The notes: generated by a model not told the origin, from the sequence alone. A stretch of 64,000 nucleotides of DNA from Planctomycetota bacterium (GCA_965223505.1 CBDCWP010000040.1:128001-192000); one strand, 5' to 3'. Numbered from the stretch's first letter, positions 1 through 64,000 are shown. A program made the numbers and translations.

Positions 1-226
1 CGAGCGCTCCGGTGTCCCGGTTGGGACGCTTCAGCGCTGGGCTCGCCGACTGCGAAGCGAGGCGGCGAGCGCGGTCGAGCCCTTCGTGGAGCTCGCACCC
101 GTTCAGCCGGAATCTTGCGAGGAGCGCGTCGAAGTCGTGCTGTGTTCAGGCCGCACGATCTACCTGCCGACATCGAAACCGTTCGTGGGGCTCGAGGAGC
201 TCGTGACGCTGCTCGAGTCGTGCTGA
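1..226 (+). CDS. tnpA: IS66 accessory protein TnpA (5' truncated by window)
   Basis: Frame 2, not in ORF track: ERSGVPVGTLQRWARRLRSE...PFVEL...VEVVLCSGRTIYLP...LEELVTLLESC*. Its TGA overlaps the tnpB GTG (GTGCTGA). Confidence 0.8.
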   Translation, partial: ERSGVPVGTLQRWARRLRSEAASAVEPFVELAPVQPESCEERVEVVLCSGRTIYLPTSKPFVGLEELVTLLESC

Positions 227-600
227 GCCTGCCGGACGCGGTGCGCGTGTTCGTAGCGCGCGAGCCGGTGGACTTTCGCAAGGCGCACGACGGGCTGTGC
301 CAGGTCGTTCGCGACGTCTTCGGCGACGACCCGCTCTCGGGGCATCTGTTCGTGTTCACCAACAAGCGTCGTGATCGTATCAAGCTGCTCTTCTGGGACC
401 GCAACGGACTGTGGCTTCTGTACAAGCGATTGGAGCGCGGCACGTTCCCGCGCTTCTCGCTGCCCGGACGTGCATCGCGCCGCGAGGTCGATCGTTCGTG
501 GCTTGCGATGTTGCTCGACGGATTGGAGCCGTTCTCGGCAAAAGTTCATTCGCGTCATGTCCGACGTGTGCGTATAGATGAACGCAGCGCGCATGGATGA
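220..600 (+). CDS. tnpB: IS66 accessory protein TnpB (Orf2)
   Basis: PVDFRKAHDGL...DPLSGHLFVFTNKRRDRIKLLFWDRNGLWLLYKRLERGTF is the classic IS66 TnpB signature. Confidence 0.95.
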   Translation: MLSLPDAVRVFVAREPVDFRKAHDGLCQVVRDVFGDDPLSGHLFVFTNKRRDRIKLLFWDRNGLWLLYKRLERGTFPRFSLPGRASRREVDRSWLAMLLDGLEPFSAKVHSRHVRRVRIDERSAHG

Positions 601-2185
601 ACGCACGGCCCTTCTCGAACGTATCAATGAGCTCGAGAACGAGGTGTCGGCGCGCGACGCGAAGATCGGAGAGCGCGACGCTGCGATCGAATCGCGCGAT
701 GCGAAGATCGCGCAACTCCTACAAAACGTGGATGCGCTCAAGCGCATGATCTGGGGCGGCTCGGAGAAGCAATCGACCAACGCTGCGCCGCTTGAATCCG
801 CGCAGTTGTTCCTGGCCGGCATCCTCGAGCGAGCGCTGCGCGGGCCTGAGGCCAAGGGTGCGGTGGCCACGAGCCAGATCCAGGTTCCTGCGCACACGCG
901 CAAGAAGAAGGGGCGCCGCAACCAGTTCCCCGAGCACCTGCCGGTGCTCAAGACGACGTTCGAGCTTGCGGAGACGGAGCGCTCATGCCCCTGCGGCGGC
1001 CATTTGGAGCCGATGGGCAAGCAAACCAGCAAGGAGCTCGAGCGGGTGGAGTTCTCGCTGGTGCACGAGATCGAGCGGGTGAAGTACAGCTGCCGAAGTT
1101 GCCAAGAGAACGTGGTGACCGCGGCGGGTCCTGAGCGGGTGATCGACAAGGGCATCCTGGGTGTGGGGTTCTTGGCGCACGTGCTCACGGAGCGGTTCTT
1201 GAATCACATGCCGTATCACCGGCAGGAGAAGAAGTACGGATCGGAAGGCCTTTCGCTCTCGCGCTCGGTGCTCTCTTCTTCCTCGATCCGCTGCGCACAG
1301 CTCCTGGAGCCCATCGTGGATCAACTGCGGCGCGAGATTCTGGGTTCGGACATCGTGCACACCGACGACACACCGGTGACGATGCTTCAAGACAGCACGG
1401 GCGTGAAGCGCCAGGCGCGGGTGTGGATCTATCGCGACATCGACGGCCGTTGCTTCTTCGATTTCACGCAGACTCGCAGCCGGGACGGGCCACAGAAGAT
1501 CTTCGGCGACTTCGGCGGCTACATCGTGGCCGATGCGTTTCCGGGCTACGACAAGTTCTTCACGCACGGCACGGCCACGGAAGTGGCCTGCTGGGCACAC
1601 GCGCGTCGGAAGTTCGTGGCGGCGGAGTCGAGCGAGCCGAAGCTGGCCAAGGAAGCGATTCGCCAGATCGGCGAGTTGTACGCAATCGAGAAGCTCGGCA
1701 AGGACCTGGACGCGAAAGCTCGAAGAGAGCTTCGCGTACGTGAGTCCCTGCCGCGACTTGGCGCGCTGCGGACGTGGTTCGCGGCAACGCGCTCGACGGT
1801 TCTGGACAAAGGCGCCATGGGCCAGGCCATCGACTACGCGCTATCCAACTGGGACGCGCTCGTGCGCTACACCGAGGACGGGCGGCTTCCGATCGACAAC
1901 AACGCCGCGGAGCGCGCGCTCAGAGGCGTCGCGGTGGGACGCAAGAACTGGATGTTCGTAGGCAACCAGGCCGGCGGCGAGACGGCCGCGGGAATGTACA
2001 GCCTGGTGGAGAGCTGCAAGGCCGCGGGCGTGAATCCGCGCGAGTACTTCCAGGACGTGTTGCTGCGCATCGCCACGTGCTCGGATGTGACCAAGCTCAC
2101 GCCGCACGGATGGAAGGAACACTTCCTGCCGGACGTCGAGCAGCGACGCCAGAGCGCGCTGAAGAAGCTCTTCGCTCGCGCGTAG
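578..2185 (+). CDS. tnpC: IS66 DDE transposase TnpC
   Basis: N-terminal coiled coil, CPCGG..C..C zinc finger, HTDDTPV, ADAFPGY, CWAHARRKF, IDNNAAERALR, GRKNW. Confidence 0.97.
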   Translation: MNAARMDERTALLERINELENEVSARDAKIGERDAAIESRDAKIAQLLQNVDALKRMIWGGSEKQSTNAAPLESAQLFLAGILERALRGPEAKGAVATSQIQVPAHTRKKKGRRNQFPEHLPVLKTTFELAETERSCPCGGHLEPMGKQTSKELERVEFSLVHEIERVKYSCRSCQENVVTAAGPERVIDKGILGVGFLAHVLTERFLNHMPYHRQEKKYGSEGLSLSRSVLSSSSIRCAQLLEPIVDQLRREILGSDIVHTDDTPVTMLQDSTGVKRQARVWIYRDIDGRCFFDFTQTRSRDGPQKIFGDFGGYIVADAFPGYDKFFTHGTATEVACWAHARRKFVAAESSEPKLAKEAIRQIGELYAIEKLGKDLDAKARRELRVRESLPRLGALRTWFAATRSTVLDKGAMGQAIDYALSNWDALVRYTEDGRLPIDNNAAERALRGVAVGRKNWMFVGNQAGGETAAGMYSLVESCKAAGVNPREYFQDVLLRIATCSDVTKLTPHGWKEHFLPDVEQRRQSALKKLFARA

Positions 2186-2304
2186 CGTCCCCTACGTGAC
2201 TCGCCGACGAACGCAAGGCGGGTTTCGCCGGACGCTTACACTTATCTTATACTGAGCAAGTCGGCCTCCGGGGTCGGCGCAGCCTATGATCCTGTTGCGT
2301 CCCG

Positions 2305-2799
2305 GTGATTGGAGCTATCTCAGTGCCCAGATCGACCGCCTGCATCGTTCTCTCCGCGTTCTTGTCGTGCGCTTGCGTGCAGCCCCAGTTCGCGCGCCCC
2401 GAACGCCGGACCGTCGCGAGGGAAGATCCCGCGGCGCCCTCTCCTCAGGTACGCAAGTCTCCGAGCGCGGAGCCTGGGCAGCCTGCTCCCACACCCAAAG
2501 GGGCGTCAACTGGGCTGGCGATCAAGACTGAGCGCATCAGATTCAATGATCGCCAAGTGCACAGCGTCGTGATCACTGGCAGTAACAACACGGTGTTCCT
2601 TGCCTCCAGCTCAACTACCGACCCGACCGTCTCCAGCGTCATCAATGGTGTCGGCACAGGACGCACTACCATTCCCCTCGTCGGACGATTCAAGCTCGTG
2701 GTTCGGGGGAACGGCAACGTCATCCACATTCCGGCGGCTGCTCGTGAACGCGCAGAGATCGAATTAAAGGGGGAACGAAACCAGTTTGTTTGGCAGTGA
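2305..2799 (+). CDS. Hypothetical lipoprotein-like protein (beta-rich C-terminus)
   Basis: Hydrophobic N-terminus with Cys (IVLSAFLSCAC), Pro-rich linker, repeated (I/V)xGxxNxV strands. Start uncertain. Confidence 0.55.
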   Translation: MIGAISVPRSTACIVLSAFLSCACVQPQFARPERRTVAREDPAAPSPQVRKSPSAEPGQPAPTPKGASTGLAIKTERIRFNDRQVHSVVITGSNNTVFLASSSTTDPTVSSVINGVGTGRTTIPLVGRFKLVVRGNGNVIHIPAAARERAEIELKGERNQFVWQ

Positions 2800-2867
2800 C
2801 GCGAGTGCGGGCGGAGTCAAGCGTCGCACTCCGCCAACGCAAGTTGCCTACCAGGGACGATCCAGTC

Positions 2868-4718
2868 CTAGCGAGGAACGATCAGCACCGTGCAGCCCGC
2901 CTCAGCAGCAAAGCCCTGCCGAAACGCTCTGCGATCCGCGATCGTCGAGTCGGGGTCGTAGATTACGAAGAGCGTGTGTCCGGCCGCTCTGTACTTGACG
3001 ATGTCGGCCGCGACCTCGTCTGTGATCTTGCTTGGTGGCCGCGTCTTCCGAGGGTACTTCGCCTCGATCAGCAGGTCGTGGCCCGCGACCTGATGGTCCG
3101 GTACCGCCCGTACGCTGGCGAATCGGATCGCGGGATGCTCGCGGCGCAGTGACTCTCCGTCGGCATTCAGCACCGCTTCGATGTGGTCGTTCAGCGAGTG
3201 TTCCCTGCTCGGCCGCTCATGCTGGAAGGCAATCGGGATGCTGTTCGACAGCCGGTCGGCGAGCGCCGCGATCAGAGCCTCTACAGGAGGTCTCAGATAG
3301 GCGCGATTCCGAATCAAGTCGAGCGCCGTGTCGGCCACGACGGGCAAAGCCGGATCGTCGTACAGATCTCGAAGGCGCCTGAGCGCACCGCGGACGCGGG
3401 AACCGTGGGTCTGCCACAGGCGCCACAACTGCTCGAGCGCTTCTGGCTCTGAGTCCACACCGACATGCGGTAAGACGGCGAGCAGATCATTGACGCGCTC
3501 TCGTCCGAATCGATCGACGCCCATCTCGGACGTCCTAATGGCCTGGCGCACGTAGTCCACGAACGTGGTCTTCTGCTCCGCGTCCAGGACGTCGCGGGCG
3601 AGATCCTTCGCATAGAGCTGCGGGTTCTCGTTGTCTTCCAGTTCGGCCGCAAGAATCGCCAAACGACGATCCACACACTGGAAGCAGCATCCGCAGTGCG
3701 TCTTCCCCTCGCCGAGAATGAAGGTCTTGGTGCATGAGACACTGCTCGGCAGCAGGTCGATCTGCCCGTGACTCTCAAGCAATCGAACCACATCAGTCTT
3801 GGTCTTCCACAGGAACGGCGTCGCGATCTCGAACGGCTCCTCCGCAATGATCGTGAACAGTTGGTTCAGGCCGGCAATGGTCCGCGGGTGAGTCGTACGG
3901 CTGGACCGACCGAGGCCGGCATCCTCACGCCGGGGGAAATTCAACGACGTGATGCCGTTCTCGCAGGCGGCGAATCCGTCACGACCGAGGGCGCGGCCTA
4001 AAGCGAACGCCATGCACGCATAGAGGAAGAAACGCGAGCGCTGCGTTTCCTCCTGTGCTCGCTCGCCTGTCAGGTGGCACCGGAACTGGTAGTGCGCCAC
4101 GCGCCCCGCGTATCGTCCCCTCAGTGCTCGCACCAGTTCTCGCTGCGTGCGCGTGACGCTCGGCTGGCGGGAGGAGTGGCTGACCAGACACAACGGGGAG
4201 TCGCGCGTGGAGAGGTGCTCGACCGCACCGGCGAGCGAGTCCAGGCCACCAGAGAACAACTGGACATCGGCGTCCGATGCGCACTCGGTCACTTCGCCGG
4301 TGTCGAAGAGCGATGCCGGCGGCGTGGCATGCCCGCCCTCGAACGCGAACCGGTACGGCTCATCGCCGGTCAGGAAGTGCAGGAGTTCCGTGAGGGCGTC
4401 TACGACGTCCGCACGCGCCCAGAACTCCGCGTCGCGGCAGCGGACCCGGAACTCAAGACGACGAGACCAGCTGTGAAACTCCAGGCTTGTGGGCGAGCCT
4501 CGTGATATCCGGCGATCTGCGCAGTAGACGTAGCTCGCCAGTTCGAGCAGATCGAGGAACCGCGGCGGGAGGGTTCCGAGACTCCGCACGAAGTCGGGCA
4601 ACCCGATCGCCACGTTCGCATCGGGCGGGCGGTACTCGAGCCGCAACTGCCCGCCCCTAGATCGCTCGCGTCGGCCCATCGCAGCACCGTTGCACAGAAT
4701 GACCGTGGGATCGCTCAT
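2868..4718 (-). CDS. QueC/QatC-like PP-loop ATPase fused to C-terminal PD-(D/E)xK (DpnII/MboI-like) nuclease domain
   Basis: PP-loop LFSGGLDS; ETQRSRFFLY; ENGITSLN; SSRTTHP; Zn motif SVSC...HCGCCFQCVDRR. C-terminal REHP...VPDH...LLIEAKY...EVAADIVKY...FVIYDP. ATG overlaps the upstream TGA. Confidence 0.88.
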   Translation of the reverse strand: MSDPTVILCNGAAMGRRERSRGGQLRLEYRPPDANVAIGLPDFVRSLGTLPPRFLDLLELASYVYCADRRISRGSPTSLEFHSWSRRLEFRVRCRDAEFWARADVVDALTELLHFLTGDEPYRFAFEGGHATPPASLFDTGEVTECASDADVQLFSGGLDSLAGAVEHLSTRDSPLCLVSHSSRQPSVTRTQRELVRALRGRYAGRVAHYQFRCHLTGERAQEETQRSRFFLYACMAFALGRALGRDGFAACENGITSLNFPRREDAGLGRSSRTTHPRTIAGLNQLFTIIAEEPFEIATPFLWKTKTDVVRLLESHGQIDLLPSSVSCTKTFILGEGKTHCGCCFQCVDRRLAILAAELEDNENPQLYAKDLARDVLDAEQKTTFVDYVRQAIRTSEMGVDRFGRERVNDLLAVLPHVGVDSEPEALEQLWRLWQTHGSRVRGALRRLRDLYDDPALPVVADTALDLIRNRAYLRPPVEALIAALADRLSNSIPIAFQHERPSREHSLNDHIEAVLNADGESLRREHPAIRFASVRAVPDHQVAGHDLLIEAKYPRKTRPPSKITDEVAADIVKYRAAGHTLFVIYDPDSTIADRRAFRQGFAAEAGCTVLIVPR

Positions 4719-5497
4719 CACTCGGACCGGCCCTCGCGAGCGAGCACTTCGCGCAACTTCTCAAAGGCGTATGCGACGAATCCTCGTACAACCGAGGCTG
4801 TGGGCTGCCCCTTCTGAGCGATCTTGTTGAACCAGCCCGCGGCGAATGACTGGGCGATGCGCGCTGTCTCGAACGCGTGTTGAGAGACGTCGTTCAGATG
4901 CGCGCTCAGGTCAGCGTCCAGCGCATCACGCGCGTCGAAGTCGGACGACGCGGCGGAAGCAGCGCGTTCCAGGTAGTACTTCAGATAGCGCTCCGTGCAG
5001 CCAGCGAAGAACAAGCGGGCGAGGTCAGAGAAAGCGGAGCCGCTACCCAGCTTGCGCCAGACCTCGTGAGGGTGCTTCAGCTCCTCGAAGAGCGGCGCAT
5101 CGTGGGGCTTCGCTTGGTCGTACCACGTCACGACCGCATCGGCGGCAGCCCGTGCAGCGAGTTCGGCGTACTCCGGTGCTCCTTCGCTCGCGCCAGCCGC
5201 ATCATGTAGGAATCTCGCCGCCGCCAGCGGCGTGACGGTTCGTTCCGTTCCCAGAAGACGTTTGAGCGTCGCGTCATCGGGCTCGCGGCAGGCGAGCCCG
5301 ACGGAGACCAGCGCCTGGAAGACGCCAACCGTGCTGTTGTCGGACGCGAGCCTGCTGAACCGGTCCCGCACGGCATCAAGGGTCTCGATCGCCACCGCGC
5401 CGATCGCCACCGTGCCCGAGGCGGCCCCAGAGACATCAGAGACGATGTTTTTCCACCGCCGCGTCTTGGGAAGGAAGCCGAGTCGCTCATGCCCCAT
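4718..5497 (-). CDS. Helical hypothetical protein starting MGHERLG; putative QatB-like partner of the QueC-like enzyme
   Basis: ATG at 5497 after a GGAGGGAAGG RBS; 259 aa; TGATG coupling to the QueC-like gene. The longer ORF-track start runs through GC-rich leader sequence. Confidence 0.75.
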   Translation of the reverse strand: MGHERLGFLPKTRRWKNIVSDVSGAASGTVAIGAVAIETLDAVRDRFSRLASDNSTVGVFQALVSVGLACREPDDATLKRLLGTERTVTPLAAARFLHDAAGASEGAPEYAELAARAAADAVVTWYDQAKPHDAPLFEELKHPHEVWRKLGSGSAFSDLARLFFAGCTERYLKYYLERAASAASSDFDARDALDADLSAHLNDVSQHAFETARIAQSFAAGWFNKIAQKGQPTASVVRGFVAYAFEKLREVLAREGRSE

Positions 5498-6008
5498 TTG
5501 TCGTGCCTTCCCTCCGCGTGCCCCCCCCCCGCTGGGCCCCGTCCCGGGCGGGGGCGCGGCTCGCGGACCACGTGACCCCGTCGTGAGCGGTCCGGACCGC
5601 TCCGCCCTCCGGCGAACCCCTCCGCCCCCGCCGAGCATATGCGCGCGGGGCGCCAGAGCACTACGGGCTGGCGGTCTGCCGCGGTGCCGGAGCACGCCGG
5701 GCGTCGGCCGTCACAGTGACCAACGGTGAGTGACGGTCGGGCGTTCAGGGCGCTGTAGCCGGTGGGAGACGGCGTCGTCAGGGACGGCAGGCGATACCTA
5801 ACATCGTGGTTCTGGGCAGAGCCGTGGTAGGCTCTCGGGGCGGGAAAGGGTTGATTCTGGACCCCGGGCAGCTCGGGGATTATGGGCCACGGTTCGCCTT
5901 CGGCGGGGTGCTCTAGGCCCAAAGGCCCATCCCAAAGCGCCCACGCCGTCGTGTTAGGTAGTCGGGGCTCCAGGACGCCTCACGTCGCCCTGTGGGCGCC
6001 CCCATCGG

Positions 6009-6383
6009 TCAGGCGTCCCGTTCGTCGCTCGAGCGCCCAGGACGCGCCCGTGCGCCATCGTCGCGCGCCGGTCCGGACACCCGGCCGACGCGCTTCCCCG
6101 AGTCGGGGCCCATCCCGGCCATGCGAAGCCGTGCCAACGCCTCGGCCGCCCGGAGTCGAAGGCGTGGCGTGAGACGCTCGTCCTCCGCCGCATCCGCAAG
6201 CGCCCCGGCGTGCTCGAACGGGGGCGCACGCTCAGCGAGCCGGGCAGCCACGACCATCAGCAGTAGCCGCGCGCTCTCGCGAGCGTCGCGCGCGTCCCAT
6301 CCACTGCGGCGGGGAAGGCTCGCCCGCCTCGCCTCCCACGGCTCCCACTCCCAGTCGGGCCGGTCATCGTCAGCCGCGCGCAT
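6009..6383 (-). CDS. Hypothetical protein downstream of terL, sharing a motif with the TerS-like gene
   Basis: TGATG coupling to the terL stop; segment ALADAAEDERLTPRLRLRAAEALARLRMAGM. Confidence 0.6.
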   Translation of the reverse strand: MRAADDDRPDWEWEPWEARRASLPRRSGWDARDARESARLLLMVVAARLAERAPPFEHAGALADAAEDERLTPRLRLRAAEALARLRMAGMGPDSGKRVGRVSGPARDDGARARPGRSSDERDA

Positions 6384-7702
6384 CAGCTCGACCACCTCGT
6401 TCGTTGGACCGCCCTACCGAAGCGTCCGACGAGGCGGGTCTTCTGCCGACGCGGCGTTCCGGCAACCGCGGGAAGCCGGGCCTCGATCAGCGATCCGTTG
6501 AACACAGCGACGGCGTAGGCGAGCACGTCTACCTGATCGTCATGAGCACCCTGCGGGAAGCCCAGCAGCTCGTCCACGAAGTCGCGACACCAGTGCGCAT
6601 GCCGAGGCAGGAGCACCCGCCCTCCTTCCAACGCAGCCGTCGCCGGCAGCGCGCGGGAGACCTTGTCGCGGTCGGCGCGCAGCTCGCGAATCGGAAGCCC
6701 GTGTCGGCGTGCCTCCTGGATCAGCGCCAGCTGGAAGCCGACCTTCTCAACCCACAGCACGGGCAGCTTCCATCGCGCGCGGGCGGCTTGCATTGCGGGG
6801 ACCAGGTCGGGGCCCTCGCGCCGGGCGCGGTCGATCGAAAGCACCAGCAACCGTCGATCGGGCGTCACTCCGAAGACCCCGATCACGGAGTAGTCGGCGC
6901 TGGTGCGAACTGACGCCGCGAGATCGACCGTGGCGAATCGTCGGAGCTTCGAAACGCGAAGGATCTCGCCGCCGGGCAACTGAACCGTTTCAGGCGAGGG
7001 CCTCGCGTAGCGGTGCTCGAACCACTCGGGCTTGAACAGACCGGCTCCGGCGGTCACGAATTGGGCCAGATGCTCTTGCGCGAACTGGAGCTCGCCCATG
7101 TCGCGTCGCGCGGCGACGAGCTCCTCGGCCGGGATGATGGGGTTCTCGCTCGTTGGCCGCTGCCAGCGTGCCCAATCCGACGACGTCTCCGCCGTCTGGA
7201 ACAGGTCCGCGATCCAGTTCATGCCGCACGGCGTCGTGAGGAACAGCGCCCAGCCCTGCCGGTCGGCCAGTGCGGGGCGGATGCCGTTGAGCCACGCCGC
7301 CTCCTTCATGAAGGCCGCTTCGTCGAGCACGACGCCGTCCAACCCGACGCCGCGAAGTGCGTCGGGATCGTCGGCGGACTTGACGGTGATCGCGCCGCCG
7401 CCCGGCAGCACGATGCGCATCTCCTTCTCGCGCTTCTCGATCCATGCGCCACGGAGCGCCTTCTTGAGATCGCGCCAGATCAGGAGTCCCTGGGGGTAGT
7501 TCGGCGCAACCCACCAGACGTTCCCGCCGTCGAGTGCACCGCGGAATCCGGAATCCGGCGGGCCGTGGCCCTCGACGCAGGCAATCAGGCCAAGCAGCGA
7601 TTTCCCCCAACGGCGACCGCACACCACGACCTTGAGCCGAGCCGGGTGTCGCAGCACGTCGAGTTGGTGCGCGAGCGGGTCAGGCAGGAGGATCTTCGCC
7701 AT
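6383..7702 (-). CDS. terL: Phage terminase large subunit
   Basis: Walker A CGRRWGKS, Walker B VVLDEAA, coupling motif LTTP, RNase-H-like nuclease VDLAAS..DYSV and C-terminal HDDQVD. Confidence 0.93.
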   Translation of the reverse strand: MAKILLPDPLAHQLDVLRHPARLKVVVCGRRWGKSLLGLIACVEGHGPPDSGFRGALDGGNVWWVAPNYPQGLLIWRDLKKALRGAWIEKREKEMRIVLPGGGAITVKSADDPDALRGVGLDGVVLDEAAFMKEAAWLNGIRPALADRQGWALFLTTPCGMNWIADLFQTAETSSDWARWQRPTSENPIIPAEELVAARRDMGELQFAQEHLAQFVTAGAGLFKPEWFEHRYARPSPETVQLPGGEILRVSKLRRFATVDLAASVRTSADYSVIGVFGVTPDRRLLVLSIDRARREGPDLVPAMQAARARWKLPVLWVEKVGFQLALIQEARRHGLPIRELRADRDKVSRALPATAALEGGRVLLPRHAHWCRDFVDELLGFPQGAHDDQVDVLAYAVAVFNGSLIEARLPAVAGTPRRQKTRLVGRFGRAVQRTRWSS

Positions 7703-8162
7703 CGTTCTCGCTCGGTTTCAGTGGCCCCTGGACGCCGTGCCCGTTCGACTCGGGCGCAGCGCTTCGAGGCAGGGCGGCATCGTCCCGGCTCTGTTCGGAC
7801 TCGAGAGAGGACGCCGCGCGCCAGTCCTTGGCCCGAACGATCTCGATCGACTGGTTCACCTGCGTGAGTGCGAGTGACTGCGGCCCCGGCTTGAGACCGA
7901 GCCGATCGAGGGCGACCTCGCGAGCGCCCGTCAGCTCAGACAACGCCTCCATGGCTTGGAGCCTGAGTTTCGCGAGCACCTCGGCCGCGCGGCGACGTTC
8001 GCGGATGTCGTTCTTCTCGTCGCCCGCGATCTTGGTCAGGACGGCGACGTCCAGGTTGTGCTGGAACGCGGGCGTATCGAGGAACGCTCGGTAGGCCTCG
8101 ATGGAATCCAGCGCCCTTTGCTCGAGTTCGTCGTCGTCGCCCTCGGGATCGCGCTCGTTCAC
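7680..8162 (-). CDS. Putative terminase small subunit
   Basis: 160 aa, helical; GTG overlaps the MTase TGA; lies directly upstream of and overlaps terL. Positional call. Confidence 0.6.
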   Translation of the reverse strand: MNERDPEGDDDELEQRALDSIEAYRAFLDTPAFQHNLDVAVLTKIAGDEKNDIRERRRAAEVLAKLRLQAMEALSELTGAREVALDRLGLKPGPQSLALTQVNQSIEIVRAKDWRAASSLESEQSRDDAALPRSAAPESNGHGVQGPLKPSENDGEDPPA

Positions 8163-9496
8163 GATGCGCGTTCCGCACTCTGGCCAGTCACCTGCTCGTA
8201 GCGCTTTACGATCACGTCGCAATAGAGTGGGTCGATCTCCATGAGGAAGGCGCTGCGGCCCGTGCGTTCCGCGCCGATGATCGTGCTGCCGCTCCCGCCG
8301 AACAGGTCGAGCACGTTCTCTCCGGGCAGGGAGCTGTAGGTGATCGCGAGCACGGCCAGTTCGACGGGTTTCTCCGTCAGGTGGACCATGCTCTGCGGGT
8401 TGACCTTCTTGACGGCCCAAAGGTCCGGCACGTTGGGCGGCCCGAAGAACTGGTGCGCCGCCCCTTCCCGCCAGCAGTAGAAGCACCATTCGTGCGCACC
8501 CATGAAGTCCTTACGCGTCAAGACCGGGTGCTGCTTGTCCCAGATGATGGCCTGGGAGAAGTACAGCCCGGCCTCCTTCAGCGCCGCGGGGTAGTTCGCG
8601 CAGTTGGCGTACCCGCCCCAGATGTAGGCGGCGCGACCCGGCAGGAGCGCGCGGGCGGCGTTCGAGAACCACGCGCGCAGCATCTCCGCGAACGCCTCGT
8701 CCGACACGAAGTCGTTCTCCAGCGGCCGGTCCTTGGCTCGCAGCCGCTCGTGCGTTGCGTTGCGCTTGCTCGGGTGGCGCGCAACGTCGAGTCCCTGGTG
8801 GTGCGTCGCGCTGAACGACGAGAGCCCGGCCGCGATGGCATTGTTGCTGCGCGGCTCGACCTTCACGTTGTAGGGCGGGTCGGTGTTCACGAGGTGCACG
8901 GGCGCTCCATCGAGCAGCCGGTCAAGGTCCTCGACGCTGCCGCTGTCGCCGCAGAGCAGCCGGTGGCGCCCCAGGAGCCACAGGTCACCAAGCCTCGTGA
9001 TGGCCTCTTCGGGCGGCTCCGGGACGGCGTCGAGATCCTGGTCCTCCTGCATGGCACGAATCGCCTGTTCGGCTTCGTGGGCGATGCGGCGCATCTCCTT
9101 CTCATCGAAGCCAAGCGTCTGGAACACGTCCGGTGGCAGGGCCTGTAGCTCTTCGGAGAGCCGCACGAAGTCCCACTCGGCGAGCTCGGACGTGCGGTTG
9201 TCGGCAATCGCGTAGCCGCGGGCTTCCGCGCCATCAAGGTCGGTGGTGATGGCCGCGATCTGTTCCCAGCCAAGGTGCTTCGCCGCCGCCAGGGTGCCGT
9301 TGCCGGCGAGCACCGTCCCGTCGGGCGCCACGACGATCGGCTTCTGCTGGCCAAAGCGAGACAGCGAGTTCGCGATGGCCATGAGGTTGCGTTCGTCGTG
9401 CGCGCGCGCGTTGTTCGGATCAAGGCGCAAGTCGGCCGCAGGACGCAAGTGCGCATCGAGGCCAGGAGCATAGCGGGGCACTACCGATGCAACCAT
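8159..9496 (-). CDS. ParB/Srx N-terminal domain + N6/N4 DNA methyltransferase fusion
   Basis: NNARAH...SLSRFGQQKPIVV...LAGNGTL..IADNRTSE (ParB-like); HRLLCGDS; catalytic TDPPY; HLTEKPV; SAM-binding LDLFGGSGST. Confidence 0.93.
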   Translation of the reverse strand: MVASVVPRYAPGLDAHLRPAADLRLDPNNARAHDERNLMAIANSLSRFGQQKPIVVAPDGTVLAGNGTLAAAKHLGWEQIAAITTDLDGAEARGYAIADNRTSELAEWDFVRLSEELQALPPDVFQTLGFDEKEMRRIAHEAEQAIRAMQEDQDLDAVPEPPEEAITRLGDLWLLGRHRLLCGDSGSVEDLDRLLDGAPVHLVNTDPPYNVKVEPRSNNAIAAGLSSFSATHHQGLDVARHPSKRNATHERLRAKDRPLENDFVSDEAFAEMLRAWFSNAARALLPGRAAYIWGGYANCANYPAALKEAGLYFSQAIIWDKQHPVLTRKDFMGAHEWCFYCWREGAAHQFFGPPNVPDLWAVKKVNPQSMVHLTEKPVELAVLAITYSSLPGENVLDLFGGSGSTIIGAERTGRSAFLMEIDPLYCDVIVKRYEQVTGQSAERAS

Positions 9497-9893
9497 GCGT
9501 GAATCCTACTCGCGTAAGCCCAATCCATCCTTACCAAGGACGCACGAACAGCAGCGCGGGTTCGAACGAGTGAAGGACATGAATGATTCGTACGTCGTCC
9601 TTCACTTGGCCGGCTTCGGCTGCAGCGCGCGCACCTGCACCCCTACGCACATCACCGCACCGCTTCACCGCAAGCGCACCGGACGAAGTGAAGGAGTGAG
9701 AATCCGAAGCGCACTTGAAACTCCTCATCGCGCGCGCGCGCACGATGGGACATTGCGATCGTCCTTCACCTCTTTCGCACCCAGGCTCCTGAACACGGCG
9801 CGGCGGCACGTCGCTGCCCCCGGATACCCTGACTAGCCCCGGTGGGGCTAACGCGCCCGAACGGATGAGACTCCTCACTCGGGCAGCTACGGC

Positions 9894-10847
9894 GTGTCGG
9901 AGGTGACGATGGTTGCGAGCAGTGGACGGGCGACGAATCGAAGCGATCGTCAGCGGAAGCGGGACTACTGGCTACATGGAGCACTCGAAGCGGCAGGGCT
10001 ACAGGTGGCAGACAGCGCGTCCACAGCGCTCGAAGGGGCTGTGTCCGAGCTGCTTCTACGGGGTTTCGCTGAAGTCGGACTGGACCGCGGAGAGCGCGGG
10101 CGATTGGAGTCCGTGTTCCGCGCCGCCGCCGAACGACCGGAGGACACGCGCCAGGAGCTATGCCGTGCGGCGATTGAGAGTGCGCGCCGCTGTGCACCGG
10201 GTGACCGACGCAGGGTTGCTCTCGCCGGCGGCTTCGTGGGCCTGCTCGTGCTGTCGCAGCGGAACCACCCAAGGAGGGAGTGGCGCAGGGACGACTTCAG
10301 GAACCTCCAGACCCTGGAGATGTGGACGGATCTGCCGAGCCCGCTCCCGGCTGCAATCTCTGTGATGAAGCGACACCCCGGCGCTGGGGGCTTCAAGACG
10401 ATCGAGGCCGAGGTATGGACGGTGCTCCGGTGCCTGCAAGATCCGTCATGGAAGCGCCCGGATCCGGTGCAGGCGCTGATGGCTGCGGCTCGATCCTCGA
10501 CCGGCGACGTCGAGCCCATGGAGCCGGCGCAGGAAACGCGACACGTCATCGACCTGGATCCGGACGACTTGCAGCATCTGGTCCTGGACGGAGTGCGCCT
10601 GTCCTATGCAAGTGGGCAGCGCGGCGGAGAGCTCACGAAGCGCCACCGAGCCGCAGGGCTTCTGGCAGACATCGCCACGGGCACCGGCCAGGGCCACTAC
10701 TCAAGCAACGCCATACGCGACCTCCGTCGCGCATTGGAACGAGCGTCGGGCAGTAGGCTGACCCTTCGGCGCGAGTCCGCTGGATACGCCTTCACACGCC
10801 CCGTGACGCTGACGAAGAGAGCGCTGGAGGCGTGCCGCCGCACCTAG
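9894..10847 (+). CDS. Hypothetical protein with possible C-terminal winged-helix DNA-binding domain
   Basis: 317-aa ORF; C-terminal AIRDLRRALE...LTLRRESAGYAF resembles an OmpR-type wHTH. Confidence 0.55.
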   Translation: MSEVTMVASSGRATNRSDRQRKRDYWLHGALEAAGLQVADSASTALEGAVSELLLRGFAEVGLDRGERGRLESVFRAAAERPEDTRQELCRAAIESARRCAPGDRRRVALAGGFVGLLVLSQRNHPRREWRRDDFRNLQTLEMWTDLPSPLPAAISVMKRHPGAGGFKTIEAEVWTVLRCLQDPSWKRPDPVQALMAAARSSTGDVEPMEPAQETRHVIDLDPDDLQHLVLDGVRLSYASGQRGGELTKRHRAAGLLADIATGTGQGHYSSNAIRDLRRALERASGSRLTLRRESAGYAFTRPVTLTKRALEACRRT

Positions 10848-10871
10848 GGCCCGCGCCTCACCCTGCCATCG

Positions 10872-10910
10872 ACTGTTCCCAATGGACCAAGTGTTGGAAC
10901 AGTTGGACCA
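10872..10910. promoter_or_regulatory. Operator-like inverted/direct repeat upstream of xis-like gene
   Basis: ACTGTTCC (10872-79) / GGAACAGT (10896-903) inverted repeat; TGGACCA direct repeat at 10883 and 10904. Confidence 0.45.
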
Positions 10911-10966
10911 GTCATCCTTGCCTTCACGGGTGCGCCGATGCACGCGCGCGCCCACGGAGGCATGCA

Positions 10967-11179
10967 ATGACAAACGGCAAGACCTACCCCGATGAGACGC
11001 TGGGTCCGCGTCTCCTCCCGCTGCCGTTGGCCGCGGAGCACCTCTCGATCGGTCTTCGCACGCTCAAGGCCAGGATCGCGGCGGGCTCCATCCCGGTGGT
11101 CCGCGTCTCGCCCGGGCGCGTGGCCATCGACCCGCGCGACCTGGACGCGTACATCACCGCGCAGCGAACGAAGGCGTAG
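10967..11179 (+). CDS. Excisionase-like MerR-type HTH protein
   Basis: 70 aa, GGAGG RBS; LLPLPLAAEHLSIGLRTLKARIAAGSIPVVRVSPGRVAIDPRDLDAYI. Confidence 0.85.
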   Translation: MTNGKTYPDETLGPRLLPLPLAAEHLSIGLRTLKARIAAGSIPVVRVSPGRVAIDPRDLDAYITAQRTKA

Positions 11180-11228
11180 GGGAGCCCATGTCCGATTGCT
11201 TTCTCACCTTCCGCGTGGAGCCCAAGTT

Positions 11229-12002
11229 GTGACTTGGCTCAAGCTCGACATCGGAATCATAGACAATCCCGTCTGGCGCGATGGTCTCGGCCTTCGGCTC
11301 TGGCTCTGGCTTCTCTGCCGCGCAAAGAGCTCGCACCCAGAGGGCGTCGTCCGGTTCAGCTACCCGGTGGTAGCCAATCAACTCGAGTTCAATGACGGGC
11401 ACCGGCTGTGCCGACCCAATCGACAGTCTCTGCGTCGAGCACTCAGGCGACTGGTCCGCGATGGAAGAGTCGTGGTCGATGAGTGGCGTCAGGGTCCGGA
11501 GCAGGCACGCATCCAGGGAGGCTCCCAGGGCTACGTCACCGTAAGGCTCTGTAACTGGGAGACTTATCAGAGTCCACGGGCTCGAACGGAACAAGGGGGC
11601 GACGCAGGGGCCGCGCCAGGGGTGCATGACTCCCGCACGAACGGGCGATACACCAAGAAGAGAGAGACAGAGAAGAGACAGAAGAATTCTGGTGTTGCGA
11701 TCAGGCGGGTGGCTCAGAAGCGATCGTCTCGCGAGCAACTGGCACATGACCTAGCGAAGCGACTGGGGAGCAGCATCGCACCCTGCCGTCAGCAGATCCA
11801 GGCGCTGCTCTCGGAGGGCTGGACCGAGGACCGCGTTCGCGCCGCGGTGGAAGAGTTCGGCACGGCAGGCCTCTCTCCTTGGGACTGGACGCGCCGTGCC
11901 AAGGGCATGGCCGGCGGTCCCGGAGGTCGCGGGAAGCTCACTCCCCGCGACCTGCTCTCACTTGCCGAGCGCGCAAGGGAGATCGACGGCGATGAAGCGT
12001 AG
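11229..12002 (+). CDS. Phage replication initiator / replisome organiser-like protein
   Basis: TWLKLD...LRLWLWLLCRAK...SLRRALRRL...VTVRLCNWETYQ followed by a low-complexity linker. Confidence 0.7.
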   Translation: MTWLKLDIGIIDNPVWRDGLGLRLWLWLLCRAKSSHPEGVVRFSYPVVANQLEFNDGHRLCRPNRQSLRRALRRLVRDGRVVVDEWRQGPEQARIQGGSQGYVTVRLCNWETYQSPRARTEQGGDAGAAPGVHDSRTNGRYTKKRETEKRQKNSGVAIRRVAQKRSSREQLAHDLAKRLGSSIAPCRQQIQALLSEGWTEDRVRAAVEEFGTAGLSPWDWTRRAKGMAGGPGGRGKLTPRDLLSLAERAREIDGDEA

Positions 12003-12573
12003 CGAAACGATCGCATGCCTTGCCCGCCCCGCGGCCGCATACAGCAAGGAGATCGCGGAGGAGGCTGTGGCGGTCTGGCACGACGCCCTCGGTGACCTTG
12101 AGTACGAAGAGGTCGATCAGGCAATGAGATACCACATAGCTACGTCTCCTTGGTTCCCGGCCCCCGCGAGCATTCGCCAGATTGTCTTCGAGCGCCGCGC
12201 GGACCTGCCGTCCATCGAGGAGGGCGTCGCTCGGATCATGGGACTCGTAGCTGAGGGGCACGAAGCACGGCGCTCGCTCGGACCGGTCCTCGACAGCGTG
12301 ATCGATTCCATCGGATGGTGGCGCCTCACGAGCAGCACCGACACGACGACGCTTCGCGCCCAAGTGCGAAACGCCTATGCGGAAGCCCGCGAACAAGCCG
12401 TCCGCGAACTCAACTGTGCTAGCGCCGGGTTGGCCCTTCCGCCCGGCAGAAGGGACGCCGACCCCCGGCTGGGGCGTCTGGCATCGGCAAGAGAGATCCT
12501 GCGCCCCGTGCTCGAGGAGTTCGCGGATCAGCCGCAGGCGAGCGGCAGGGAGGAGGAGGAAGATGTGGGGTAG
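11992..12573 (+). CDS. Replicative helicase loader/inhibitor (G39P-like)
   Basis: AVAVWHDALGDLEYEEVDQAMRYHIATSPWFPAPASIR; follows the replication initiator. Confidence 0.72.
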   Translation: MKRSETIACLARPAAAYSKEIAEEAVAVWHDALGDLEYEEVDQAMRYHIATSPWFPAPASIRQIVFERRADLPSIEEGVARIMGLVAEGHEARRSLGPVLDSVIDSIGWWRLTSSTDTTTLRAQVRNAYAEAREQAVRELNCASAGLALPPGRRDADPRLGRLASAREILRPVLEEFADQPQASGREEEEDVG

Positions 12574-12808
12574 CAAACGCGGCATGTTCCGCCTCCGGCC
12601 CACCCTTCGGACGTGCTTCACGAATGGGAATCGCACCCGGGATCGAATCAGGGTGGCCCTTGGGGGCCATCCAGCCGCAACTGCTCCCGCACTCGTGGCC
12701 CTTCGCGTAGGCACGGCGGATCCAAGCCAACAACAAGTGGATGTCGGGCCGGAAGAGAGCCCTTGTGTGTCCCGACGGCGGGAATCGGCCCGCCGGAAGG
12801 AGACCGAG

Positions 12809-12994
12809 ATGACCAAGCTGACATTCAGCGACGGCGAGACGTTCGACACGTCGGGGCCGCTCCGCATCGAGCGCCGACGTGACGGCCTGTACGTCCTGGG
12901 CGAAGGGCTGCTGTGCGCGTGCGACACGCGAGAGGAAGCCGAGGAACTGCTACGCGAGTTCAAGGGCCACCGCGACAAGAAGGGCGGTGAGTGA
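12809..12994 (+). CDS. Small hypothetical protein (61 aa)
   Basis: AAGGAG RBS; stop overlaps the next ATG. Confidence 0.65.
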   Translation: MTKLTFSDGETFDTSGPLRIERRRDGLYVLGEGLLCACDTREEAEELLREFKGHRDKKGGE

Positions 12995-13254
12995 TGGCCG
13001 CGAAGAAGAAGGCGACGAAACGCAAGGCCGCGAAGAAGCGCGCAGGAAAGCGCAAGGCCAAGGCACAGACCATCGAGCGCACGTTCAAGGGCAAGAAGCA
13101 CGTCGTGACCGTGACGGCCGACGGCTTCACCTACAGGGGTTCGACGTACCGTTCGCTCACAGCGATCGCCAAGAAGATCACGGGCTACAAGTCGGTCAGC
13201 GGCCCGCGCTTCTTCGGAACCGACGGCGGCGGCAGGAAAGGCGGTCGAGCGTGA
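12994..13254 (+). CDS. DUF2924-like protein (short, Lys-rich N-terminus)
   Basis: IERTFKGKKHVVTVTADGFTYRGSTYRSLTAIAKKITG..SGPRFFG. Confidence 0.85.
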   Translation: MAAKKKATKRKAAKKRAGKRKAKAQTIERTFKGKKHVVTVTADGFTYRGSTYRSLTAIAKKITGYKSVSGPRFFGTDGGGRKGGRA

Positions 13255-13727
13255 CCGCATCCGCCACCGAGGGCCTCGCTGCCAGCATTCGCGCACTCGG
13301 CGAGCTGAGCGTGCCCGATCTGAGGCGTCGCTTCGAGCAAGTCTGCGCGCGCCCAACGCGCTCGGACAACCGCGAGCACCTGACCCGAACGATCGCGCAG
13401 ACGCTGTGCGACGCCGACCCGCCCAGTGACCGCAACGCTCGCCGCCGCGTCGCACGCGCGCTCGAAGCGGCGCTGCGTCCCCGGAAGGGACCGGAAGCAC
13501 GCTCGGCTGATCCCCGCATCCCGCCCGCCGGCAGCATCCTCCGACGCCGCTACCGAGGGCGCGAAATCCAGGTTCGGATCAGCCGCAGGGGCTTCGTCTA
13601 CGAGGGCCAGACGTACAGCTCGCTCACGGCCGTCGCGCACGCCGTCACCGGCGCCCATTGGAACGGCTTGATCTTCTTCGGCCTAACCGAACGGAAGCGT
13701 GGTCCGGCCGGAAGGAGGCAATCGTGA
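13251..13727 (+). CDS. DUF2924-like protein (full length)
   Basis: LSVPDLRRRF...DPRIPPAGSILRRRYRGREIQV...GFVYEGQTYSSLTAVAHAVTGAHWNGLIFFGL. Confidence 0.88.
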   Translation: MTASATEGLAASIRALGELSVPDLRRRFEQVCARPTRSDNREHLTRTIAQTLCDADPPSDRNARRRVARALEAALRPRKGPEARSADPRIPPAGSILRRRYRGREIQVRISRRGFVYEGQTYSSLTAVAHAVTGAHWNGLIFFGLTERKRGPAGRRQS

Positions 13728-14806
13728 GCCTCTACAAGCCGAAGCGCCGCGATCGTCACGGCGTGCTTCGCCCCTGCGGCGTGTGGTGGACGGACGTCGT
13801 GGTTGCCGGGACGCGCTACCGCCGCTCGCTCGGGGTACGCGACAAGCACGCCGCGCAGGTTCTCGAAGCAGAGCTGATCCGCAAGCTCGAGCTCGAAGCC
13901 GCGGGCCTGCCGGTTGAGAACGGAACGGCCGACGCCAAACCCTCCGTGCTGATCGGAGAGTACGAGCGCGAGCTGCAGCGTCGCCGCTGCTCCGTCGTGC
14001 ACGTCCGCAAGTCCATCCAACGCGCCGAGGTCCTTCTCAATGGATCCAAGCGGCTGGCGGACGTCACACCCGCGAAGATCCGTGGCGCCCTGGATCGGCT
14101 CTCCTTGGGAGAGGCGTCACCACGAACGGTGAACGCCTACCGCCTCGCGCTCTCGGGCTTCTTCAACTGGCTGGTACGCGAGGGACGCTGGCCGACCAAC
14201 CCGGTCAGGCAAGTCGCGGCAGTGAAGGTCAACGGCGCGACACGCATGCGCCGTGCTCTTACGGAGCGGGAACTCGCCCGTCTTCTCGACGCCGCTCCGT
14301 CCGCTCGGGCGCTTGTCTACCGCGTGGCCGCCACGACCGGGTTGAGGCGCGGAGAACTCGCAGCACTGACCTGGGCCGACATCGACCTGGACGCAGCAAC
14401 GCTTCGGGTGCGGGCCTCGACGTCGAAGAACCGACGTGATGCCACGCAGCCCCTCCCCGACGGAACGGTGGTCGCTCTCGCGACGGCCTGCGGCGAACGC
14501 CAGATACCTAGCTCACGGGTGTTCGCCTCGATCCCGATGATGCCCACCTTTCGCAACGACCTCGATGCCGCCAACATCCCCTACGAGTCGGAAGAAGGGG
14601 TGGCCGACTTCCACGCCCTGCGTGTCACCTACGCGACCATGTTGGCGCGGGCGGGCGTCTCGCTGGTCCAGGCCCAACGGTTGATGCGCCACTCCGATCC
14701 GAAGCTGACGGCCAACATCTACACGAGGTTGCAGCTCGATGACGCGCACGCCGCGGTGGCGCGGATCGACCTCTGCACGAAGCGGCCGGGTCGCGTCACC
14801 AACTAG
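13724..14806 (+). CDS. Tyrosine recombinase / integrase
   Basis: AAGGAGG RBS; N-terminal arm-binding-like region; catalytic TGLRRGEL, SKN, FHALR, MRHSD, IY. Confidence 0.95.
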   Translation: MSLYKPKRRDRHGVLRPCGVWWTDVVVAGTRYRRSLGVRDKHAAQVLEAELIRKLELEAAGLPVENGTADAKPSVLIGEYERELQRRRCSVVHVRKSIQRAEVLLNGSKRLADVTPAKIRGALDRLSLGEASPRTVNAYRLALSGFFNWLVREGRWPTNPVRQVAAVKVNGATRMRRALTERELARLLDAAPSARALVYRVAATTGLRRGELAALTWADIDLDAATLRVRASTSKNRRDATQPLPDGTVVALATACGERQIPSSRVFASIPMMPTFRNDLDAANIPYESEEGVADFHALRVTYATMLARAGVSLVQAQRLMRHSDPKLTANIYTRLQLDDAHAAVARIDLCTKRPGRVTN

Positions 14807-14940
14807 ACACCCCCCGCAGAACGGTGGCTTCCGGGCCGGGGCCCGCCAGCCGTAGGGGCCTCTCGCCGGGTGACGGCGCGGCTCAAGACGGCCTCACGCG
14901 CCACCGAACTACCTGACGGTAGGGGAGGTAAGCTGACAGC

Positions 14941-16119
14941 ATGCCGAGGAGCGTGCCCGCGCCCGTGAACCCCGACGTGCTCGTGTGGGCGCGAGAGTCC
15001 GCGCGTTGGAGCCGCGAGCTCATGGCTAAGGCCATTGGCGTGGATGTCGCGAAGGTGACGTCGTGGGAATCGGGTGACGCGACGCCGACGTTGGCGCAGC
15101 TTCGCGCGTTCGCCAAGAAGTGTAAGCGGCCGTTATCGGTGCTCATGCTCGATGAACCGCCTCGCGACTACATGCCCCTTGAAGACTACCGGTCGATTGC
15201 CGGGACTGCCGTCACAGCTGATGCTCCCGCCCTCGCCTATCAGGTCCGGCTCGCGTGGGAGAGACGAGAGACTGCTCTCGACTTGTACGACGATCTCGGC
15301 GAGCGCCCCCCCGATTTCGGTGTAGAGGCGACGCGTAGATCGAAACCGGACACCCTGGCTGCGCGGCTCAGAGACCGACTGGGCACTCCCATCGAAGCTC
15401 AGATGAAGGCGAGAACCGCAGCTGACGCGCTCCGTATGTGGCGCTCCGCTTTCGAAGCGGCAGGTGTGCTTGTCTTTCAGGCACCGCGCTTGAGCGAAAA
15501 CGCAATGCGGGGGTTTTCTATCGGCGAGCACCCACTGCCGGTGATCGTGTTGAACAGCAAGGACGCAATCGTGGGGAAGATCTTCACGCTGTTTCACGAA
15601 CTGGCGCATGTGGCACTGCGACATGGCGGCGTGTGCGACCTCGAACCACGCCACCTCTCACCGGAGAAACGCAACGTCGAGGTGTACTGCAACCAAGTCG
15701 CCGCCTCCGCGCTCATGCCAGCCGAGGTCTTCCTCGGCCAGCACATCGTCGTTAGAAACGAAGGCCATATGGAGTGGTCGAACGGCGACGTCACGGCCCT
15801 TGCACGACGATTCAACGTCAGCAGAGAGGCCGCACTACGGCGCCTGTTGACATTCGGAAGAACGACGGAGCGCCACTACAAAGCAATGCGTGCCGCTTTT
15901 GCCGATGAGTACGAGCGAGTGCCCACGACCGAGCCGCTACGAATCCCGCAGGACATCATGGCCATCAGCAGAAACGGGAGGGCGTACTCGCAGCTCGTGA
16001 TCGCCGCCTATGACGCCAACGCAATTACAGCAGCCGACGCGTCAGACTTCTTGGGCGCCAAGCCCAAGTACATCGCGAAGATCCGGGATCGAGCGTTCTC
16101 CGCGGCGGGAACCGCTTGA
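14941..16119 (+). CDS. XRE-HTH + ImmA/IrrE family Zn metallopeptidase
   Basis: VNPDVLVWARE...WESGDATPTLAQL (HTH); FTLFHELAH; EVYCNQVAASALMP; FNVSREA. Confidence 0.93.
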   Translation: MPRSVPAPVNPDVLVWARESARWSRELMAKAIGVDVAKVTSWESGDATPTLAQLRAFAKKCKRPLSVLMLDEPPRDYMPLEDYRSIAGTAVTADAPALAYQVRLAWERRETALDLYDDLGERPPDFGVEATRRSKPDTLAARLRDRLGTPIEAQMKARTAADALRMWRSAFEAAGVLVFQAPRLSENAMRGFSIGEHPLPVIVLNSKDAIVGKIFTLFHELAHVALRHGGVCDLEPRHLSPEKRNVEVYCNQVAASALMPAEVFLGQHIVVRNEGHMEWSNGDVTALARRFNVSREAALRRLLTFGRTTERHYKAMRAAFADEYERVPTTEPLRIPQDIMAISRNGRAYSQLVIAAYDANAITAADASDFLGAKPKYIAKIRDRAFSAAGTA

Positions 16120-16583
16120 AATACGTCGTTGACACGAGTGCGCTGACGTTCGGGTGGAACACGGTGTACCCGCCGGAGAGGTTTCCCACGCTTTGGGCCC
16201 GGATGGAACGCGCGATTCGGGACGGCGCGCTTCGCAGCAGCCGCGAAGTAAAAGAGGAACTCCAGAAGAAGGACGACGATCTGTTGGCCTGGGCAAAGCA
16301 ACAAGACGACTTCTTCATCGAGACGAACGCGGATATCTACAACCGAAGCCGAGAGATCGTGAATGACTTCCGAGGTCTGACGAAGAAGGCCAGGGGGCGA
16401 CGCCCCGCCGATCCGTTCCTAGTCGCCATCGGCGAGATACATGGGTGCGCAGTCGTCTCGGCAGAGGGCCGATCGGCCTCGGACGATCGCCTCAACGCGA
16501 GGATCCCGAATGTCTGCGACGCGCTCGGCGTGGAGTTCATGACGTTGCCTGAAGTGATCGTCGCGGAAGGCTGGACGTTCTAG
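16116..16583 (+). CDS. PIN-domain protein (DUF4411-like), putative toxin
   Basis: YVVDTSAL, YPPERFPTLW, EVKEEL, ADPFLVA, VVSAE, IPNVC; overlaps the upstream stop. Confidence 0.88.
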   Translation: MKYVVDTSALTFGWNTVYPPERFPTLWARMERAIRDGALRSSREVKEELQKKDDDLLAWAKQQDDFFIETNADIYNRSREIVNDFRGLTKKARGRRPADPFLVAIGEIHGCAVVSAEGRSASDDRLNARIPNVCDALGVEFMTLPEVIVAEGWTF

Positions 16584-16761
16584 ACGCTCCGCAGCGCGGG
16601 CTGGTGACTTCGCGATGAGCGACGCGGGGGATGAGGCATCAACCTCGCCAGCATCTAGACGGAACTTCGTTCGGCTCGACCGCGAGTGCTGCGCCTGCTG
16701 CACGCCGCGCCGAATGGCGCCGGATCAACGGATACCCACTTCGGTGTGGGCCGCCCACTCG

Positions 16762-16812
16762 CAGAGAGCCGGTTTGGGGAGATGCTTGACGTGCCGGCGC
16801 CACGACCTCGCC
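16762..16812 (+). repeat. 51-bp direct repeat, copy 1
   Basis: CAGAGAGCCGGTTTGGGGAGATGCTTGACGTGCCGGCGCCACGACCTCGCC; one mismatch to the copy at 19427. Confidence 0.95.
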
Positions 16813-16897
16813 ACAGCGAAGATCCCTTACGAGACCTCTGGGGCATGGCCAGGTCCGCCGAAGGCCAGAATACGGCAGGCTGCTACGATCCGGCGCC

Positions 16898-17689
16898 ATG
16901 GACGCCATCGACCGGAAGAAACAGCAGACGGATCTAGTTGTGGGCTTGGGACATCTGCTGCGTCCGCTGCGAGGTATCGCCGTGGAAGGCAAGACGCAGG
17001 CCGAGATCGCCAACGCGTGTCGGGAATTCAATGCAGACCTGAAGGACTACCGCCGAGCGGCCGACGCATTCGCAGAGGAGTACGAAGTAGAGCGCATTAG
17101 CATCACCAGAGCGCTCAACTTGCTGGCGAATCAGCTCGGTCACCACCGGGACAAGCCCGATTCACTGGCGCGAGAGTTGGACACCGCGCAGGCAGCCGTG
17201 ACGGACGCGCTGCTGCGCGTACCGCTAGAGGTCCCCTCTCTCGTTGTAGGTGAACTGTCGCCGTTTCGCGCATACCTGACGCTCAAGACGCTGTTCAGCG
17301 CAGCGCGCACGCGGGTCATGTGCACGGACCCGTATATGGACCGCACCATCTTCCACCGCTACGTCGCCGACGTGGACCCCAACGCCGCTGTGTTGCTGGT
17401 CACTACGAACAAGGGTGGCCGAGGCGCCAATCGGCTAAGGGAGGTGGTGGACGTGGCGCGCCTGTACGCCGCCGAGCGCTCGCCCACTGCATTCACGCTG
17501 GTTCAGGCCGCGAGCGCGCACGACCGGCATCTCGTGTGCGACAACGAAGCCCACCATCTGGGCGGATCGCTGAAGGACGCCGCCGCGAAGGACCACTACA
17601 GCATCACGCCGCACGACCTCACCGATGCGGAGAACGCGATCCAGACGCTGGTGGCCGGTGGCACCACGTTGATCGCGCCGCCCCCGTAG
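16898..17689 (+). CDS. Helical N-terminus + PLD-superfamily-like (HDR variant) nuclease domain
   Basis: C-terminal half VMCTDPY...HDRHLVCD...HHLGGSLKD resembles MIT_C/PLD-like nuclease folds. Confidence 0.7.
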   Translation: MDAIDRKKQQTDLVVGLGHLLRPLRGIAVEGKTQAEIANACREFNADLKDYRRAADAFAEEYEVERISITRALNLLANQLGHHRDKPDSLARELDTAQAAVTDALLRVPLEVPSLVVGELSPFRAYLTLKTLFSAARTRVMCTDPYMDRTIFHRYVADVDPNAAVLLVTTNKGGRGANRLREVVDVARLYAAERSPTAFTLVQAASAHDRHLVCDNEAHHLGGSLKDAAAKDHYSITPHDLTDAENAIQTLVAGGTTLIAPPP

Positions 17690-17872
17690 ATGCCAGCGCC
17701 GATGCGTTGGGCCACCACAGCCCTCAGACACCGCGACCGCAGGCAGGTGGCCAGCGTCGATTGCTTCCTGGACGAGTGGTTCGAGGTGCGTCCGAGGCAG
17801 ACCATGCCGGGACGCTGATCTGGGGCCCAACCTCACTGCGATAGCGGACCTGTCACTCGGCGCGTACAGACT

Positions 17873-19351
17873 ATGGCAATGGGCTACACAGACCGCCTCT
17901 CGTTTGACTCGGTAATCCCCGATGCCGAGCGCGTTCAGCGCGAACTGAGCAGGAGTGCGGAGCAGCTCTTCGGCGCGCTTCACCCTTCGCTGACACCACG
18001 CGTGTACCCAATCGCGGTGCCGAAGGAACCATCGGGCAGGCTGATCGTCACACCTGACCACCCGGAGTGGCTTGCAACCGCATCGAGGCTAGCGAACAAG
18101 CAGTTCCCGCGGAAGAAGATCAACGCAACGCTGGTGGGCCTTGAGCAATCGGAGGCAGCCACAGCATTCGCTGAGGAGAGCGTACGAAGCCACCACTTTG
18201 GTTTCACGATATCGCAGGCCATTGAGCAAGCCGTCGCACACCACGGCGACGACACCTATACCTACGCCTGCTCTGATGGGACGTTCCGACGGGGGTACTG
18301 GATCGGAACGGTCCTGGGGCTTCCCTCTGCAGCCCTGGATTGGACCGACCGCTTTAGGACGCAGTTGATTACCGACTCAAATAGGAAACCAGGGCTCGTT
18401 CCGGCGGCAGTGGGACGATACCTGGCAATGGCATCTCGAGTGCTTCGAGAGGCGAAGGAGTTTGACGAACTCCCGACAACGTGGCCCGAGGAGATCCTCC
18501 GCGAGGCCGGCGCGCTTCTCCTGGCACACGCAAGCGGCATTGAGTACGGCGCATTCCACCTCTTTGATGCACTTACCACCGTCGCGGCACTGCCGTACGA
18601 GGGCAAGACGTGTACGGCGCGGGTGCACGTTGGACCCGAATGGAAAGTTCGAAGGTCCATCGAGGTCGAACTTGAGGGACCGATCGGCACGCAGAGCCAT
18701 CGCCAGTTCAGGAAGCTCGCAGCCACGGCAGCGAATGTCCCGCTTCTGACAGATGGCGCACAGTTGCTCGGCTTCGGTGAGATTCCCAAGGAACTGCAGC
18801 CGGCGTCCGTCGGATTCACGGGGCTCTCCCAGTGGGCCCTATCCCTTGGCGCAACGCAGCTGATGCAGGTAACGGCGGGACTGGTACGGCTGCCCGCCCA
18901 TGTGCTGGCACCGGCGGAGATCCTGGCGCGAATACACCATGTGTTTCCAGACGCCCCACACGAGGCTTCAGAGCGGCTCGGAGAGCTTGTTGACCAGCTC
19001 GTCTCGCTACGAGAGAGCGGCCTGCTGATCATCACGGAGCAACCGCAGAAGTTCCGAAACTTCAAGAGTAGTTACGCTCTCCGCCCACGCGCATTGTCTG
19101 CGAAACGCATTCGTGACCTCCTGCGGATGGATGGCGCGGTCGTGCTGGATCTCGATGCGAGGCTACACGCCGCTGGGGTGATCCTCGATGGCCGTGCCTG
19201 CGATGCGGAGGATCCCAGCCGAGGAGCTCGTTTCAACTCAGCCCTACGGTTTGTCAGAGATACACCATGTCTTGCTGTGGTGCTTTCCGAGGACGGCATG
19301 GTTGATCTGCTTCCGAACCTCGCACCCGACGAACCGAGCGGGGAGCGCTGA
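17873..19351 (+). CDS. Diadenylate cyclase (DisA_N/DAC) domain protein with long N-terminal sensor-like region
   Basis: MDGAVVLD, GVILDG, SRGARFNSA, VVLSEDGMVD; upstream LPYEG...RKL...LLTDG segment like DACNG/DACNH-type proteins. No TM or HhH domain. Confidence 0.85.
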   Translation: MAMGYTDRLSFDSVIPDAERVQRELSRSAEQLFGALHPSLTPRVYPIAVPKEPSGRLIVTPDHPEWLATASRLANKQFPRKKINATLVGLEQSEAATAFAEESVRSHHFGFTISQAIEQAVAHHGDDTYTYACSDGTFRRGYWIGTVLGLPSAALDWTDRFRTQLITDSNRKPGLVPAAVGRYLAMASRVLREAKEFDELPTTWPEEILREAGALLLAHASGIEYGAFHLFDALTTVAALPYEGKTCTARVHVGPEWKVRRSIEVELEGPIGTQSHRQFRKLAATAANVPLLTDGAQLLGFGEIPKELQPASVGFTGLSQWALSLGATQLMQVTAGLVRLPAHVLAPAEILARIHHVFPDAPHEASERLGELVDQLVSLRESGLLIITEQPQKFRNFKSSYALRPRALSAKRIRDLLRMDGAVVLDLDARLHAAGVILDGRACDAEDPSRGARFNSALRFVRDTPCLAVVLSEDGMVDLLPNLAPDEPSGER

Positions 19352-19426
19352 CTCGATTCCGGCGGACAAGACTCCATGGGAGCACCGCAGAAGCGCCACC
19401 CGTCATCGACACAGCCTGCCCATCTA

Positions 19427-19477
19427 CAGAGAGCCGGTTTGGGGAGATGTTTGACGTGCCGGCGCCACGACCTCGCC
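19427..19477 (+). repeat. 51-bp direct repeat, copy 2
   Basis: CAGAGAGCCGGTTTGGGGAGATGTTTGACGTGCCGGCGCCACGACCTCGCC. Confidence 0.95.
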
Positions 19478-19558
19478 TTTGGTCGCACCTCCTCGCACGA
19501 ACGGCACATATGGCGATTCGGCGCACAGGCGAACGGGTGGCCCCGCAGGGCCATTTGT

Positions 19559-19646
19559 TGGTGCCGAAGGTGGGACTCGAACCCACAAGCCCTAAACGGG
19601 CGGGGGATTTTGAATCCCCTGCGTCTGCCAATTCCGCCACTTCGGC
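19559..19646 (-). tRNA. tRNA-Leu(CAA)
   Basis: GCCGAAGTGGCGGAATTGGCAGACGCAGGGGATTCAAAATCCCCCGCCCGTTTAGGGCTTGTGGGTTCGAGTCCCACCTTCGGCACCA; canonical, long variable arm, encoded CCA. Confidence 0.97.
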
Positions 19647-19710
19647 TCGCCTGACAAGGCCGACTGTTATGGCCCGAACTGCCCCCGACGCAAGTGTTGC
19701 CACATCGACC

Positions 19711-20718
19711 TCACTCGAACACGCCACCAATGCGCCGGACCGGGTCCCGCAGCTCCTCGAATCGAATCAGCGACGTCAGGCTCGTCGTACCCAAGATCGC
19801 AAGCCCCCACGCCCAAAGCGCGTACCCCCCGACGATCATCGAAGTGTTGACGGGCGTCGCAATGGCACCGATCCCAAACCCGCCGGTCACGACATAGTAC
19901 GACCACCACCACACCATCGGGAGCACCAGAAACGCCGCAATCGCCAAACCAACGATCACCTTGAGCAACCGTCGATCCGGTTCACGTCGCAAGCCGAAGA
20001 GTGCCAGCCCTCCGGTCAGGACGAGCAGCCCAATGGCGAACATGTACGACAGCAGAAGCGTGCGCTCAGCGGGATTCTCGACGTCATCGAGCGCATCGAG
20101 GATGTGCCAAAGCCCAATGCCGGTCGGCCTCGCACTGAGGACCACGATCAACATGCTGCCGCCACCCAAGGTGGTCATCAAGCGAGATGCACGCGACCGG
20201 GGATTCAACAGCAACCCTCGCGCTCCTCCGGCGATCGCGATCAAGAGCAAGACACGCACTCCCGGTGAGCCACCGCCGAAGCCGAACAACCCAAACGGCA
20301 GATTCTGGACCACTCTCTGCATCCATATCCACTCGCCCGTGTCAGCCGTTCGGGTCAACACGAACATCGTCGACAGCGCGAGCAGAACGGCTGAACGACC
20401 GGACGCGACACGGCCACGCACCAGCAGAAGCGCAATGACCGCGAACGCGACGGGCAGCATCACCTCCGCGAGCAAGAAGATCACATCCGTCCTCACGAGA
20501 GAGAATCGCTCCCACGGCCATGCCAAGACAAGCAACGGCCCGTCGCCCGAGAACGTGAACTCTGGCCCTGGAGCACAGGCGCTCAATACCAGCGCAGTCG
20601 CCGCGGCCACCGTGCGGCGTCTGAGAGACCTTCGCAGAGACGCGACCTCACGACGCAGCGCGGCTTCATCATCGACGTCTGCCGCAGTGCCGCCCTGTCC
20701 ACCCTCACTGTCCTTCAT
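19711..20718 (-). CDS. Multi-pass membrane protein, hypothetical
   Basis: About 8-9 hydrophobic segments; start uncertain. Confidence 0.7.
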   Translation of the reverse strand: MKDSEGGQGGTAADVDDEAALRREVASLRRSLRRRTVAAATALVLSACAPGPEFTFSGDGPLLVLAWPWERFSLVRTDVIFLLAEVMLPVAFAVIALLLVRGRVASGRSAVLLALSTMFVLTRTADTGEWIWMQRVVQNLPFGLFGFGGGSPGVRVLLLIAIAGGARGLLLNPRSRASRLMTTLGGGSMLIVVLSARPTGIGLWHILDALDDVENPAERTLLLSYMFAIGLLVLTGGLALFGLRREPDRRLLKVIVGLAIAAFLVLPMVWWWSYYVVTGGFGIGAIATPVNTSMIVGGYALWAWGLAILGTTSLTSLIRFEELRDPVRRIGGVFE

Positions 20719-20755
20719 CACTCGAACACCCCTGTCCGCCACTTGGATCGCTCGA

Positions 20756-22084
20756 TCAACGGGGCCCCTCGGATCTCAGCTCCTTGATCCGCACGTTCCG
20801 GAAGCAAACGACGCTGTTCTTCCAGTCCTGGTGGTTCTGCAGGCCGATCATCCCCTTCGTCGCCCGGTCCCCGACGTACTCGTTGATCCGCTCACCGTTG
20901 AGCCACACCGCATACGTCTGCCCCTCACACCGGATCTCCATCGCGTTCCACTCGCCCGGCGTCTTCAACGTCACCTTCGAGGGCGCCTTGAACGTGTAGA
21001 CCGCGCCGGTGTTGTGCTTCGACGGCTCGTCGCCCTGGATCTGGATCTCGTACCCCTCGTTCACGGGCAACCACGGATCCCCGTTCACACGCGGGAACCG
21101 CACGAACACACCCGAGTTCGCGTGCACCGCGTTCTGCCTGAACTCGAGTCGCAGCACGAAGTCCTCGAACACCTCGTCGAAGTACCACAGCCCCATGCCC
21201 CCCACCGGCGTCGCCACGCCGTCCGCGACCTCGAACCTGCCCGGCCCGGCCTGCTTCCAACCGCGCGCACCGACCGTCGCGTCGAACAATGGAACGAACC
21301 CGTCCGCGTCGGGCTTGCGCTCGATCGGGGGCTCGGGCTCCGCCATGCTCCACGCAATGCCTTCGACCACATGCGTCAGGAAGCGCTCGTCCTCCCAGTT
21401 GTGCGGGTGATGGCCCAGCGCCGTGTAGAAGACGCGTCCCTCCCCGAACTCCTTGCACCAGGCCGTCGCGAAGTCCTTGTCGGCTCGCTTCACGCCCATC
21501 GTCTCGAGATCGACGCTCTTCACGTCCAGGCTCAGCAGGACCGTCGCGTCCGCGCGACTCCAGGCCTTGAACTGGTAGATCTCGTCGTGGATCTCGAACG
21601 CGTGCCCCAGGTGCTTCGTCGCCGGATGCTCCTGATCCTCGACCCGGATCCGCACCTTCTGGTTCCACGGATGGCCGTCGAAGTAGGCGCCCGTCATTTC
21701 GCCGTACGGCGCGTACTCGTAGAAGGTGTCCGTCGCGCAATGGATACCGACGAACCCGCCGCCGTTGCGCACGAACTGGATCAACCCCTTCTTCGTCGCG
21801 TCGTCCACCGGCAGCTCGCCCGTCGTGTAGAAGACGACCGCGTCGAACGTCGCCAGCTTCCCGAGATAGGCCACGTCCTGCGTCGCGGTCACCTCGAATC
21901 GCTCGCCGACCGCCTCGACGAGCCTGCGCTCGGCGTGCGACAGCTCGTCCGGCAACGCGCGCTTGACGACTCGATGCACGTAGCCCGCCGAGTGCGTCAG
22001 GAACAGCACCCGCGGCTTGCGCGGTGTGTCCTCCTCGCAGCCCACCACGAGCAGCAGGCAGATTGCGATCCACGCCGCTCTCAT
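20756..22084 (-). CDS. Lipoprotein with ThuA-like domain + DUF1080 (3-keto-glycoside hydrolase-like) domain
   Basis: Lipobox LVVGC; GGGFVGIHCATD, GRVFYTALGH; ANSGVFVR, GYEIQI, GEWN, GMIGLQNH, FRNVRIKEL. Confidence 0.9.
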   Translation of the reverse strand: MRAAWIAICLLLVVGCEEDTPRKPRVLFLTHSAGYVHRVVKRALPDELSHAERRLVEAVGERFEVTATQDVAYLGKLATFDAVVFYTTGELPVDDATKKGLIQFVRNGGGFVGIHCATDTFYEYAPYGEMTGAYFDGHPWNQKVRIRVEDQEHPATKHLGHAFEIHDEIYQFKAWSRADATVLLSLDVKSVDLETMGVKRADKDFATAWCKEFGEGRVFYTALGHHPHNWEDERFLTHVVEGIAWSMAEPEPPIERKPDADGFVPLFDATVGARGWKQAGPGRFEVADGVATPVGGMGLWYFDEVFEDFVLRLEFRQNAVHANSGVFVRFPRVNGDPWLPVNEGYEIQIQGDEPSKHNTGAVYTFKAPSKVTLKTPGEWNAMEIRCEGQTYAVWLNGERINEYVGDRATKGMIGLQNHQDWKNSVVCFRNVRIKELRSEGPR

Positions 22085-22977
22085 CGCGCGTACACGTCGT
22101 CCATGCGCTTCGCGATCTCGGCCAGGCGCTCCTCGCCCCCGCCTCCGACCTCGGCCGTGCCCCAGCCGCGCCAGTCGATCTTCGCCAACGCCTTGTTGAC
22201 CTCGCCCCAGTCGCCGTCGCCGTCGCCGATCTTCGTGCGGAAGCCTTTGCCCAGCCCTTCCTGATTGCTCAGCTTCTTGCTGAAGTCCTTGATGTCGAGC
22301 TTCTTGATGCGCTTGCCCAGCGCCTCGATCCAGTGCTGCGGCCAGCCGTAGCGAACGATGTTGCCGATGTCGAGGTACCAGCCCACCCACTCGCTCTCGA
22401 GCTCGTCCAGATAGCGCGCCGCCTCCAACGGACTGAGCAGGAAGTTGTTCCACACGTTCTCGATCGCGATCGTGATCTGATTCTCCGCGGCCAGCGGCAG
22501 CACCTTCTTGATCTCGGCCTGCGACCGCTCGTACGCGTCCTTGTACGAGACCCCCCGGTTCACGACGGCCGGAACAAGGAGTACGGTGGAGCCGCCGTAG
22601 GTCTTGGCGTCGCGAATCGCGGTCTCGAGCCCCTTGCGGCCCTCGGCGCGGACGTCGGGGTTCGGATCGGAGAGGGTCTTGCGCCAGTGCACCGAGTCGA
22701 CGACGCCGTGAATGGGAAGCCCGACCTCGTCGCGCGCCGCGCAGACCTCGGCCTTGTCCAGGCCCGACGGGGCGTCGAGCTCGATGCCGTCGAAGCCGAG
22801 CTTCTTCACGAGCGCGAACTTCTCCTTGACCGTCCCCTTGATGCCGACCATGCCGAATTTGACGGCCTTCTTGATGCGGGCGTTCTCGGCGAACGCGCGC
22901 GGCATGAACGCGGCCATCGCACCCGCCGCCGCGGCGCCGGCCATCAACGTGCGGCGCGTCATCTCGTTCTGCTTCAA
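22081..22977 (-). CDS. Tat-exported sugar phosphate isomerase/epimerase (xylose-isomerase-like TIM barrel)
   Basis: TRRTLM Tat motif; GFDGIEL, IAIENVWNNFLLSP, DIGN, LDIKDF. TTG start after GGAGGG (ATG at 22962 is an alternative). Confidence 0.9.
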   Translation of the reverse strand: MKQNEMTRRTLMAGAAAAGAMAAFMPRAFAENARIKKAVKFGMVGIKGTVKEKFALVKKLGFDGIELDAPSGLDKAEVCAARDEVGLPIHGVVDSVHWRKTLSDPNPDVRAEGRKGLETAIRDAKTYGGSTVLLVPAVVNRGVSYKDAYERSQAEIKKVLPLAAENQITIAIENVWNNFLLSPLEAARYLDELESEWVGWYLDIGNIVRYGWPQHWIEALGKRIKKLDIKDFSKKLSNQEGLGKGFRTKIGDGDGDWGEVNKALAKIDWRGWGTAEVGGGGEERLAEIAKRMDDVYAR

Positions 22978-23937
22978 CTGGCCCTCCTGCTCTTCGCCGC
23001 GTGCGCCGGCGACGATGCGCCGCCTCCAGCCCGATACGAGCTCGAGCGCGTGCTCATGGGCACGCACATGCGGATCGCACTCTACGCATCCGACGAAGCG
23101 AGCGCAAAGGCGGCCGCCGAAGCGGCGTTCGATCGCGTGGGCGACATCGAATCGAAGATCTCGAGCTGGAAGGACGACAGCGAGCTCAGCCGGCTCGTCG
23201 CGACCGACTGGTCGACGTCGGAGCCGGTGACGATCTCAGAGGACCTCTACCGGTGCCTGAAGATCGGATACGAGTTCGGCGAGCGCAGCGACGGCGCGCT
23301 CGACATCACCGCCGGCCCGCTCATCGCACTCTGGCGCGAGGCGCGCGAAGACGGCGTGCTGCCGACGCGTCAGGCCCTCGACGCGGCCAAGCAGCAGGTC
23401 GGCTGGCAGCGCATCCACCTCGGCGAGGACGGCCGGTCGGTTCGCCTCGAGCCCGGCACGCAGATCGACTTCGGCGCGTTCGGCAAGGGGTACGCGATCG
23501 ACGAGGCCGCGCGGGTGCTCTTCGACCGACGCATGTTCGTCTACCTGATCGACTTCGGCGGCGACATCGCGCTCGGCGACGCCCCGGCCGGAAAGACGGG
23601 TTGGAAGATCGACGTGCCGGGCTGGCCCGAGCCCGTCGGGCTTCGCATGGCGGCCGTGGCCACGTCGGGGAAGTCGGCGCAGTTCGTCGAGATCGACGGA
23701 ACGCGCTATTCGCACATCATCGATCCGCGCTACGGAGACGCGGTCACGCACGATCACCAGGTCACGGTGATCGCCTTCGACGCGTACCGCGCCGACGCGG
23801 AAGCCACGTTGCTCAGTGTCGTGGACGTGTCGCACGCATCGCTGCATCTGCGGTCGTCTTCGTCCGTCGCGCTCATCGTCGAGAACGGCGAGCCCATCTG
23901 GAAGAGCCTCAACTTCCCGCGTCTACCGGGCGAATGA
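22969..23937 (+). CDS. apbE: FAD:protein FMN transferase (ApbE family)
   Basis: MGT, SELSRL, GALDITAGPL, IDFGAFGKGYAID, DFGGDI, AVATSG, YSHIIDPR, ADAEAT; lipobox-like LFAAC. Start codon unclear. Confidence 0.9.
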   Translation: MLQLALLLFAACAGDDAPPPARYELERVLMGTHMRIALYASDEASAKAAAEAAFDRVGDIESKISSWKDDSELSRLVATDWSTSEPVTISEDLYRCLKIGYEFGERSDGALDITAGPLIALWREAREDGVLPTRQALDAAKQQVGWQRIHLGEDGRSVRLEPGTQIDFGAFGKGYAIDEAARVLFDRRMFVYLIDFGGDIALGDAPAGKTGWKIDVPGWPEPVGLRMAAVATSGKSAQFVEIDGTRYSHIIDPRYGDAVTHDHQVTVIAFDAYRADAEATLLSVVDVSHASLHLRSSSSVALIVENGEPIWKSLNFPRLPGE

Positions 23938-24703
23938 CGCGGAAGCCCGTGTACGGACCGTCGCACAGCCACCATTGGCTGCGCGGCCGCTGGGGATCGC
24001 GCTCGTTCCATTCGAACAAGACCGGCTGCTCGTAGGTGCCGTTCACCTTCTCCGCCGGATCGGCGAAGGAGCCGCCGCGGAGAATCGGCCACGTATCTCC
24101 GTTCTCGTCCTCAGGCGTCGTGTCGGTCGTGTACTCCGCGACGTTGCCCAGCAGGTCGTAGATGCCGAGCGCGTTGGGTTGCAGCGACGCCACGGGTTGC
24201 GTCTTGCCGCCGCTGTTCTTCGCGAACCAGGCGTACGCGGACTTCACTTTCCTCGGCTGTCGGGCGCCGGCTTCCTTCGCGCCGAGGAACGCCCACTCCC
24301 ACTCGTCCCCCGACGGCAGTCGATACGTCTTTCCAGTCTTCTTCGAAAGCCAGACGCAGTACTGCTGCGCGGCGTGACGCGACATGCCGCACGCGGGACG
24401 CTTGCCGGTCCCCCAGCCCTTGTCGTGCGGGTGATACGAACGCGACGGTCGCGCCACGGCGTCGACGCCCTCCGGCGTCTCCTCGCCGAGCGCGAACAGC
24501 TCGTACTCCTTCCAGGTCACCTCGGTCTTGCCGATCCAGAAGTTGCCGAAAGCGACCCACACCATGTCGAACGTCACGTTCGTGCCCGGAATCGACTCCG
24601 TGTAGTTCGCCTTCGGGGTAGGCGGCGCGCGGGACGCCTGCCGCGCAGCCTCGTCACCGCAGGCGCACAGAGACAGAAGCAGCGTGATGCCGATCGCCCT
24701 CAA
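23909..24703 (-). CDS. Formylglycine-generating enzyme (SUMF1/FGE-sulfatase) domain lipoprotein
   Basis: FWIGKTEVT, YRLPSGDEWE, PNALGIYDLLGNVAEY, LRGGSF, TGFRV; TTG overlaps the upstream stop. Confidence 0.88.
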   Translation of the reverse strand: MRAIGITLLLSLCACGDEAARQASRAPPTPKANYTESIPGTNVTFDMVWVAFGNFWIGKTEVTWKEYELFALGEETPEGVDAVARPSRSYHPHDKGWGTGKRPACGMSRHAAQQYCVWLSKKTGKTYRLPSGDEWEWAFLGAKEAGARQPRKVKSAYAWFAKNSGGKTQPVASLQPNALGIYDLLGNVAEYTTDTTPEDENGDTWPILRGGSFADPAEKVNGTYEQPVLFEWNERDPQRPRSQWWLCDGPYTGFRVIRPVDAGS

Positions 24704-25965
24704 GCGCGCTTCATCCCCGGACGCGGCACCGGACGAACCGCCTTGTCGCCGAACGCGATGACGTCTTCGCTCAGCAAGAGATCGCTCTTCATCATCTCGT
24801 CCCACGTGACCTCTCTGCCGGTGTACGCGGCCTCACGCCCCATGATCGCGGTCAGCGTCGTGTGCGCGACCTGCTCCGCCTCGTTGAGCGGCGTGCCGGC
24901 GCGAATGCTCTCGACCAGGTCCGTGTGCTCCTGCACGTACATACCGCGCGGCGCCTTGCCTTCGTACTTCCACGGGAACTTGCCTTCGATCTTGCCCCAG
25001 TAGGGATTGCCCCAGCCCTGGGTGCCGGTGAACGTCGCGCTCACGTGGTTGTGGCAGTGGTCCATCTGCCGGCAGACGCTCGTGACGTGCTTGCCGCCCG
25101 GGTACTCGTAGTCGATCGCGAAGTGGTCGTAGATGTTTCCCCACTTCTCTTCGGTCCGATTGAGCCGCCCGCCCATGCCGACCGCCTTGACCGGATGGCT
25201 GCCCATGACCCAATCGCACACGTCGATCGTGTGGATGTGCTGCTCGACGATGTGGTCGCCCGCGATCCAGTCGAAGTAAAGCCAGTTGCGGATCTGGTAC
25301 GCGACGTCGTTCGGCGCGTCTCCCCGGTGCCACAGCAACCCCGTCAGGTAGTACGCGCGCCCGCTCAGGATCTCGCCGATGCGGCCGTCGTGGATCTCGG
25401 CGATCGTGTCGATCCACTGCTTCGCATGGCGGTACTGCGTGCCGGCGACGATGGCAAGGCCCTTCTCCTTGGCCTTCTCCCCCGCCGCGATGATGCGTCG
25501 AACGCCGACGGGGTCGACGGCGACCGGCTTCTCCATGAACACGTGCTTGCCGGCCTCGACCGCGGCTTCGACGTGTTGCGGCCGGAACCCGGGCGGCGTC
25601 GTGAACAGGACGATGTCGACGTCGAGGTCGAGCACACGCTTGTAGGCGTCGAACCCGATGAAGCGCTTGTCGTCGGGCACGTCGACGCCGAGCTTCTTGC
25701 GGCTCGTCAGGTACTTCAAGCTGCCGGCGATGCGGTCCTCGAAGAGGTCCGCCATCGCGACGAGCTCAATGTTCGGCGCCGACTGCAAGCAGTTCTCCGC
25801 TGCGCCGGTGCCGCGCCCGCCGCAACCGACGAGCGCGATCTTGAGCGGCGGGGGATCGCCGCCGTCGGCTTCGTCGGCGCGCGCGGTTCGCGCAAGGGCC
25901 AGACCGGCGGCGGTCGCCGCGGTGGCCGTCATGAACGTGCGTCGGGAGAGGTCGTCGTTCGACAT
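24700..25965 (-). CDS. Tat-exported Gfo/Idh/MocA family oxidoreductase
   Basis: SRRTFM; LVGCGGRG; TPPGFRP; HVFMEKP; GDHIVEQHIH. Confidence 0.93.
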   Translation of the reverse strand: MSNDDLSRRTFMTATAATAAGLALARTARADEADGGDPPPLKIALVGCGGRGTGAAENCLQSAPNIELVAMADLFEDRIAGSLKYLTSRKKLGVDVPDDKRFIGFDAYKRVLDLDVDIVLFTTPPGFRPQHVEAAVEAGKHVFMEKPVAVDPVGVRRIIAAGEKAKEKGLAIVAGTQYRHAKQWIDTIAEIHDGRIGEILSGRAYYLTGLLWHRGDAPNDVAYQIRNWLYFDWIAGDHIVEQHIHTIDVCDWVMGSHPVKAVGMGGRLNRTEEKWGNIYDHFAIDYEYPGGKHVTSVCRQMDHCHNHVSATFTGTQGWGNPYWGKIEGKFPWKYEGKAPRGMYVQEHTDLVESIRAGTPLNEAEQVAHTTLTAIMGREAAYTGREVTWDEMMKSDLLLSEDVIAFGDKAVRPVPRPGMKRA

Positions 25966-26022
25966 CGGGCGCCTCCGTTTCGGGGGCCCGGTTCTACGAC
26001 ATCGCGCGAGACCGATCCAGCG

Positions 26023-26832
26023 CTACGCGTCCTGGCGGACGTGGTTGTCCTTCGCGTGCACGAGCTTGTCGATGTAACAGCTCGTCACCTGAACCCGCGA
26101 CCAGCTCGGGCGCGGCTTCTCGAACGTCAGGTCGGAGAGCAGGGAGCGCGCGTCGTGCTCGGACCAGACCTGGAGCTGCTTTTCGTAAAGCAGGTCTTCG
26201 ATGCGCCGCTTCGTGTCCTCGAAGACGCGCTCCGCCTGGTCGTTCATCGTCTCGCCGTCGCGGTACAAGCGCGACTTCGGGAACTGCGCCAGCCGGATCG
26301 TCGCCCGCAGCGACGCCTTGACGTCGCGCGCGCGCGCGGCGCGCTTGCGCGCCGCCATCAGGTCATTCCAACTTTCGCCGTCCACGTTGCGAAGGTCCTT
26401 CAGTCGCTCCATGTCCCGGCGCGCGTACTCGAGGAGGCGGTCGATCGCTTCGCGCTGCCAGGGCTCGAGCTTCATCTTCTCGAGCACGTCTTCGAGCGCC
26501 AGCAGCGTCTCGGACGTGATGAGTGCCCCGAACGTCGGGGCGGCCTTCGTCACGTGAATCTGCTTGGTGTACTGCTCGACGAGCTTCTGCGCATACTCGG
26601 CGTCCGACATTGGCTTCGACTTCGGCGCCCGTCCGACGAGCGTGGGTCCATCGCGCCCGGGGTCCTTCGGCACGTCGGCCTCGCTGCCGATCATCGAACG
26701 CGGCGTCTCGTCGGGCCGAGGCGCTTCGGCGGCAATCGCCGCCTGCACGTCGAAGCTCTCATCGCCGCCGAACAGCGCGGCGACGGCAGAGAGGGCAAGT
26801 CCCAACAACGTGAATCCGATGGCCTTCGACAT
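26023..26832 (-). CDS. Exported hypothetical protein
   Basis: GGAGAA RBS; signal-like N-terminus MSKAIGFTLLGLALSAVAALFGG. Confidence 0.65.
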   Translation of the reverse strand: MSKAIGFTLLGLALSAVAALFGGDESFDVQAAIAAEAPRPDETPRSMIGSEADVPKDPGRDGPTLVGRAPKSKPMSDAEYAQKLVEQYTKQIHVTKAAPTFGALITSETLLALEDVLEKMKLEPWQREAIDRLLEYARRDMERLKDLRNVDGESWNDLMAARKRAARARDVKASLRATIRLAQFPKSRLYRDGETMNDQAERVFEDTKRRIEDLLYEKQLQVWSEHDARSLLSDLTFEKPRPSWSRVQVTSCYIDKLVHAKDNHVRQDA

Positions 26833-26909
26833 GGCGTTCTCCCTTCGTCTGGAAGGTGAGACGCGAAGCCGGAGAGGCCGTTTGCAAAGCCTCGGCAAAA
26901 GGAGGGTTG

Positions 26910-27782
26910 CTACTGAAGGCGGAACGGTATCGGCTGCAAGGCGCGCTTCACCACGCCCGGCGGTCGGAACATGATCGCCCGCATCAAGCGCGTCGCAGCG
27001 CGGTCGAGCAGGTCGTATCCGCTCGACTTGTGGATCTTCGCCGCCGTGACGATGCCGCGTTCGTTGACGGTGATCTCGACGACTGCCGTGCCCTGCTCGC
27101 CGGCGCGTCGCGCGGACAGGGGGTAGAAGCTGTTGATGAACGCCCGGCTCAGCCGCACGGTCGGACGCAAGGGCTTGCCGGCGTTCGGATGTGCGCGCGG
27201 AGGCTGAGGACGCGTCGGGCGCGCGGGCGGGTTCACCGCCGGCGGCGGCGGCAGCGGATCGACACGCAGCGGTTGACGCTTGGGCTTTCGCTTGATCGAC
27301 GTGACCGGCACCATCACCGTCGGCTCGGTCTCCAGCATCGGTACCTCGACCGGATCGGGCAGCTCGAGCGCCGGGTCGATCGGCTCCTCGGCCGTCAGGT
27401 CCGGAATCGTCGAGTCGAGCTCGTCGACCGGCGGCAGCTCCGTGAGCTCGGGCACGTCGTCCAGCGCTTCCGCCACGTCCACGGCGGGCACGCTGATGAA
27501 TGCCTTCGTCGCCGGCCGCTCGGTCGCCTCGAGGCTCGCGACCGCGAACACCAGGATCGCGGCGATGCCGAGACCATGCGCCGCGAACGAGGCGATGAAC
27601 GCCCACGGGTAGACGCGCCGCGGCGCGCGCACGCCCGCCCACGGCGCCTCGGGCGCCGGTACCAGGCTCAGTCCGCCGGTCATGTCGATCTTGCGACCCA
27701 TTCTCAACTCGAGAGTACCAGACCCGGGGGTGGCGTCAGCCACCCGCCCGGCAGAAACGGCTGTGACGGCTCTGTCGTTCAT
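26910..27782 (-). CDS. tonB: TonB family energy transducer
   Basis: TM with SFAAHG, Pro/Glu-rich linker, YPLSARRAGEQGTAVVEITVNERG...SSGYDLLDRAA. Confidence 0.88.
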   Translation of the reverse strand: MNDRAVTAVSAGRVADATPGSGTLELRMGRKIDMTGGLSLVPAPEAPWAGVRAPRRVYPWAFIASFAAHGLGIAAILVFAVASLEATERPATKAFISVPAVDVAEALDDVPELTELPPVDELDSTIPDLTAEEPIDPALELPDPVEVPMLETEPTVMVPVTSIKRKPKRQPLRVDPLPPPPAVNPPARPTRPQPPRAHPNAGKPLRPTVRLSRAFINSFYPLSARRAGEQGTAVVEITVNERGIVTAAKIHKSSGYDLLDRAATRLMRAIMFRPPGVVKRALQPIPFRLQ

Positions 27783-27790
27783 GGGGCTTC

Positions 27791-30055
27791 CTAGAAATCC
27801 ACCTCGAGGCTGAGGAACGCGTGCCGCCCGGCGCCGGCGAAGATGCCCGACGGCGCCCTGCTGGCGATGTAGGTCTCGTCGAAGAGGTTGTTGACCCCCA
27901 CGGAGGCCGTCAGGTTCGTGCGCGGGATGCGGTAGCGGGCGTTGCAGTCCACGACCCAGCGCGAGTCGATCAGACCGACCGTGCCGTCGTTCGAGCCCGG
28001 CACCGTGTTGGCCTGGTCGGTGAACTGCTCGTCGGTGTAGGTCGCCCAGGCGCCGACGCTGAAGCGCTTGGGCCACTCGTACGCGAGCCCGACCGTGAGC
28101 AGGTTGTTGGGCGCATAGGGCAGCTCGTTGCCCTCGAAGATCCCGCCCGGCGTCGTGTTCTCCGTCTCGACGTAGGTCCAGGATCCTTCGAACCACAGGC
28201 TCGGCGCGCAGCGGTTCTTCACGCAGCCGCCGCACATCGCGTGCAGCAGGTCGGCGCGGAAGCTCGCTTCGAGTCCGATGTGCTCCGTCTCACCCGCGTT
28301 CGTGTTCGACGTGCTCGCGCCGCCCGACTCGTTGGCCGGGATGACCTGGTTCTCGAAGTCCATGTAGAACCCGACGACCTCGTAGTGAAGCCACGGCAGC
28401 GGGTCGCCGCGGAATCCGGCTTCGTAGTTCCAGCTCTTCTCGGCTTCGAGATCGAGGTCCGTGCCCATGCTGTCGATGGCGTCGGTCGTGCGCGGCGGCG
28501 CGAACCCGCGGTGCACGCCGGCGAAGAACGTGTTCTTGCGCGGCAGCTGATAGGTGACGCCGAATCCGGGAATCAGCTCGGTGTTGTCCGAGTCGCCGCT
28601 GAAGCTCACCGGCGCGTTGCTCGCGATCTCGAAGTCGCGGTCGAACGAGTACGACTCGACGCGCAGGCCCGCGCTGATGCCGAGGCAGTCGGTGATCTCG
28701 AGCTTCTGCTGCCCGAAGAAGGCGAGTGCGTTCGTGGAGTTGACCTCGCGGTTGCGGGTCACGACCGGCGAAAACGGCGTCGCGCGGTTGTTACGCTCGT
28801 TGATGAACTTCTCGTAGTGGTAGCGCGCGCCGACGTGGAACTCGTGCTCCCGCCCCCACAGCCGCCAGGTGCCGATCAGACGCGGCTCGATGCCCCATTT
28901 GAAGAAGTAGCGGTCTCGCGAGCCAAAGCTGCTGCGCAGGTACACCGCGCCGCCGTCGATCGCCGGGTTGCCGGCCGTGATGACCGTGTTCGCGGGCGCT
29001 GCGGCGAAGCCGTTGTTGCGCGCGAAGTCCTGGCGGTTCCAGTCGCGGCGCGCGTCGCTGATGTAGAAGTTCGTGAGCAGCTCGAGGTTGCGGCAGAAGC
29101 GGTGCTGCAGCGTCGCCTGGCCGCTCTTCCACTCGACCGCGAGCGTGTCGAACTCGGCCAGGTTCCGGCGCGGGTTCTCGTCGAACATCTGCTGCGTGAG
29201 GCCGAGGTACGTCGCCTCGGTGTCCTGGTCGTAGTAGTTCAGCTTGAACGTGACGTTCGTGCGCGGCGTGAAGTACCAGCGGAACTTCGCAGTCAGGTCG
29301 GTGACGTCGAACTCGTTGTTGTTGCGATAGCCGTCTCCGCCCTTGCCGAGCACCTGGATCTGGTAGCCGAACGGGCCGACCGTGTCGCCGTAGCGCGCGT
29401 AGCCGAGCATGTAGCCGTCGGTGCCGACGGTGGCGCGCACGTGCCCGGTCGGACGCAGCGGAATGTCCGGCGTGATGAGGTTGAGAACGCCTCCGACCGT
29501 GTGCGGACCGTAGAGGATCTGGCCGCTGCCCTTGAGCAGCTCGACGCGCTCCATGCGCTCGATCGGCGGGATGTAGTACGCGGCGTTCGTCGCGTACGGC
29601 GCGAACCCGGCCGGCACGCCGTCTTCGAGAATCAGGATCTTCTCCGATCGATCGGGGTTCAGACCGCGCACGCCGATGTTGGGGATCACGCCCTGCCCCA
29701 CCTCGTCGCGCAGGTTGATGCCGGGCACGCCGCGCATCACCTCCTGCACGTTGTTGGCGCGGCGGAACGTGACGAGCTTGTCGAGCCGCAGCTCCTGCCC
29801 CGATCCCGGGACCGTGCGCAGCGCGCTCGACGTCGCCCGCGACGACGCGATGATCGGACGCGCTCCGTAGACGCTCAGATCCAGCGGCGCCCCGCCGTCG
29901 GCGGACTCGATCGGCGCGAGCGGCGGCTCGTCGGCGGGCGGCGCGTCGGGCGCGCCGTCGCCAGCCGCTTCCTCGTCGGCGTTGGCCGTGCCCGTGAGGG
30001 CCAGCGTGGCGATCAGGACCCAGAAGACGGGGCCCCGGCGCTTGTTCCCGGACAT
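27791..30055 (-). CDS. TonB-dependent receptor (FecA-like iron uptake)
   Basis: Plug VPGINL, IGVRGL, LEDGVP, RVELLKGSGQILYGP; LEAEKSWNYEAG; VNNLFDETY; C-terminal Phe. Confidence 0.93.
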   Translation of the reverse strand: MSGNKRRGPVFWVLIATLALTGTANADEEAAGDGAPDAPPADEPPLAPIESADGGAPLDLSVYGARPIIASSRATSSALRTVPGSGQELRLDKLVTFRRANNVQEVMRGVPGINLRDEVGQGVIPNIGVRGLNPDRSEKILILEDGVPAGFAPYATNAAYYIPPIERMERVELLKGSGQILYGPHTVGGVLNLITPDIPLRPTGHVRATVGTDGYMLGYARYGDTVGPFGYQIQVLGKGGDGYRNNNEFDVTDLTAKFRWYFTPRTNVTFKLNYYDQDTEATYLGLTQQMFDENPRRNLAEFDTLAVEWKSGQATLQHRFCRNLELLTNFYISDARRDWNRQDFARNNGFAAAPANTVITAGNPAIDGGAVYLRSSFGSRDRYFFKWGIEPRLIGTWRLWGREHEFHVGARYHYEKFINERNNRATPFSPVVTRNREVNSTNALAFFGQQKLEITDCLGISAGLRVESYSFDRDFEIASNAPVSFSGDSDNTELIPGFGVTYQLPRKNTFFAGVHRGFAPPRTTDAIDSMGTDLDLEAEKSWNYEAGFRGDPLPWLHYEVVGFYMDFENQVIPANESGGASTSNTNAGETEHIGLEASFRADLLHAMCGGCVKNRCAPSLWFEGSWTYVETENTTPGGIFEGNELPYAPNNLLTVGLAYEWPKRFSVGAWATYTDEQFTDQANTVPGSNDGTVGLIDSRWVVDCNARYRIPRTNLTASVGVNNLFDETYIASRAPSGIFAGAGRHAFLSLEVDF

Positions 30056-30099
30056 GTCGAACTCCCTCGGGGCCCTCCGCGGCCCTTCGGTAGTCTACT

Positions 30100-30114
30100 T
30101 GAGAATGATTCTCA
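30100..30114. promoter_or_regulatory. Fur-box-like operator
   Basis: Perfect 7-1-7 palindrome TGAGAAT-G-ATTCTCA in an AT-rich patch about 45 bp upstream of the TonB-dependent receptor. Confidence 0.8.
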
Positions 30115-30155
30115 GGATCATTTTTATAGAGAGAAATGTCATGGCCGAAGCCCCT

Positions 30156-31685
30156 TCATCGCAGGTGCTTCCCGAGGAAGGTCATGACGCGCACCCAGGC
30201 GTCGTCCTTGCTCTCGCTCAGGAACAGGGTCCGGGAGCCGTGCTCGCCGCCCACCTGGACGTAGAGCTCCTTGTCGGTCGAGGCGATGGGATCGTAGACC
30301 CGGCGCGCCTGGGCCTCCTCGTTGGTGGGACAGACGACCAGCGTCGGCACGTCGAGCTTCTTCGCCGCCTCCAGGATCGAGCCGCGCGGCGGCAGGTAGT
30401 CGCCGGGCGAGAACGAGAGGACGGCTGCGAGACCCTTCGTCTCCGCCCCCACGAAGATCGCGAGCGACGAGGAGTACGAGCTGCCCCAGATCGCCATCTT
30501 GCCCGTGAAGCCGAGCTCGCGCGCCCACTTGATCGCGCGCACGAGGTCCGCCTTCGCGTCGAGGTAGCCCTGCGGCTTGTTCGCCTCGGCCGCCCGTTTC
30601 GCCGTCTCGTTCACCACGTCGTTCCACTCGAGACCGCCGGCGCCGGAGCGCTGATCGAGCGCGAGGCAGTTGTAGCCGGCCTTCACGAGGCGTGGCGCGA
30701 TCTTGCGGTACTCGCCGCGGCTGCTGTGCGCCTGATGGAAGAGCAGGATGATCGGCGCGCGCTTGTCGTCGGTCGCGTACAAGTCCGCCGTCAGTTGCAG
30801 ACCGTCGGCTCCCTTGGACTCGATGGTCTTGTAGGGCTTGGCCGGCTCGGGAGCGGGATCGGGAGCGGGTTCGGGATCGGGAGCGGGATCGGGTTTGGGA
30901 GCGGGATCGGGAGCGGGTTCGGGGTCGGGAGCAGGGTCGGGTTCGGGCTTCGGCTCCGGAACGGCAGGCCACATGACGTTCGGCAAGCGACGAACGGCCG
31001 CGCGCTTGTTGCCGATGGCGCGCTGCAGGAAGCCGGCGATGAACGATGCGCCGTAGTCCTTCACCGGACTCATGTGGTCGTCGATGTCGGGGAAGTTCAC
31101 GAACACGCTGAATCCGGCGCCGTAGAAGCGTTTCTGCAGGCCCCGGCCGAAGCTGACCGGAAACGCCGGGTCCTTCTGTCCGTGGAAGATGCCGATCTTC
31201 ACGTGCTTCGCGTTCGCGAGGTCCTTCGGCAGGTCCTTGACCTGCAGCGCGGCGTTCACGATCAACATGCCCTGATACAGCTCGGGCTTCGCGAACAGCA
31301 ACCCCGCCGTTCCCATCGACCCGCGCGAGAACGCCAGCAACACCCACGGACTGATCTTCACGGCCGGATGATGCGTCGCGCACTCCTGCAGCGCCGCGTT
31401 GAGCGCCGCCTGGTCCATCTTCAGCTCGCGGGTCGGCAGCGTCTCGATGACGACGAGCTGCATGTGCTTCGACACCGACGGGTAGATCGTGCCGAACTTG
31501 TTCGCCAGCCCGCGCTCGACGATCAACACCGGGACGACCTTGCCCGGGTCGAGGTCGTCCGGCATGTAGTACGTGCCGTGCTTGCCCTTGATCTGCTTCG
31601 CGCACGCTTCGCCGGGGACGGCGACGAGAAGCAGCGCGACCACCAGCGCCGCGCACGCGACGCCTGCGAGTCCGTACCGAGCCAT
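30156..31685 (-). CDS. Secreted protein with two alpha/beta-hydrolase domains and a Pro-rich linker
   Basis: Signal peptide; domain 1 AFSRGS/FHGQKD/DDH; (PDPA)n linker; domain 2 LLFHQ, DQRSG, WGSSYS, FSPG, HGS. Confidence 0.8.
   Translation of the reverse strand: MARYGLAGVACAALVVALLLVAVPGEACAKQIKGKHGTYYMPDDLDPGKVVPVLIVERGLANKFGTIYPSVSKHMQLVVIETLPTRELKMDQAALNAALQECATHHPAVKISPWVLLAFSRGSMGTAGLLFAKPELYQGMLIVNAALQVKDLPKDLANAKHVKIGIFHGQKDPAFPVSFGRGLQKRFYGAGFSVFVNFPDIDDHMSPVKDYGASFIAGFLQRAIGNKRAAVRRLPNVMWPAVPEPKPEPDPAPDPEPAPDPAPKPDPAPDPEPAPDPAPEPAKPYKTIESKGADGLQLTADLYATDDKRAPIILLFHQAHSSRGEYRKIAPRLVKAGYNCLALDQRSGAGGLEWNDVVNETAKRAAEANKPQGYLDAKADLVRAIKWARELGFTGKMAIWGSSYSSSLAIFVGAETKGLAAVLSFSPGDYLPPRGSILEAAKKLDVPTLVVCPTNEEAQARRVYDPIASTDKELYVQVGGEHGSRTLFLSESKDDAWVRVMTFLGKHLR
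30845..30958 (-). repeat. Degenerate 12/6-nt tandem repeat encoding PEPKPEPDPAPDPEPAPDP linker
   Basis: Iterated GGGAGCGGGATC / GGGTTCGGGATC units. Confidence 0.85.
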
Positions 31686-31720
31686 GGGATCTCTCCTTGG
31701 AGGGCCCCAGTCTCCGACGG

Positions 31721-35428
<3,708 letters not shown>

Positions 35429-35606
35429 GGACTCTCCGACGGAGAAAGGCGCCGAGTGATGAAGGGTGCCGGAAACCCTCGTGATACCGACGTGATTGTG
35501 CCTTGACCGACCGCCAAAGGAAGAACTGCTCCCGGGTCCTGTTCGTGAAGCGGCGAACGGATCCTTACGATCGGCGTTCCCGTACGACACCCCGTGGAGT
35601 GAAGAC

Positions 35607-36122
35607 ATGGCGACCGCAACCCTCAAGGGCAACCCGTTTCAGACGTCCGGCGATCTGCCGGCCGTCGGTTCGTCGGCGCCCGACTTCGAGCTCGTCCGCC
35701 AGGACCTCTCGACGGCGACGCTCGAGACGTTCGCCGGCATGCGCAAGATCGTGAGCATCTTTCCCAGCATCGACACGCCGACCTGCGCGGCCTCCGTTCG
35801 GGCCTTCAACGAGAAGGCCGCATCCCGTGAGGACGTCGTGGTGTTGAACGTCTCGGCCGACCTGCCGTTCGCGTTCAAGCGCTTCTGCGCCGCCGAGGGC
35901 ATCGACGGCGCGGAGTGCCTTTCGACCTTCCGCGGCCCGTCGTTCGCCGACGACTACGGCGTGCGGATCGTGGACGGTCCCTTGAAGGGTCTTTGCGCCC
36001 GTTCGATCGTGGTGCTGGACGAGGGCAACAGCGTCCTGCACACGGAGCTGGTGGGCGAGACGGCCGACGAGCCGAACTACGACGCCGCGCTGTCGGCGCT
36101 CGACTCGGCCACGACGGCATAG
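35607..36122 (+). CDS. tpx: Thiol peroxidase (atypical 2-Cys peroxiredoxin)
   Basis: [39 protein letters not shown]. Confidence 0.96.
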
Positions 36123-36214
36123 GGTCGCCCAAACCCATCCGCGCACCGGGGCGACCCTCGTCGTCGCCCATCGCATGCAGCTCGGAACGCCAACCACGCG
36201 CGTAGAACGGAGGC

Positions 36215-37090
36215 ATGTCGATGGCCAACGCCGGAGGCTGGATCCTACTGCTCGTCGCGCTGGGCGTCGCGGGCGGCGTCGCGTACATCGTCATGTCCGA
36301 CGATCCGTCGGCGCCGGCGACGCCCTCCGGCGAGGACGCCCGCCGGGCCCCCTTCGAGCCCGGCAACGGCGCCGAGCCCGAGGTCGAGACCGGTTCGGCC
36401 TCCGGCCATCCCATTCGTCTCGAGCTCGAGACCAACTGCCCCGGCTACGTCGTGGTCAACGAGCCCTTCGAGGTGCTCCTGCGCGTGCACAACGTCAGCC
36501 GGCACGCCCTGCCGAAGGTCGTCTTCGGCGTGCAAGCACACGGCAAGCTCGAACCCGCGCCGGGTTCCAAGGAACCCGAGCGCTGGATCGACCGCATGCC
36601 CGGCGACTACTGGCGCACCCTGAAGGCGAACTACGTCGCGACCGAGGAGGGGATCTTCCGGCTCATCGCGTCCGCGCGCGACGAGACCGGCTGGGCCGCG
36701 GCGGGTCTTTGGATCGACGTGAAGGCCGGTACGTCGCCGTCGACGAACACGATCGCCAACTACGACCGGCTGTCGCTGAAGGTCGAGCTCACGGGGCCGG
36801 AGGTCGTCACCGCCGGCGCGCCGTTTCGCATGACCGCGACGGTGACGAACGTCGGCACCCAGCCCCTGCGCGGCGTCGAGCTGGCACTTTCAGGGGAGGG
36901 CGTGGAGGTCGTCGAAGGCGAGAAGCCACGAACGAGGATCGACGAGCTCGGCGCCCGGCACACGCAGACGCTGGCGGCGATGTTCGTCTCGACCGCTCGG
37001 GGCAAGCAGCGGGTCAACGCTTCGGCGCGCGACGAAAAGGGGTGGGCGGCCGCGGGCGCCGTCCTCGACGTGAACGTCGAGGACGAGTGA
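36215..37090 (+). CDS. Membrane-anchored protein with two tandem Ig-like (CARDB/DUF11-like) domains
   Basis: N-terminal TM; internal duplication ASARDETGWAAAGLWIDV / ASARDEKGWAAAGAVLDV. Confidence 0.75.
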   Translation: MSMANAGGWILLLVALGVAGGVAYIVMSDDPSAPATPSGEDARRAPFEPGNGAEPEVETGSASGHPIRLELETNCPGYVVVNEPFEVLLRVHNVSRHALPKVVFGVQAHGKLEPAPGSKEPERWIDRMPGDYWRTLKANYVATEEGIFRLIASARDETGWAAAGLWIDVKAGTSPSTNTIANYDRLSLKVELTGPEVVTAGAPFRMTATVTNVGTQPLRGVELALSGEGVEVVEGEKPRTRIDELGARHTQTLAAMFVSTARGKQRVNASARDEKGWAAAGAVLDVNVEDE

Positions 37091-37708
37091 TCAGCCGCGC
37101 AGCTTGCGGCGAAAGCGCAGATCCTCGACGCCGTTGAACGTCATCAGCAACGCGCCGGGCGAGGCGTACTCTTCGAACAGATCGTGAACGAGCCGCTCCT
37201 CGCCGGGCCAGGGATAGGCGAACACGACGTCGAAGTCGTCGGGATCGAGCCCGAGCAGTCCGTACCCGTCCATGCCGCCGCTCTCGATCCAGGTGAAGTC
37301 CTCGAGCTCGTCGACCAGGTCCTCGCCCCCGACGGGAACGTAGCTGCCGCAGACGAACTCGACGGAGACGCCGTGGTCCTCGGCCAGGCGCTCGGACTGG
37401 TCCACCAGCGCCGCGTTGATCTCGATGCCGCAGGCGTGAAAGTCGAGCTCGGCGGCCATGCATGCGACGACACCGAAGCCGCTCCCCCATTCGAGGAACG
37501 ACGGCCCGGGCGCCAGGTGCTGCTCCGAGAGCGCGCGCAACCCCTCGAAGACGCGCCGGAAGTCGCAGGGGACGAAGCCGGGGATGGGCTCGTCGAGTCG
37601 TCCGTGCACGAACTGCTCGATCCGGCGGTTCGCGTCGCGGATGAACATCTCGACGTCGTCCGGCAGCGGATCTTCGCGAACTTCGACATCCAGCTGCTCG
37701 ATGGGCAT
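37091..37708 (-). CDS. Class I SAM-dependent methyltransferase
   Basis: FLEWGSGFGV, GIEI, FDVVFAYPWPGE; TAATG coupling. Confidence 0.85.
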   Translation of the reverse strand: MPIEQLDVEVREDPLPDDVEMFIRDANRRIEQFVHGRLDEPIPGFVPCDFRRVFEGLRALSEQHLAPGPSFLEWGSGFGVVACMAAELDFHACGIEINAALVDQSERLAEDHGVSVEFVCGSYVPVGGEDLVDELEDFTWIESGGMDGYGLLGLDPDDFDVVFAYPWPGEERLVHDLFEEYASPGALLMTFNGVEDLRFRRKLRG

Positions 37709-39045
37709 TACCAATCCTTCACCTTGTTGGCGTTCCACCACGAACGGATCCGGTCGACCGCCTTGGCACGTACGGCCTGCGAAGCGCTCGTGCTGTAGCC
37801 CGTGGACGCGAGATCGAGGCGGCGGTAGGGAAACAGCGCGCGCAGGACCGTGCCGAGGCCGGAGTAGGCGTTGGCGCGGACGGTGATGTTGGCGTCCATC
37901 AACGCGTCGATCAGCGGCTCCACGACCGACGCCTGACGAAATCCACCGAGCACCTTGATCGCGTCGGCGCGCTGCGCCGCGTCGTTCTTCGCGATCTCGA
38001 GCACGACCGGCAAGCCCGAGACGTCGTCCTGGCGGCGCAACGCATCGGCGGCCTTCAGACGCCGCGAAGCGTCGTCGGACGCGAGCAGCTCACGCAGGTC
38101 GTCGGCGTCGAGCGCGCCGGGGAACCCGGCCAGCGCGTCGAACGCGGCCTTGCTGACGACGGTGTTCGAATCGTCGATCAGCTTCTTGAGCTGCGGCAGC
38201 GCGGGGCGATAGCCCGCCTTGGCGAGCAGCCGAATCATCGTCGAGAGGTAGCTCGACTCGGTCTCCGTCTCGAGCAGCTTGGTGATCGCTTGCAACACGC
38301 GCGCCGGGATCGAGGGCATCGAGTACAGGAACGTGTTGACGCGCGAGAACGCGCTGTACTCGACCTCGCCCGACGCCAGCGCATCGGCCAGGTCCTGGGC
38401 GCGTTGCGGCTGCCCGAAGCGAAGGAGATACGCCGCCGCCAGTGCGCGCACGCTCGCCGGCGTGTCGACGAGCAGCTTCTCGGCTTCGGCGCGCGCGAGC
38501 CCGTCCTGCACGGTGTAGAGGCAGTACAGGGCGGCGCCGAGTACGGTGTAGGACCGCTTGGGATCGAGTAGGGCGCGGATGCGCGCCTGGAGCGTTTCGT
38601 CGCGAATGCTGTAGAGACGCGAGAGCAGCGTCGAGAGCGCGGCGTCGTCCTGCGGCTCGTCGAGCGCCGCCAGGATGATCTTCAAAACGTCGTTCTCGCC
38701 CTTGCGCAACAGCTCGGCGGCCGCGTGCACGCGCAGGGTGGCGGGCTCCATCTTGACGAGCGGCCGAAGCGCCTTGATCGCGACGTCGGCAGGATAGGAC
38801 CGCAGGATGTAGACGGTGTAGCTCTGCGCGGTGACGTCGAAGCCCCCGACCGCCTCGTGCAGCAACGGAATCGCCTTCGGGTCCTTGCGCGACATCAGCG
38901 TCGTGTAAGCGGCGTTGCGCACAGTCGAGTCGGACGAGCCGAGGTTGACGACGAGCTGCGGCGTGTCGGAGTCCGCGTGCGTCGTCGTCGCCGTCGCGAC
39001 GAGGCAGAGCACGAGCACCGCGGCGACGCGCCGAAGGCTAGCCAC
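37708..39045 (-). CDS. Exported HEAT-repeat protein
   Basis: Signal peptide; repeated VRxAAxxxL / LIDALMDANITVRANA units. Confidence 0.85.
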   Translation of the reverse strand: MASLRRVAAVLVLCLVATATTTHADSDTPQLVVNLGSSDSTVRNAAYTTLMSRKDPKAIPLLHEAVGGFDVTAQSYTVYILRSYPADVAIKALRPLVKMEPATLRVHAAAELLRKGENDVLKIILAALDEPQDDAALSTLLSRLYSIRDETLQARIRALLDPKRSYTVLGAALYCLYTVQDGLARAEAEKLLVDTPASVRALAAAYLLRFGQPQRAQDLADALASGEVEYSAFSRVNTFLYSMPSIPARVLQAITKLLETETESSYLSTMIRLLAKAGYRPALPQLKKLIDDSNTVVSKAAFDALAGFPGALDADDLRELLASDDASRRLKAADALRRQDDVSGLPVVLEIAKNDAAQRADAIKVLGGFRQASVVEPLIDALMDANITVRANAYSGLGTVLRALFPYRRLDLASTGYSTSASQAVRAKAVDRIRSWWNANKVKDW

Positions 39046-40735
39046 CGGTGGTCGCTCCGCCGCCGCCGCTCGATCCGCCGCCGGGTCCGCGCGACGGTCG
39101 GCCGGTCGTGGTCGTCGTGCTGTCCGAGGACGAGCTGGGCTTCTCGCGCGGGGGCGGCGTCGTCGTCTTGCCGCGGAACGTCGGATAGAAGCGCGCGATG
39201 CCGGCGCGGCGAATCGCGATGCCGAACGGCCCGTGGTCGTAACGCGAGGTGAACTCGGCGAAGACCTTCCCGAACGAGCGAATCGCGAGCTTGAACGCTT
39301 CCCCGCCGGGAAGGTGCACCTGCTGGAACGGCGCGACGCCGTGGCAGAGGCACATGTTCGAGTAGCCGATGCCGACCGGGGTCATGTCGCTGCCGTACCA
39401 GGGCCGCTCGGGCGGTTCGATCGGCCGGTCGATCTTGCCGATCATCGTCGGACCCGCCTCTTTGCACCACGCGGAGTACGCCATGAGGTTCAGACGCGTC
39501 AGGTGCAGCATCACGCGCGTGTACTCGGCCTGCGCCTCGAAGCGCGGCAGGCCGCGGCTCGACCGCGCGCGTTCGATGTCCGCCTCGAACGACGTGATCA
39601 GCTGACTGCACGCCTTCACGGCTTTGTCCGCGCGGTTGGCGTTGCGCTTGAAGGAGAGACTCGTCGTGAGCGGCAGCCACGCGGCCGAGCGCCGCTGCTC
39701 GAGCTTGAGCGAGCCGCCCGCGAGTTTCACGGACGGCTTGCTGCGTACGAGACCCTGCTTCGACGCCTGGCCCCAGAGCTTGAGCGTCGCGCGAAAGAAG
39801 GGATCGCCGGCCGCCGCCGCGTAGGCGTGTTTGCGCGAGTCGGTGATCGGCGCCGTCGCCTTGACGCGGTGGGTTTGATAGCTCTCCCCCGGCGGCGTGT
39901 GGTCGTTCGTGCAGAACGGGCAGCCGTCGTAGAAGGCGCACTGGTGCGCGCTGTCCGGGGTGGAATAGAGGAACACGCGGCCTTCGGTGGCGCGCGCCAG
40001 TCGACTCAGGCCATAGAAGGCGAAGCCGGCGGGGGCGACCTCGTTGCCCTGGACCTTTTGGAAGATCCACCCCCACGGGATCTGCTCGAACGCGCCGTCG
40101 CCGCCGGTGAGCCGCGTGCCGCGCGGCGGCTTGGTCGCGGTGGACGCGTGGCTCGAGTAGTAGCTGTCGGCGAGCAGCGCCTCCCGCGCGATGACGTGCA
40201 GCCGGATCTTGGCGCGTCGAAGCGCGGCGACGGTCGCCTCGAGGTCGTCTTCGGCGTCGCCGTTCTCGAGCGTGACGAGGACGAGCTCGCGGGCCCCCGA
40301 CTTGCCCGAGAGCGCGCCGGCGACCCGTCGCAGGTCGGCGTAGACGTTCTGGAACGACGCGTCGGGCTTGGCGAGGACGTCGGTCACCGTCTGCAGGACC
40401 GCGCCGAGGTCGGCGGTCGGCTTGAGGGCGACGCCCTTCTTCGCGCCGGTGCGCGCGACACCGATCGTGGTCGTGCCCATGCGGTCGGCGTTGCGCGTGA
40501 ACGCAGCGGTGAGGCGGTCGGCGAACGCGGCCGTCTGCAACGACGCGGTGGGATCGACGAGGAAGAAGAGGGTGCGTTCCTGCGAATCGCGCCCGCGCAT
40601 GTCGAGGATGACGTCGAGGGCGCGGTCGAGCGAGCGACCGGGTTCGGTGACGCCGGCGGCGGTGGCGGACTCGTCGGCCTGCACGTTGGGCGTTCCAGCG
40701 AGCACGAGCAGGAGAACGAAGAGCAGGCGGCGCAT
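39038..40735 (-). CDS. Exported vWA-like domain protein
   Basis: Signal peptide; FFLVDPTASL, LVLVTLENGD, LSRLARATEGRVF. Confidence 0.65.
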   Translation of the reverse strand: MRRLLFVLLLVLAGTPNVQADESATAAGVTEPGRSLDRALDVILDMRGRDSQERTLFFLVDPTASLQTAAFADRLTAAFTRNADRMGTTTIGVARTGAKKGVALKPTADLGAVLQTVTDVLAKPDASFQNVYADLRRVAGALSGKSGARELVLVTLENGDAEDDLEATVAALRRAKIRLHVIAREALLADSYYSSHASTATKPPRGTRLTGGDGAFEQIPWGWIFQKVQGNEVAPAGFAFYGLSRLARATEGRVFLYSTPDSAHQCAFYDGCPFCTNDHTPPGESYQTHRVKATAPITDSRKHAYAAAAGDPFFRATLKLWGQASKQGLVRSKPSVKLAGGSLKLEQRRSAAWLPLTTSLSFKRNANRADKAVKACSQLITSFEADIERARSSRGLPRFEAQAEYTRVMLHLTRLNLMAYSAWCKEAGPTMIGKIDRPIEPPERPWYGSDMTPVGIGYSNMCLCHGVAPFQQVHLPGGEAFKLAIRSFGKVFAEFTSRYDHGPFGIAIRRAGIARFYPTFRGKTTTPPPREKPSSSSDSTTTTTGRPSRGPGGGSSGGGGATTGG

Positions 40736-40800
40736 CGCGTACAGGGTACCGCGATCGGACCCGATGAACCCACCCCGCCGATGAGGTAGGGTGCGCGTCG

Positions 40801-41442
40801 ATGAAGCCGCGTGAGGACCCGCTCGAGATCTTCCGGGACATCGACATCTACCTGCTCGATCAGCTCTTGAAGGGGCGGTTCGAGCCGTCGATGAAGATCC
40901 TGGATGCGGGTTGCGGCGGCGGGCGGAACCTGCGCTACTTCATGCGCGAAGGCTACGACGTCTACGGGGTGGATCCGTCCCCGGGGTCGATCAAGCGGGT
41001 GCGGGAGATGGCCGAGACGTTGGCCCCGACGACGGTGCCGACGAATTTCCGTGTGGCGCACGTGGAGGACAGCGCGTTCGAACCCGGGACGTTCGACGTG
41101 GTGATCTGCAACGCGGTGCTGCACTTCGCGCGGGATCGCGCGCACTTCGAGACGATGCTGCGTGCGATGTGGCAGTTGCTGAAGAAGGGCGGGATCTTCT
41201 TCTGCAGGTTGGCGTCGAGCATCGGGATCGAGAACCAGATCGAGCCGACAAAGAGCGGCCGGTACCGTTTGGGCGACGGAAGCGAGCGCTTTCTGGTGGA
41301 CCTGCCGATGTTGGAGGCGTACACGCAGGAGCTGGGCGGCACGTTGCTGGAGCCGATCAAGAGCGTGAACGTCCAGGGACTGCGCTGCATGACGACGTGG
41401 TGTTTGCGTAGGGGCGGGCCCGAGGGGCCACCCGCCCCGTGA
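40801..41442 (+). CDS. Class I SAM-dependent methyltransferase
   Basis: DIDIYLLDQL, ILDAGCGGGRN, FDVVICNAVLHFA. Confidence 0.9.
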   Translation: MKPREDPLEIFRDIDIYLLDQLLKGRFEPSMKILDAGCGGGRNLRYFMREGYDVYGVDPSPGSIKRVREMAETLAPTTVPTNFRVAHVEDSAFEPGTFDVVICNAVLHFARDRAHFETMLRAMWQLLKKGGIFFCRLASSIGIENQIEPTKSGRYRLGDGSERFLVDLPMLEAYTQELGGTLLEPIKSVNVQGLRCMTTWCLRRGGPEGPPAP

Positions 41443-41512
41443 ACAGCTCGGCACGTCGACGTCGCGTCGCCGCCGGCTGCGTCCATGACGATCGCCGGCC
41501 GGGTTTCCGTGC

Positions 41513-41856
41513 CTACCTGAAGGCGCAGGCCGCGTGTTCCAACACCTGTTCGCCGCCGCGCACCTGGCTCCGCTTCGGCGTCCAACCGCGCTGGAGTCGC
41601 TCCGCCAAGAGCTCGTTGGCGGTCGGACGCCGGTCCCACACGGAGACACCTTTCACCGCGCCGAGTCAGGTCACGTCGTAGACGACGTACACGTTCTCGA
41701 ACCGCATGATCACGTCGTGCGTGAACTCGTCTGTGTGACGACGTCAGCCGGCTTCCCGAGCGAGGGAACGTCGCCCAGGTTGCGGTGTACCGAAACGACG
41801 CGAGTGAGGCGCCGCAATACGTCGTCCGCGATCGTGCCGTGGGCTGGCTCCGTCAT
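41513..41856 (-). pseudogene. Cryptic ~114-codon gene with a 1-nt frameshift and an in-frame TGA (candidate selenoprotein)
   Basis: MTEPAHGT...KPADVVT-(CA, one base missing)-DEFTHDVIMRFENVYVVYDVT-TGA(41666-68)-LGAVKGVSVWDRRPTANELLAERLQRGWTP...HAACAFR-TAG. Confidence 0.6.
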
Positions 41857-41952
41857 GCACGGCATCCGAGTTCGCGGCCGAGCACCCCTCCACCGGTTCC
41901 CTCACCGGGTCTTGACCCGCCACACAACGGCACGTGCGGATGGATGCCCGCG

Positions 41953-42942
41953 CTACCGACCGCGACGCGAGGACAAGTCGGCTGCTTCTCGGGCATATGG
42001 CGCCGCGCCCTCCGTTTCACCCAATTGCCTCAGAACCTCGGCGAGGCCTTCCAACGCATGCTGCAGCGAGTGTTGAAAGGTACAGACGTCCGGCGCGCCG
42101 GCGATCGAGCTCCGGCCCAGCTCGACCGCCACCAGCAAGTGCCGCTTCGCGGACTCGAAGTCTCCACTGCGGGCTGCCGCCTTGCCGGCGCGTCGATGAG
42201 CGACCGCCAAGTGATCGAGCTCGAATGGCTGTCGCGGTACGTTGCCGAACGCGCGGCCATACTCGGTGACGGCCTGGTCGAGGACGCGCTTGGCTTCCCT
42301 CAGTCTTTCGAGTGCGATCAGGACGCGCCCCATCGACGACAGACTCGAAGCGAGGAACTTGTGACCTCCGACACTGTCGTGTACGAGGCCCCTCGCCAGG
42401 GCAACCTGCTCTTGTTGCACCTTCAACGCCCCGTCGAGATCACCCTGGTCATCGAACGCCCAGGCCAGGTACTCCAGTGATCCGGCCAGGTCGTGCCGGC
42501 GCTCGGACTGACTCCGGCCGGCGTCGCGCGCCAGCTGTCGCGCGATGTACACGCCGCGCCGCAGGACCGGGGTGGCGTCTCCGGCGCGCCCCATCCTCAT
42601 CAGCACGCGCCCGACGAGGTCGCACGAGAGGTTCACATCTCGCTTCAGCTCGGAATCCGTCGGGGTGGCGTCGCTCAAGCGTTCGCAGGTCTCGAGGGCC
42701 CGAGCCGCAACGGAGAGCGCTTCATCGAAACGGCCCATGGATACGCAAGCATCTGCAATCCGACGATCGGCCAAGGCGACAAAGCGGGGGGCCTTTGCGT
42801 CGTCCGGGTAACGAACGACGCGCTCCTGTACCCGCTCTCGCATCCGCGTGAACCTCTCGAGCGCCGCGGGAAGGTCCCCCGCCGTCCGGAACGCTTTGCC
42901 CTCTGTCTCGAGCCTCGCAGCCTCTTCGAAGAGCGCGTCCAT
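41953..42942 (-). CDS. Tetratricopeptide-repeat protein
   Basis: Repeated GxxxxAL helical-hairpin units (GRFDEAL, GDLDGAL, GDFESA). Confidence 0.8.
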   Translation of the reverse strand: MDALFEEAARLETEGKAFRTAGDLPAALERFTRMRERVQERVVRYPDDAKAPRFVALADRRIADACVSMGRFDEALSVAARALETCERLSDATPTDSELKRDVNLSCDLVGRVLMRMGRAGDATPVLRRGVYIARQLARDAGRSQSERRHDLAGSLEYLAWAFDDQGDLDGALKVQQEQVALARGLVHDSVGGHKFLASSLSSMGRVLIALERLREAKRVLDQAVTEYGRAFGNVPRQPFELDHLAVAHRRAGKAAARSGDFESAKRHLLVAVELGRSSIAGAPDVCTFQHSLQHALEGLAEVLRQLGETEGAAPYAREAADLSSRRGR

Positions 42943-44250
42943 CTACGTATCCCGTGCACCGACCCGCCGGGCGCGAGCCTTCCCCAACATCACCGCCAGC
43001 GCGAACCAGAACAACGACAGCGGCACCGCGATCGACGACATGATCGCCAGACCCGGTCCGATCGCTTTCGTCGTGAGCGCGGCAACGGCGTCCCCGCCCC
43101 GAATCACGAACGTGTCCACCAGAGCTTTCGCCTTGTACTTCTCCGCTCGACTTACGACCGAGAACAGAGTCTCTCGTGCCGGTCGCGCCACCGCGTACGA
43201 CGTGCCCTTCCGCGTGATCTGCACGATCACCAGCAACACCAGAACCGGCGCGAAGCTCAAGGCCAATAGCCCAACGACTGTCAACACCGGCAGCACGCCG
43301 AGCGTGATCCCGACACCCGCGCGCTGCAACAAGCGGCTCGTCAAGAACAGCTGTAGAAGCAGAGTAAGCCCCTGAGACCCGAAGTTGAGCCACGCGAACA
43401 CCTCGGTGCGCGCCGCCTCGCCCTTCACCTGCGCGTCGATGATCTCACCTTGGAGGAAGTAGAGGACCGTGGAGGTGAACGCGTAGCAGAACAAGTACAG
43501 GCAAAGCCCGAGCAAGTACGGCGACCGGGCAAGCTGGGTCACGCCGTCGATGAACGTCCCGCCCAGCGCCTCCTTCTCATGCGCCTCGTGATGGCGTTCC
43601 GTCGACTCCACCGACTGCGAGAACTTCCGAACACACCGAACGGCGACTTCTAGCAACACCGCCGACCCGATCATCAGGTACGGCACCGCCCCGTCGGCGT
43701 CGAAGCCCTCGATCGACTGCAGCCAGCTCATGAGGGAGGCCGTGCCGAACGACCCCAGGAACGCGCCGATCGTCCCCCCGACGCCGATGTACGCGTACAG
43801 CCGCTTGCCCTGATCCTCGCGGAAGCTGTCCGCCATCAGCTGCCAGAACACCGACACCGCGAACAGGTTGAAGACGCTCACCCACACGTAGAAGACGCGC
43901 CCCACCCAGACGCGCTGCCCCGCGTCCAGCACGAGCAGCAGCGCGAAGAACACGAACAAATTGAGGATGAAGAAGCGGTACACCCACGGGATGAACCGAA
44001 CGCGCGGGAAGCGCGACACGATCGCGCCGTAGATCGGATTCGCCACGAACATCGCGCCGAGCGTGATCAGGAACAACCACGGCAGATTGCGTACGCCGCC
44101 GGCCAGGCCCATCTGCTCGCGCATCGGCCGCAACAGGAAGTAGCCCGACAGGAGAAAGAAGAAGTACGCCGCTGCCCAGAGGACGGCCTTCGTCTCCTTC
44201 TTCTCGACGCGCCCCGTCCGGAGCAACGCCTTCTCGAGCAGACCGATCAC
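42943..44250 (-). CDS. NTP/NDP exchange transporter (TLC/AAA family, MFS-like)
   Basis: YFLLRPMRE, FYVWVSVFNLFAVSVFW, RPARETLF, KYKAKALVDT; about 12 TMs. Confidence 0.88.
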   Translation of the reverse strand: MIGLLEKALLRTGRVEKKETKAVLWAAAYFFFLLSGYFLLRPMREQMGLAGGVRNLPWLFLITLGAMFVANPIYGAIVSRFPRVRFIPWVYRFFILNLFVFFALLLVLDAGQRVWVGRVFYVWVSVFNLFAVSVFWQLMADSFREDQGKRLYAYIGVGGTIGAFLGSFGTASLMSWLQSIEGFDADGAVPYLMIGSAVLLEVAVRCVRKFSQSVESTERHHEAHEKEALGGTFIDGVTQLARSPYLLGLCLYLFCYAFTSTVLYFLQGEIIDAQVKGEAARTEVFAWLNFGSQGLTLLLQLFLTSRLLQRAGVGITLGVLPVLTVVGLLALSFAPVLVLLVIVQITRKGTSYAVARPARETLFSVVSRAEKYKAKALVDTFVIRGGDAVAALTTKAIGPGLAIMSSIAVPLSLFWFALAVMLGKARARRVGARDT

Positions 44251-45389
44251 TTGGACTTCGACGTCTCGTGGAACATGCCGAGCAGCTCCTTCTCACGCGC
44301 GGCCTTCAAACCACGCCAGGGCTTCTGCTTCGGACGCTCGTCCCGGATCCAGGCGGCCGTGTCCGCCGCGGTCTGCGCGATCGGACGGAAGGTGAGGCCT
44401 TTCTCGATCGCGCGTTCCGGACTCACGTACGGCAGCTTGTCGCTCGGAATCCAGAAAGGCACGGACACCTTGTTCTCTTCCATGAACTTCTCGCCCACCC
44501 ACGTGAACTCGCACTGGTGGTTGACGGCGCACTTGCACCCGTGCAGGAACTCCATCAGCGAGACTTCGCCGTCGAAGCCCACGGCGTTGTAGACCCCGGC
44601 CACCTTCTGCTCGATGACGTGGATCATCCATTCGCCGAGGTCACGGACGTCGATCACCTGGAACGGCGTATCGCCGGTGCCGGGCGCGAGAATCTCGCCG
44701 CCGCGCATGACGCGGTTGGGCCAGTAGCTGAAGCGATCGGTCGGATCGCGGGGACCGACGATGAGACCCGGCCGCGGCACGCACACGCGGCCCGGCATCG
44801 CCGCCATCGCCGCGTTCTCGCACAGCACCTTCAGCGGACCGTAGCTCTCTCCGGTGACCTTTTCCGTCGTCTCGTCTTCGATCGTTCCGGTCGGCGAGCT
44901 CTCGTCGATCGGATGGTTGTCTCGCCCGAACCCGGGATAGACGGAGATCGTCGAGATCAGCTCGTAGAAGTCGACGTTGTCCTTCAGGATGTCGGTGGCC
45001 TCGCGAACCACGCGCGGGTAGTACGCGGACGTGTCGATGACCGCGTCCCATTTGCGGCCCTTCAGCGCGTCGAGGTCCCCCTTCTTGCGGTCGCCGCGCA
45101 GCTTCTCCAGATTCGGGAACAGGTGCGGATTGGTCTTGCCGCGATTGAAGAGGGTCATCGAGTGGCCGCGCGCCAGCGCTGCGTTGACGGCGGCAGGCCC
45201 CAGGAACCCCGTGCCGCCCAGAATGAGCAGGTCGAGCTTCTTGGGGGCCGGATCGGGCGTATCGGGTGCCTTCTCGTCGTCCGCGCGGGCGCGCCGCGCC
45301 CCGGCCAGTGTCAGCCCCACGCCGGCCGCCACCGTCATCCCCAGCAGCTCCCGCCGCGTCGCGCCGCGGCTCTTCGACTCGTCCTGCAT
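44247..45389 (-). CDS. Tat-exported NAD-dependent epimerase/dehydratase (isoflavone-reductase-like)
   Basis: TRRELL Tat motif; LILGGTGFLG, FNRG, YGPLK, RPGLIVGP. Confidence 0.9.
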   Translation of the reverse strand: MQDESKSRGATRRELLGMTVAAGVGLTLAGARRARADDEKAPDTPDPAPKKLDLLILGGTGFLGPAAVNAALARGHSMTLFNRGKTNPHLFPNLEKLRGDRKKGDLDALKGRKWDAVIDTSAYYPRVVREATDILKDNVDFYELISTISVYPGFGRDNHPIDESSPTGTIEDETTEKVTGESYGPLKVLCENAAMAAMPGRVCVPRPGLIVGPRDPTDRFSYWPNRVMRGGEILAPGTGDTPFQVIDVRDLGEWMIHVIEQKVAGVYNAVGFDGEVSLMEFLHGCKCAVNHQCEFTWVGEKFMEENKVSVPFWIPSDKLPYVSPERAIEKGLTFRPIAQTAADTAAWIRDERPKQKPWRGLKAAREKELLGMFHETSKSK

Positions 45390-45502
45390 CGCTCGACCTC
45401 CCTGGCCGGCGCAGCGTACCCCGGATCGAAGGAGGTAGGGGGTTCGCCGTCGGGCGCACGGACGGTACAACGGGCGGCTTGCAATTCGGGGGTGAGGATC
45501 AG

Positions 45503-48061
45503 ATGACGTACGAGTACGAGACCGCGGCGAGCCACTGCTGCGCACGGCACGCGGGTGACTTCACCCTGCCGGGCGCCAAGGCACACTACCCGCCGGACAT
45601 CCAGCTCGAGCCGGTGCATCTCGACATCGCCCTGCGCTTCGACATCCCCGCCGCGGCGGCCGAGGGTGTCGCGACCCACATCATTCGCGCGCGGCGGTCG
45701 GGCCACACCCATCTGCGGCTGCACGCGGTCGACCTCGACGTGCAGAGCGTCACCGACGTCGACGGACGGGACGTTTCGCACCGCTACGACGGGCGCGAGA
45801 TCCACATCGACTGGGCCGACGCGTTCGACGCGGGCGAGGAGCGCAGGCTCGCTGTCGCTTACCGGGTCCAGGGTCCCTCCACGGGCATGTACTTCTCGTC
45901 CCCCGACGACGCCTACCCGGAGCGGCCCTTCTACGTCGCAACCGACAACGAGACTGAACGCGCTCGGCACTGGCTGCCGACCGTCGATCTGCCCACCGTG
46001 CGACCGACGCTCGAATTCCACCTCACCGCCGATGCGGCCTACGAGATCCTCGCCAACGGCGCGCTCGTCGAAGAGACCGCCAACGACGACGGGACCAAGA
46101 CCGCCCATTGGAAGCTCGAGCAGCCGTGTCCGAGCTACCTCACCTGCATCTCGATCGGCGACTACGTCCGGTTCGACGACGAGCCGTACAACGGCATCCC
46201 GGTCGCGTACTTCACCAGCAAGGACTTCACGCCTGACGACCTACAGCGTTCGTTCGGCCGAACGCGCGACATGCTCGCGTGGATCTCGGAGAAGCTCGAC
46301 TTTCCCTTTCCGTACCCGAAGTACTTCCAGTTCGGCCTGCCCTACTACGGCGGCGCCATGGAGAACATCTCGCTCGTCGCGTGGGACGACGTGTTCGTCC
46401 TCGACGAGAACCTGGCGAAGGAGTGGACCTGGTTGGTGGACCAGATCAACATCCACGAGATGGCGCACAGCTACTTCGGCGACCTGATCGTGTGCCGCGA
46501 CTTCGCGCATGCCTGGTTGAAGGAAAGCTGGGCTACCTACATCGAGACGCTCTGGCTGGAGCACTCCAAGGGCGTCGACGAGCGCGATTACGACTTCTAC
46601 ACCAACGTCATGGCGTACGCGCACGAAGCCGACGAGGTCTACCAGCGACCGATCGTCACGCGGGAGTTCAACCACTCCTGGCAGATGTACGACCGACACC
46701 TGTATCCGGGCGGCGCCGCGCGCATGCACATGCTGCGCAAGGAGCTGGGCGACGACACGTTCTTCGCCGGCGTGCGCGAATACGTGAAGCGCTTCGCGTA
46801 CAAGGTCGTCGAGACCGCCGACTACCGGCGCACGCTCGAAGAGGTCTCGGGACGCTCGCTCGTGAAGTGGTTCGACCAGTGGATCCACGGCAAGGGGTAC
46901 CCGAAGCTCAAGGCCTCGTTCTCCTTCGACAAGAAGAAGGGCGAGGGCACGTTCTCCATCGAGCAGACCCAGGTCGACGAGAAGCAGGGCGTCGGCGCCT
47001 TCGACATGCCGCTCGACATCGGCTGGGTCGTCGGAGGCAAGCTCGAGACGCGCACCGTTCAGCTGGAGAAGGCGAAGCACACGTTCGTGATCCGCAGCGA
47101 AGCGGAACCGGAACAGGTCCGCATCGATCCGCACAACCGGTCGGTCTTCACGCTCGAGTTCGATCCCGGCCGCGACAAGCTCGCGAAGCAGATCACCGAC
47201 GCGCCGGACGTGATCGGACGCATTCGCGCCGGCAGCGAGCTGGCGAAGGACGGCAGCGCCAAGAACGTGGCGACCGTGAAGGACGCGTACATGCGCGAGC
47301 CGTTCTGGGGCGTGCGTGTTCGTTTCGCCGAGGCGCTGGCGAAGGCGGGCTCGCAAGCCGCCCTCGACGCGCTGGCGGAGATCATCGGGCACGAGCAGGA
47401 TGGTCTGGTGCTCGAGCCGCTGCTGCGCCACGTGGCGAAGCACCGCGATGAAGGCATCGCGAAGGCGATCGAAGCGCGCCTCGACGCCGGGTTCGGCATG
47501 TACCGCGCGACCCAGGCCGCGTACGAGGCCTTGGGTGCGCAGCGCGAGAACGCGCCGATGCAGCGGCTGATCGGCGCCGCGACGCAGTGCGATCCGTACG
47601 GCTTCGATCAGACGGGGGCGTTTCGCGGCCTCGCGGCCTCGCGGAACGAGGAGGCGGCAAAGCACCTGCTGGCACGGATTCCGTACGGCGCGACGTCGAA
47701 CCGCTCGCGGCCGTTCGCGCTGCACGCCCTCGGGGGTCTGGGTCGGCTACAGGAGAAGCGCGTGCGCGAGCAGATCGTCGAGCAGCTCGTGGACGGACTG
47801 CGCGATCCCGTGGATCGCGTTCGCGACGCGGCGGTCACGGCGCTGAAGTTCGCCGGGGCGCCGGAGGCGATCGCGGCGCTCGAGGCGTACGGCAAGAGCG
47901 TGTCGGACCAGGATCGCGTCGCGGTCGATCGCGCGGTCGGGGCGATTCGCGCGGCGCAGAAGCCGAGTGCGGCGTCGCAGGAGAAGGCGCTGGAGGAGCT
48001 CCGCGACAAGTTGCGCAAGCTCGAGGAAACGGTCGGCAAGCTCGAGGCGAAGATGCAGTAG
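45503..48061 (+). CDS. pepN: M1 family aminopeptidase N with C-terminal HEAT repeats
   Basis: GGAMEN, HEMAH-x18-E, YPGG; HEAT repeats and coiled-coil tail. Confidence 0.93.
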   Translation: MTYEYETAASHCCARHAGDFTLPGAKAHYPPDIQLEPVHLDIALRFDIPAAAAEGVATHIIRARRSGHTHLRLHAVDLDVQSVTDVDGRDVSHRYDGREIHIDWADAFDAGEERRLAVAYRVQGPSTGMYFSSPDDAYPERPFYVATDNETERARHWLPTVDLPTVRPTLEFHLTADAAYEILANGALVEETANDDGTKTAHWKLEQPCPSYLTCISIGDYVRFDDEPYNGIPVAYFTSKDFTPDDLQRSFGRTRDMLAWISEKLDFPFPYPKYFQFGLPYYGGAMENISLVAWDDVFVLDENLAKEWTWLVDQINIHEMAHSYFGDLIVCRDFAHAWLKESWATYIETLWLEHSKGVDERDYDFYTNVMAYAHEADEVYQRPIVTREFNHSWQMYDRHLYPGGAARMHMLRKELGDDTFFAGVREYVKRFAYKVVETADYRRTLEEVSGRSLVKWFDQWIHGKGYPKLKASFSFDKKKGEGTFSIEQTQVDEKQGVGAFDMPLDIGWVVGGKLETRTVQLEKAKHTFVIRSEAEPEQVRIDPHNRSVFTLEFDPGRDKLAKQITDAPDVIGRIRAGSELAKDGSAKNVATVKDAYMREPFWGVRVRFAEALAKAGSQAALDALAEIIGHEQDGLVLEPLLRHVAKHRDEGIAKAIEARLDAGFGMYRATQAAYEALGAQRENAPMQRLIGAATQCDPYGFDQTGAFRGLAASRNEEAAKHLLARIPYGATSNRSRPFALHALGGLGRLQEKRVREQIVEQLVDGLRDPVDRVRDAAVTALKFAGAPEAIAALEAYGKSVSDQDRVAVDRAVGAIRAAQKPSAASQEKALEELRDKLRKLEETVGKLEAKMQ

Positions 48062-48294
48062 GGGCGACCCTCGTGGTCGCCCAATGGCGTGTGTCTTGGC
48101 GCTACGGGTTGGGCAGCCACAAGGGCGCCCCTACGGGGAATCGTCACGTGGACGTGAACGTGCACCTGAACGTGCACGACACCCCTGACCGCAAGGCGGT
48201 GAACGCAGGTGCGGAGGTAGGGGCGACCCTCGTGGTCGCCCAATGGCGTGTGTCTTGGCGTTACGGGTTGGGCAGCCACAAGGGCTGCCCCTAC
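48058..48294. repeat. Two GTAG-type REP doublets (REPIN/BIME-like)
   Basis: GTAGGGGCGACCCTCGTGGTCGCCC-spacer-GGGCAGCCACAAGGG(CG/CTG)CCCCTAC at 48058-48134 and 48217-48294, with nearly identical spacers. Confidence 0.9.
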
Positions 48295-48306
48295 AGGGTC
48301 GCGCAA

Positions 48307-49575
48307 CTAGTTCCCGGTGACCACCGGCGGACGCTCGTCCGGATCGTCGAACAGCTCCGGATGGCGCAGCTTCTCCGTCTTCCACCAGTCGTGCCACTTG
48401 CGCTTGTGCGTGCCCATCGTCTCGCCCGTGATCTTACGCAGTGTCCACGAGATCCAAATGCCCGCCGCGCGGTCGTTGAGACGGTTGATCAGCTCGGGAA
48501 CGGCGTAGTAGCCCATCTTGAGCAGGGCTTTGTGCGCCGGCATCTGCGCGCGGTACTCGAACTTGAAGCGGTTCATCTTGAAGACCAGCGGCGGCACCGC
48601 GCGGCTGCTCTTCTTGTTCGACAGCAGCTCGATCACGTGATTGTGGTAGCCGAAGTCCTTGACGTAGATGACCTCCCCGAGCGCCGCGATCCCCGGCCCC
48701 CCCATCTCGTCGAGATGCGTGATGATCTTCAACGAGAGCTTGCGGATCTTCAACTCGTGAAACTCGCGAATGGCCCGCATGAAGGGCTTCTCGGGCTCTT
48801 CCTTCTCCGGCTTCTCGAGGCAGCGGTAGATGACGTCGAGCGCGTTCTCCCAGTGCTTCTCCTTGCTCGTGCTCGCGTAACGGCCCATCTCGCGCGCGAC
48901 CCGGCTCGTCCCGACGATCGCGAGCGCTTCGTGAACGCCGTCGCGCGCGTTCTCGTCCTGCTCCTTCTTGAACAGGTCGAACAGCTGCGGTAACGCGAGG
49001 ACGCCGCCCTTCTTGGCCATCTGCCGCGCGAGGGAAGCTCGCCCCGTCGGCGAGTCGGTCTCGTCGTAGAGCTTGCGGATGCGCTTGCACCAGGGACCGA
49101 TGCGTTCGCCGTCCGTCGGCGGCGGCGCATGGATCTCCGGCTCCTCCTCCTCGGGCTTCTTCTCGCCGGGCTGCTCGGGGTCGATCGGATCGCCCCACGG
49201 AGCTTCCCCGTCGGCGCCCTTCTTCTTCGCCGCGTCCTCGTCCTTGCCGACCTCGACGTGCTCGAGCACGCGCTTGGCGAACGTCTCGCCGTCTTCGATC
49301 TCCTCGAGGTTGCGCTCGATGCGGCTCTTCAACCCGGCGGAGATGGGGTCGGCCTTGGCCGCCTCCTCGAAGATCCGGCGGGCCTCCTTCAGGTTCAGCA
49401 GGCCCTTCTTGATGCGCTTCGGGTCGTCCATCGCGCTGCCGGCGTCGATCTGGGAGAACCCCAGCTCCTTGAGCGTGGTGGCCCGCTCGAGCGGATCCTC
49501 GTCGCTCGCCGCGGCCGGAGCCGCCAGCAGGGCCACGCCAACCAGCGCCCAGAGCAGGAGTTGCGGTCGGCTCAT
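48307..49575 (-). CDS. Exported hypothetical protein with HEAT-like repeats
   Basis: Signal peptide; LPQLFDL, RAVPPLV, AVPELINRL; terminal WHDWW. Confidence 0.75.
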   Translation of the reverse strand: MSRPQLLLWALVGVALLAAPAAASDEDPLERATTLKELGFSQIDAGSAMDDPKRIKKGLLNLKEARRIFEEAAKADPISAGLKSRIERNLEEIEDGETFAKRVLEHVEVGKDEDAAKKKGADGEAPWGDPIDPEQPGEKKPEEEEPEIHAPPPTDGERIGPWCKRIRKLYDETDSPTGRASLARQMAKKGGVLALPQLFDLFKKEQDENARDGVHEALAIVGTSRVAREMGRYASTSKEKHWENALDVIYRCLEKPEKEEPEKPFMRAIREFHELKIRKLSLKIITHLDEMGGPGIAALGEVIYVKDFGYHNHVIELLSNKKSSRAVPPLVFKMNRFKFEYRAQMPAHKALLKMGYYAVPELINRLNDRAAGIWISWTLRKITGETMGTHKRKWHDWWKTEKLRHPELFDDPDERPPVVTGN

Positions 49576-49757
49576 GTCGTCCACGCTACCACCTCGGCCC
49601 CCGCGCACAATCCGGACACCCGAAACCGTGGGTTCAAACGTCCGATCGAGGCCCTTTGCGCAGGCTGGGCGGGCGGGCCCCGCGCAGGCCTTCCATGCGT
49701 CGGAACCGGGCGGCAGAATCCCGGCGCCGGGCGGGTCCCGGCGGCTGAAGGAGCACG

Positions 49758-51341
49758 ATGAGCACCTATCGGATTCTGGTCGCGGACGAGCTGGCGCCGG
49801 AAGGCATGGCGATCCTCGAAGAAGCGGCCGACGTGACGATTCGCACGGGCATGGACGAGGACGCGTTGCGCGAAGCGTTGCCGCCCTACCACGCGCTCGT
49901 CGTGCGCTCCGCCACCAAGCCGACGGCGCGCAGCCTCGAGCTCGCAGAGAACCTCACGGTGATCGGACGGGCCGGCATCGGCATCGACAACATCGACCTG
50001 AAGGCGGCGACGGAGCGCGGCATCGTCGTGATGAACACGCCGGAGGCGAACGCCGTCACGACCGGCGAGCTGGCGCTCTCGTTGATGATGAGCCTCGCGC
50101 GCAACATCGCCGCGGCGGACGCGTCGATGAAGGCCGGCCGCTGGGACAAGAAGCAGCTCATCGGCACGGAGCTTCGCGGACAGCGCCTGGGCGTGCTCGG
50201 CCTGGGGAAGATCGGCACCGTGGTCGCCACGCGCGCGCTCGGCCTCAAGATGCACGTCGGCGCCTTCGACCCGAACGTCTCGCAGGAGGACGCGCCGGAA
50301 GGCGTGCGCATGGTGACCTTGGACGAGCTGCTCGAGCGCAGCGACTTCCTCACCGTCCACGTGCCACTCAACGATCACACACGCCACCTGCTGAACGCGG
50401 AGCGGTTGGCGAAGATGAAGAAGGGCGCGCGCTTGATCCACGCCGCGCGCGGCGGCGTCGTCGACGACAACGCCCTCATCGAGGCGCTCGAGTCGGGTCA
50501 TCTGTCCGGCGCCGCGCTCGACGTGTACGAGACGGAGCCGCTGCCGGAAGACCACCCTTTCCGATCGATGGCCAACGTCGTGTTGACGCCGCACCTCGGC
50601 GCGAGCACCAACGAAGCGAAGCGCAACGTCTCCATCGAGATGGCGCGCCAAATCGTGACGTGCCTGCAGACCGGCGTGGCGTTGAACGGCGTCAATGTGC
50701 CGCGCATCCCGCCGAGCGAGGTGAACCGCCTTGCGCCGTTCCTGGCGCTGTCGCGCAACCTGGCATCGTTCCTCGTGCAGATCTTCCCCGGCAAGCTCGA
50801 GTCGCTGCGACTCACCTGCCAGGGCGAGCTGCCGGAGATGGCGACACAGGCGCTGAGCCTGGAGATGCTGGGCGGGGCGCTCAACGTCCTTGCGGACCGG
50901 CCGGTGACACCCGTGAACGCCGAGGCGATCGCCGAGTCGATGGGCGTTCGCGTGCACAGCGAGTCGTCGACGCTCAAACGCGACTTCCTCAACCTCATTC
51001 GGATCGAGGCGCTGGTCGACGGTGAGCGCCACTTCATCACCGGCACGGTCCTGGGTAACCGACACGGTCGGATGGTGCAGCTCGACAAGTTCCTGCTCGA
51101 CGCGATTCCCGAGGGCCCGCTCCTGGTGATCTTCCATCACGACAAGCCGGGCGTGATCGGCGCGATCGGCTCGATCCTGGGCGACGAGAACGTGAACATC
51201 TCGCGCCTGCAGCTGGGCGCGCCGCCCAACGGCGGTCCGGCGCTGGGCATCCTCAATCTGTCGACGCCGGTCGAAGACGGCGTCCTGCAGCGCATCCGCG
51301 ACCTGGCGAGCATCGACAGCGCGTACGCGGTCGTCGCGTAG
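49758..51341 (+). CDS. serA: D-3-phosphoglycerate dehydrogenase
   Basis: VVRSAT, GRAGIGIDNID, GLGKIG, TPHLGAST; ASB and ACT domains. Confidence 0.96.
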   Translation: MSTYRILVADELAPEGMAILEEAADVTIRTGMDEDALREALPPYHALVVRSATKPTARSLELAENLTVIGRAGIGIDNIDLKAATERGIVVMNTPEANAVTTGELALSLMMSLARNIAAADASMKAGRWDKKQLIGTELRGQRLGVLGLGKIGTVVATRALGLKMHVGAFDPNVSQEDAPEGVRMVTLDELLERSDFLTVHVPLNDHTRHLLNAERLAKMKKGARLIHAARGGVVDDNALIEALESGHLSGAALDVYETEPLPEDHPFRSMANVVLTPHLGASTNEAKRNVSIEMARQIVTCLQTGVALNGVNVPRIPPSEVNRLAPFLALSRNLASFLVQIFPGKLESLRLTCQGELPEMATQALSLEMLGGALNVLADRPVTPVNAEAIAESMGVRVHSESSTLKRDFLNLIRIEALVDGERHFITGTVLGNRHGRMVQLDKFLLDAIPEGPLLVIFHHDKPGVIGAIGSILGDENVNISRLQLGAPPNGGPALGILNLSTPVEDGVLQRIRDLASIDSAYAVVA

Positions 51342-51412
51342 GGGCGACCGCCCGCGAATGACCTGGTGCGTTCGTCCCTGACCGCGGCGCGAGCGGTGTC
51401 CAGTCCCACCCC

Positions 51413-52492
51413 CTACGCGTTGCGGCGCTCGAAGTCTTCCATGAACGCGGCGAGGCGCTCCACGCCGTCCGGCTCCATCGCGTTGTAGATCGACGCGCGC
51501 ATGCCGCCGATCGTGCGGTAGCCCTTGAGCCCCACCATGCCGTTCGCCTCCGCCTCCTGCAGGAACGCGCCGTCGAGGCTGTCGTCCTTCAGCGTGAAAG
51601 GCACGTTCATGTTCGAACGGTCCTCGCGCGCGGCCGGGCCGCTGTAGAAGTCGGAGCTGTCGATCACGCCGTACAAGCGATCGGCCTTCGCCTTGTTGCG
51701 GACCTCCATCGCCGCCAGTCCGCCGTTGCTCTCGATCCAGCGCGCCACCAGCCCCACCACGTAGATTGCGAACGCGGGCGGCGTGTTGTAGAGCGAGCCC
51801 TTCGAAGCGTGCGTGTTGTAGTTGAGCATCGTCGGCAGGCTGTCGGGCGAGCGCTCGAGCAGCTCGTTGCGGATCAAGACCAACGTGACGCCTGCCGGTC
51901 CGAGGTTCTTCTGCGCGCCGGCGTAGATGACACCGAAGCGGCTCAGGTCCATCGGCCGCGAGAGGATGTCCGATGACGCGTCGCAAACGAGCGGCGCGTC
52001 CGTGGACGGGAACGCGTGGAGCTGGGTCCCGAAGATCGTGTTGTTCGACGTGACGTGGACGTAGTCCGCGTCCGGGCGCAGGTCGAGGTCCTTGGGGATG
52101 TGGTCGAAGTTCGTGTCCGCGCTGCTGGCCGCGACATGTCCGTGGCCCATGCGCTCCGCCTCGGCGTGGGCCTTCTTGCCCCAGTTGCCTGCGACGAGGT
52201 AGTCGCCCTTCGGTCCGAGGTTGTACGGAACCATGAAGAACTGCGACGACGCCCCGCCTTGCAGGAACAGCACGGACCAGTCGTCACCCGCACCGAGCAG
52301 ATTCCGAATCGACGCCTCGGCGCCTTCGTGAACGGCCGTGTATTCCGGCGAGCGATGACTCACCTCGGCGACGCCCACGCCGCATCCGCCGAGCGAGATG
52401 AGGTTCTCGGCGGCCTCCTCGAGCACGGCGAGCGGCAGCGTCGCGGGCCCCGCGCTGAAGTTCAACATGCGATCGGTCATGGTGCTGCTCAT
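51413..52492 (-). CDS. serC: Phosphoserine aminotransferase
   Basis: NFSAGPA, SHRS, LQGGAS, YAGAQKNLGPAG, NTPP, GGMRASIYNA. Confidence 0.97.
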   Translation of the reverse strand: MSSTMTDRMLNFSAGPATLPLAVLEEAAENLISLGGCGVGVAEVSHRSPEYTAVHEGAEASIRNLLGAGDDWSVLFLQGGASSQFFMVPYNLGPKGDYLVAGNWGKKAHAEAERMGHGHVAASSADTNFDHIPKDLDLRPDADYVHVTSNNTIFGTQLHAFPSTDAPLVCDASSDILSRPMDLSRFGVIYAGAQKNLGPAGVTLVLIRNELLERSPDSLPTMLNYNTHASKGSLYNTPPAFAIYVVGLVARWIESNGGLAAMEVRNKAKADRLYGVIDSSDFYSGPAAREDRSNMNVPFTLKDDSLDGAFLQEAEANGMVGLKGYRTIGGMRASIYNAMEPDGVERLAAFMEDFERRNA

Positions 52493-52590
52493 GGCGCCTC
52501 CTGCGATGGCGCGGATGGTACGACCGTCTGCTTCCCGGCTGGCGTTCCGCGCGACCGGGAGGAAGATCGGAGCGTTCGCTGGAGACAGCC

Positions 52591-53304
52591 ATGGCCGTCC
52601 ACGAGCTCGAGATCGCCGAGGTCATCCAAGAGACCCCGATGGACCGCACGTTCGTCCTGCCGATCCCGGCCGGGCTCGCCGAAGAGATGCGCTTCACCGC
52701 GGGGCAGTTCGTGATCGTCGTGGACCCGGACGCGGAGAAGCCGCTCCGGCGCGCGTACTCCATCTCCTGCGGCCCGGACGATGCCGAGGCCATCACGCTC
52801 ACCGTCCGTGACATGGGCGGCTTCGGACACGACTTCTACGGCTTCGAGCCCGGCAAGCGGCTCCAGGTCGCGACGCCGCAAGGCAAGTTCACGCTCGACG
52901 AAGAGGCGGCGGGCGACATCGTGATGGTGTCGGGCGGATCGGGCGTCACGCCGTTCCGTTCGTTCGTCCAGCACCTGCGCGCGGTGGGCACGGACCGCGC
53001 CGTGACGCTCTTTCAGAGCGCGCAGCAGGCGAACGAGCTGATCTTCCGCGAGGAGTTCGAAGCGCACGCCGCTGCGGGCGACTGGTTCACCTACGTGCCG
53101 ACGGTCACCCGGGCCGCCGACGACGACCCGTGGCCGGGCCGCCGCGGCCGCATCGACCTCGCGCTGGTGCGCAGCGCCGTGACGTCGCCGGAGACGGTCC
53201 GTTACTACGCGTGCGGTCCGGGCGCCTTCGTGCGGTCGATGTTCGAGATTGCGGAGGAGATCGGCGTCCCGAAGGAGCACCGCCGCAAGGAGCAGTGGGG
53301 GTAG
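52591..53304 (+). CDS. FAD/NAD(P)-binding oxidoreductase (ferredoxin-NADP reductase-like)
   Basis: FTAGQF, RRAYSI, GGSGVTPF, YACGP. Confidence 0.9.
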   Translation: MAVHELEIAEVIQETPMDRTFVLPIPAGLAEEMRFTAGQFVIVVDPDAEKPLRRAYSISCGPDDAEAITLTVRDMGGFGHDFYGFEPGKRLQVATPQGKFTLDEEAAGDIVMVSGGSGVTPFRSFVQHLRAVGTDRAVTLFQSAQQANELIFREEFEAHAAAGDWFTYVPTVTRAADDDPWPGRRGRIDLALVRSAVTSPETVRYYACGPGAFVRSMFEIAEEIGVPKEHRRKEQWG

Positions 53305-53519
53305 GGGCAGCCCTCGTGAAATTGGGTGACCTGTAGGGGCAGCCCTCGTGGCTGCCCAATTGGGCGACCAGTAGAGTAGGGGCAGCCCTTGTGGCTGCCC
53401 AATTGGGCGACCAGTAGGGGCAGCCCTTGTGGCTGCCCAATTGGGCGACCACGAGGGTCGCCCCTACGTGAATTGGGCGACCACGAGGGTCGCCCCGACA
53501 GCAAGAGGGTCGCCCCTAC
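53301..53519. repeat. GTAG-type REP cluster (4 forward, 3 reverse units, some truncated)
   Basis: GTAGGGGCAGCCCT(C/T)GTG(GCTGCCC) at 53301, 53333, 53376 and 53414; inverted GGGCGACCACGAGGGTCGCCCC(T/G)AC at 53443 and 53475; partial unit at 53505. Confidence 0.9.
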
Positions 53520-54718
53520 AGCAGATGCGTGAACAACCCCGAGCGCAGCTTCGGCTCGAACCACGTCGACTTCGGCGGCATCGTCATCCCCGCATCCGCC
53601 ACGTCGAGCAGCTCGTCCACCGACACCGGATACAACGAGAACGCCACCGCCGCTTCGCCCGCATCCACACGGCGCTCGAGCTCCGTAGTTCCGCGTGAGC
53701 CCCCCACGAACGCGATCCGCTGATCGTTGCGCGGATCGTCAATGCCCAGCAGCGGCGCGAGCACGCGGTCCTGCAGCACCTGCACGTCGAGACGCGCAAC
53801 CGCATCGCCGTCCACCGACCCCCAACGGAGTCGGCGCCACGCACCGCCCAGGTACATCCGTGCTTCGCCGCGCGCCGCAGGCGTGCCGTCGTCGGCGTCA
53901 TGCACCTGCATGACCTGCGAGAGCGCCTCGAGGAAGGCCGACTCGGACTGCCCGTGAAGATTCCGCACCAATCGGTTGTACGCCAAGATGCGCACTTGAT
54001 CGGAAGGGATGGCGACCCCCAGAAAGAACGCACTCTCCGCATCGGCTCCGTCGCCGCGCTCGCGATGCGCGTTCATGGCGGACGCGGAACGATGATGGCC
54101 GTCGGCGATGTACAGCGCGGGTACGGACGCCATGGCGTCGATCCACGGGCCGCAGTCGCCCACGCGCCACACCCGGTGCCGCACGCCGTCGTCCGCCGTG
54201 AAGTCGATCTCCGGCGCTTCGGCGACCGTGTCGGCGACGAGCGCGTCGAGCTCGGCGTTCGGACGGTACGTCAAGAACACGGGACCGGTCTGCGCCTCCA
54301 ACGTGAGCACGTGCTGCGTGCGCTCGGACTCCTTGTCGGAGCGGGTGTGCTCGTGCTTGCGAATCGTGCCGTCGACGTACTCCTCGACGGCGAACGTCCC
54401 GACGAGCCCGACCTGCGCGTGCTCGCCGTCCTGCTGCGCGTACAGATACAGCGACGGCGCGTCGTCGCGCGCGAGCAGGCCCCTCGTCTCGAGCGACGCA
54501 AGCTGTTCGCGCCCGCGCGCGTGCGCTCGCGCCACGTCCTTCGCCTCGTCGTGGGGTAGACCGATCTCCGGGCGTACGACGTGCAGGAAGTTGTCCGGAA
54601 GCGCTGCGGCCAGCTCCCTGGCTTCCGCGGTGCTCACGACGTCATAGGGAACGGAGGCGACACGCGCGGCGGCCTCGGCGGTCGGGCGCAACGCACGGAA
54701 GGGTCGAATGGTGCTCAC
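53516..54718 (-). CDS. DUF1015 family protein
   Basis: IRPFRALRP, VPYDVVS, IRKHEHT, LYIADGHHRSASA, MPPKSTWFEPKLRSGLF. Confidence 0.92.
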   Translation of the reverse strand: MSTIRPFRALRPTAEAAARVASVPYDVVSTAEARELAAALPDNFLHVVRPEIGLPHDEAKDVARAHARGREQLASLETRGLLARDDAPSLYLYAQQDGEHAQVGLVGTFAVEEYVDGTIRKHEHTRSDKESERTQHVLTLEAQTGPVFLTYRPNAELDALVADTVAEAPEIDFTADDGVRHRVWRVGDCGPWIDAMASVPALYIADGHHRSASAMNAHRERGDGADAESAFFLGVAIPSDQVRILAYNRLVRNLHGQSESAFLEALSQVMQVHDADDGTPAARGEARMYLGGAWRRLRWGSVDGDAVARLDVQVLQDRVLAPLLGIDDPRNDQRIAFVGGSRGTTELERRVDAGEAAVAFSLYPVSVDELLDVADAGMTMPPKSTWFEPKLRSGLFTHLL

Positions 54719-54801
54719 GCGCGCAGCGTACCGACGGATCGCGCCCCCGATTCACTTCCAACGAGCGTTCGAGTCGGCCACCGGCCGACGCGCGGTCAGC
54801 G

Positions 54802-55635
<834 letters not shown>

Positions 55636-56017
55636 CTCTCCCTAAGAGCCCCGCCCAAGGGCTGAGCCCAAAACGTACCCAGGGCACGACTGCAAATGAA
55701 CAAGCAGTCGCTGGAAATCAGGGCTCCCTGCCCTGATTCACCCTCCAAAAAGCCTTCCGTAGAAGTGCCTCGTACACAGGACGTCGGCTGTTGACCCAGA
55801 AATTCCAGCGATTTCTGAGATTTGCATTTGGGCATGAGTTCGCATCGCGCTCGTAACCCACTGACAGGCAGCCGGTTACCGTCGACAGAATTTCGCCGCA
55901 CGCGCAGGAATCGCGCGCGCGCCGGTGGCGGAAGGCCCGTCGCCACCGCTGTCGAATGCAAGGTGTCCCGCGCGCAGGACCGGGGAAGATGAGCGACCGC
56001 AACCTGCCGGAGACGCA

Positions 56018-56593
56018 ATGACGCCCGACCGATCCAAGCACGTTTCGTTCGACGACGAACCGCTGATCGTCGTAGACGAAGACGACAACGTGTTGGCGCA
56101 CCGGACAAAGGCGGACTGCCACGCGGGCGACGGCCTCCTGCATCGCGCGCTCTCGGTGTTCGTCTTCGACGCCGAGGGGCGCGTCCTCCTCCAGCAGCGA
56201 AGCGCGCGCAAGCCGTTGTGGCCACTTTACTGGTCGAACAGTTGCTGCAGCCATCCGCGACGCGGCGAATCGGAGGCAACCGCGGCGGTCCGTCGCCTGT
56301 ACGAAGAGCTCGGGCTCGAGGCCGAGCCGACGTTCCTCTACCGCTTCCAGTACCACGCGCCATTCGAGGACAAGGGCTCGGAGCGCGAGCTGTGCTCGGT
56401 GTTCATCGCCCGCGCCAACGGCTCCGTCGCGGCCAACGAGCACGAGATCGCCGACTGGCGCTGGCTCGAACCCGCGGCGCTCGACCGCGCGCTTCGCGAC
56501 GAACCCGACGCGTACACACCTTGGCTTCGCATGGAGTGGGCGCGCATCCGCGAAGACCACTGGCCGCAGATCGAGGCCATGCTCGAGGCCTGA
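56018..56593 (+). CDS. idi: Isopentenyl-diphosphate delta-isomerase, type 1
   Basis: LLHRALSVF, LLQQRS, WSNSCCSHP, RRLYEELG, ERELC, YTPW. Confidence 0.95.
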   Translation: MTPDRSKHVSFDDEPLIVVDEDDNVLAHRTKADCHAGDGLLHRALSVFVFDAEGRVLLQQRSARKPLWPLYWSNSCCSHPRRGESEATAAVRRLYEELGLEAEPTFLYRFQYHAPFEDKGSERELCSVFIARANGSVAANEHEIADWRWLEPAALDRALRDEPDAYTPWLRMEWARIREDHWPQIEAMLEA

Positions 56594-56637
56594 TTTCTCT
56601 ATAGTCGCCCGCCGCCGCAACGCGCCAGGAGCCGCAG

Positions 56638-57708
56638 GTGACCACAGCGCACGCCGAAGGAAGCACCCGCCGCCTGCTCCAGCTCTGCGTGGGCTACTAC
56701 GTCTTCTATGTGATCACCGGCGTCGCGGTGAAGTACTTCCTGAAGACCGATCCCGACTTCCCGGGAATGAGCGGCATCGAGTTCCTGGTGAACAGCACGA
56801 TCGCCGCGAACGTCTCCGTGCTGATCGTCATCGTCGCGCTGGGCTGGATCAAGCTGCGCTCGAACCGGCTCGTGCAGGTCGGTCCGCTGCGTGTTCCGTC
56901 CGAGCTGGCCTACATCATTCCGTCGGGCGTGTGCACAGGGATCATCATCCCGACGACGACGCTGATGTACACGCTGCCGATCTCCGTGATGGTCGCGATG
57001 GTCATCATGCGCGGCAGCGTGATCGTCATCAGCCGCGTCGTGGACGCAATTCAGATCTGCCAGGGGATCCTGAAGAAGCGCGTCTACGCGGAAGAGAACA
57101 TCGCGGTGCTGTTCGCGCTGGGGGCGGTCGCGACGAACGTGTTCGGCAGCGGCGGCAACGCCTTCGATTTCGCGAGCAACACGGCGGCGCTGGCGATCTT
57201 GATCTCGTACGTCACGGCGTACGCCTTCCGCATCTACATCATGAACTACTACAAGAACACCCGCGGGAAGGACGTTCCCCACGACAGCAAGGGCTTCTTC
57301 GCCCTCGAGCAGCTCGCGGCCTCGGGCACGCTGCTGCTGATGGGCGTGATCGTGTTCAACGCGCGCTCGTGGTTCGGATGGGACGACTTCCGGCTGGACC
57401 AGTTCGACGGCGCGATCCGTGACCTGAACGGCTTTGCGCTGCTGGCCGGGGTGCCGTTCGGCATCGTCGCGTTCTTCTCGGTGTTCATCTTCCTGTTCAA
57501 GGGACGTACGGCGACGTTCGCCGGCCTGGTGAACCGGCTGACGTCGCTGCTCGCGGGTGTCACCGCGACGCTCGTGTTCGCGGTCGTGCATGGCGGCAGG
57601 TACCCGACGCTCAAGCACTGGGCCTCGGTCGCCCTGATCGTCGTCGCCGTGTACTTCCTGACGCGCGCGGAGAAACGCCGCGCCGCGGAGCTCGCCGCGC
57701 AGGCGTAG
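56638..57708 (+). CDS. Multi-pass membrane protein (DMT-like), hypothetical
   Basis: About 10 hydrophobic segments; high-GC codon usage. Confidence 0.8.
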   Translation: MTTAHAEGSTRRLLQLCVGYYVFYVITGVAVKYFLKTDPDFPGMSGIEFLVNSTIAANVSVLIVIVALGWIKLRSNRLVQVGPLRVPSELAYIIPSGVCTGIIIPTTTLMYTLPISVMVAMVIMRGSVIVISRVVDAIQICQGILKKRVYAEENIAVLFALGAVATNVFGSGGNAFDFASNTAALAILISYVTAYAFRIYIMNYYKNTRGKDVPHDSKGFFALEQLAASGTLLLMGVIVFNARSWFGWDDFRLDQFDGAIRDLNGFALLAGVPFGIVAFFSVFIFLFKGRTATFAGLVNRLTSLLAGVTATLVFAVVHGGRYPTLKHWASVALIVVAVYFLTRAEKRRAAELAAQA

Positions 57709-57711
57709 GCG

Positions 57712-58179
57712 TCAGACCGTCGCCAGCTCGAGCAGCCCGTGACCGCCGTCGCGCAGCTTGCCCTGCTTGATCAGGAAGTCCCACACCTCGGGCGGATACT
57801 GCTCCGGCGGCTTCACGCCGAGAATGCGCGAGCTCTCCCCCTTGCTGAGCGGGTTGCGACTCGCGGACGACTCGTCGTCGAGACGCACCAGCTTGAGACG
57901 CTTGCGGTACGCCTTGAGCGCGCGCTTGAGCACCGCCTTGTCCCACTCGCTGAGCGGCATCGTGCCGGCCTCCCAGCCTTCGACGACCGCACGCACGTCG
58001 GCCAGGCTGCGTTCGAGGACCGGCAGCGCGACGTCGGCATCCTCCTCGGCGCCGGCGGACTCGAGTAGCTGTTCCGCTTCGAGCCACAGCGCATCGGCGT
58101 CGGCGTCCGCGGCGGCGGCGATGGCATCGACCAGTCCGTTCATTCGATGCAGCAGAAGCCAGTTCTCGACGGGTGCCAC
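57712..58179 (-). CDS. Conserved hypothetical protein (planctomycete-type C-terminal domain)
   Basis: LKRALKAYRKRLKLVRLDDES...PPEQYPPEVWDFLIKQGKL..GHGLLEL, a motif I recall from Planctomycetota small proteins. Confidence 0.7.
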   Translation of the reverse strand: MAPVENWLLLHRMNGLVDAIAAAADADADALWLEAEQLLESAGAEEDADVALPVLERSLADVRAVVEGWEAGTMPLSEWDKAVLKRALKAYRKRLKLVRLDDESSASRNPLSKGESSRILGVKPPEQYPPEVWDFLIKQGKLRDGGHGLLELATV

Positions 58180-58272
58180 ACCGTGAAGATACCCGGCCGG
58201 CGCGCGACGCGCGGGCGCGACAGCAAACGCCGCGGAATCTAGAATGCGCGGCGCTCTCTGGAGGGTGCCGCC

Positions 58273-59607
58273 GTGTCGAGACTCGAAACGCTCTTGCGCC
58301 AACAGCTGGGCGGTACCCGCTTGCGCCATCTCAGCAGCCGTGTCGGGGAGGATGAGCAGGCTGTCGGGTCGGCCGCGCAGTCCGCGATTCCGCTGCTGAT
58401 CGCCGCGCTCGCGCGCAACACCCAGCGGCGCGGCGGCGCGCAGTCCCTGTACGGCGCGCTCGAGCGCGACCACGACGGTAGCGTCGTCGACGCGTTCGGG
58501 GACGGCGGCGCGGACCTCGCCGGCATGGGCGACGCGATCCTCGGGCACATCCTCGGCGGCCGGCGGCGCGACGTCGAGCGGCACGTGAGCAAACAGAGCG
58601 GTCTGGGAGGCGACGCCACCGGACGTCTGATGGCGAACCTGGCGCCCTTGATCATGGGCGCGCTCGGCCGGCAGCAGCGCGAGCGACGGATGAGCCCGCG
58701 GGGCCTCACGAACTACCTGCGCCGCGAGCGGCGCGGCATCGAGCGCGGCAACCCGGGCGCGCAACAGCTGATGAACGGGTTCTTCGGCCGCAACAGGGGT
58801 GGCGGAAAGGCCAAGCTGGTCGTCGCGCTGGTGATCGCCGGCATCTCGGTGTTCGGGTACCTCAAGTCGTGCGACGTGAACCCGACGACCGGTGAGACGC
58901 AGTTCGTCGCGCTCACGACCGAGCAAGAGATCGCGCTCGGCGTCCAGTCGGCGCCGCAGATGAAAGACCGCCACGGCGGCCTCTATCACGACGCGCGCGA
59001 CCGCGAGCGGTTCAGCCGCATCGGACAGCGCATCGTTCGCAGTACGGACGCCGGCAAGACGCCGTACCAGTACGAGTTCCACTTGCTGGCCGATCCCGAG
59101 GTCGTGAACGCCTTCGCGCTTCCGGGCGGTCAGATCTTCATGACGTACGCGCTCTACAGCCGCCTCGACACGGACGGCAAGATCGCGGGCGTGCTCGGGC
59201 ACGAGATCGGGCACGTGGTCGCGCGGCACAGCGCGCAGCACATCGCGAAGGCCAAGCTGGCCCAGGGGCTGCAGGGCGCGGCCGTTCTGGCGACGTACGA
59301 CCCGGACAAGCCGTCGACCACGAAGACCGCGGCGGTCGCCGCGATCATCTCGAAACTCGTGACGATGAAGTTCGGCCGCGACGACGAGCTCGAGTCCGAC
59401 AAGCTGGGCGTCAAGTACATGGCCGAGGCCGGCTACGACCCGCGCTCGATGATCAGCGTGATGGAGGTGCTCGCCGAGGCCGGCGGAGGGGGCCGGCAGC
59501 CCGAGTTCTTCAGCACCCACCCCAACCCCGAAAACCGCATCGAGAAGATCAAGGCGGCCATCGACGCGGTCTTCCCCAAAGGGGTGCCGGAAGGCCTGAC
59601 GCGCTAG
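58273..59607 (+). CDS. DUF937-like domain fused to M48 family Zn metalloprotease
   Basis: AIPLLIAALARN...HDGS...GDAILGHILG...LAPLIMGALG; TM; VNAFALPGG, HEIGH, ELESD, FFSTHP. Confidence 0.88.
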   Translation: MSRLETLLRQQLGGTRLRHLSSRVGEDEQAVGSAAQSAIPLLIAALARNTQRRGGAQSLYGALERDHDGSVVDAFGDGGADLAGMGDAILGHILGGRRRDVERHVSKQSGLGGDATGRLMANLAPLIMGALGRQQRERRMSPRGLTNYLRRERRGIERGNPGAQQLMNGFFGRNRGGGKAKLVVALVIAGISVFGYLKSCDVNPTTGETQFVALTTEQEIALGVQSAPQMKDRHGGLYHDARDRERFSRIGQRIVRSTDAGKTPYQYEFHLLADPEVVNAFALPGGQIFMTYALYSRLDTDGKIAGVLGHEIGHVVARHSAQHIAKAKLAQGLQGAAVLATYDPDKPSTTKTAAVAAIISKLVTMKFGRDDELESDKLGVKYMAEAGYDPRSMISVMEVLAEAGGGGRQPEFFSTHPNPENRIEKIKAAIDAVFPKGVPEGLTR

Positions 59608-59653
59608 GCCTTGCGTGATACCGTCGTACGGGATACGAGGCGCGGAGGCGTGC

Positions 59654-60247
59654 ATGAAGCCCGAACAAGACGAGCCCACGGTGAGCAGCAGCCCATGTGA
59701 GACGAGCGGGTACGGCCTGTACCCGGACGTTCATCCCGTCGTCGAGCAGTTCGCGCGCGACATCGCGCAGATCATCGAGAGCAACGAGCCCGAGGACGTG
59801 CCCGCGCAGGTCTCCGAGAAGCTCGAGGCGGTCCTCGCGACCGACGATCTGCTGGCCGAATGCCATCGAGAGACCGGCGACGAGACGTACCGCCGGCACA
59901 TCCTCTACGCCGATCCCGATCGTCGCTTCACGATCCTGGCGCTGGTCTGGAAGCCGGGCCAGCGAACGACGGTCCACGGTCACACTGCGTGGGGCTCCGT
60001 CGGCGTCTACGAGGGCCGGCCGAACGTGACCTGCTACGACTGCACGGAAGACGAGGACGGCGCCGTCACGCCGCACGAGACCCAGGACATCTGCTGCGAG
60101 CCGAAACAGACGACGCACGTCCAGCCCGGGCTCTGCGGCACGCATCGCATCTACAACGACACCGACGACGTGGTCATCACCATCCACACGTACGGAAGGG
60201 ACCTCGTCCAAGACCCCGAGTCGATCAACATGGTCTTGTCCAACTAG
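59654..60247 (+). CDS. Cysteine dioxygenase family protein
   Basis: YRRHILY, LVWKPGQRTTVHGH, HRIYN, TIHTYG. Confidence 0.88.
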   Translation: MKPEQDEPTVSSSPCETSGYGLYPDVHPVVEQFARDIAQIIESNEPEDVPAQVSEKLEAVLATDDLLAECHRETGDETYRRHILYADPDRRFTILALVWKPGQRTTVHGHTAWGSVGVYEGRPNVTCYDCTEDEDGAVTPHETQDICCEPKQTTHVQPGLCGTHRIYNDTDDVVITIHTYGRDLVQDPESINMVLSN

Positions 60248-60314
60248 CGATCGACTGGAGCAGATGCTCAAGAACGCGTAGTCCGCTTGCTACCGTCTGC
60301 GGCGGAGGTACGCC

Positions 60315-60743
60315 GTGGAAGAGCAGCACGACGATCCGGCCGCGCAGCGGCCCGAGAGCAAGGCGGGTTGGCGGGAGAAGCTCGAGAGCGCGAAGGAGTG
60401 GTTCGGCAGCCTGAAGGACAGGCTTCCGAACGTGGACCCGCGTGTGGTCGAGGCGCTACGGCTGAAGCTGGCGACGACGTTGCTGGCCCCGGTGCGCGAG
60501 AAGGTGCGGTTCCACACGTCCGACATTCGAAAGAAGCTGCTCTGGATCTTCGGTGCGGTCGCGGTCGCGTTGGTGGCGACCGGCTACTTCACGAAGATGG
60601 AGGTCTTTTACTGGTCGGCCTATTCGTTCGTGCTGAGCCTGGTGATCCTGCTGGTGGTCGTATCGATGGTGCAGACGCGCGTCCTGAAGGTGATCGAGGA
60701 CGTGCACGACCGCGTCGTAGGCAGCCACCCGGCGGAGGGTTAG
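60315..60743 (+). CDS. Two-TM hypothetical membrane protein
   Basis: GGAGG RBS, GTG start, two hydrophobic helices. Confidence 0.7.
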   Translation: MEEQHDDPAAQRPESKAGWREKLESAKEWFGSLKDRLPNVDPRVVEALRLKLATTLLAPVREKVRFHTSDIRKKLLWIFGAVAVALVATGYFTKMEVFYWSAYSFVLSLVILLVVVSMVQTRVLKVIEDVHDRVVGSHPAEG

Positions 60744-61007
60744 CTACAGCACCGTGCTCGAGACTTCCGTCGTCTGGGGCGGATCGCTGCTGTCCAGGAC
60801 GCGGATCTTGACTTGGGTGCCGGAGGGCGTGTGCGGCGGCACCATGACGTGCGCCGTGTTCGTGCCCGGCGTGATGGTCACGCCCGGCGGGTTGTCCGGC
60901 GGCGGCGGCGCCACGAACTGGTACGGCGGCGTGCCGCCGTCCGCGGTCACGGTGAACCCGGCGTGCGGGTCAAACGGATTCGGGTTGGCTTGCGCGGTGA
61001 GCGGCAT
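60744..61007 (-). CDS. Small standalone Ig-like domain protein (87 aa)
   Basis: GGGGAG RBS; TADGGTPPYQF...PPGVTI...IRVLDS resembles putative-Ig repeats. Confidence 0.65.
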   Translation of the reverse strand: MPLTAQANPNPFDPHAGFTVTADGGTPPYQFVAPPPPDNPPGVTITPGTNTAHVMVPPHTPSGTQVKIRVLDSSDPPQTTEVSSTVL

Positions 61008-61056
61008 GGCGTTCTCCCCTGGGTGCTCTAGGAATCTAGAGTCGGTGGGTCGAACG

Positions 61057-62490
61057 CTAGTCTTCACCCTCGAGCGATCTGATCAGCTCGTCCGCGGCGG
61101 CCCTGAGCTTCTCCGGAAGGGCGTCCCGCAACCGGCGCAGGTTCGGAAGCAGCGCCTTGTCGTCGAGCTCACGCGCCAATTCGAGCAGTTCCGTGAGTCG
61201 GCGCTCGTCGTCGGACTCGATGTCCCATCCGACCAAACGTCCGAACAGGATCTGGCGCTTCGTGCCCGACGCCGACTTGGCGGCATCGACGAGAGTGAAG
61301 CGACACTCGGTCCAGTTGCCTTCGACGGCCATCTTGGCCGCGGCGCCGACCAGCGTAGTGTCCGACGAGTCGAGCGCCGCACGCCAGCGTTTGCGCGCCT
61401 CGCTCTCGTCGCCGCCACGCAGCATGTGCAGCGCATAGAGCAGGGAACGAGCGTCGTCCAGCGTGTCGTTCGCGAGCCGCTCGCGAGCGAACGCGACGGT
61501 CTCCTCGGAGGGCTCGACCGAGACGATCAAGACGCGCTCGACCTCGGCGGAGACGCCCGCCTCGATGGCGTCCATCGCAAACTCTGCGAAGTCCTCGGGC
61601 GGGAGCTGGCTCTTGAGGCAACCAAGTGCCGATTGCTTGACGTTGGCCGCGGCGTCGCCGGTCACGATCTTCGCGACGGCATCCCTGTGCTCGAAGTCCG
61701 GCGCGTAGCCTAGGCCCTTCAGAGCCGAGAATCGAATCGTGTCATCGGCGTCGTTGATGTACGGCGCGAACACCGCAGCGCAGACCGACCCCTCATGGGC
61801 CGCCGCCTGCATCGAAAGCCCGCCCAGCACCTTCTGCAGCGTCGCGACGCGGCGCTTCTCCCGCGCCTCGAACAACACGCGCGCGACGTCGCCGTCGGAC
61901 GCCGTCTCGATGACCGAGTCGATGTCCTCGTCCCACCCCTGGGCCAGCAGGCGCTCGGCGACCGTGGTCTCCACCGGGATTCCGCTGTACGTCAGACACT
62001 CGAAGGCGGTCTTGCGAACGAGCGTGGACGGATGCTCGAGCGCTTGCTCGAACTCGCTCCGAAGCGCCGGGTCGTTCTTCAGCCGCTCGTAGTCCGGCTT
62101 CGAGGCGCCGAACTCACCGAACACGAGCTCGTTGAGGTACGCGGCGTACTCCACCGAGCTTCGAACGGCGCCGGTCTCCGGCGTCGGCTTGAAGTACGCG
62201 AACAGCGCGAACGCGACGACGAGCACAGCGGCCGCCGCATAGGCGAAGCCACGCCGGCGCATCGCAACCCGTCGCTGCGCGCGCCCGAAGATGGCCTCCG
62301 CGCGCGCTTCCGAGATCGGCTCCACGACGGAGGCCGCGCCGCGACGCATGTCCTGGATGGACCGCCGTGCGGACTCGCAGTGCGCACAATCCGAGAGGTG
62401 CGCGAGGCTCTTCGCGTCGAGCTCCGCTTCGTCGATCAGACGGCGGAACACGATGTCGCATTGCTGGGACACGTCATGCGTCATCGCCAT
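61057..62490 (-). CDS. Zinc-finger (ZAS) anti-sigma factor with TM and HEAT-like repeats
   Basis: HLSDCAHC (HxxxCxxC), TM AYAAAAVLVVAFALFAYF; overlaps the sigma gene. Confidence 0.82.
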   Translation of the reverse strand: MAMTHDVSQQCDIVFRRLIDEAELDAKSLAHLSDCAHCESARRSIQDMRRGAASVVEPISEARAEAIFGRAQRRVAMRRRGFAYAAAAVLVVAFALFAYFKPTPETGAVRSSVEYAAYLNELVFGEFGASKPDYERLKNDPALRSEFEQALEHPSTLVRKTAFECLTYSGIPVETTVAERLLAQGWDEDIDSVIETASDGDVARVLFEAREKRRVATLQKVLGGLSMQAAAHEGSVCAAVFAPYINDADDTIRFSALKGLGYAPDFEHRDAVAKIVTGDAAANVKQSALGCLKSQLPPEDFAEFAMDAIEAGVSAEVERVLIVSVEPSEETVAFARERLANDTLDDARSLLYALHMLRGGDESEARKRWRAALDSSDTTLVGAAAKMAVEGNWTECRFTLVDAAKSASGTKRQILFGRLVGWDIESDDERRLTELLELARELDDKALLPNLRRLRDALPEKLRAAADELIRSLEGED

Positions 62491-63130
62491 CCCCTTTCCG
62501 CATGTCGCGCAGTCGGCGAAGGCCCCGGCTCAATCGCTGATACACGGCGGCCGCGGAGACCGAGTGCAGCTTGGCGATCTCCGCGGGCGATACGCCGTAG
62601 GCGAAGTGCAGAACGACGGTCTGTCGTTCCGCGTCGGGCAGCTTCTCCACACCCTTCCAGGCGTTCGGCGCCTCGGCGGGCGAAGTCCACGCGCCTTTGC
62701 CATGTTGCGTCTCGCCGAGCAGCTCCGGACGGCGCTTGCGAAACTGATCGCGGCCGACGTTCTTGCAGATCACGACGAGCCACGGTGTGACGGCTCGGGC
62801 CGCGTCCAGCTTCCTGTGAGCACGGAACGCCCGGAACCAGGTCTCGCCGACCACCTCGTCGATCTGCGCACCGCGCGCCCCGGCCGCGAGCGTGATGTAC
62901 TCGAGCAAGGGTTGCAGGCATCGGACGAGCAAGGTCCAAGCTGGTGGTTCTCCTTTACGCAGGCGGTGCCGAAACGCGGGGGTTTCGATTTGGCTGCAAT
63001 CGGACCTACCTCCGCCACCCGTTGGGGCAGCGGAATCGGTCAGCGGTTGCCCGGCGTTTCCTTCGCTTCCTTCGCGCTTTCCCAGCGCATCTCCGTCGGA
63101 AGTACGATTCTGGCCCCCGGGCTCTGACAT
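62474..63130 (-). CDS. ECF RNA polymerase sigma factor
   Basis: DEVVGETWFRAF..PWLVVICKN..RD (region 2); LPDAERQTVVLH..GVSPAEIAKL..VYQRLSRG (region 4). Start uncertain. Confidence 0.88.
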   Translation of the reverse strand: MSEPGGQNRTSDGDALGKREGSEGNAGQPLTDSAAPTGGGGRSDCSQIETPAFRHRLRKGEPPAWTLLVRCLQPLLEYITLAAGARGAQIDEVVGETWFRAFRAHRKLDAARAVTPWLVVICKNVGRDQFRKRRPELLGETQHGKGAWTSPAEAPNAWKGVEKLPDAERQTVVLHFAYGVSPAEIAKLHSVSAAAVYQRLSRGLRRLRDMRKGDGDDA

Positions 63131-63173
63131 GGATTGTGAGACTAATGTGCGGCGGGCTGCAGAGCCCTAGTTT

Positions 63174-63248
63174 TGGCTGCTCCGAGAGGGTTCGAACCCC
63201 CACCCGCCGGTTCAGAGCCGGCGATGCTACCGGTTACACCACAGAGCA
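63174..63248 (-). tRNA. tRNA-Gln(CUG)
   Basis: GCCGG-CTCTGAA-CCGGC anticodon arm; U1-A72, G73, CCA. Confidence 0.9.
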
Positions 63249-63256
63249 GCGGCGGC

Positions 63257-63331
63257 TGGTGCTCCGAGAGGGAGTTGCACCCCCATCGCGGGATTCGTAG
63301 TCCCGAATGCTGTCTGTTACACCATCGGAGC
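63257..63331 (-). tRNA. tRNA-Arg(ACG), atypical T-loop
   Basis: CGGGA-CTACGAA-TCCCG; T-loop TGCAACT; D-loop AACAGACA; CCA. Confidence 0.85.
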
Positions 63332-63335
63332 TTGT

Positions 63336-63413
63336 TGGGGTGAGCGACGGGACTCGCACCCGCTTGCCCCGGCGTCACGGGCCGGGTCCTCGACGACTTC
63401 GGAATCGCTCACC
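63336..63413 (-). tRNA. tRNA-His(GUG), atypical
   Basis: G-1:C73 pair; CCGGC-CCGTGAC-GCCGG; T-loop TGCGAGT; CCA. Confidence 0.85.
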
Positions 63414-63420
63414 AGGAAAC

Positions 63421-63497
63421 TGGTAATCCCGGCAGGAGTCGAACCTGCAACTTCCGGTTTCTGAAACCGGCGCCTCTGCCAGTTGGGCTACGGGATC
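63421..63497 (-). tRNA. tRNA-Leu(CAG) with short variable loop
   Basis: CCGGT-TTCAGAA-ACCGG; 5-nt variable loop AAGTT; A73, CCA. Confidence 0.87.
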
Positions 63498-63506
63498 TCG
63501 AGAAAA

Positions 63507-63576
63507 TGGGGCCCACGGGAAGACTCGAACTTCCGTCCGCTCTTTACGAGAGAGCATCTGCGCCTTGCGCGCGGGC
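63507..63576 (-). tRNA. tRNA-Thr(CGU) with reduced D-arm (70 nt)
   Basis: GCTCT-CTCGTAA-AGAGC; canonical T-loop TTCGAGT; CCA. Confidence 0.78.
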
Positions 63577-63584
63577 TCGTTGAA

Positions 63585-63660
63585 TGGCTGGCGCGGTCGG
63601 ATTCGAACCAACATGGTCCCGGTCAACAGCCGGGCGCCTTACCAGATCGGCCACACGCCA
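63585..63660 (-). tRNA. tRNA-Asn(GUU)
   Basis: CCCGG-CTGTTGA-CCGGG; G73, CCA. Confidence 0.9.
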
Positions 63661-63661
63661 T

Positions 63662-63735
63662 TGGTACCGGGCCACGGAGTCGAACCGCGTAGGTCGGGGT
63701 CATGAGCCCCGCCGGAGACCGTCTCCACGCCCGGG
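63662..63735 (-). tRNA. tRNA-Met(CAU), initiator-like
   Basis: CGGGG-CTCATGA-CCCCG (consecutive G-C pairs); C1xU72 mismatch; A73, CCA. Confidence 0.82.
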
Positions 63736-63736
63736 T

Positions 63737-63813
63737 TGGTGTCTCGAGGAGGCCACGATCCTCCATCTCACGGGGTAAGAACCCGGCGCTCTGCCCACTT
63801 GAGCTATCGAGAC
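63737..63813 (-). tRNA. tRNA-Lys(CUU), atypical T-loop
   Basis: CCGGG-TTCTTAC-CCCGT; canonical D-arm GCTCAAGTGGGCAGAGC; T-loop ATCGTGG. Confidence 0.83.
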
Positions 63814-63821
63814 GTGTTGTT

Positions 63822-63898
63822 TGGCGCGAACGACGAGACTTGCACTCGCTTCCTTCGGCTCGACAGGCCGACGTCTCGTCTCCTTCGACTTCGTTCGC
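63822..63898 (-). tRNA. tRNA-Asp(GUC), atypical
   Basis: TCGGC-CTGTCGA-GCCGA; A8; T-loop TGCAAGT; G73, CCA. Confidence 0.85.
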
Positions 63899-63900
63899 AT

Positions 63901-63977
63901 TGGTACGGACGACGAGACTCGCACTCGCTTACTCCGGGTTGAGGGCCCGGCGCCTCGGCTTCTTCGGCTTCGTCCGC
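63901..63977 (-). tRNA. tRNA-Glu(CUC), atypical
   Basis: CCGGG-CCCTCAA-CCCGG; A8; T-loop TGCGAGT; CCA. Confidence 0.83.
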
Positions 63978-63987
63978 AAAGGTTCGC

Positions 63988-64000
63988 TGGTCAGGGTGGG
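63988..64000 (-). tRNA. 3' end of a further tRNA (Pro-like), truncated by window
   Basis: CCCACCCTGACCA; G72-A73-CCA end typical of tRNA-Pro; anticodon not visible. Confidence 0.5.

Follow-up and report, generated by a model that had tools for sequence, protein, structure and literature searches.

A two-gene cassette in a prophage-like region

Two adjacent genes on the minus strand of the window (the whole 64,000-nucleotide stretch of Planctomycetota DNA that was analyzed) form a cassette that appears to be a compact, hitherto undescribed relative of the Qat system of anti-phage defense. The first gene encodes a helical protein, here called the partner, and the second a QatC-like enzyme that ends in a nuclease domain. 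Their features, in window coordinates, are as follows.

4718..5497, minus strand: gene 1, the partner, 259 amino acids (aa), all-helical, proposed to be a substrate or regulator for the enzyme (open reading frame and translation; starts MGHERLGFLPKTRRW)
5453..5497, minus strand: partner N-terminal motif M-G-H-x-R-x-G-x-L-P-K-T-x-x-W, residues 1-15
4716..4721, minus strand: stop/start overlap GTGATG of the two genes (gene 1 stops at TGA; gene 2 starts at GTG or ATG)
2868..4721, minus strand: gene 2, QatC-like PP-loop enzyme with a C-terminal restriction-endonuclease-like domain (stop at 2868-2870)
3294..4721, minus strand: QatC-like core, residues 1-476 (N-terminal extension, PP-loop Rossmann domain, zinc site, C-terminal helices)
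4236..4253, minus strand: PP-loop SGGLDS, ATP pyrophosphate-binding motif, residues 157-162
3885..3905, minus strand: SSRTTHP, QatC-type substrate pocket, residues 273-279 (aligns to STRTTHP of solved QatC)
3663..3734, minus strand: zinc cysteine cluster C330...C343-G-x-C346-x-x-C349-x-D-R-R, residues 330-353
2871..3149, minus strand: C-terminal PD-(D/E)xK nuclease domain with D542, E553 and K555 (Pfam match to residues 525-614; the protein ends at 617)

The original prediction described two coupled genes joined at TGATG, a first product opening with MGHERLG, and a second product of about 616 aa with SGGLDS, a zinc motif and an extra C-terminal domain; all of these are present in the sequence, the MGHERLG start by translation. 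At the junction, GAG TGA TG on the coding strand, the TGA of gene 1 overlaps an ATG by 1 nucleotide (nt) or a GTG by 4 nt. The enzyme is 617 aa counted from the GTG and 616 aa from the ATG one codon on, and the database copy of the protein (P0003) has 616 aa. A stop/start overlap occurs in 51 of 75 related loci, and in 45 of those 51 it measures 4 nt.

The proposed location within a phage-related element also holds: a terminase large subunit (6383-7702) and an integrase (13658-14806) lie in the window, and capsid and resolvase genes lie just upstream of it. The region is prophage-like, has a low GC3, and carries an IS66 element (115-2185) as well as other defense-type genes; a ParB-N6/N4 methylase is situated 3.4 kb from the cassette. 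Among the neighboring open reading frames there is no member of the QatA (KAP-family NTPase), QatB (NF041924/PF28083) or CD-NTase families, no QatD TatD nuclease and no Cap10 (TGT-like), bearing out the lack of adjacent QatA, QatD and CD-NTase noted previously. Type IV CBASS was rejected on these grounds, since neither CD-NTase nor Cap10 is among the neighbors. In the 92%-complete genome, the QatA (NF041923) and QatB (NF041924) models matched nothing, and the QatD model (NF041926) recovered only a TatD-like protein on another contig (66 bits versus a cut-off of 230) and nothing near the cassette.

The enzyme core is of the QatC type

Enzyme residues 47-386 match the sequences of solved QatC proteins in the PDB (9zee_B, E 1.1e-25; 9vlk_A, E 1.1e-24). 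The PADLOC QatC model matches with E 3.5e-50, and the NCBIfam QatC model aligns to residues 55-385 with 178.8 bits (E 1.6e-52), a score below its equivalog cut-off of 280 bits. These matches agree with the prediction that gene 2 is not a housekeeping QueC, an assignment that was itself tried and rejected (TIGR00364, 25.6 bits versus a cut-off of 150.3; PRK11106, 16.9 versus 378). The genome encodes QueC and QueD apart from the cassette, and its canonical QueC (235 bits) is on contig 13.

The motif set of QatC (SGGxDS, D-x4-R...WxR, RxRxxF/Y, ExG, RTTHP, P-x4-TK and Cys4) is present, and invariant or nearly so, across 39 diverse enzyme sequences. Within the PP-loop, S157, G158, G159, D161 and S162 are invariant. 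Outside it, the QatC-specific motifs listed in PMC13329287 and PMC13279940 are represented by invariant D69-x4-R74, W85-x-R87, E254-N-G256, H278-P279, P302-x4-T307-K308, the Cys4 zinc site and Y370. The zinc motif SC...HCGCCFQCVDRR spans residues 329-353; its C330, C343, C346 and C349, together with R352, are invariant, and the cluster corresponds to the zinc site reported for QatC (PMC13279940, PMC13329287).

The substrate pocket separates this enzyme from the QueC family proper. Its SSRTTHP stands where QueC and Cap9 have the deazaguanine-binding Tyr/Asp, and among the 39 sequences R275, H278 and P279 are invariant and T276 and T277 nearly so. The first Thr of the QatC pocket motif is Ser274 in this enzyme; the role of the Thr pair in the QatC pocket is given in PMC13279940.

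The C-terminal tail matches the PD-(D/E)xK nucleases

The C-terminal domain had been read as a PD-(D/E)xK fold, and the family match, the conserved residues and the fold ranking all point the same way. Residues 525-614 match PF18742 (REase_DpnII-MboI) with E 1.5e-8 and 34.8 bits, above the cut-off of 27, and the stretch VPDH...IEAKY...AADIVKY...IYDP falls within this match. The D...ExK residues D542, E553 and K555 do not vary among 42 sequences. In the Foldseek search, restriction enzymes rank first, type II enzymes being nearest, and NucC, Card1, Can2 and Shedu are also listed, with no match at E<=0.001. The tail additionally matches the PADLOC Aga_Helical-REase models (2.5e-4). The fusion is itself conserved: all 120 of the matches listed (from 1732) are about 620 aa long and contain PF18742. 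With both fusion and partner conserved, the cassette is not a chance arrangement.

The partner has an invariant Met-Gly-His start

The partner has 427 homologues; among the 120 matches listed, 117 begin with MG and 106 with MGHE. Residues M1, G2, H3, R5 and W15 are invariant in 34 diverse sequences, so that Gly2 is conserved in homologues, as had been anticipated. Its AF2 model has 13 helices and a pLDDT of 88.8, with low confidence for residues 2-10.

Searches for relatives of known identity returned little. The partner matched nothing in Pfam, PADLOC, NCBIfam or the PDB sequences, and neither phmmer nor a 68-sequence partner profile found a match among the PDB sequences. PADLOC models run on all 68 partner members gave scattered weak matches, none of them QatB. 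Foldseek with the partner model against the PDB yielded no match at E<=0.001, in a fold library that extends to 2026-04-08 and may lack QatBC. Identity with QatB was rejected: hhalign against 10 genome-derived QatB sequences gave only E 0.13 (0.46% probability), and a more diverse profile gave E 0.0034 (9.5% probability over 55 columns), too little for homology. A protein search from a QatB seed recovered only close relatives (80-95% identity) and was uninformative. The label "Qat-like" in the original prediction thus stands for the enzyme, which is homologous to QatC, and not for the partner, which has no detectable homology to QatB; applied to the pair, the label rests on the enzyme and on analogy.

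The pair is a conserved unit with exchangeable tails

The pair is a widespread autonomous module. The partner is present in 68 of 70 related loci with at least 780 bp of upstream sequence, and in all 68 the start codon is followed by Gly-His; the two loci without it have N-terminally truncated enzyme genes. Across nine loci from different phyla, the two cassette genes are the only genes shared, on which basis a type II restriction-modification (R-M) system, or an R-M pair with the nearby ParB-methylase, was rejected. Neither a methyltransferase nor a transglycosylase beside the pair is conserved in these nine loci.

The distribution of the cassette is patchy. Within the phylum of the window, the partner occurs in 9 of 401 genomes, roughly as often as QatB, which occurs in 12 of 401; within the window's own family, the partner occurs in 1 of 16 genomes besides G000. 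There was one full-length match among 72,556 plasmids and none among 50,697 phage records. In the single plasmid record that was examined, the NCBI pipeline labels both proteins "hypothetical," and PADLOC-DB 2.0.0 offers no partner model; defense censuses therefore probably miss the cassette or file it as an incomplete Qat system.

A search with the core alone returned 3866 representative clusters at E<=1e-3; tightening the limit to E<=1e-30 left 804 (clusters counted at 50% identity). The nuclease tail described here is found in 39 of the best 150 core representatives. Other tails comprise TIR, PNP_UDP_1, Metallophos, Trypsin_2, Sigma54 AAA+, HTH (Sigma70_r4 and Trans_reg_C) and Guanylate_cyc domains, and core residues 1-476 are kept in every tail variant. 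The same partner family accompanies non-nuclease variants.

The C-terminal effectors are swappable, as had been suggested: tails differ among core representatives, and on the core tree (FastTree) even sequences that are sisters can carry different tail types. Well-supported branches force at least six changes involving the restriction-endonuclease (REase) tail; P0279, with an REase tail, is sister to P0282, with a TIR tail, at a support of 100. The core group is separate from nine canonical QatC sequences (SH-like support 90, not starred), and in its larger sister group most tails have no Pfam match. The HTH, AAA+ and cyclase tails suggest that the core does more than gate a nuclease and acts as a general switch whose outputs vary; because several tails (HTH, Trans_reg_C, sigma-54 AAA+ and cyclase) are regulatory and not destructive, the core need not be confined to immunity.

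The partner N-terminus is predicted to enter the active site

Co-folding of enzyme and partner scored 0.85 (median of three runs), compared with 0.01 for the best control. Of 157 solved complexes, 116 reach the mark applied, as do 2 of 215 mismatched pairs; this calibration is only rough here because our own unpaired alignments were used. At least 71% of contacts are common to the runs, and the partner pLDDT is at least 76. In the predicted complex, partner residues 1-11 touch enzyme S157 in the PP-loop, E254 and T276/T277, and the interface further involves the active-site loop (263-274) and the C-terminal helices (381-429). The model thus supports binding of the partner by the enzyme and, as foreseen, places the glycine N-terminus at the QueC-like active site.

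Proposed function and alternatives

The cassette is a variant of the QatBC kind in which an effector is fused to the enzyme; we infer that it acts in defense, that Gly2 is modified and that the nuclease is gated. The reading that we favor, with a probability of about 0.62, is that the two genes make up an autonomous anti-phage module of the QatBC type, the effector being part of the enzyme itself. It draws on the QatC homology and the intact nuclease motifs, on two genes that strictly occur together, on an invariant partner N-terminus and modular tails, and on a predicted complex whose score stands apart from those of the controls.

According to this scheme, the partner and the QatC-like core would assemble into a 1:1 complex, a predicted association for which crystallography exists for QatBC only. 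Removal of Met, which has been shown for QatB, would expose Gly2 of the partner, and the MGHxR...LP...W tail would sit in the PP-loop active site. The enzyme would then use ATP to adenylate a carboxylate substrate and transfer it to the Gly2 amine; the precedent for a candidate substrate is 7-carboxy-7-deazaguanine (Cap9), with the limit that the pocket here is of the QatC and not the QueC/Cap9 type. The state of the tail (modified or not, inserted or released) may control the fused PD-(D/E)xK nuclease, most likely through altered association of complexes, since nucleases of this kind must bring two active sites together before they can cut duplex DNA. In its active state, the nuclease could degrade phage DNA, host DNA or both. 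We infer this chemistry, the trigger and the direction of gating.

The variety of tails invites a broader explanation, namely, that core and partner form a post-translational on/off module for any fused output domain, of which the nuclease version could serve element maintenance or mobile-element competition. The Sigma70_r4, Trans_reg_C HTH, sigma-54 AAA+ and Guanylate_cyc tails fit such a signaling switch, as does the larger sister group, most of whose tails lack a Pfam match; however, defense systems usually draw their effectors from the very set of TIR, PNP_UDP_1, metallophosphatase, trypsin-like protease and REase domains seen here, the cassette occurs patchily and in association with mobile elements, and QatBC, the nearest characterized relative, is a defense unit, all of which make this explanation unlikely. 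About as unlikely is a toxin-antitoxin or addiction module, in which the partner would hold the nuclease inactive until its loss or degradation frees the toxin, and the PP-loop domain would serve as a scaffold that catalyzes little or nothing. A scaffold needs neither the ATP-binding and zinc residues nor a Gly2-His3-Arg5 tail at the PP-loop, yet these are conserved over sequences of about 25-30% identity, and non-toxic tails such as HTH come with this partner as well; translational coupling with the small protein first, the large predicted interface, and residence on mobile elements beside insertion sequences are nonetheless what an addiction module would display.

The co-occurrence of PF06508 QueC and REase_DpnII-MboI matches in one protein raises the further idea of restriction linked to DNA modification, with the QueC-like domain making or sensing 7-deazaguanine (Dpd-type) and the nuclease cutting by that mark, possibly together with the nearby methyltransferase (the ParB-N6/N4 methylase 3.4 kb off), in a host that has QueC and QueD. 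We regard this as very improbable: the QueC equivalog score is 25.6 bits against 150.3, the QatC-type motif stands in place of the QueC Tyr/Asp, the nine loci share neither a transglycosylase nor a methylase next to the pair, and the invariant Gly2 partner would be left unexplained.

Whether the cassette typifies something larger is, in our estimate, an even proposition: core and Met-Gly-His partner would constitute a large undescribed family of "N-terminal-glycine modification switches," of at least 804 clusters (50% identity, E<=1e-30), wired to interchangeable effectors. If so, this family exhibits an output that canonical QatBC lacks, and modification of the partner Gly2 would be the signal that arms the effector. 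That the QatC active site and the Gly2 partner are kept and effectors attached to them argues that the pair is the sensor or switch and not the killing part. Recognizable fused effectors supply outputs that can be assayed, such as nuclease or TIR activity, when the chemistry is to be reconstituted, and DNA cleavage or NAD+ loss would give a direct read-out for the still unknown QatC reaction and phage trigger. By analogy, the partner may represent a second, sequence-unrelated substrate family with its own signature, MGHxR as opposed to MGTS.

Comparison with known systems

The pair is not a known system in PADLOC, which has no model for it as such, in line with the view that it had not been fully described. 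A QatC-nuclease fusion or an MGH partner was not found described in the literature searched; the neighborhood table of PMC13329287 might list such fusions, and a supplementary file of that paper has no PF18742 entry.

Canonical QueC shares with the enzyme the PP-loop SGGxDS, the C-terminal zinc cysteines and a weak PF06508 match (residues 281-355), but the enzyme is three times as long. Its restriction-endonuclease-type tail resembles the short-Argonaute "Helical-REase" partners, Shedu, NucC and Card1/Can2; unlike in those effectors, it is joined to a protein-modifying enzyme and not to an Argonaute-associated, CARF or nucleotide-sensing module.

Modification of an N-terminal Gly by QueC-like enzymes, cited as background in the original prediction, has a basis in print: Cap9 joins 7-deazaguanine to Gly2 of its CD-NTase, and QatB has an essential MGTS N-terminus that is seated in the QatC active site (PMC13279940, PMC13376578, PMC13639016). 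Chemistry on the Gly2 amine is demonstrated only for Cap9 (bioRxiv 10.1101/2025.04.06.647259, PMC13329287, PMC13279940). Type IV CBASS likewise sets a QueC-family PP-loop enzyme beside a Gly2 partner (bioRxiv 10.1101/2025.04.06.647259). In contrast to Cap9, which has about 185 aa and the QueC deazaguanine-binding residues (PMC13329287), the enzyme has 617 aa and a QatC-type pocket, and the cassette lacks CD-NTase and Cap10, its partner being an unrelated helical protein.

Three structural papers of 2026 establish QatBC as the minimal defense unit and leave open the QatC reaction and how modified QatB stops phage (PMC13279940); the canonical QatC reaction is so far without reconstitution, and QatBC alone defends against some phages, e.g., lambda-vir (PMC13279940). 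By crystallography, the QatBC interface consists of the active-site loop, the C-terminal helices and the N-terminal tail in the active site (PMC13279940).

Differences from the Qat proteins are several. The enzyme is about 150-200 aa longer than QatC and bears a fused nuclease. The partner opens with MGHxR and not MGTS, has about 14 residues before its first helix compared with 30-90 in QatB, and is without significant sequence similarity to QatB, making it an analogous protein in the same position. The cassette also lacks the QatA and QatD of QatABCD, the anti-phage system reportedly described by Gao et al. in 2020. The likenesses to QatBC nevertheless run through the whole arrangement: an enzyme homologous to QatC over residues 47-386 that keeps the QatC-specific motifs, an all-helical protein of about 260 aa encoded directly upstream with an invariant Met-Gly followed by conserved Pro and Trp, a predicted complex built on the three contact elements that crystallography found for QatBC, and two genes that may work without QatA and QatD, as QatBC is reported to do against lambda-vir.

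Cassette layout

The cassette consists of two overlapping genes, both encoded on the minus strand (window coordinates):

4718-5497, minus strand: gene 1, an ORF of 259 amino acids (the partner), N-terminus MGHERLGFLPKTRRW
2868-4721, minus strand: gene 2, an ORF of 617 amino acids from GTG, or 616 from an ATG one codon on (the enzyme)

Read along the coding strand, the junction is GAG-TGA-TG, so that the gene 1 stop codon and the gene 2 start share bases; a GGAGG/GAAGG stretch lies 5' of the gene 1 ATG. The GC3 of the two genes is 0.76-0.78, as opposed to ~0.9 for the chromosomal genes past 24 kb in the window. Ten consecutive C (coding strand G10; window 5521-5530) stand 24-33 nt 5' of the partner ATG, in its leader or promoter region, and are a possible slippage-prone tract.

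Conservation of the gene pair

Scanning a single genome for each species yielded eight loci, which come from Selenomonadales, Syntrophales, Phycisphaerales, Desulfobacterales, Omnitrophota, and Verrucomicrobiota and all have the partner gene directly upstream of the enzyme gene. When ORFs of these loci and the window were compared all-against-all, only the two cassette genes were common. A further 80 loci came from a metagenome scan; they are a biased sample, being the 80 most similar to the enzyme among 476. In 70 of the resulting 88 loci, the DNA 5' of the enzyme gene extends for 780 bp or more; 68 of these 70 encode the partner, and in the other two (L050 and L074) the enzyme genes do not start until core model positions 143 and 107. 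In this same similarity-selected set, all 68 complete partners have a start codon followed by Gly-His, and stop and start codons overlap in 51 of the 75 loci with a partner match. Two Verrucomicrobiota genomes (L008 7200-9936; L007 8001-9865) carry decaying copies or assembly errors: frameshifts split both cassette genes in one, and the enzyme gene is in two pieces in the other.

The QatC-like core

The PADLOC model for QatC, the QueC-like enzyme of the anti-phage system QatABCD, matches enzyme residues 55-386 (E = 3.5e-50), and in a sequence search residues 47-386 align to the solved QatC chains 9zee_B (E = 1e-25) and 9vlk_A (E = 1e-24); the NCBIfam QatC equivalog score of 178.8 bits is under the cut-off of 280. 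Three elements fall in the core:

Enzyme residues 157-162: SGGLDS, within the QatC alignment
Enzyme C330, C343, C346, and C349: zinc cysteines, within the QatC alignment
Enzyme residues 273-279: SSRTTHP, within the QatC alignment, counterpart of the QatC motif STRTTHP

In STRTTHP, according to PMC13279940, two invariant threonines take the place of the 7-deazaguanine-binding Tyr/Asp of QueC and Cap9, the type IV CBASS counterpart. The QatC-specific motifs listed in Libby et al. (PMC13329287) are invariant or nearly so across a 39-sequence alignment of ~27-60% identity. The enzyme belongs to a broadly defined QatC lineage. A canonical QueC was rejected for gene 2, with QueC models scoring far under their cut-offs; the host genome encodes separate QueC and QueD elsewhere.

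Nuclease and other tails

Beyond the core, enzyme residues 525-614 match Pfam REase_DpnII-MboI (34.8 bits, over the gathering score of 27) and, weakly, the PADLOC Argonaute-associated Helical-REase models, and E528, D542, E553, K555, R558, D573, and K576 are invariant across 42 homologues. With an AlphaFold2 model of residues 380-617 (pLDDT 85), Foldseek returned nothing at E ≤ 0.001, the top match being Shedu at 0.047.

A search with the core (residues 1-476) against 1.84 billion representatives yielded 3866 clusters at E ≤ 1e-3, 804 of them at E ≤ 1e-30. Among the best 150 of these, only 39 have the nuclease tail, and the other tails form at least two dozen groups. Pfam scans of the tails of 32 representatives (P numbers) and of 17 loci (L numbers), 11 of the latter without a match, identified the following:

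TIR: P0249, P0282
PNP_UDP_1: P0248, P0260
Metallophos: P0379, P0386
Trypsin_2: P0296 and locus L085
Sigma-54 AAA+: P0246
Sigma70_r4: P0364
Trans_reg_C: P0388
Guanylate_cyc: locus L078
HTH: locus L059

Many further tail groups are also without annotation. Two Verrucomicrobiota enzymes (L005 2864-4948; L008 8350-9936) have a common core to residue 476 and then unrelated tails, neither of which has a Pfam match (218 and 168 amino acids scanned). Non-nuclease variants of the enzyme also come with the partner family.

In a FastTree phylogeny of 127 cores, 9 canonical QatC, and the host QueC (rows of at least 540 amino acids), a single branch separates all 127 cores from canonical QatC, with an SH-like support of 90, which is not a bootstrap value. 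Tail types switch repeatedly among close relatives: the REase tail needs at least six changes forced by well-supported branches, and one REase and one TIR protein are sisters with a support of 100. The C-terminal domains are swappable, in line with the original prediction.

The partner and its predicted complex with the enzyme

Neither as a single sequence nor as a 68-sequence profile does the partner match Pfam, PADLOC, NCBIfam, or PDB sequences. Its homologues number 427 matches; among the 120 matches listed, 117 start with MG and 106 with MGHE, and the three non-MG starts include one that is evidently mis-called. In a 34-sequence set reaching down to 23% identity, M1, G2, H3, R5, and W15 are invariant and L9 and P10 nearly so, such that the anticipated conservation of Gly2 holds. 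The comparison set for QatB, the Gly2-bearing partner of QatC, comprised ten genes picked by the NCBIfam QatB model from genomes of the same phylum, all of which start (M/V/L)GTS and have G9, P10, P18, and W20 in common. Profile-profile comparison of the partner family with QatB was not significant (E = 0.13), nor was that of a later partner profile (hhalign E = 0.0034, 9.5% probability, 55 columns). On this basis, the partner counts as an analogue of QatB in position and function, and as a very remote homologue at most. The sole stretch aligning, weakly, in the later comparison is partner residues 74-127 (window 5117-5278), also the contact region for the C-terminal helices of the enzyme in the co-fold; this likeness may be a trace of common ancestry.

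A controlled co-fold of enzyme residues 1-490 (alignment A4) with the partner (alignment A1) scored 0.91, 0.85, and 0.85, versus 0.01 for the best control, with a contact agreement between runs of at least 71% and a partner pLDDT of at least 76. Of 157 solved complexes, 116 attain the mark set for the tool, as do 2 of 215 mismatched pairs; this calibration is only rough with self-made alignments, and the result is a model, not a measurement. In the predicted interface, partner residues 1-11 face enzyme S157 (PP-loop), Q226, E254, T276/T277, C331, and F347/Q348, which would place the glycine N-terminus in the active site as foreseen; enzyme loop 263-274 faces partner helices near residues 170-191; and enzyme helices 381-429 face partner residues 89-127. 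The same three elements make the contacts in the QatBC crystal structures, where, according to PMC13279940 and PMC13376578, the N-terminal tail occupies the active site and the loop N265-H282 and the helices of the C-terminal extension supply the other contacts. Memory of those structures is an unlikely source of the co-fold pass because nothing in the partner's sequence detectably resembles QatB and the QatBC structures date from 2026.

Genomic context and distribution

Immediately upstream of the window lie genes for a major capsid protein and a resolvase, and the surroundings of the cassette contain the following:

115-2185, plus strand: IS66 (TnpB-like Orf2 and DDE transposase), adjoining the cassette
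6383-7702: terminase large subunit
8159-9496, minus strand: N6/N4 DNA methylase with a fused ParB N-terminal domain (PADLOC MTase_II, 1.9e-88)
13658-14806: tyrosine integrase
14941-16583, plus strand: HTH and IrrE/M78 peptidase gene (PADLOC RmrA, 1e-19) overlapping a DUF4411 gene by 4 nt
16898-17689: PADLOC candidate PDC-S05-like gene (3e-11), preceding the diadenylate cyclase gene
17873-19351, plus strand: protein that joins a DisA-type diadenylate cyclase domain to the sensor domains DACNG and DACNH

The methylase is of the phage-type orphan kind and is not kept beside the cassette in the other loci compared. The IrrE/HTH and DUF4411 genes, just past the integrase, have the look of another two-gene pair, either for defence or of the toxin-antitoxin type, and the diadenylate cyclase protein may be a conflict system based on nucleotide signalling. 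On a Leptospira noguchii plasmid, the same gene pair, both annotated "hypothetical protein," adjoins an IS982 transposase (L118 3275-4168), and the window copy adjoins IS66; insertion sequences may move or frame the cassette. Of 401 genomes sampled from the phylum, 9 match the partner profile and 12 the QatB model (7 over its cut-off), and the partner occurs in 1 of 16 other genomes of the window's own family.

Probable mechanism and comparison with Qat

QueC-family enzymes adenylate a carboxylate and then hand it to a nitrogen nucleophile (PMC13376578), which for Cap9 is the Gly2 amine of its partner (PMC13329287 and bioRxiv 10.1101/2025.04.06.647259). In QatC, the Gly2 tail of QatB is held in the active site, and defence requires both the PP-loop and Gly2 (PMC13279940). 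The enzyme retains the QatC site and the partner retains an invariant Gly2 tail predicted to reach it. Together with the frequent exchange of fused effectors, these features suggest that modification or occupancy of the partner tail would be the switch for the fused effector. No description of the MGH partner, or of a fusion of QatC to a nuclease or other effector, was found in full-text searches of the literature or in word searches within individual papers. By analogy, the cassette would work in like manner to QatBC and bears directly on the mechanism of Qat; unlike QatABCD, it comes without QatA, QatD, or a recognizable QatB, failing the system definition, and its enzyme lies under the equivalog cut-off for QatC.
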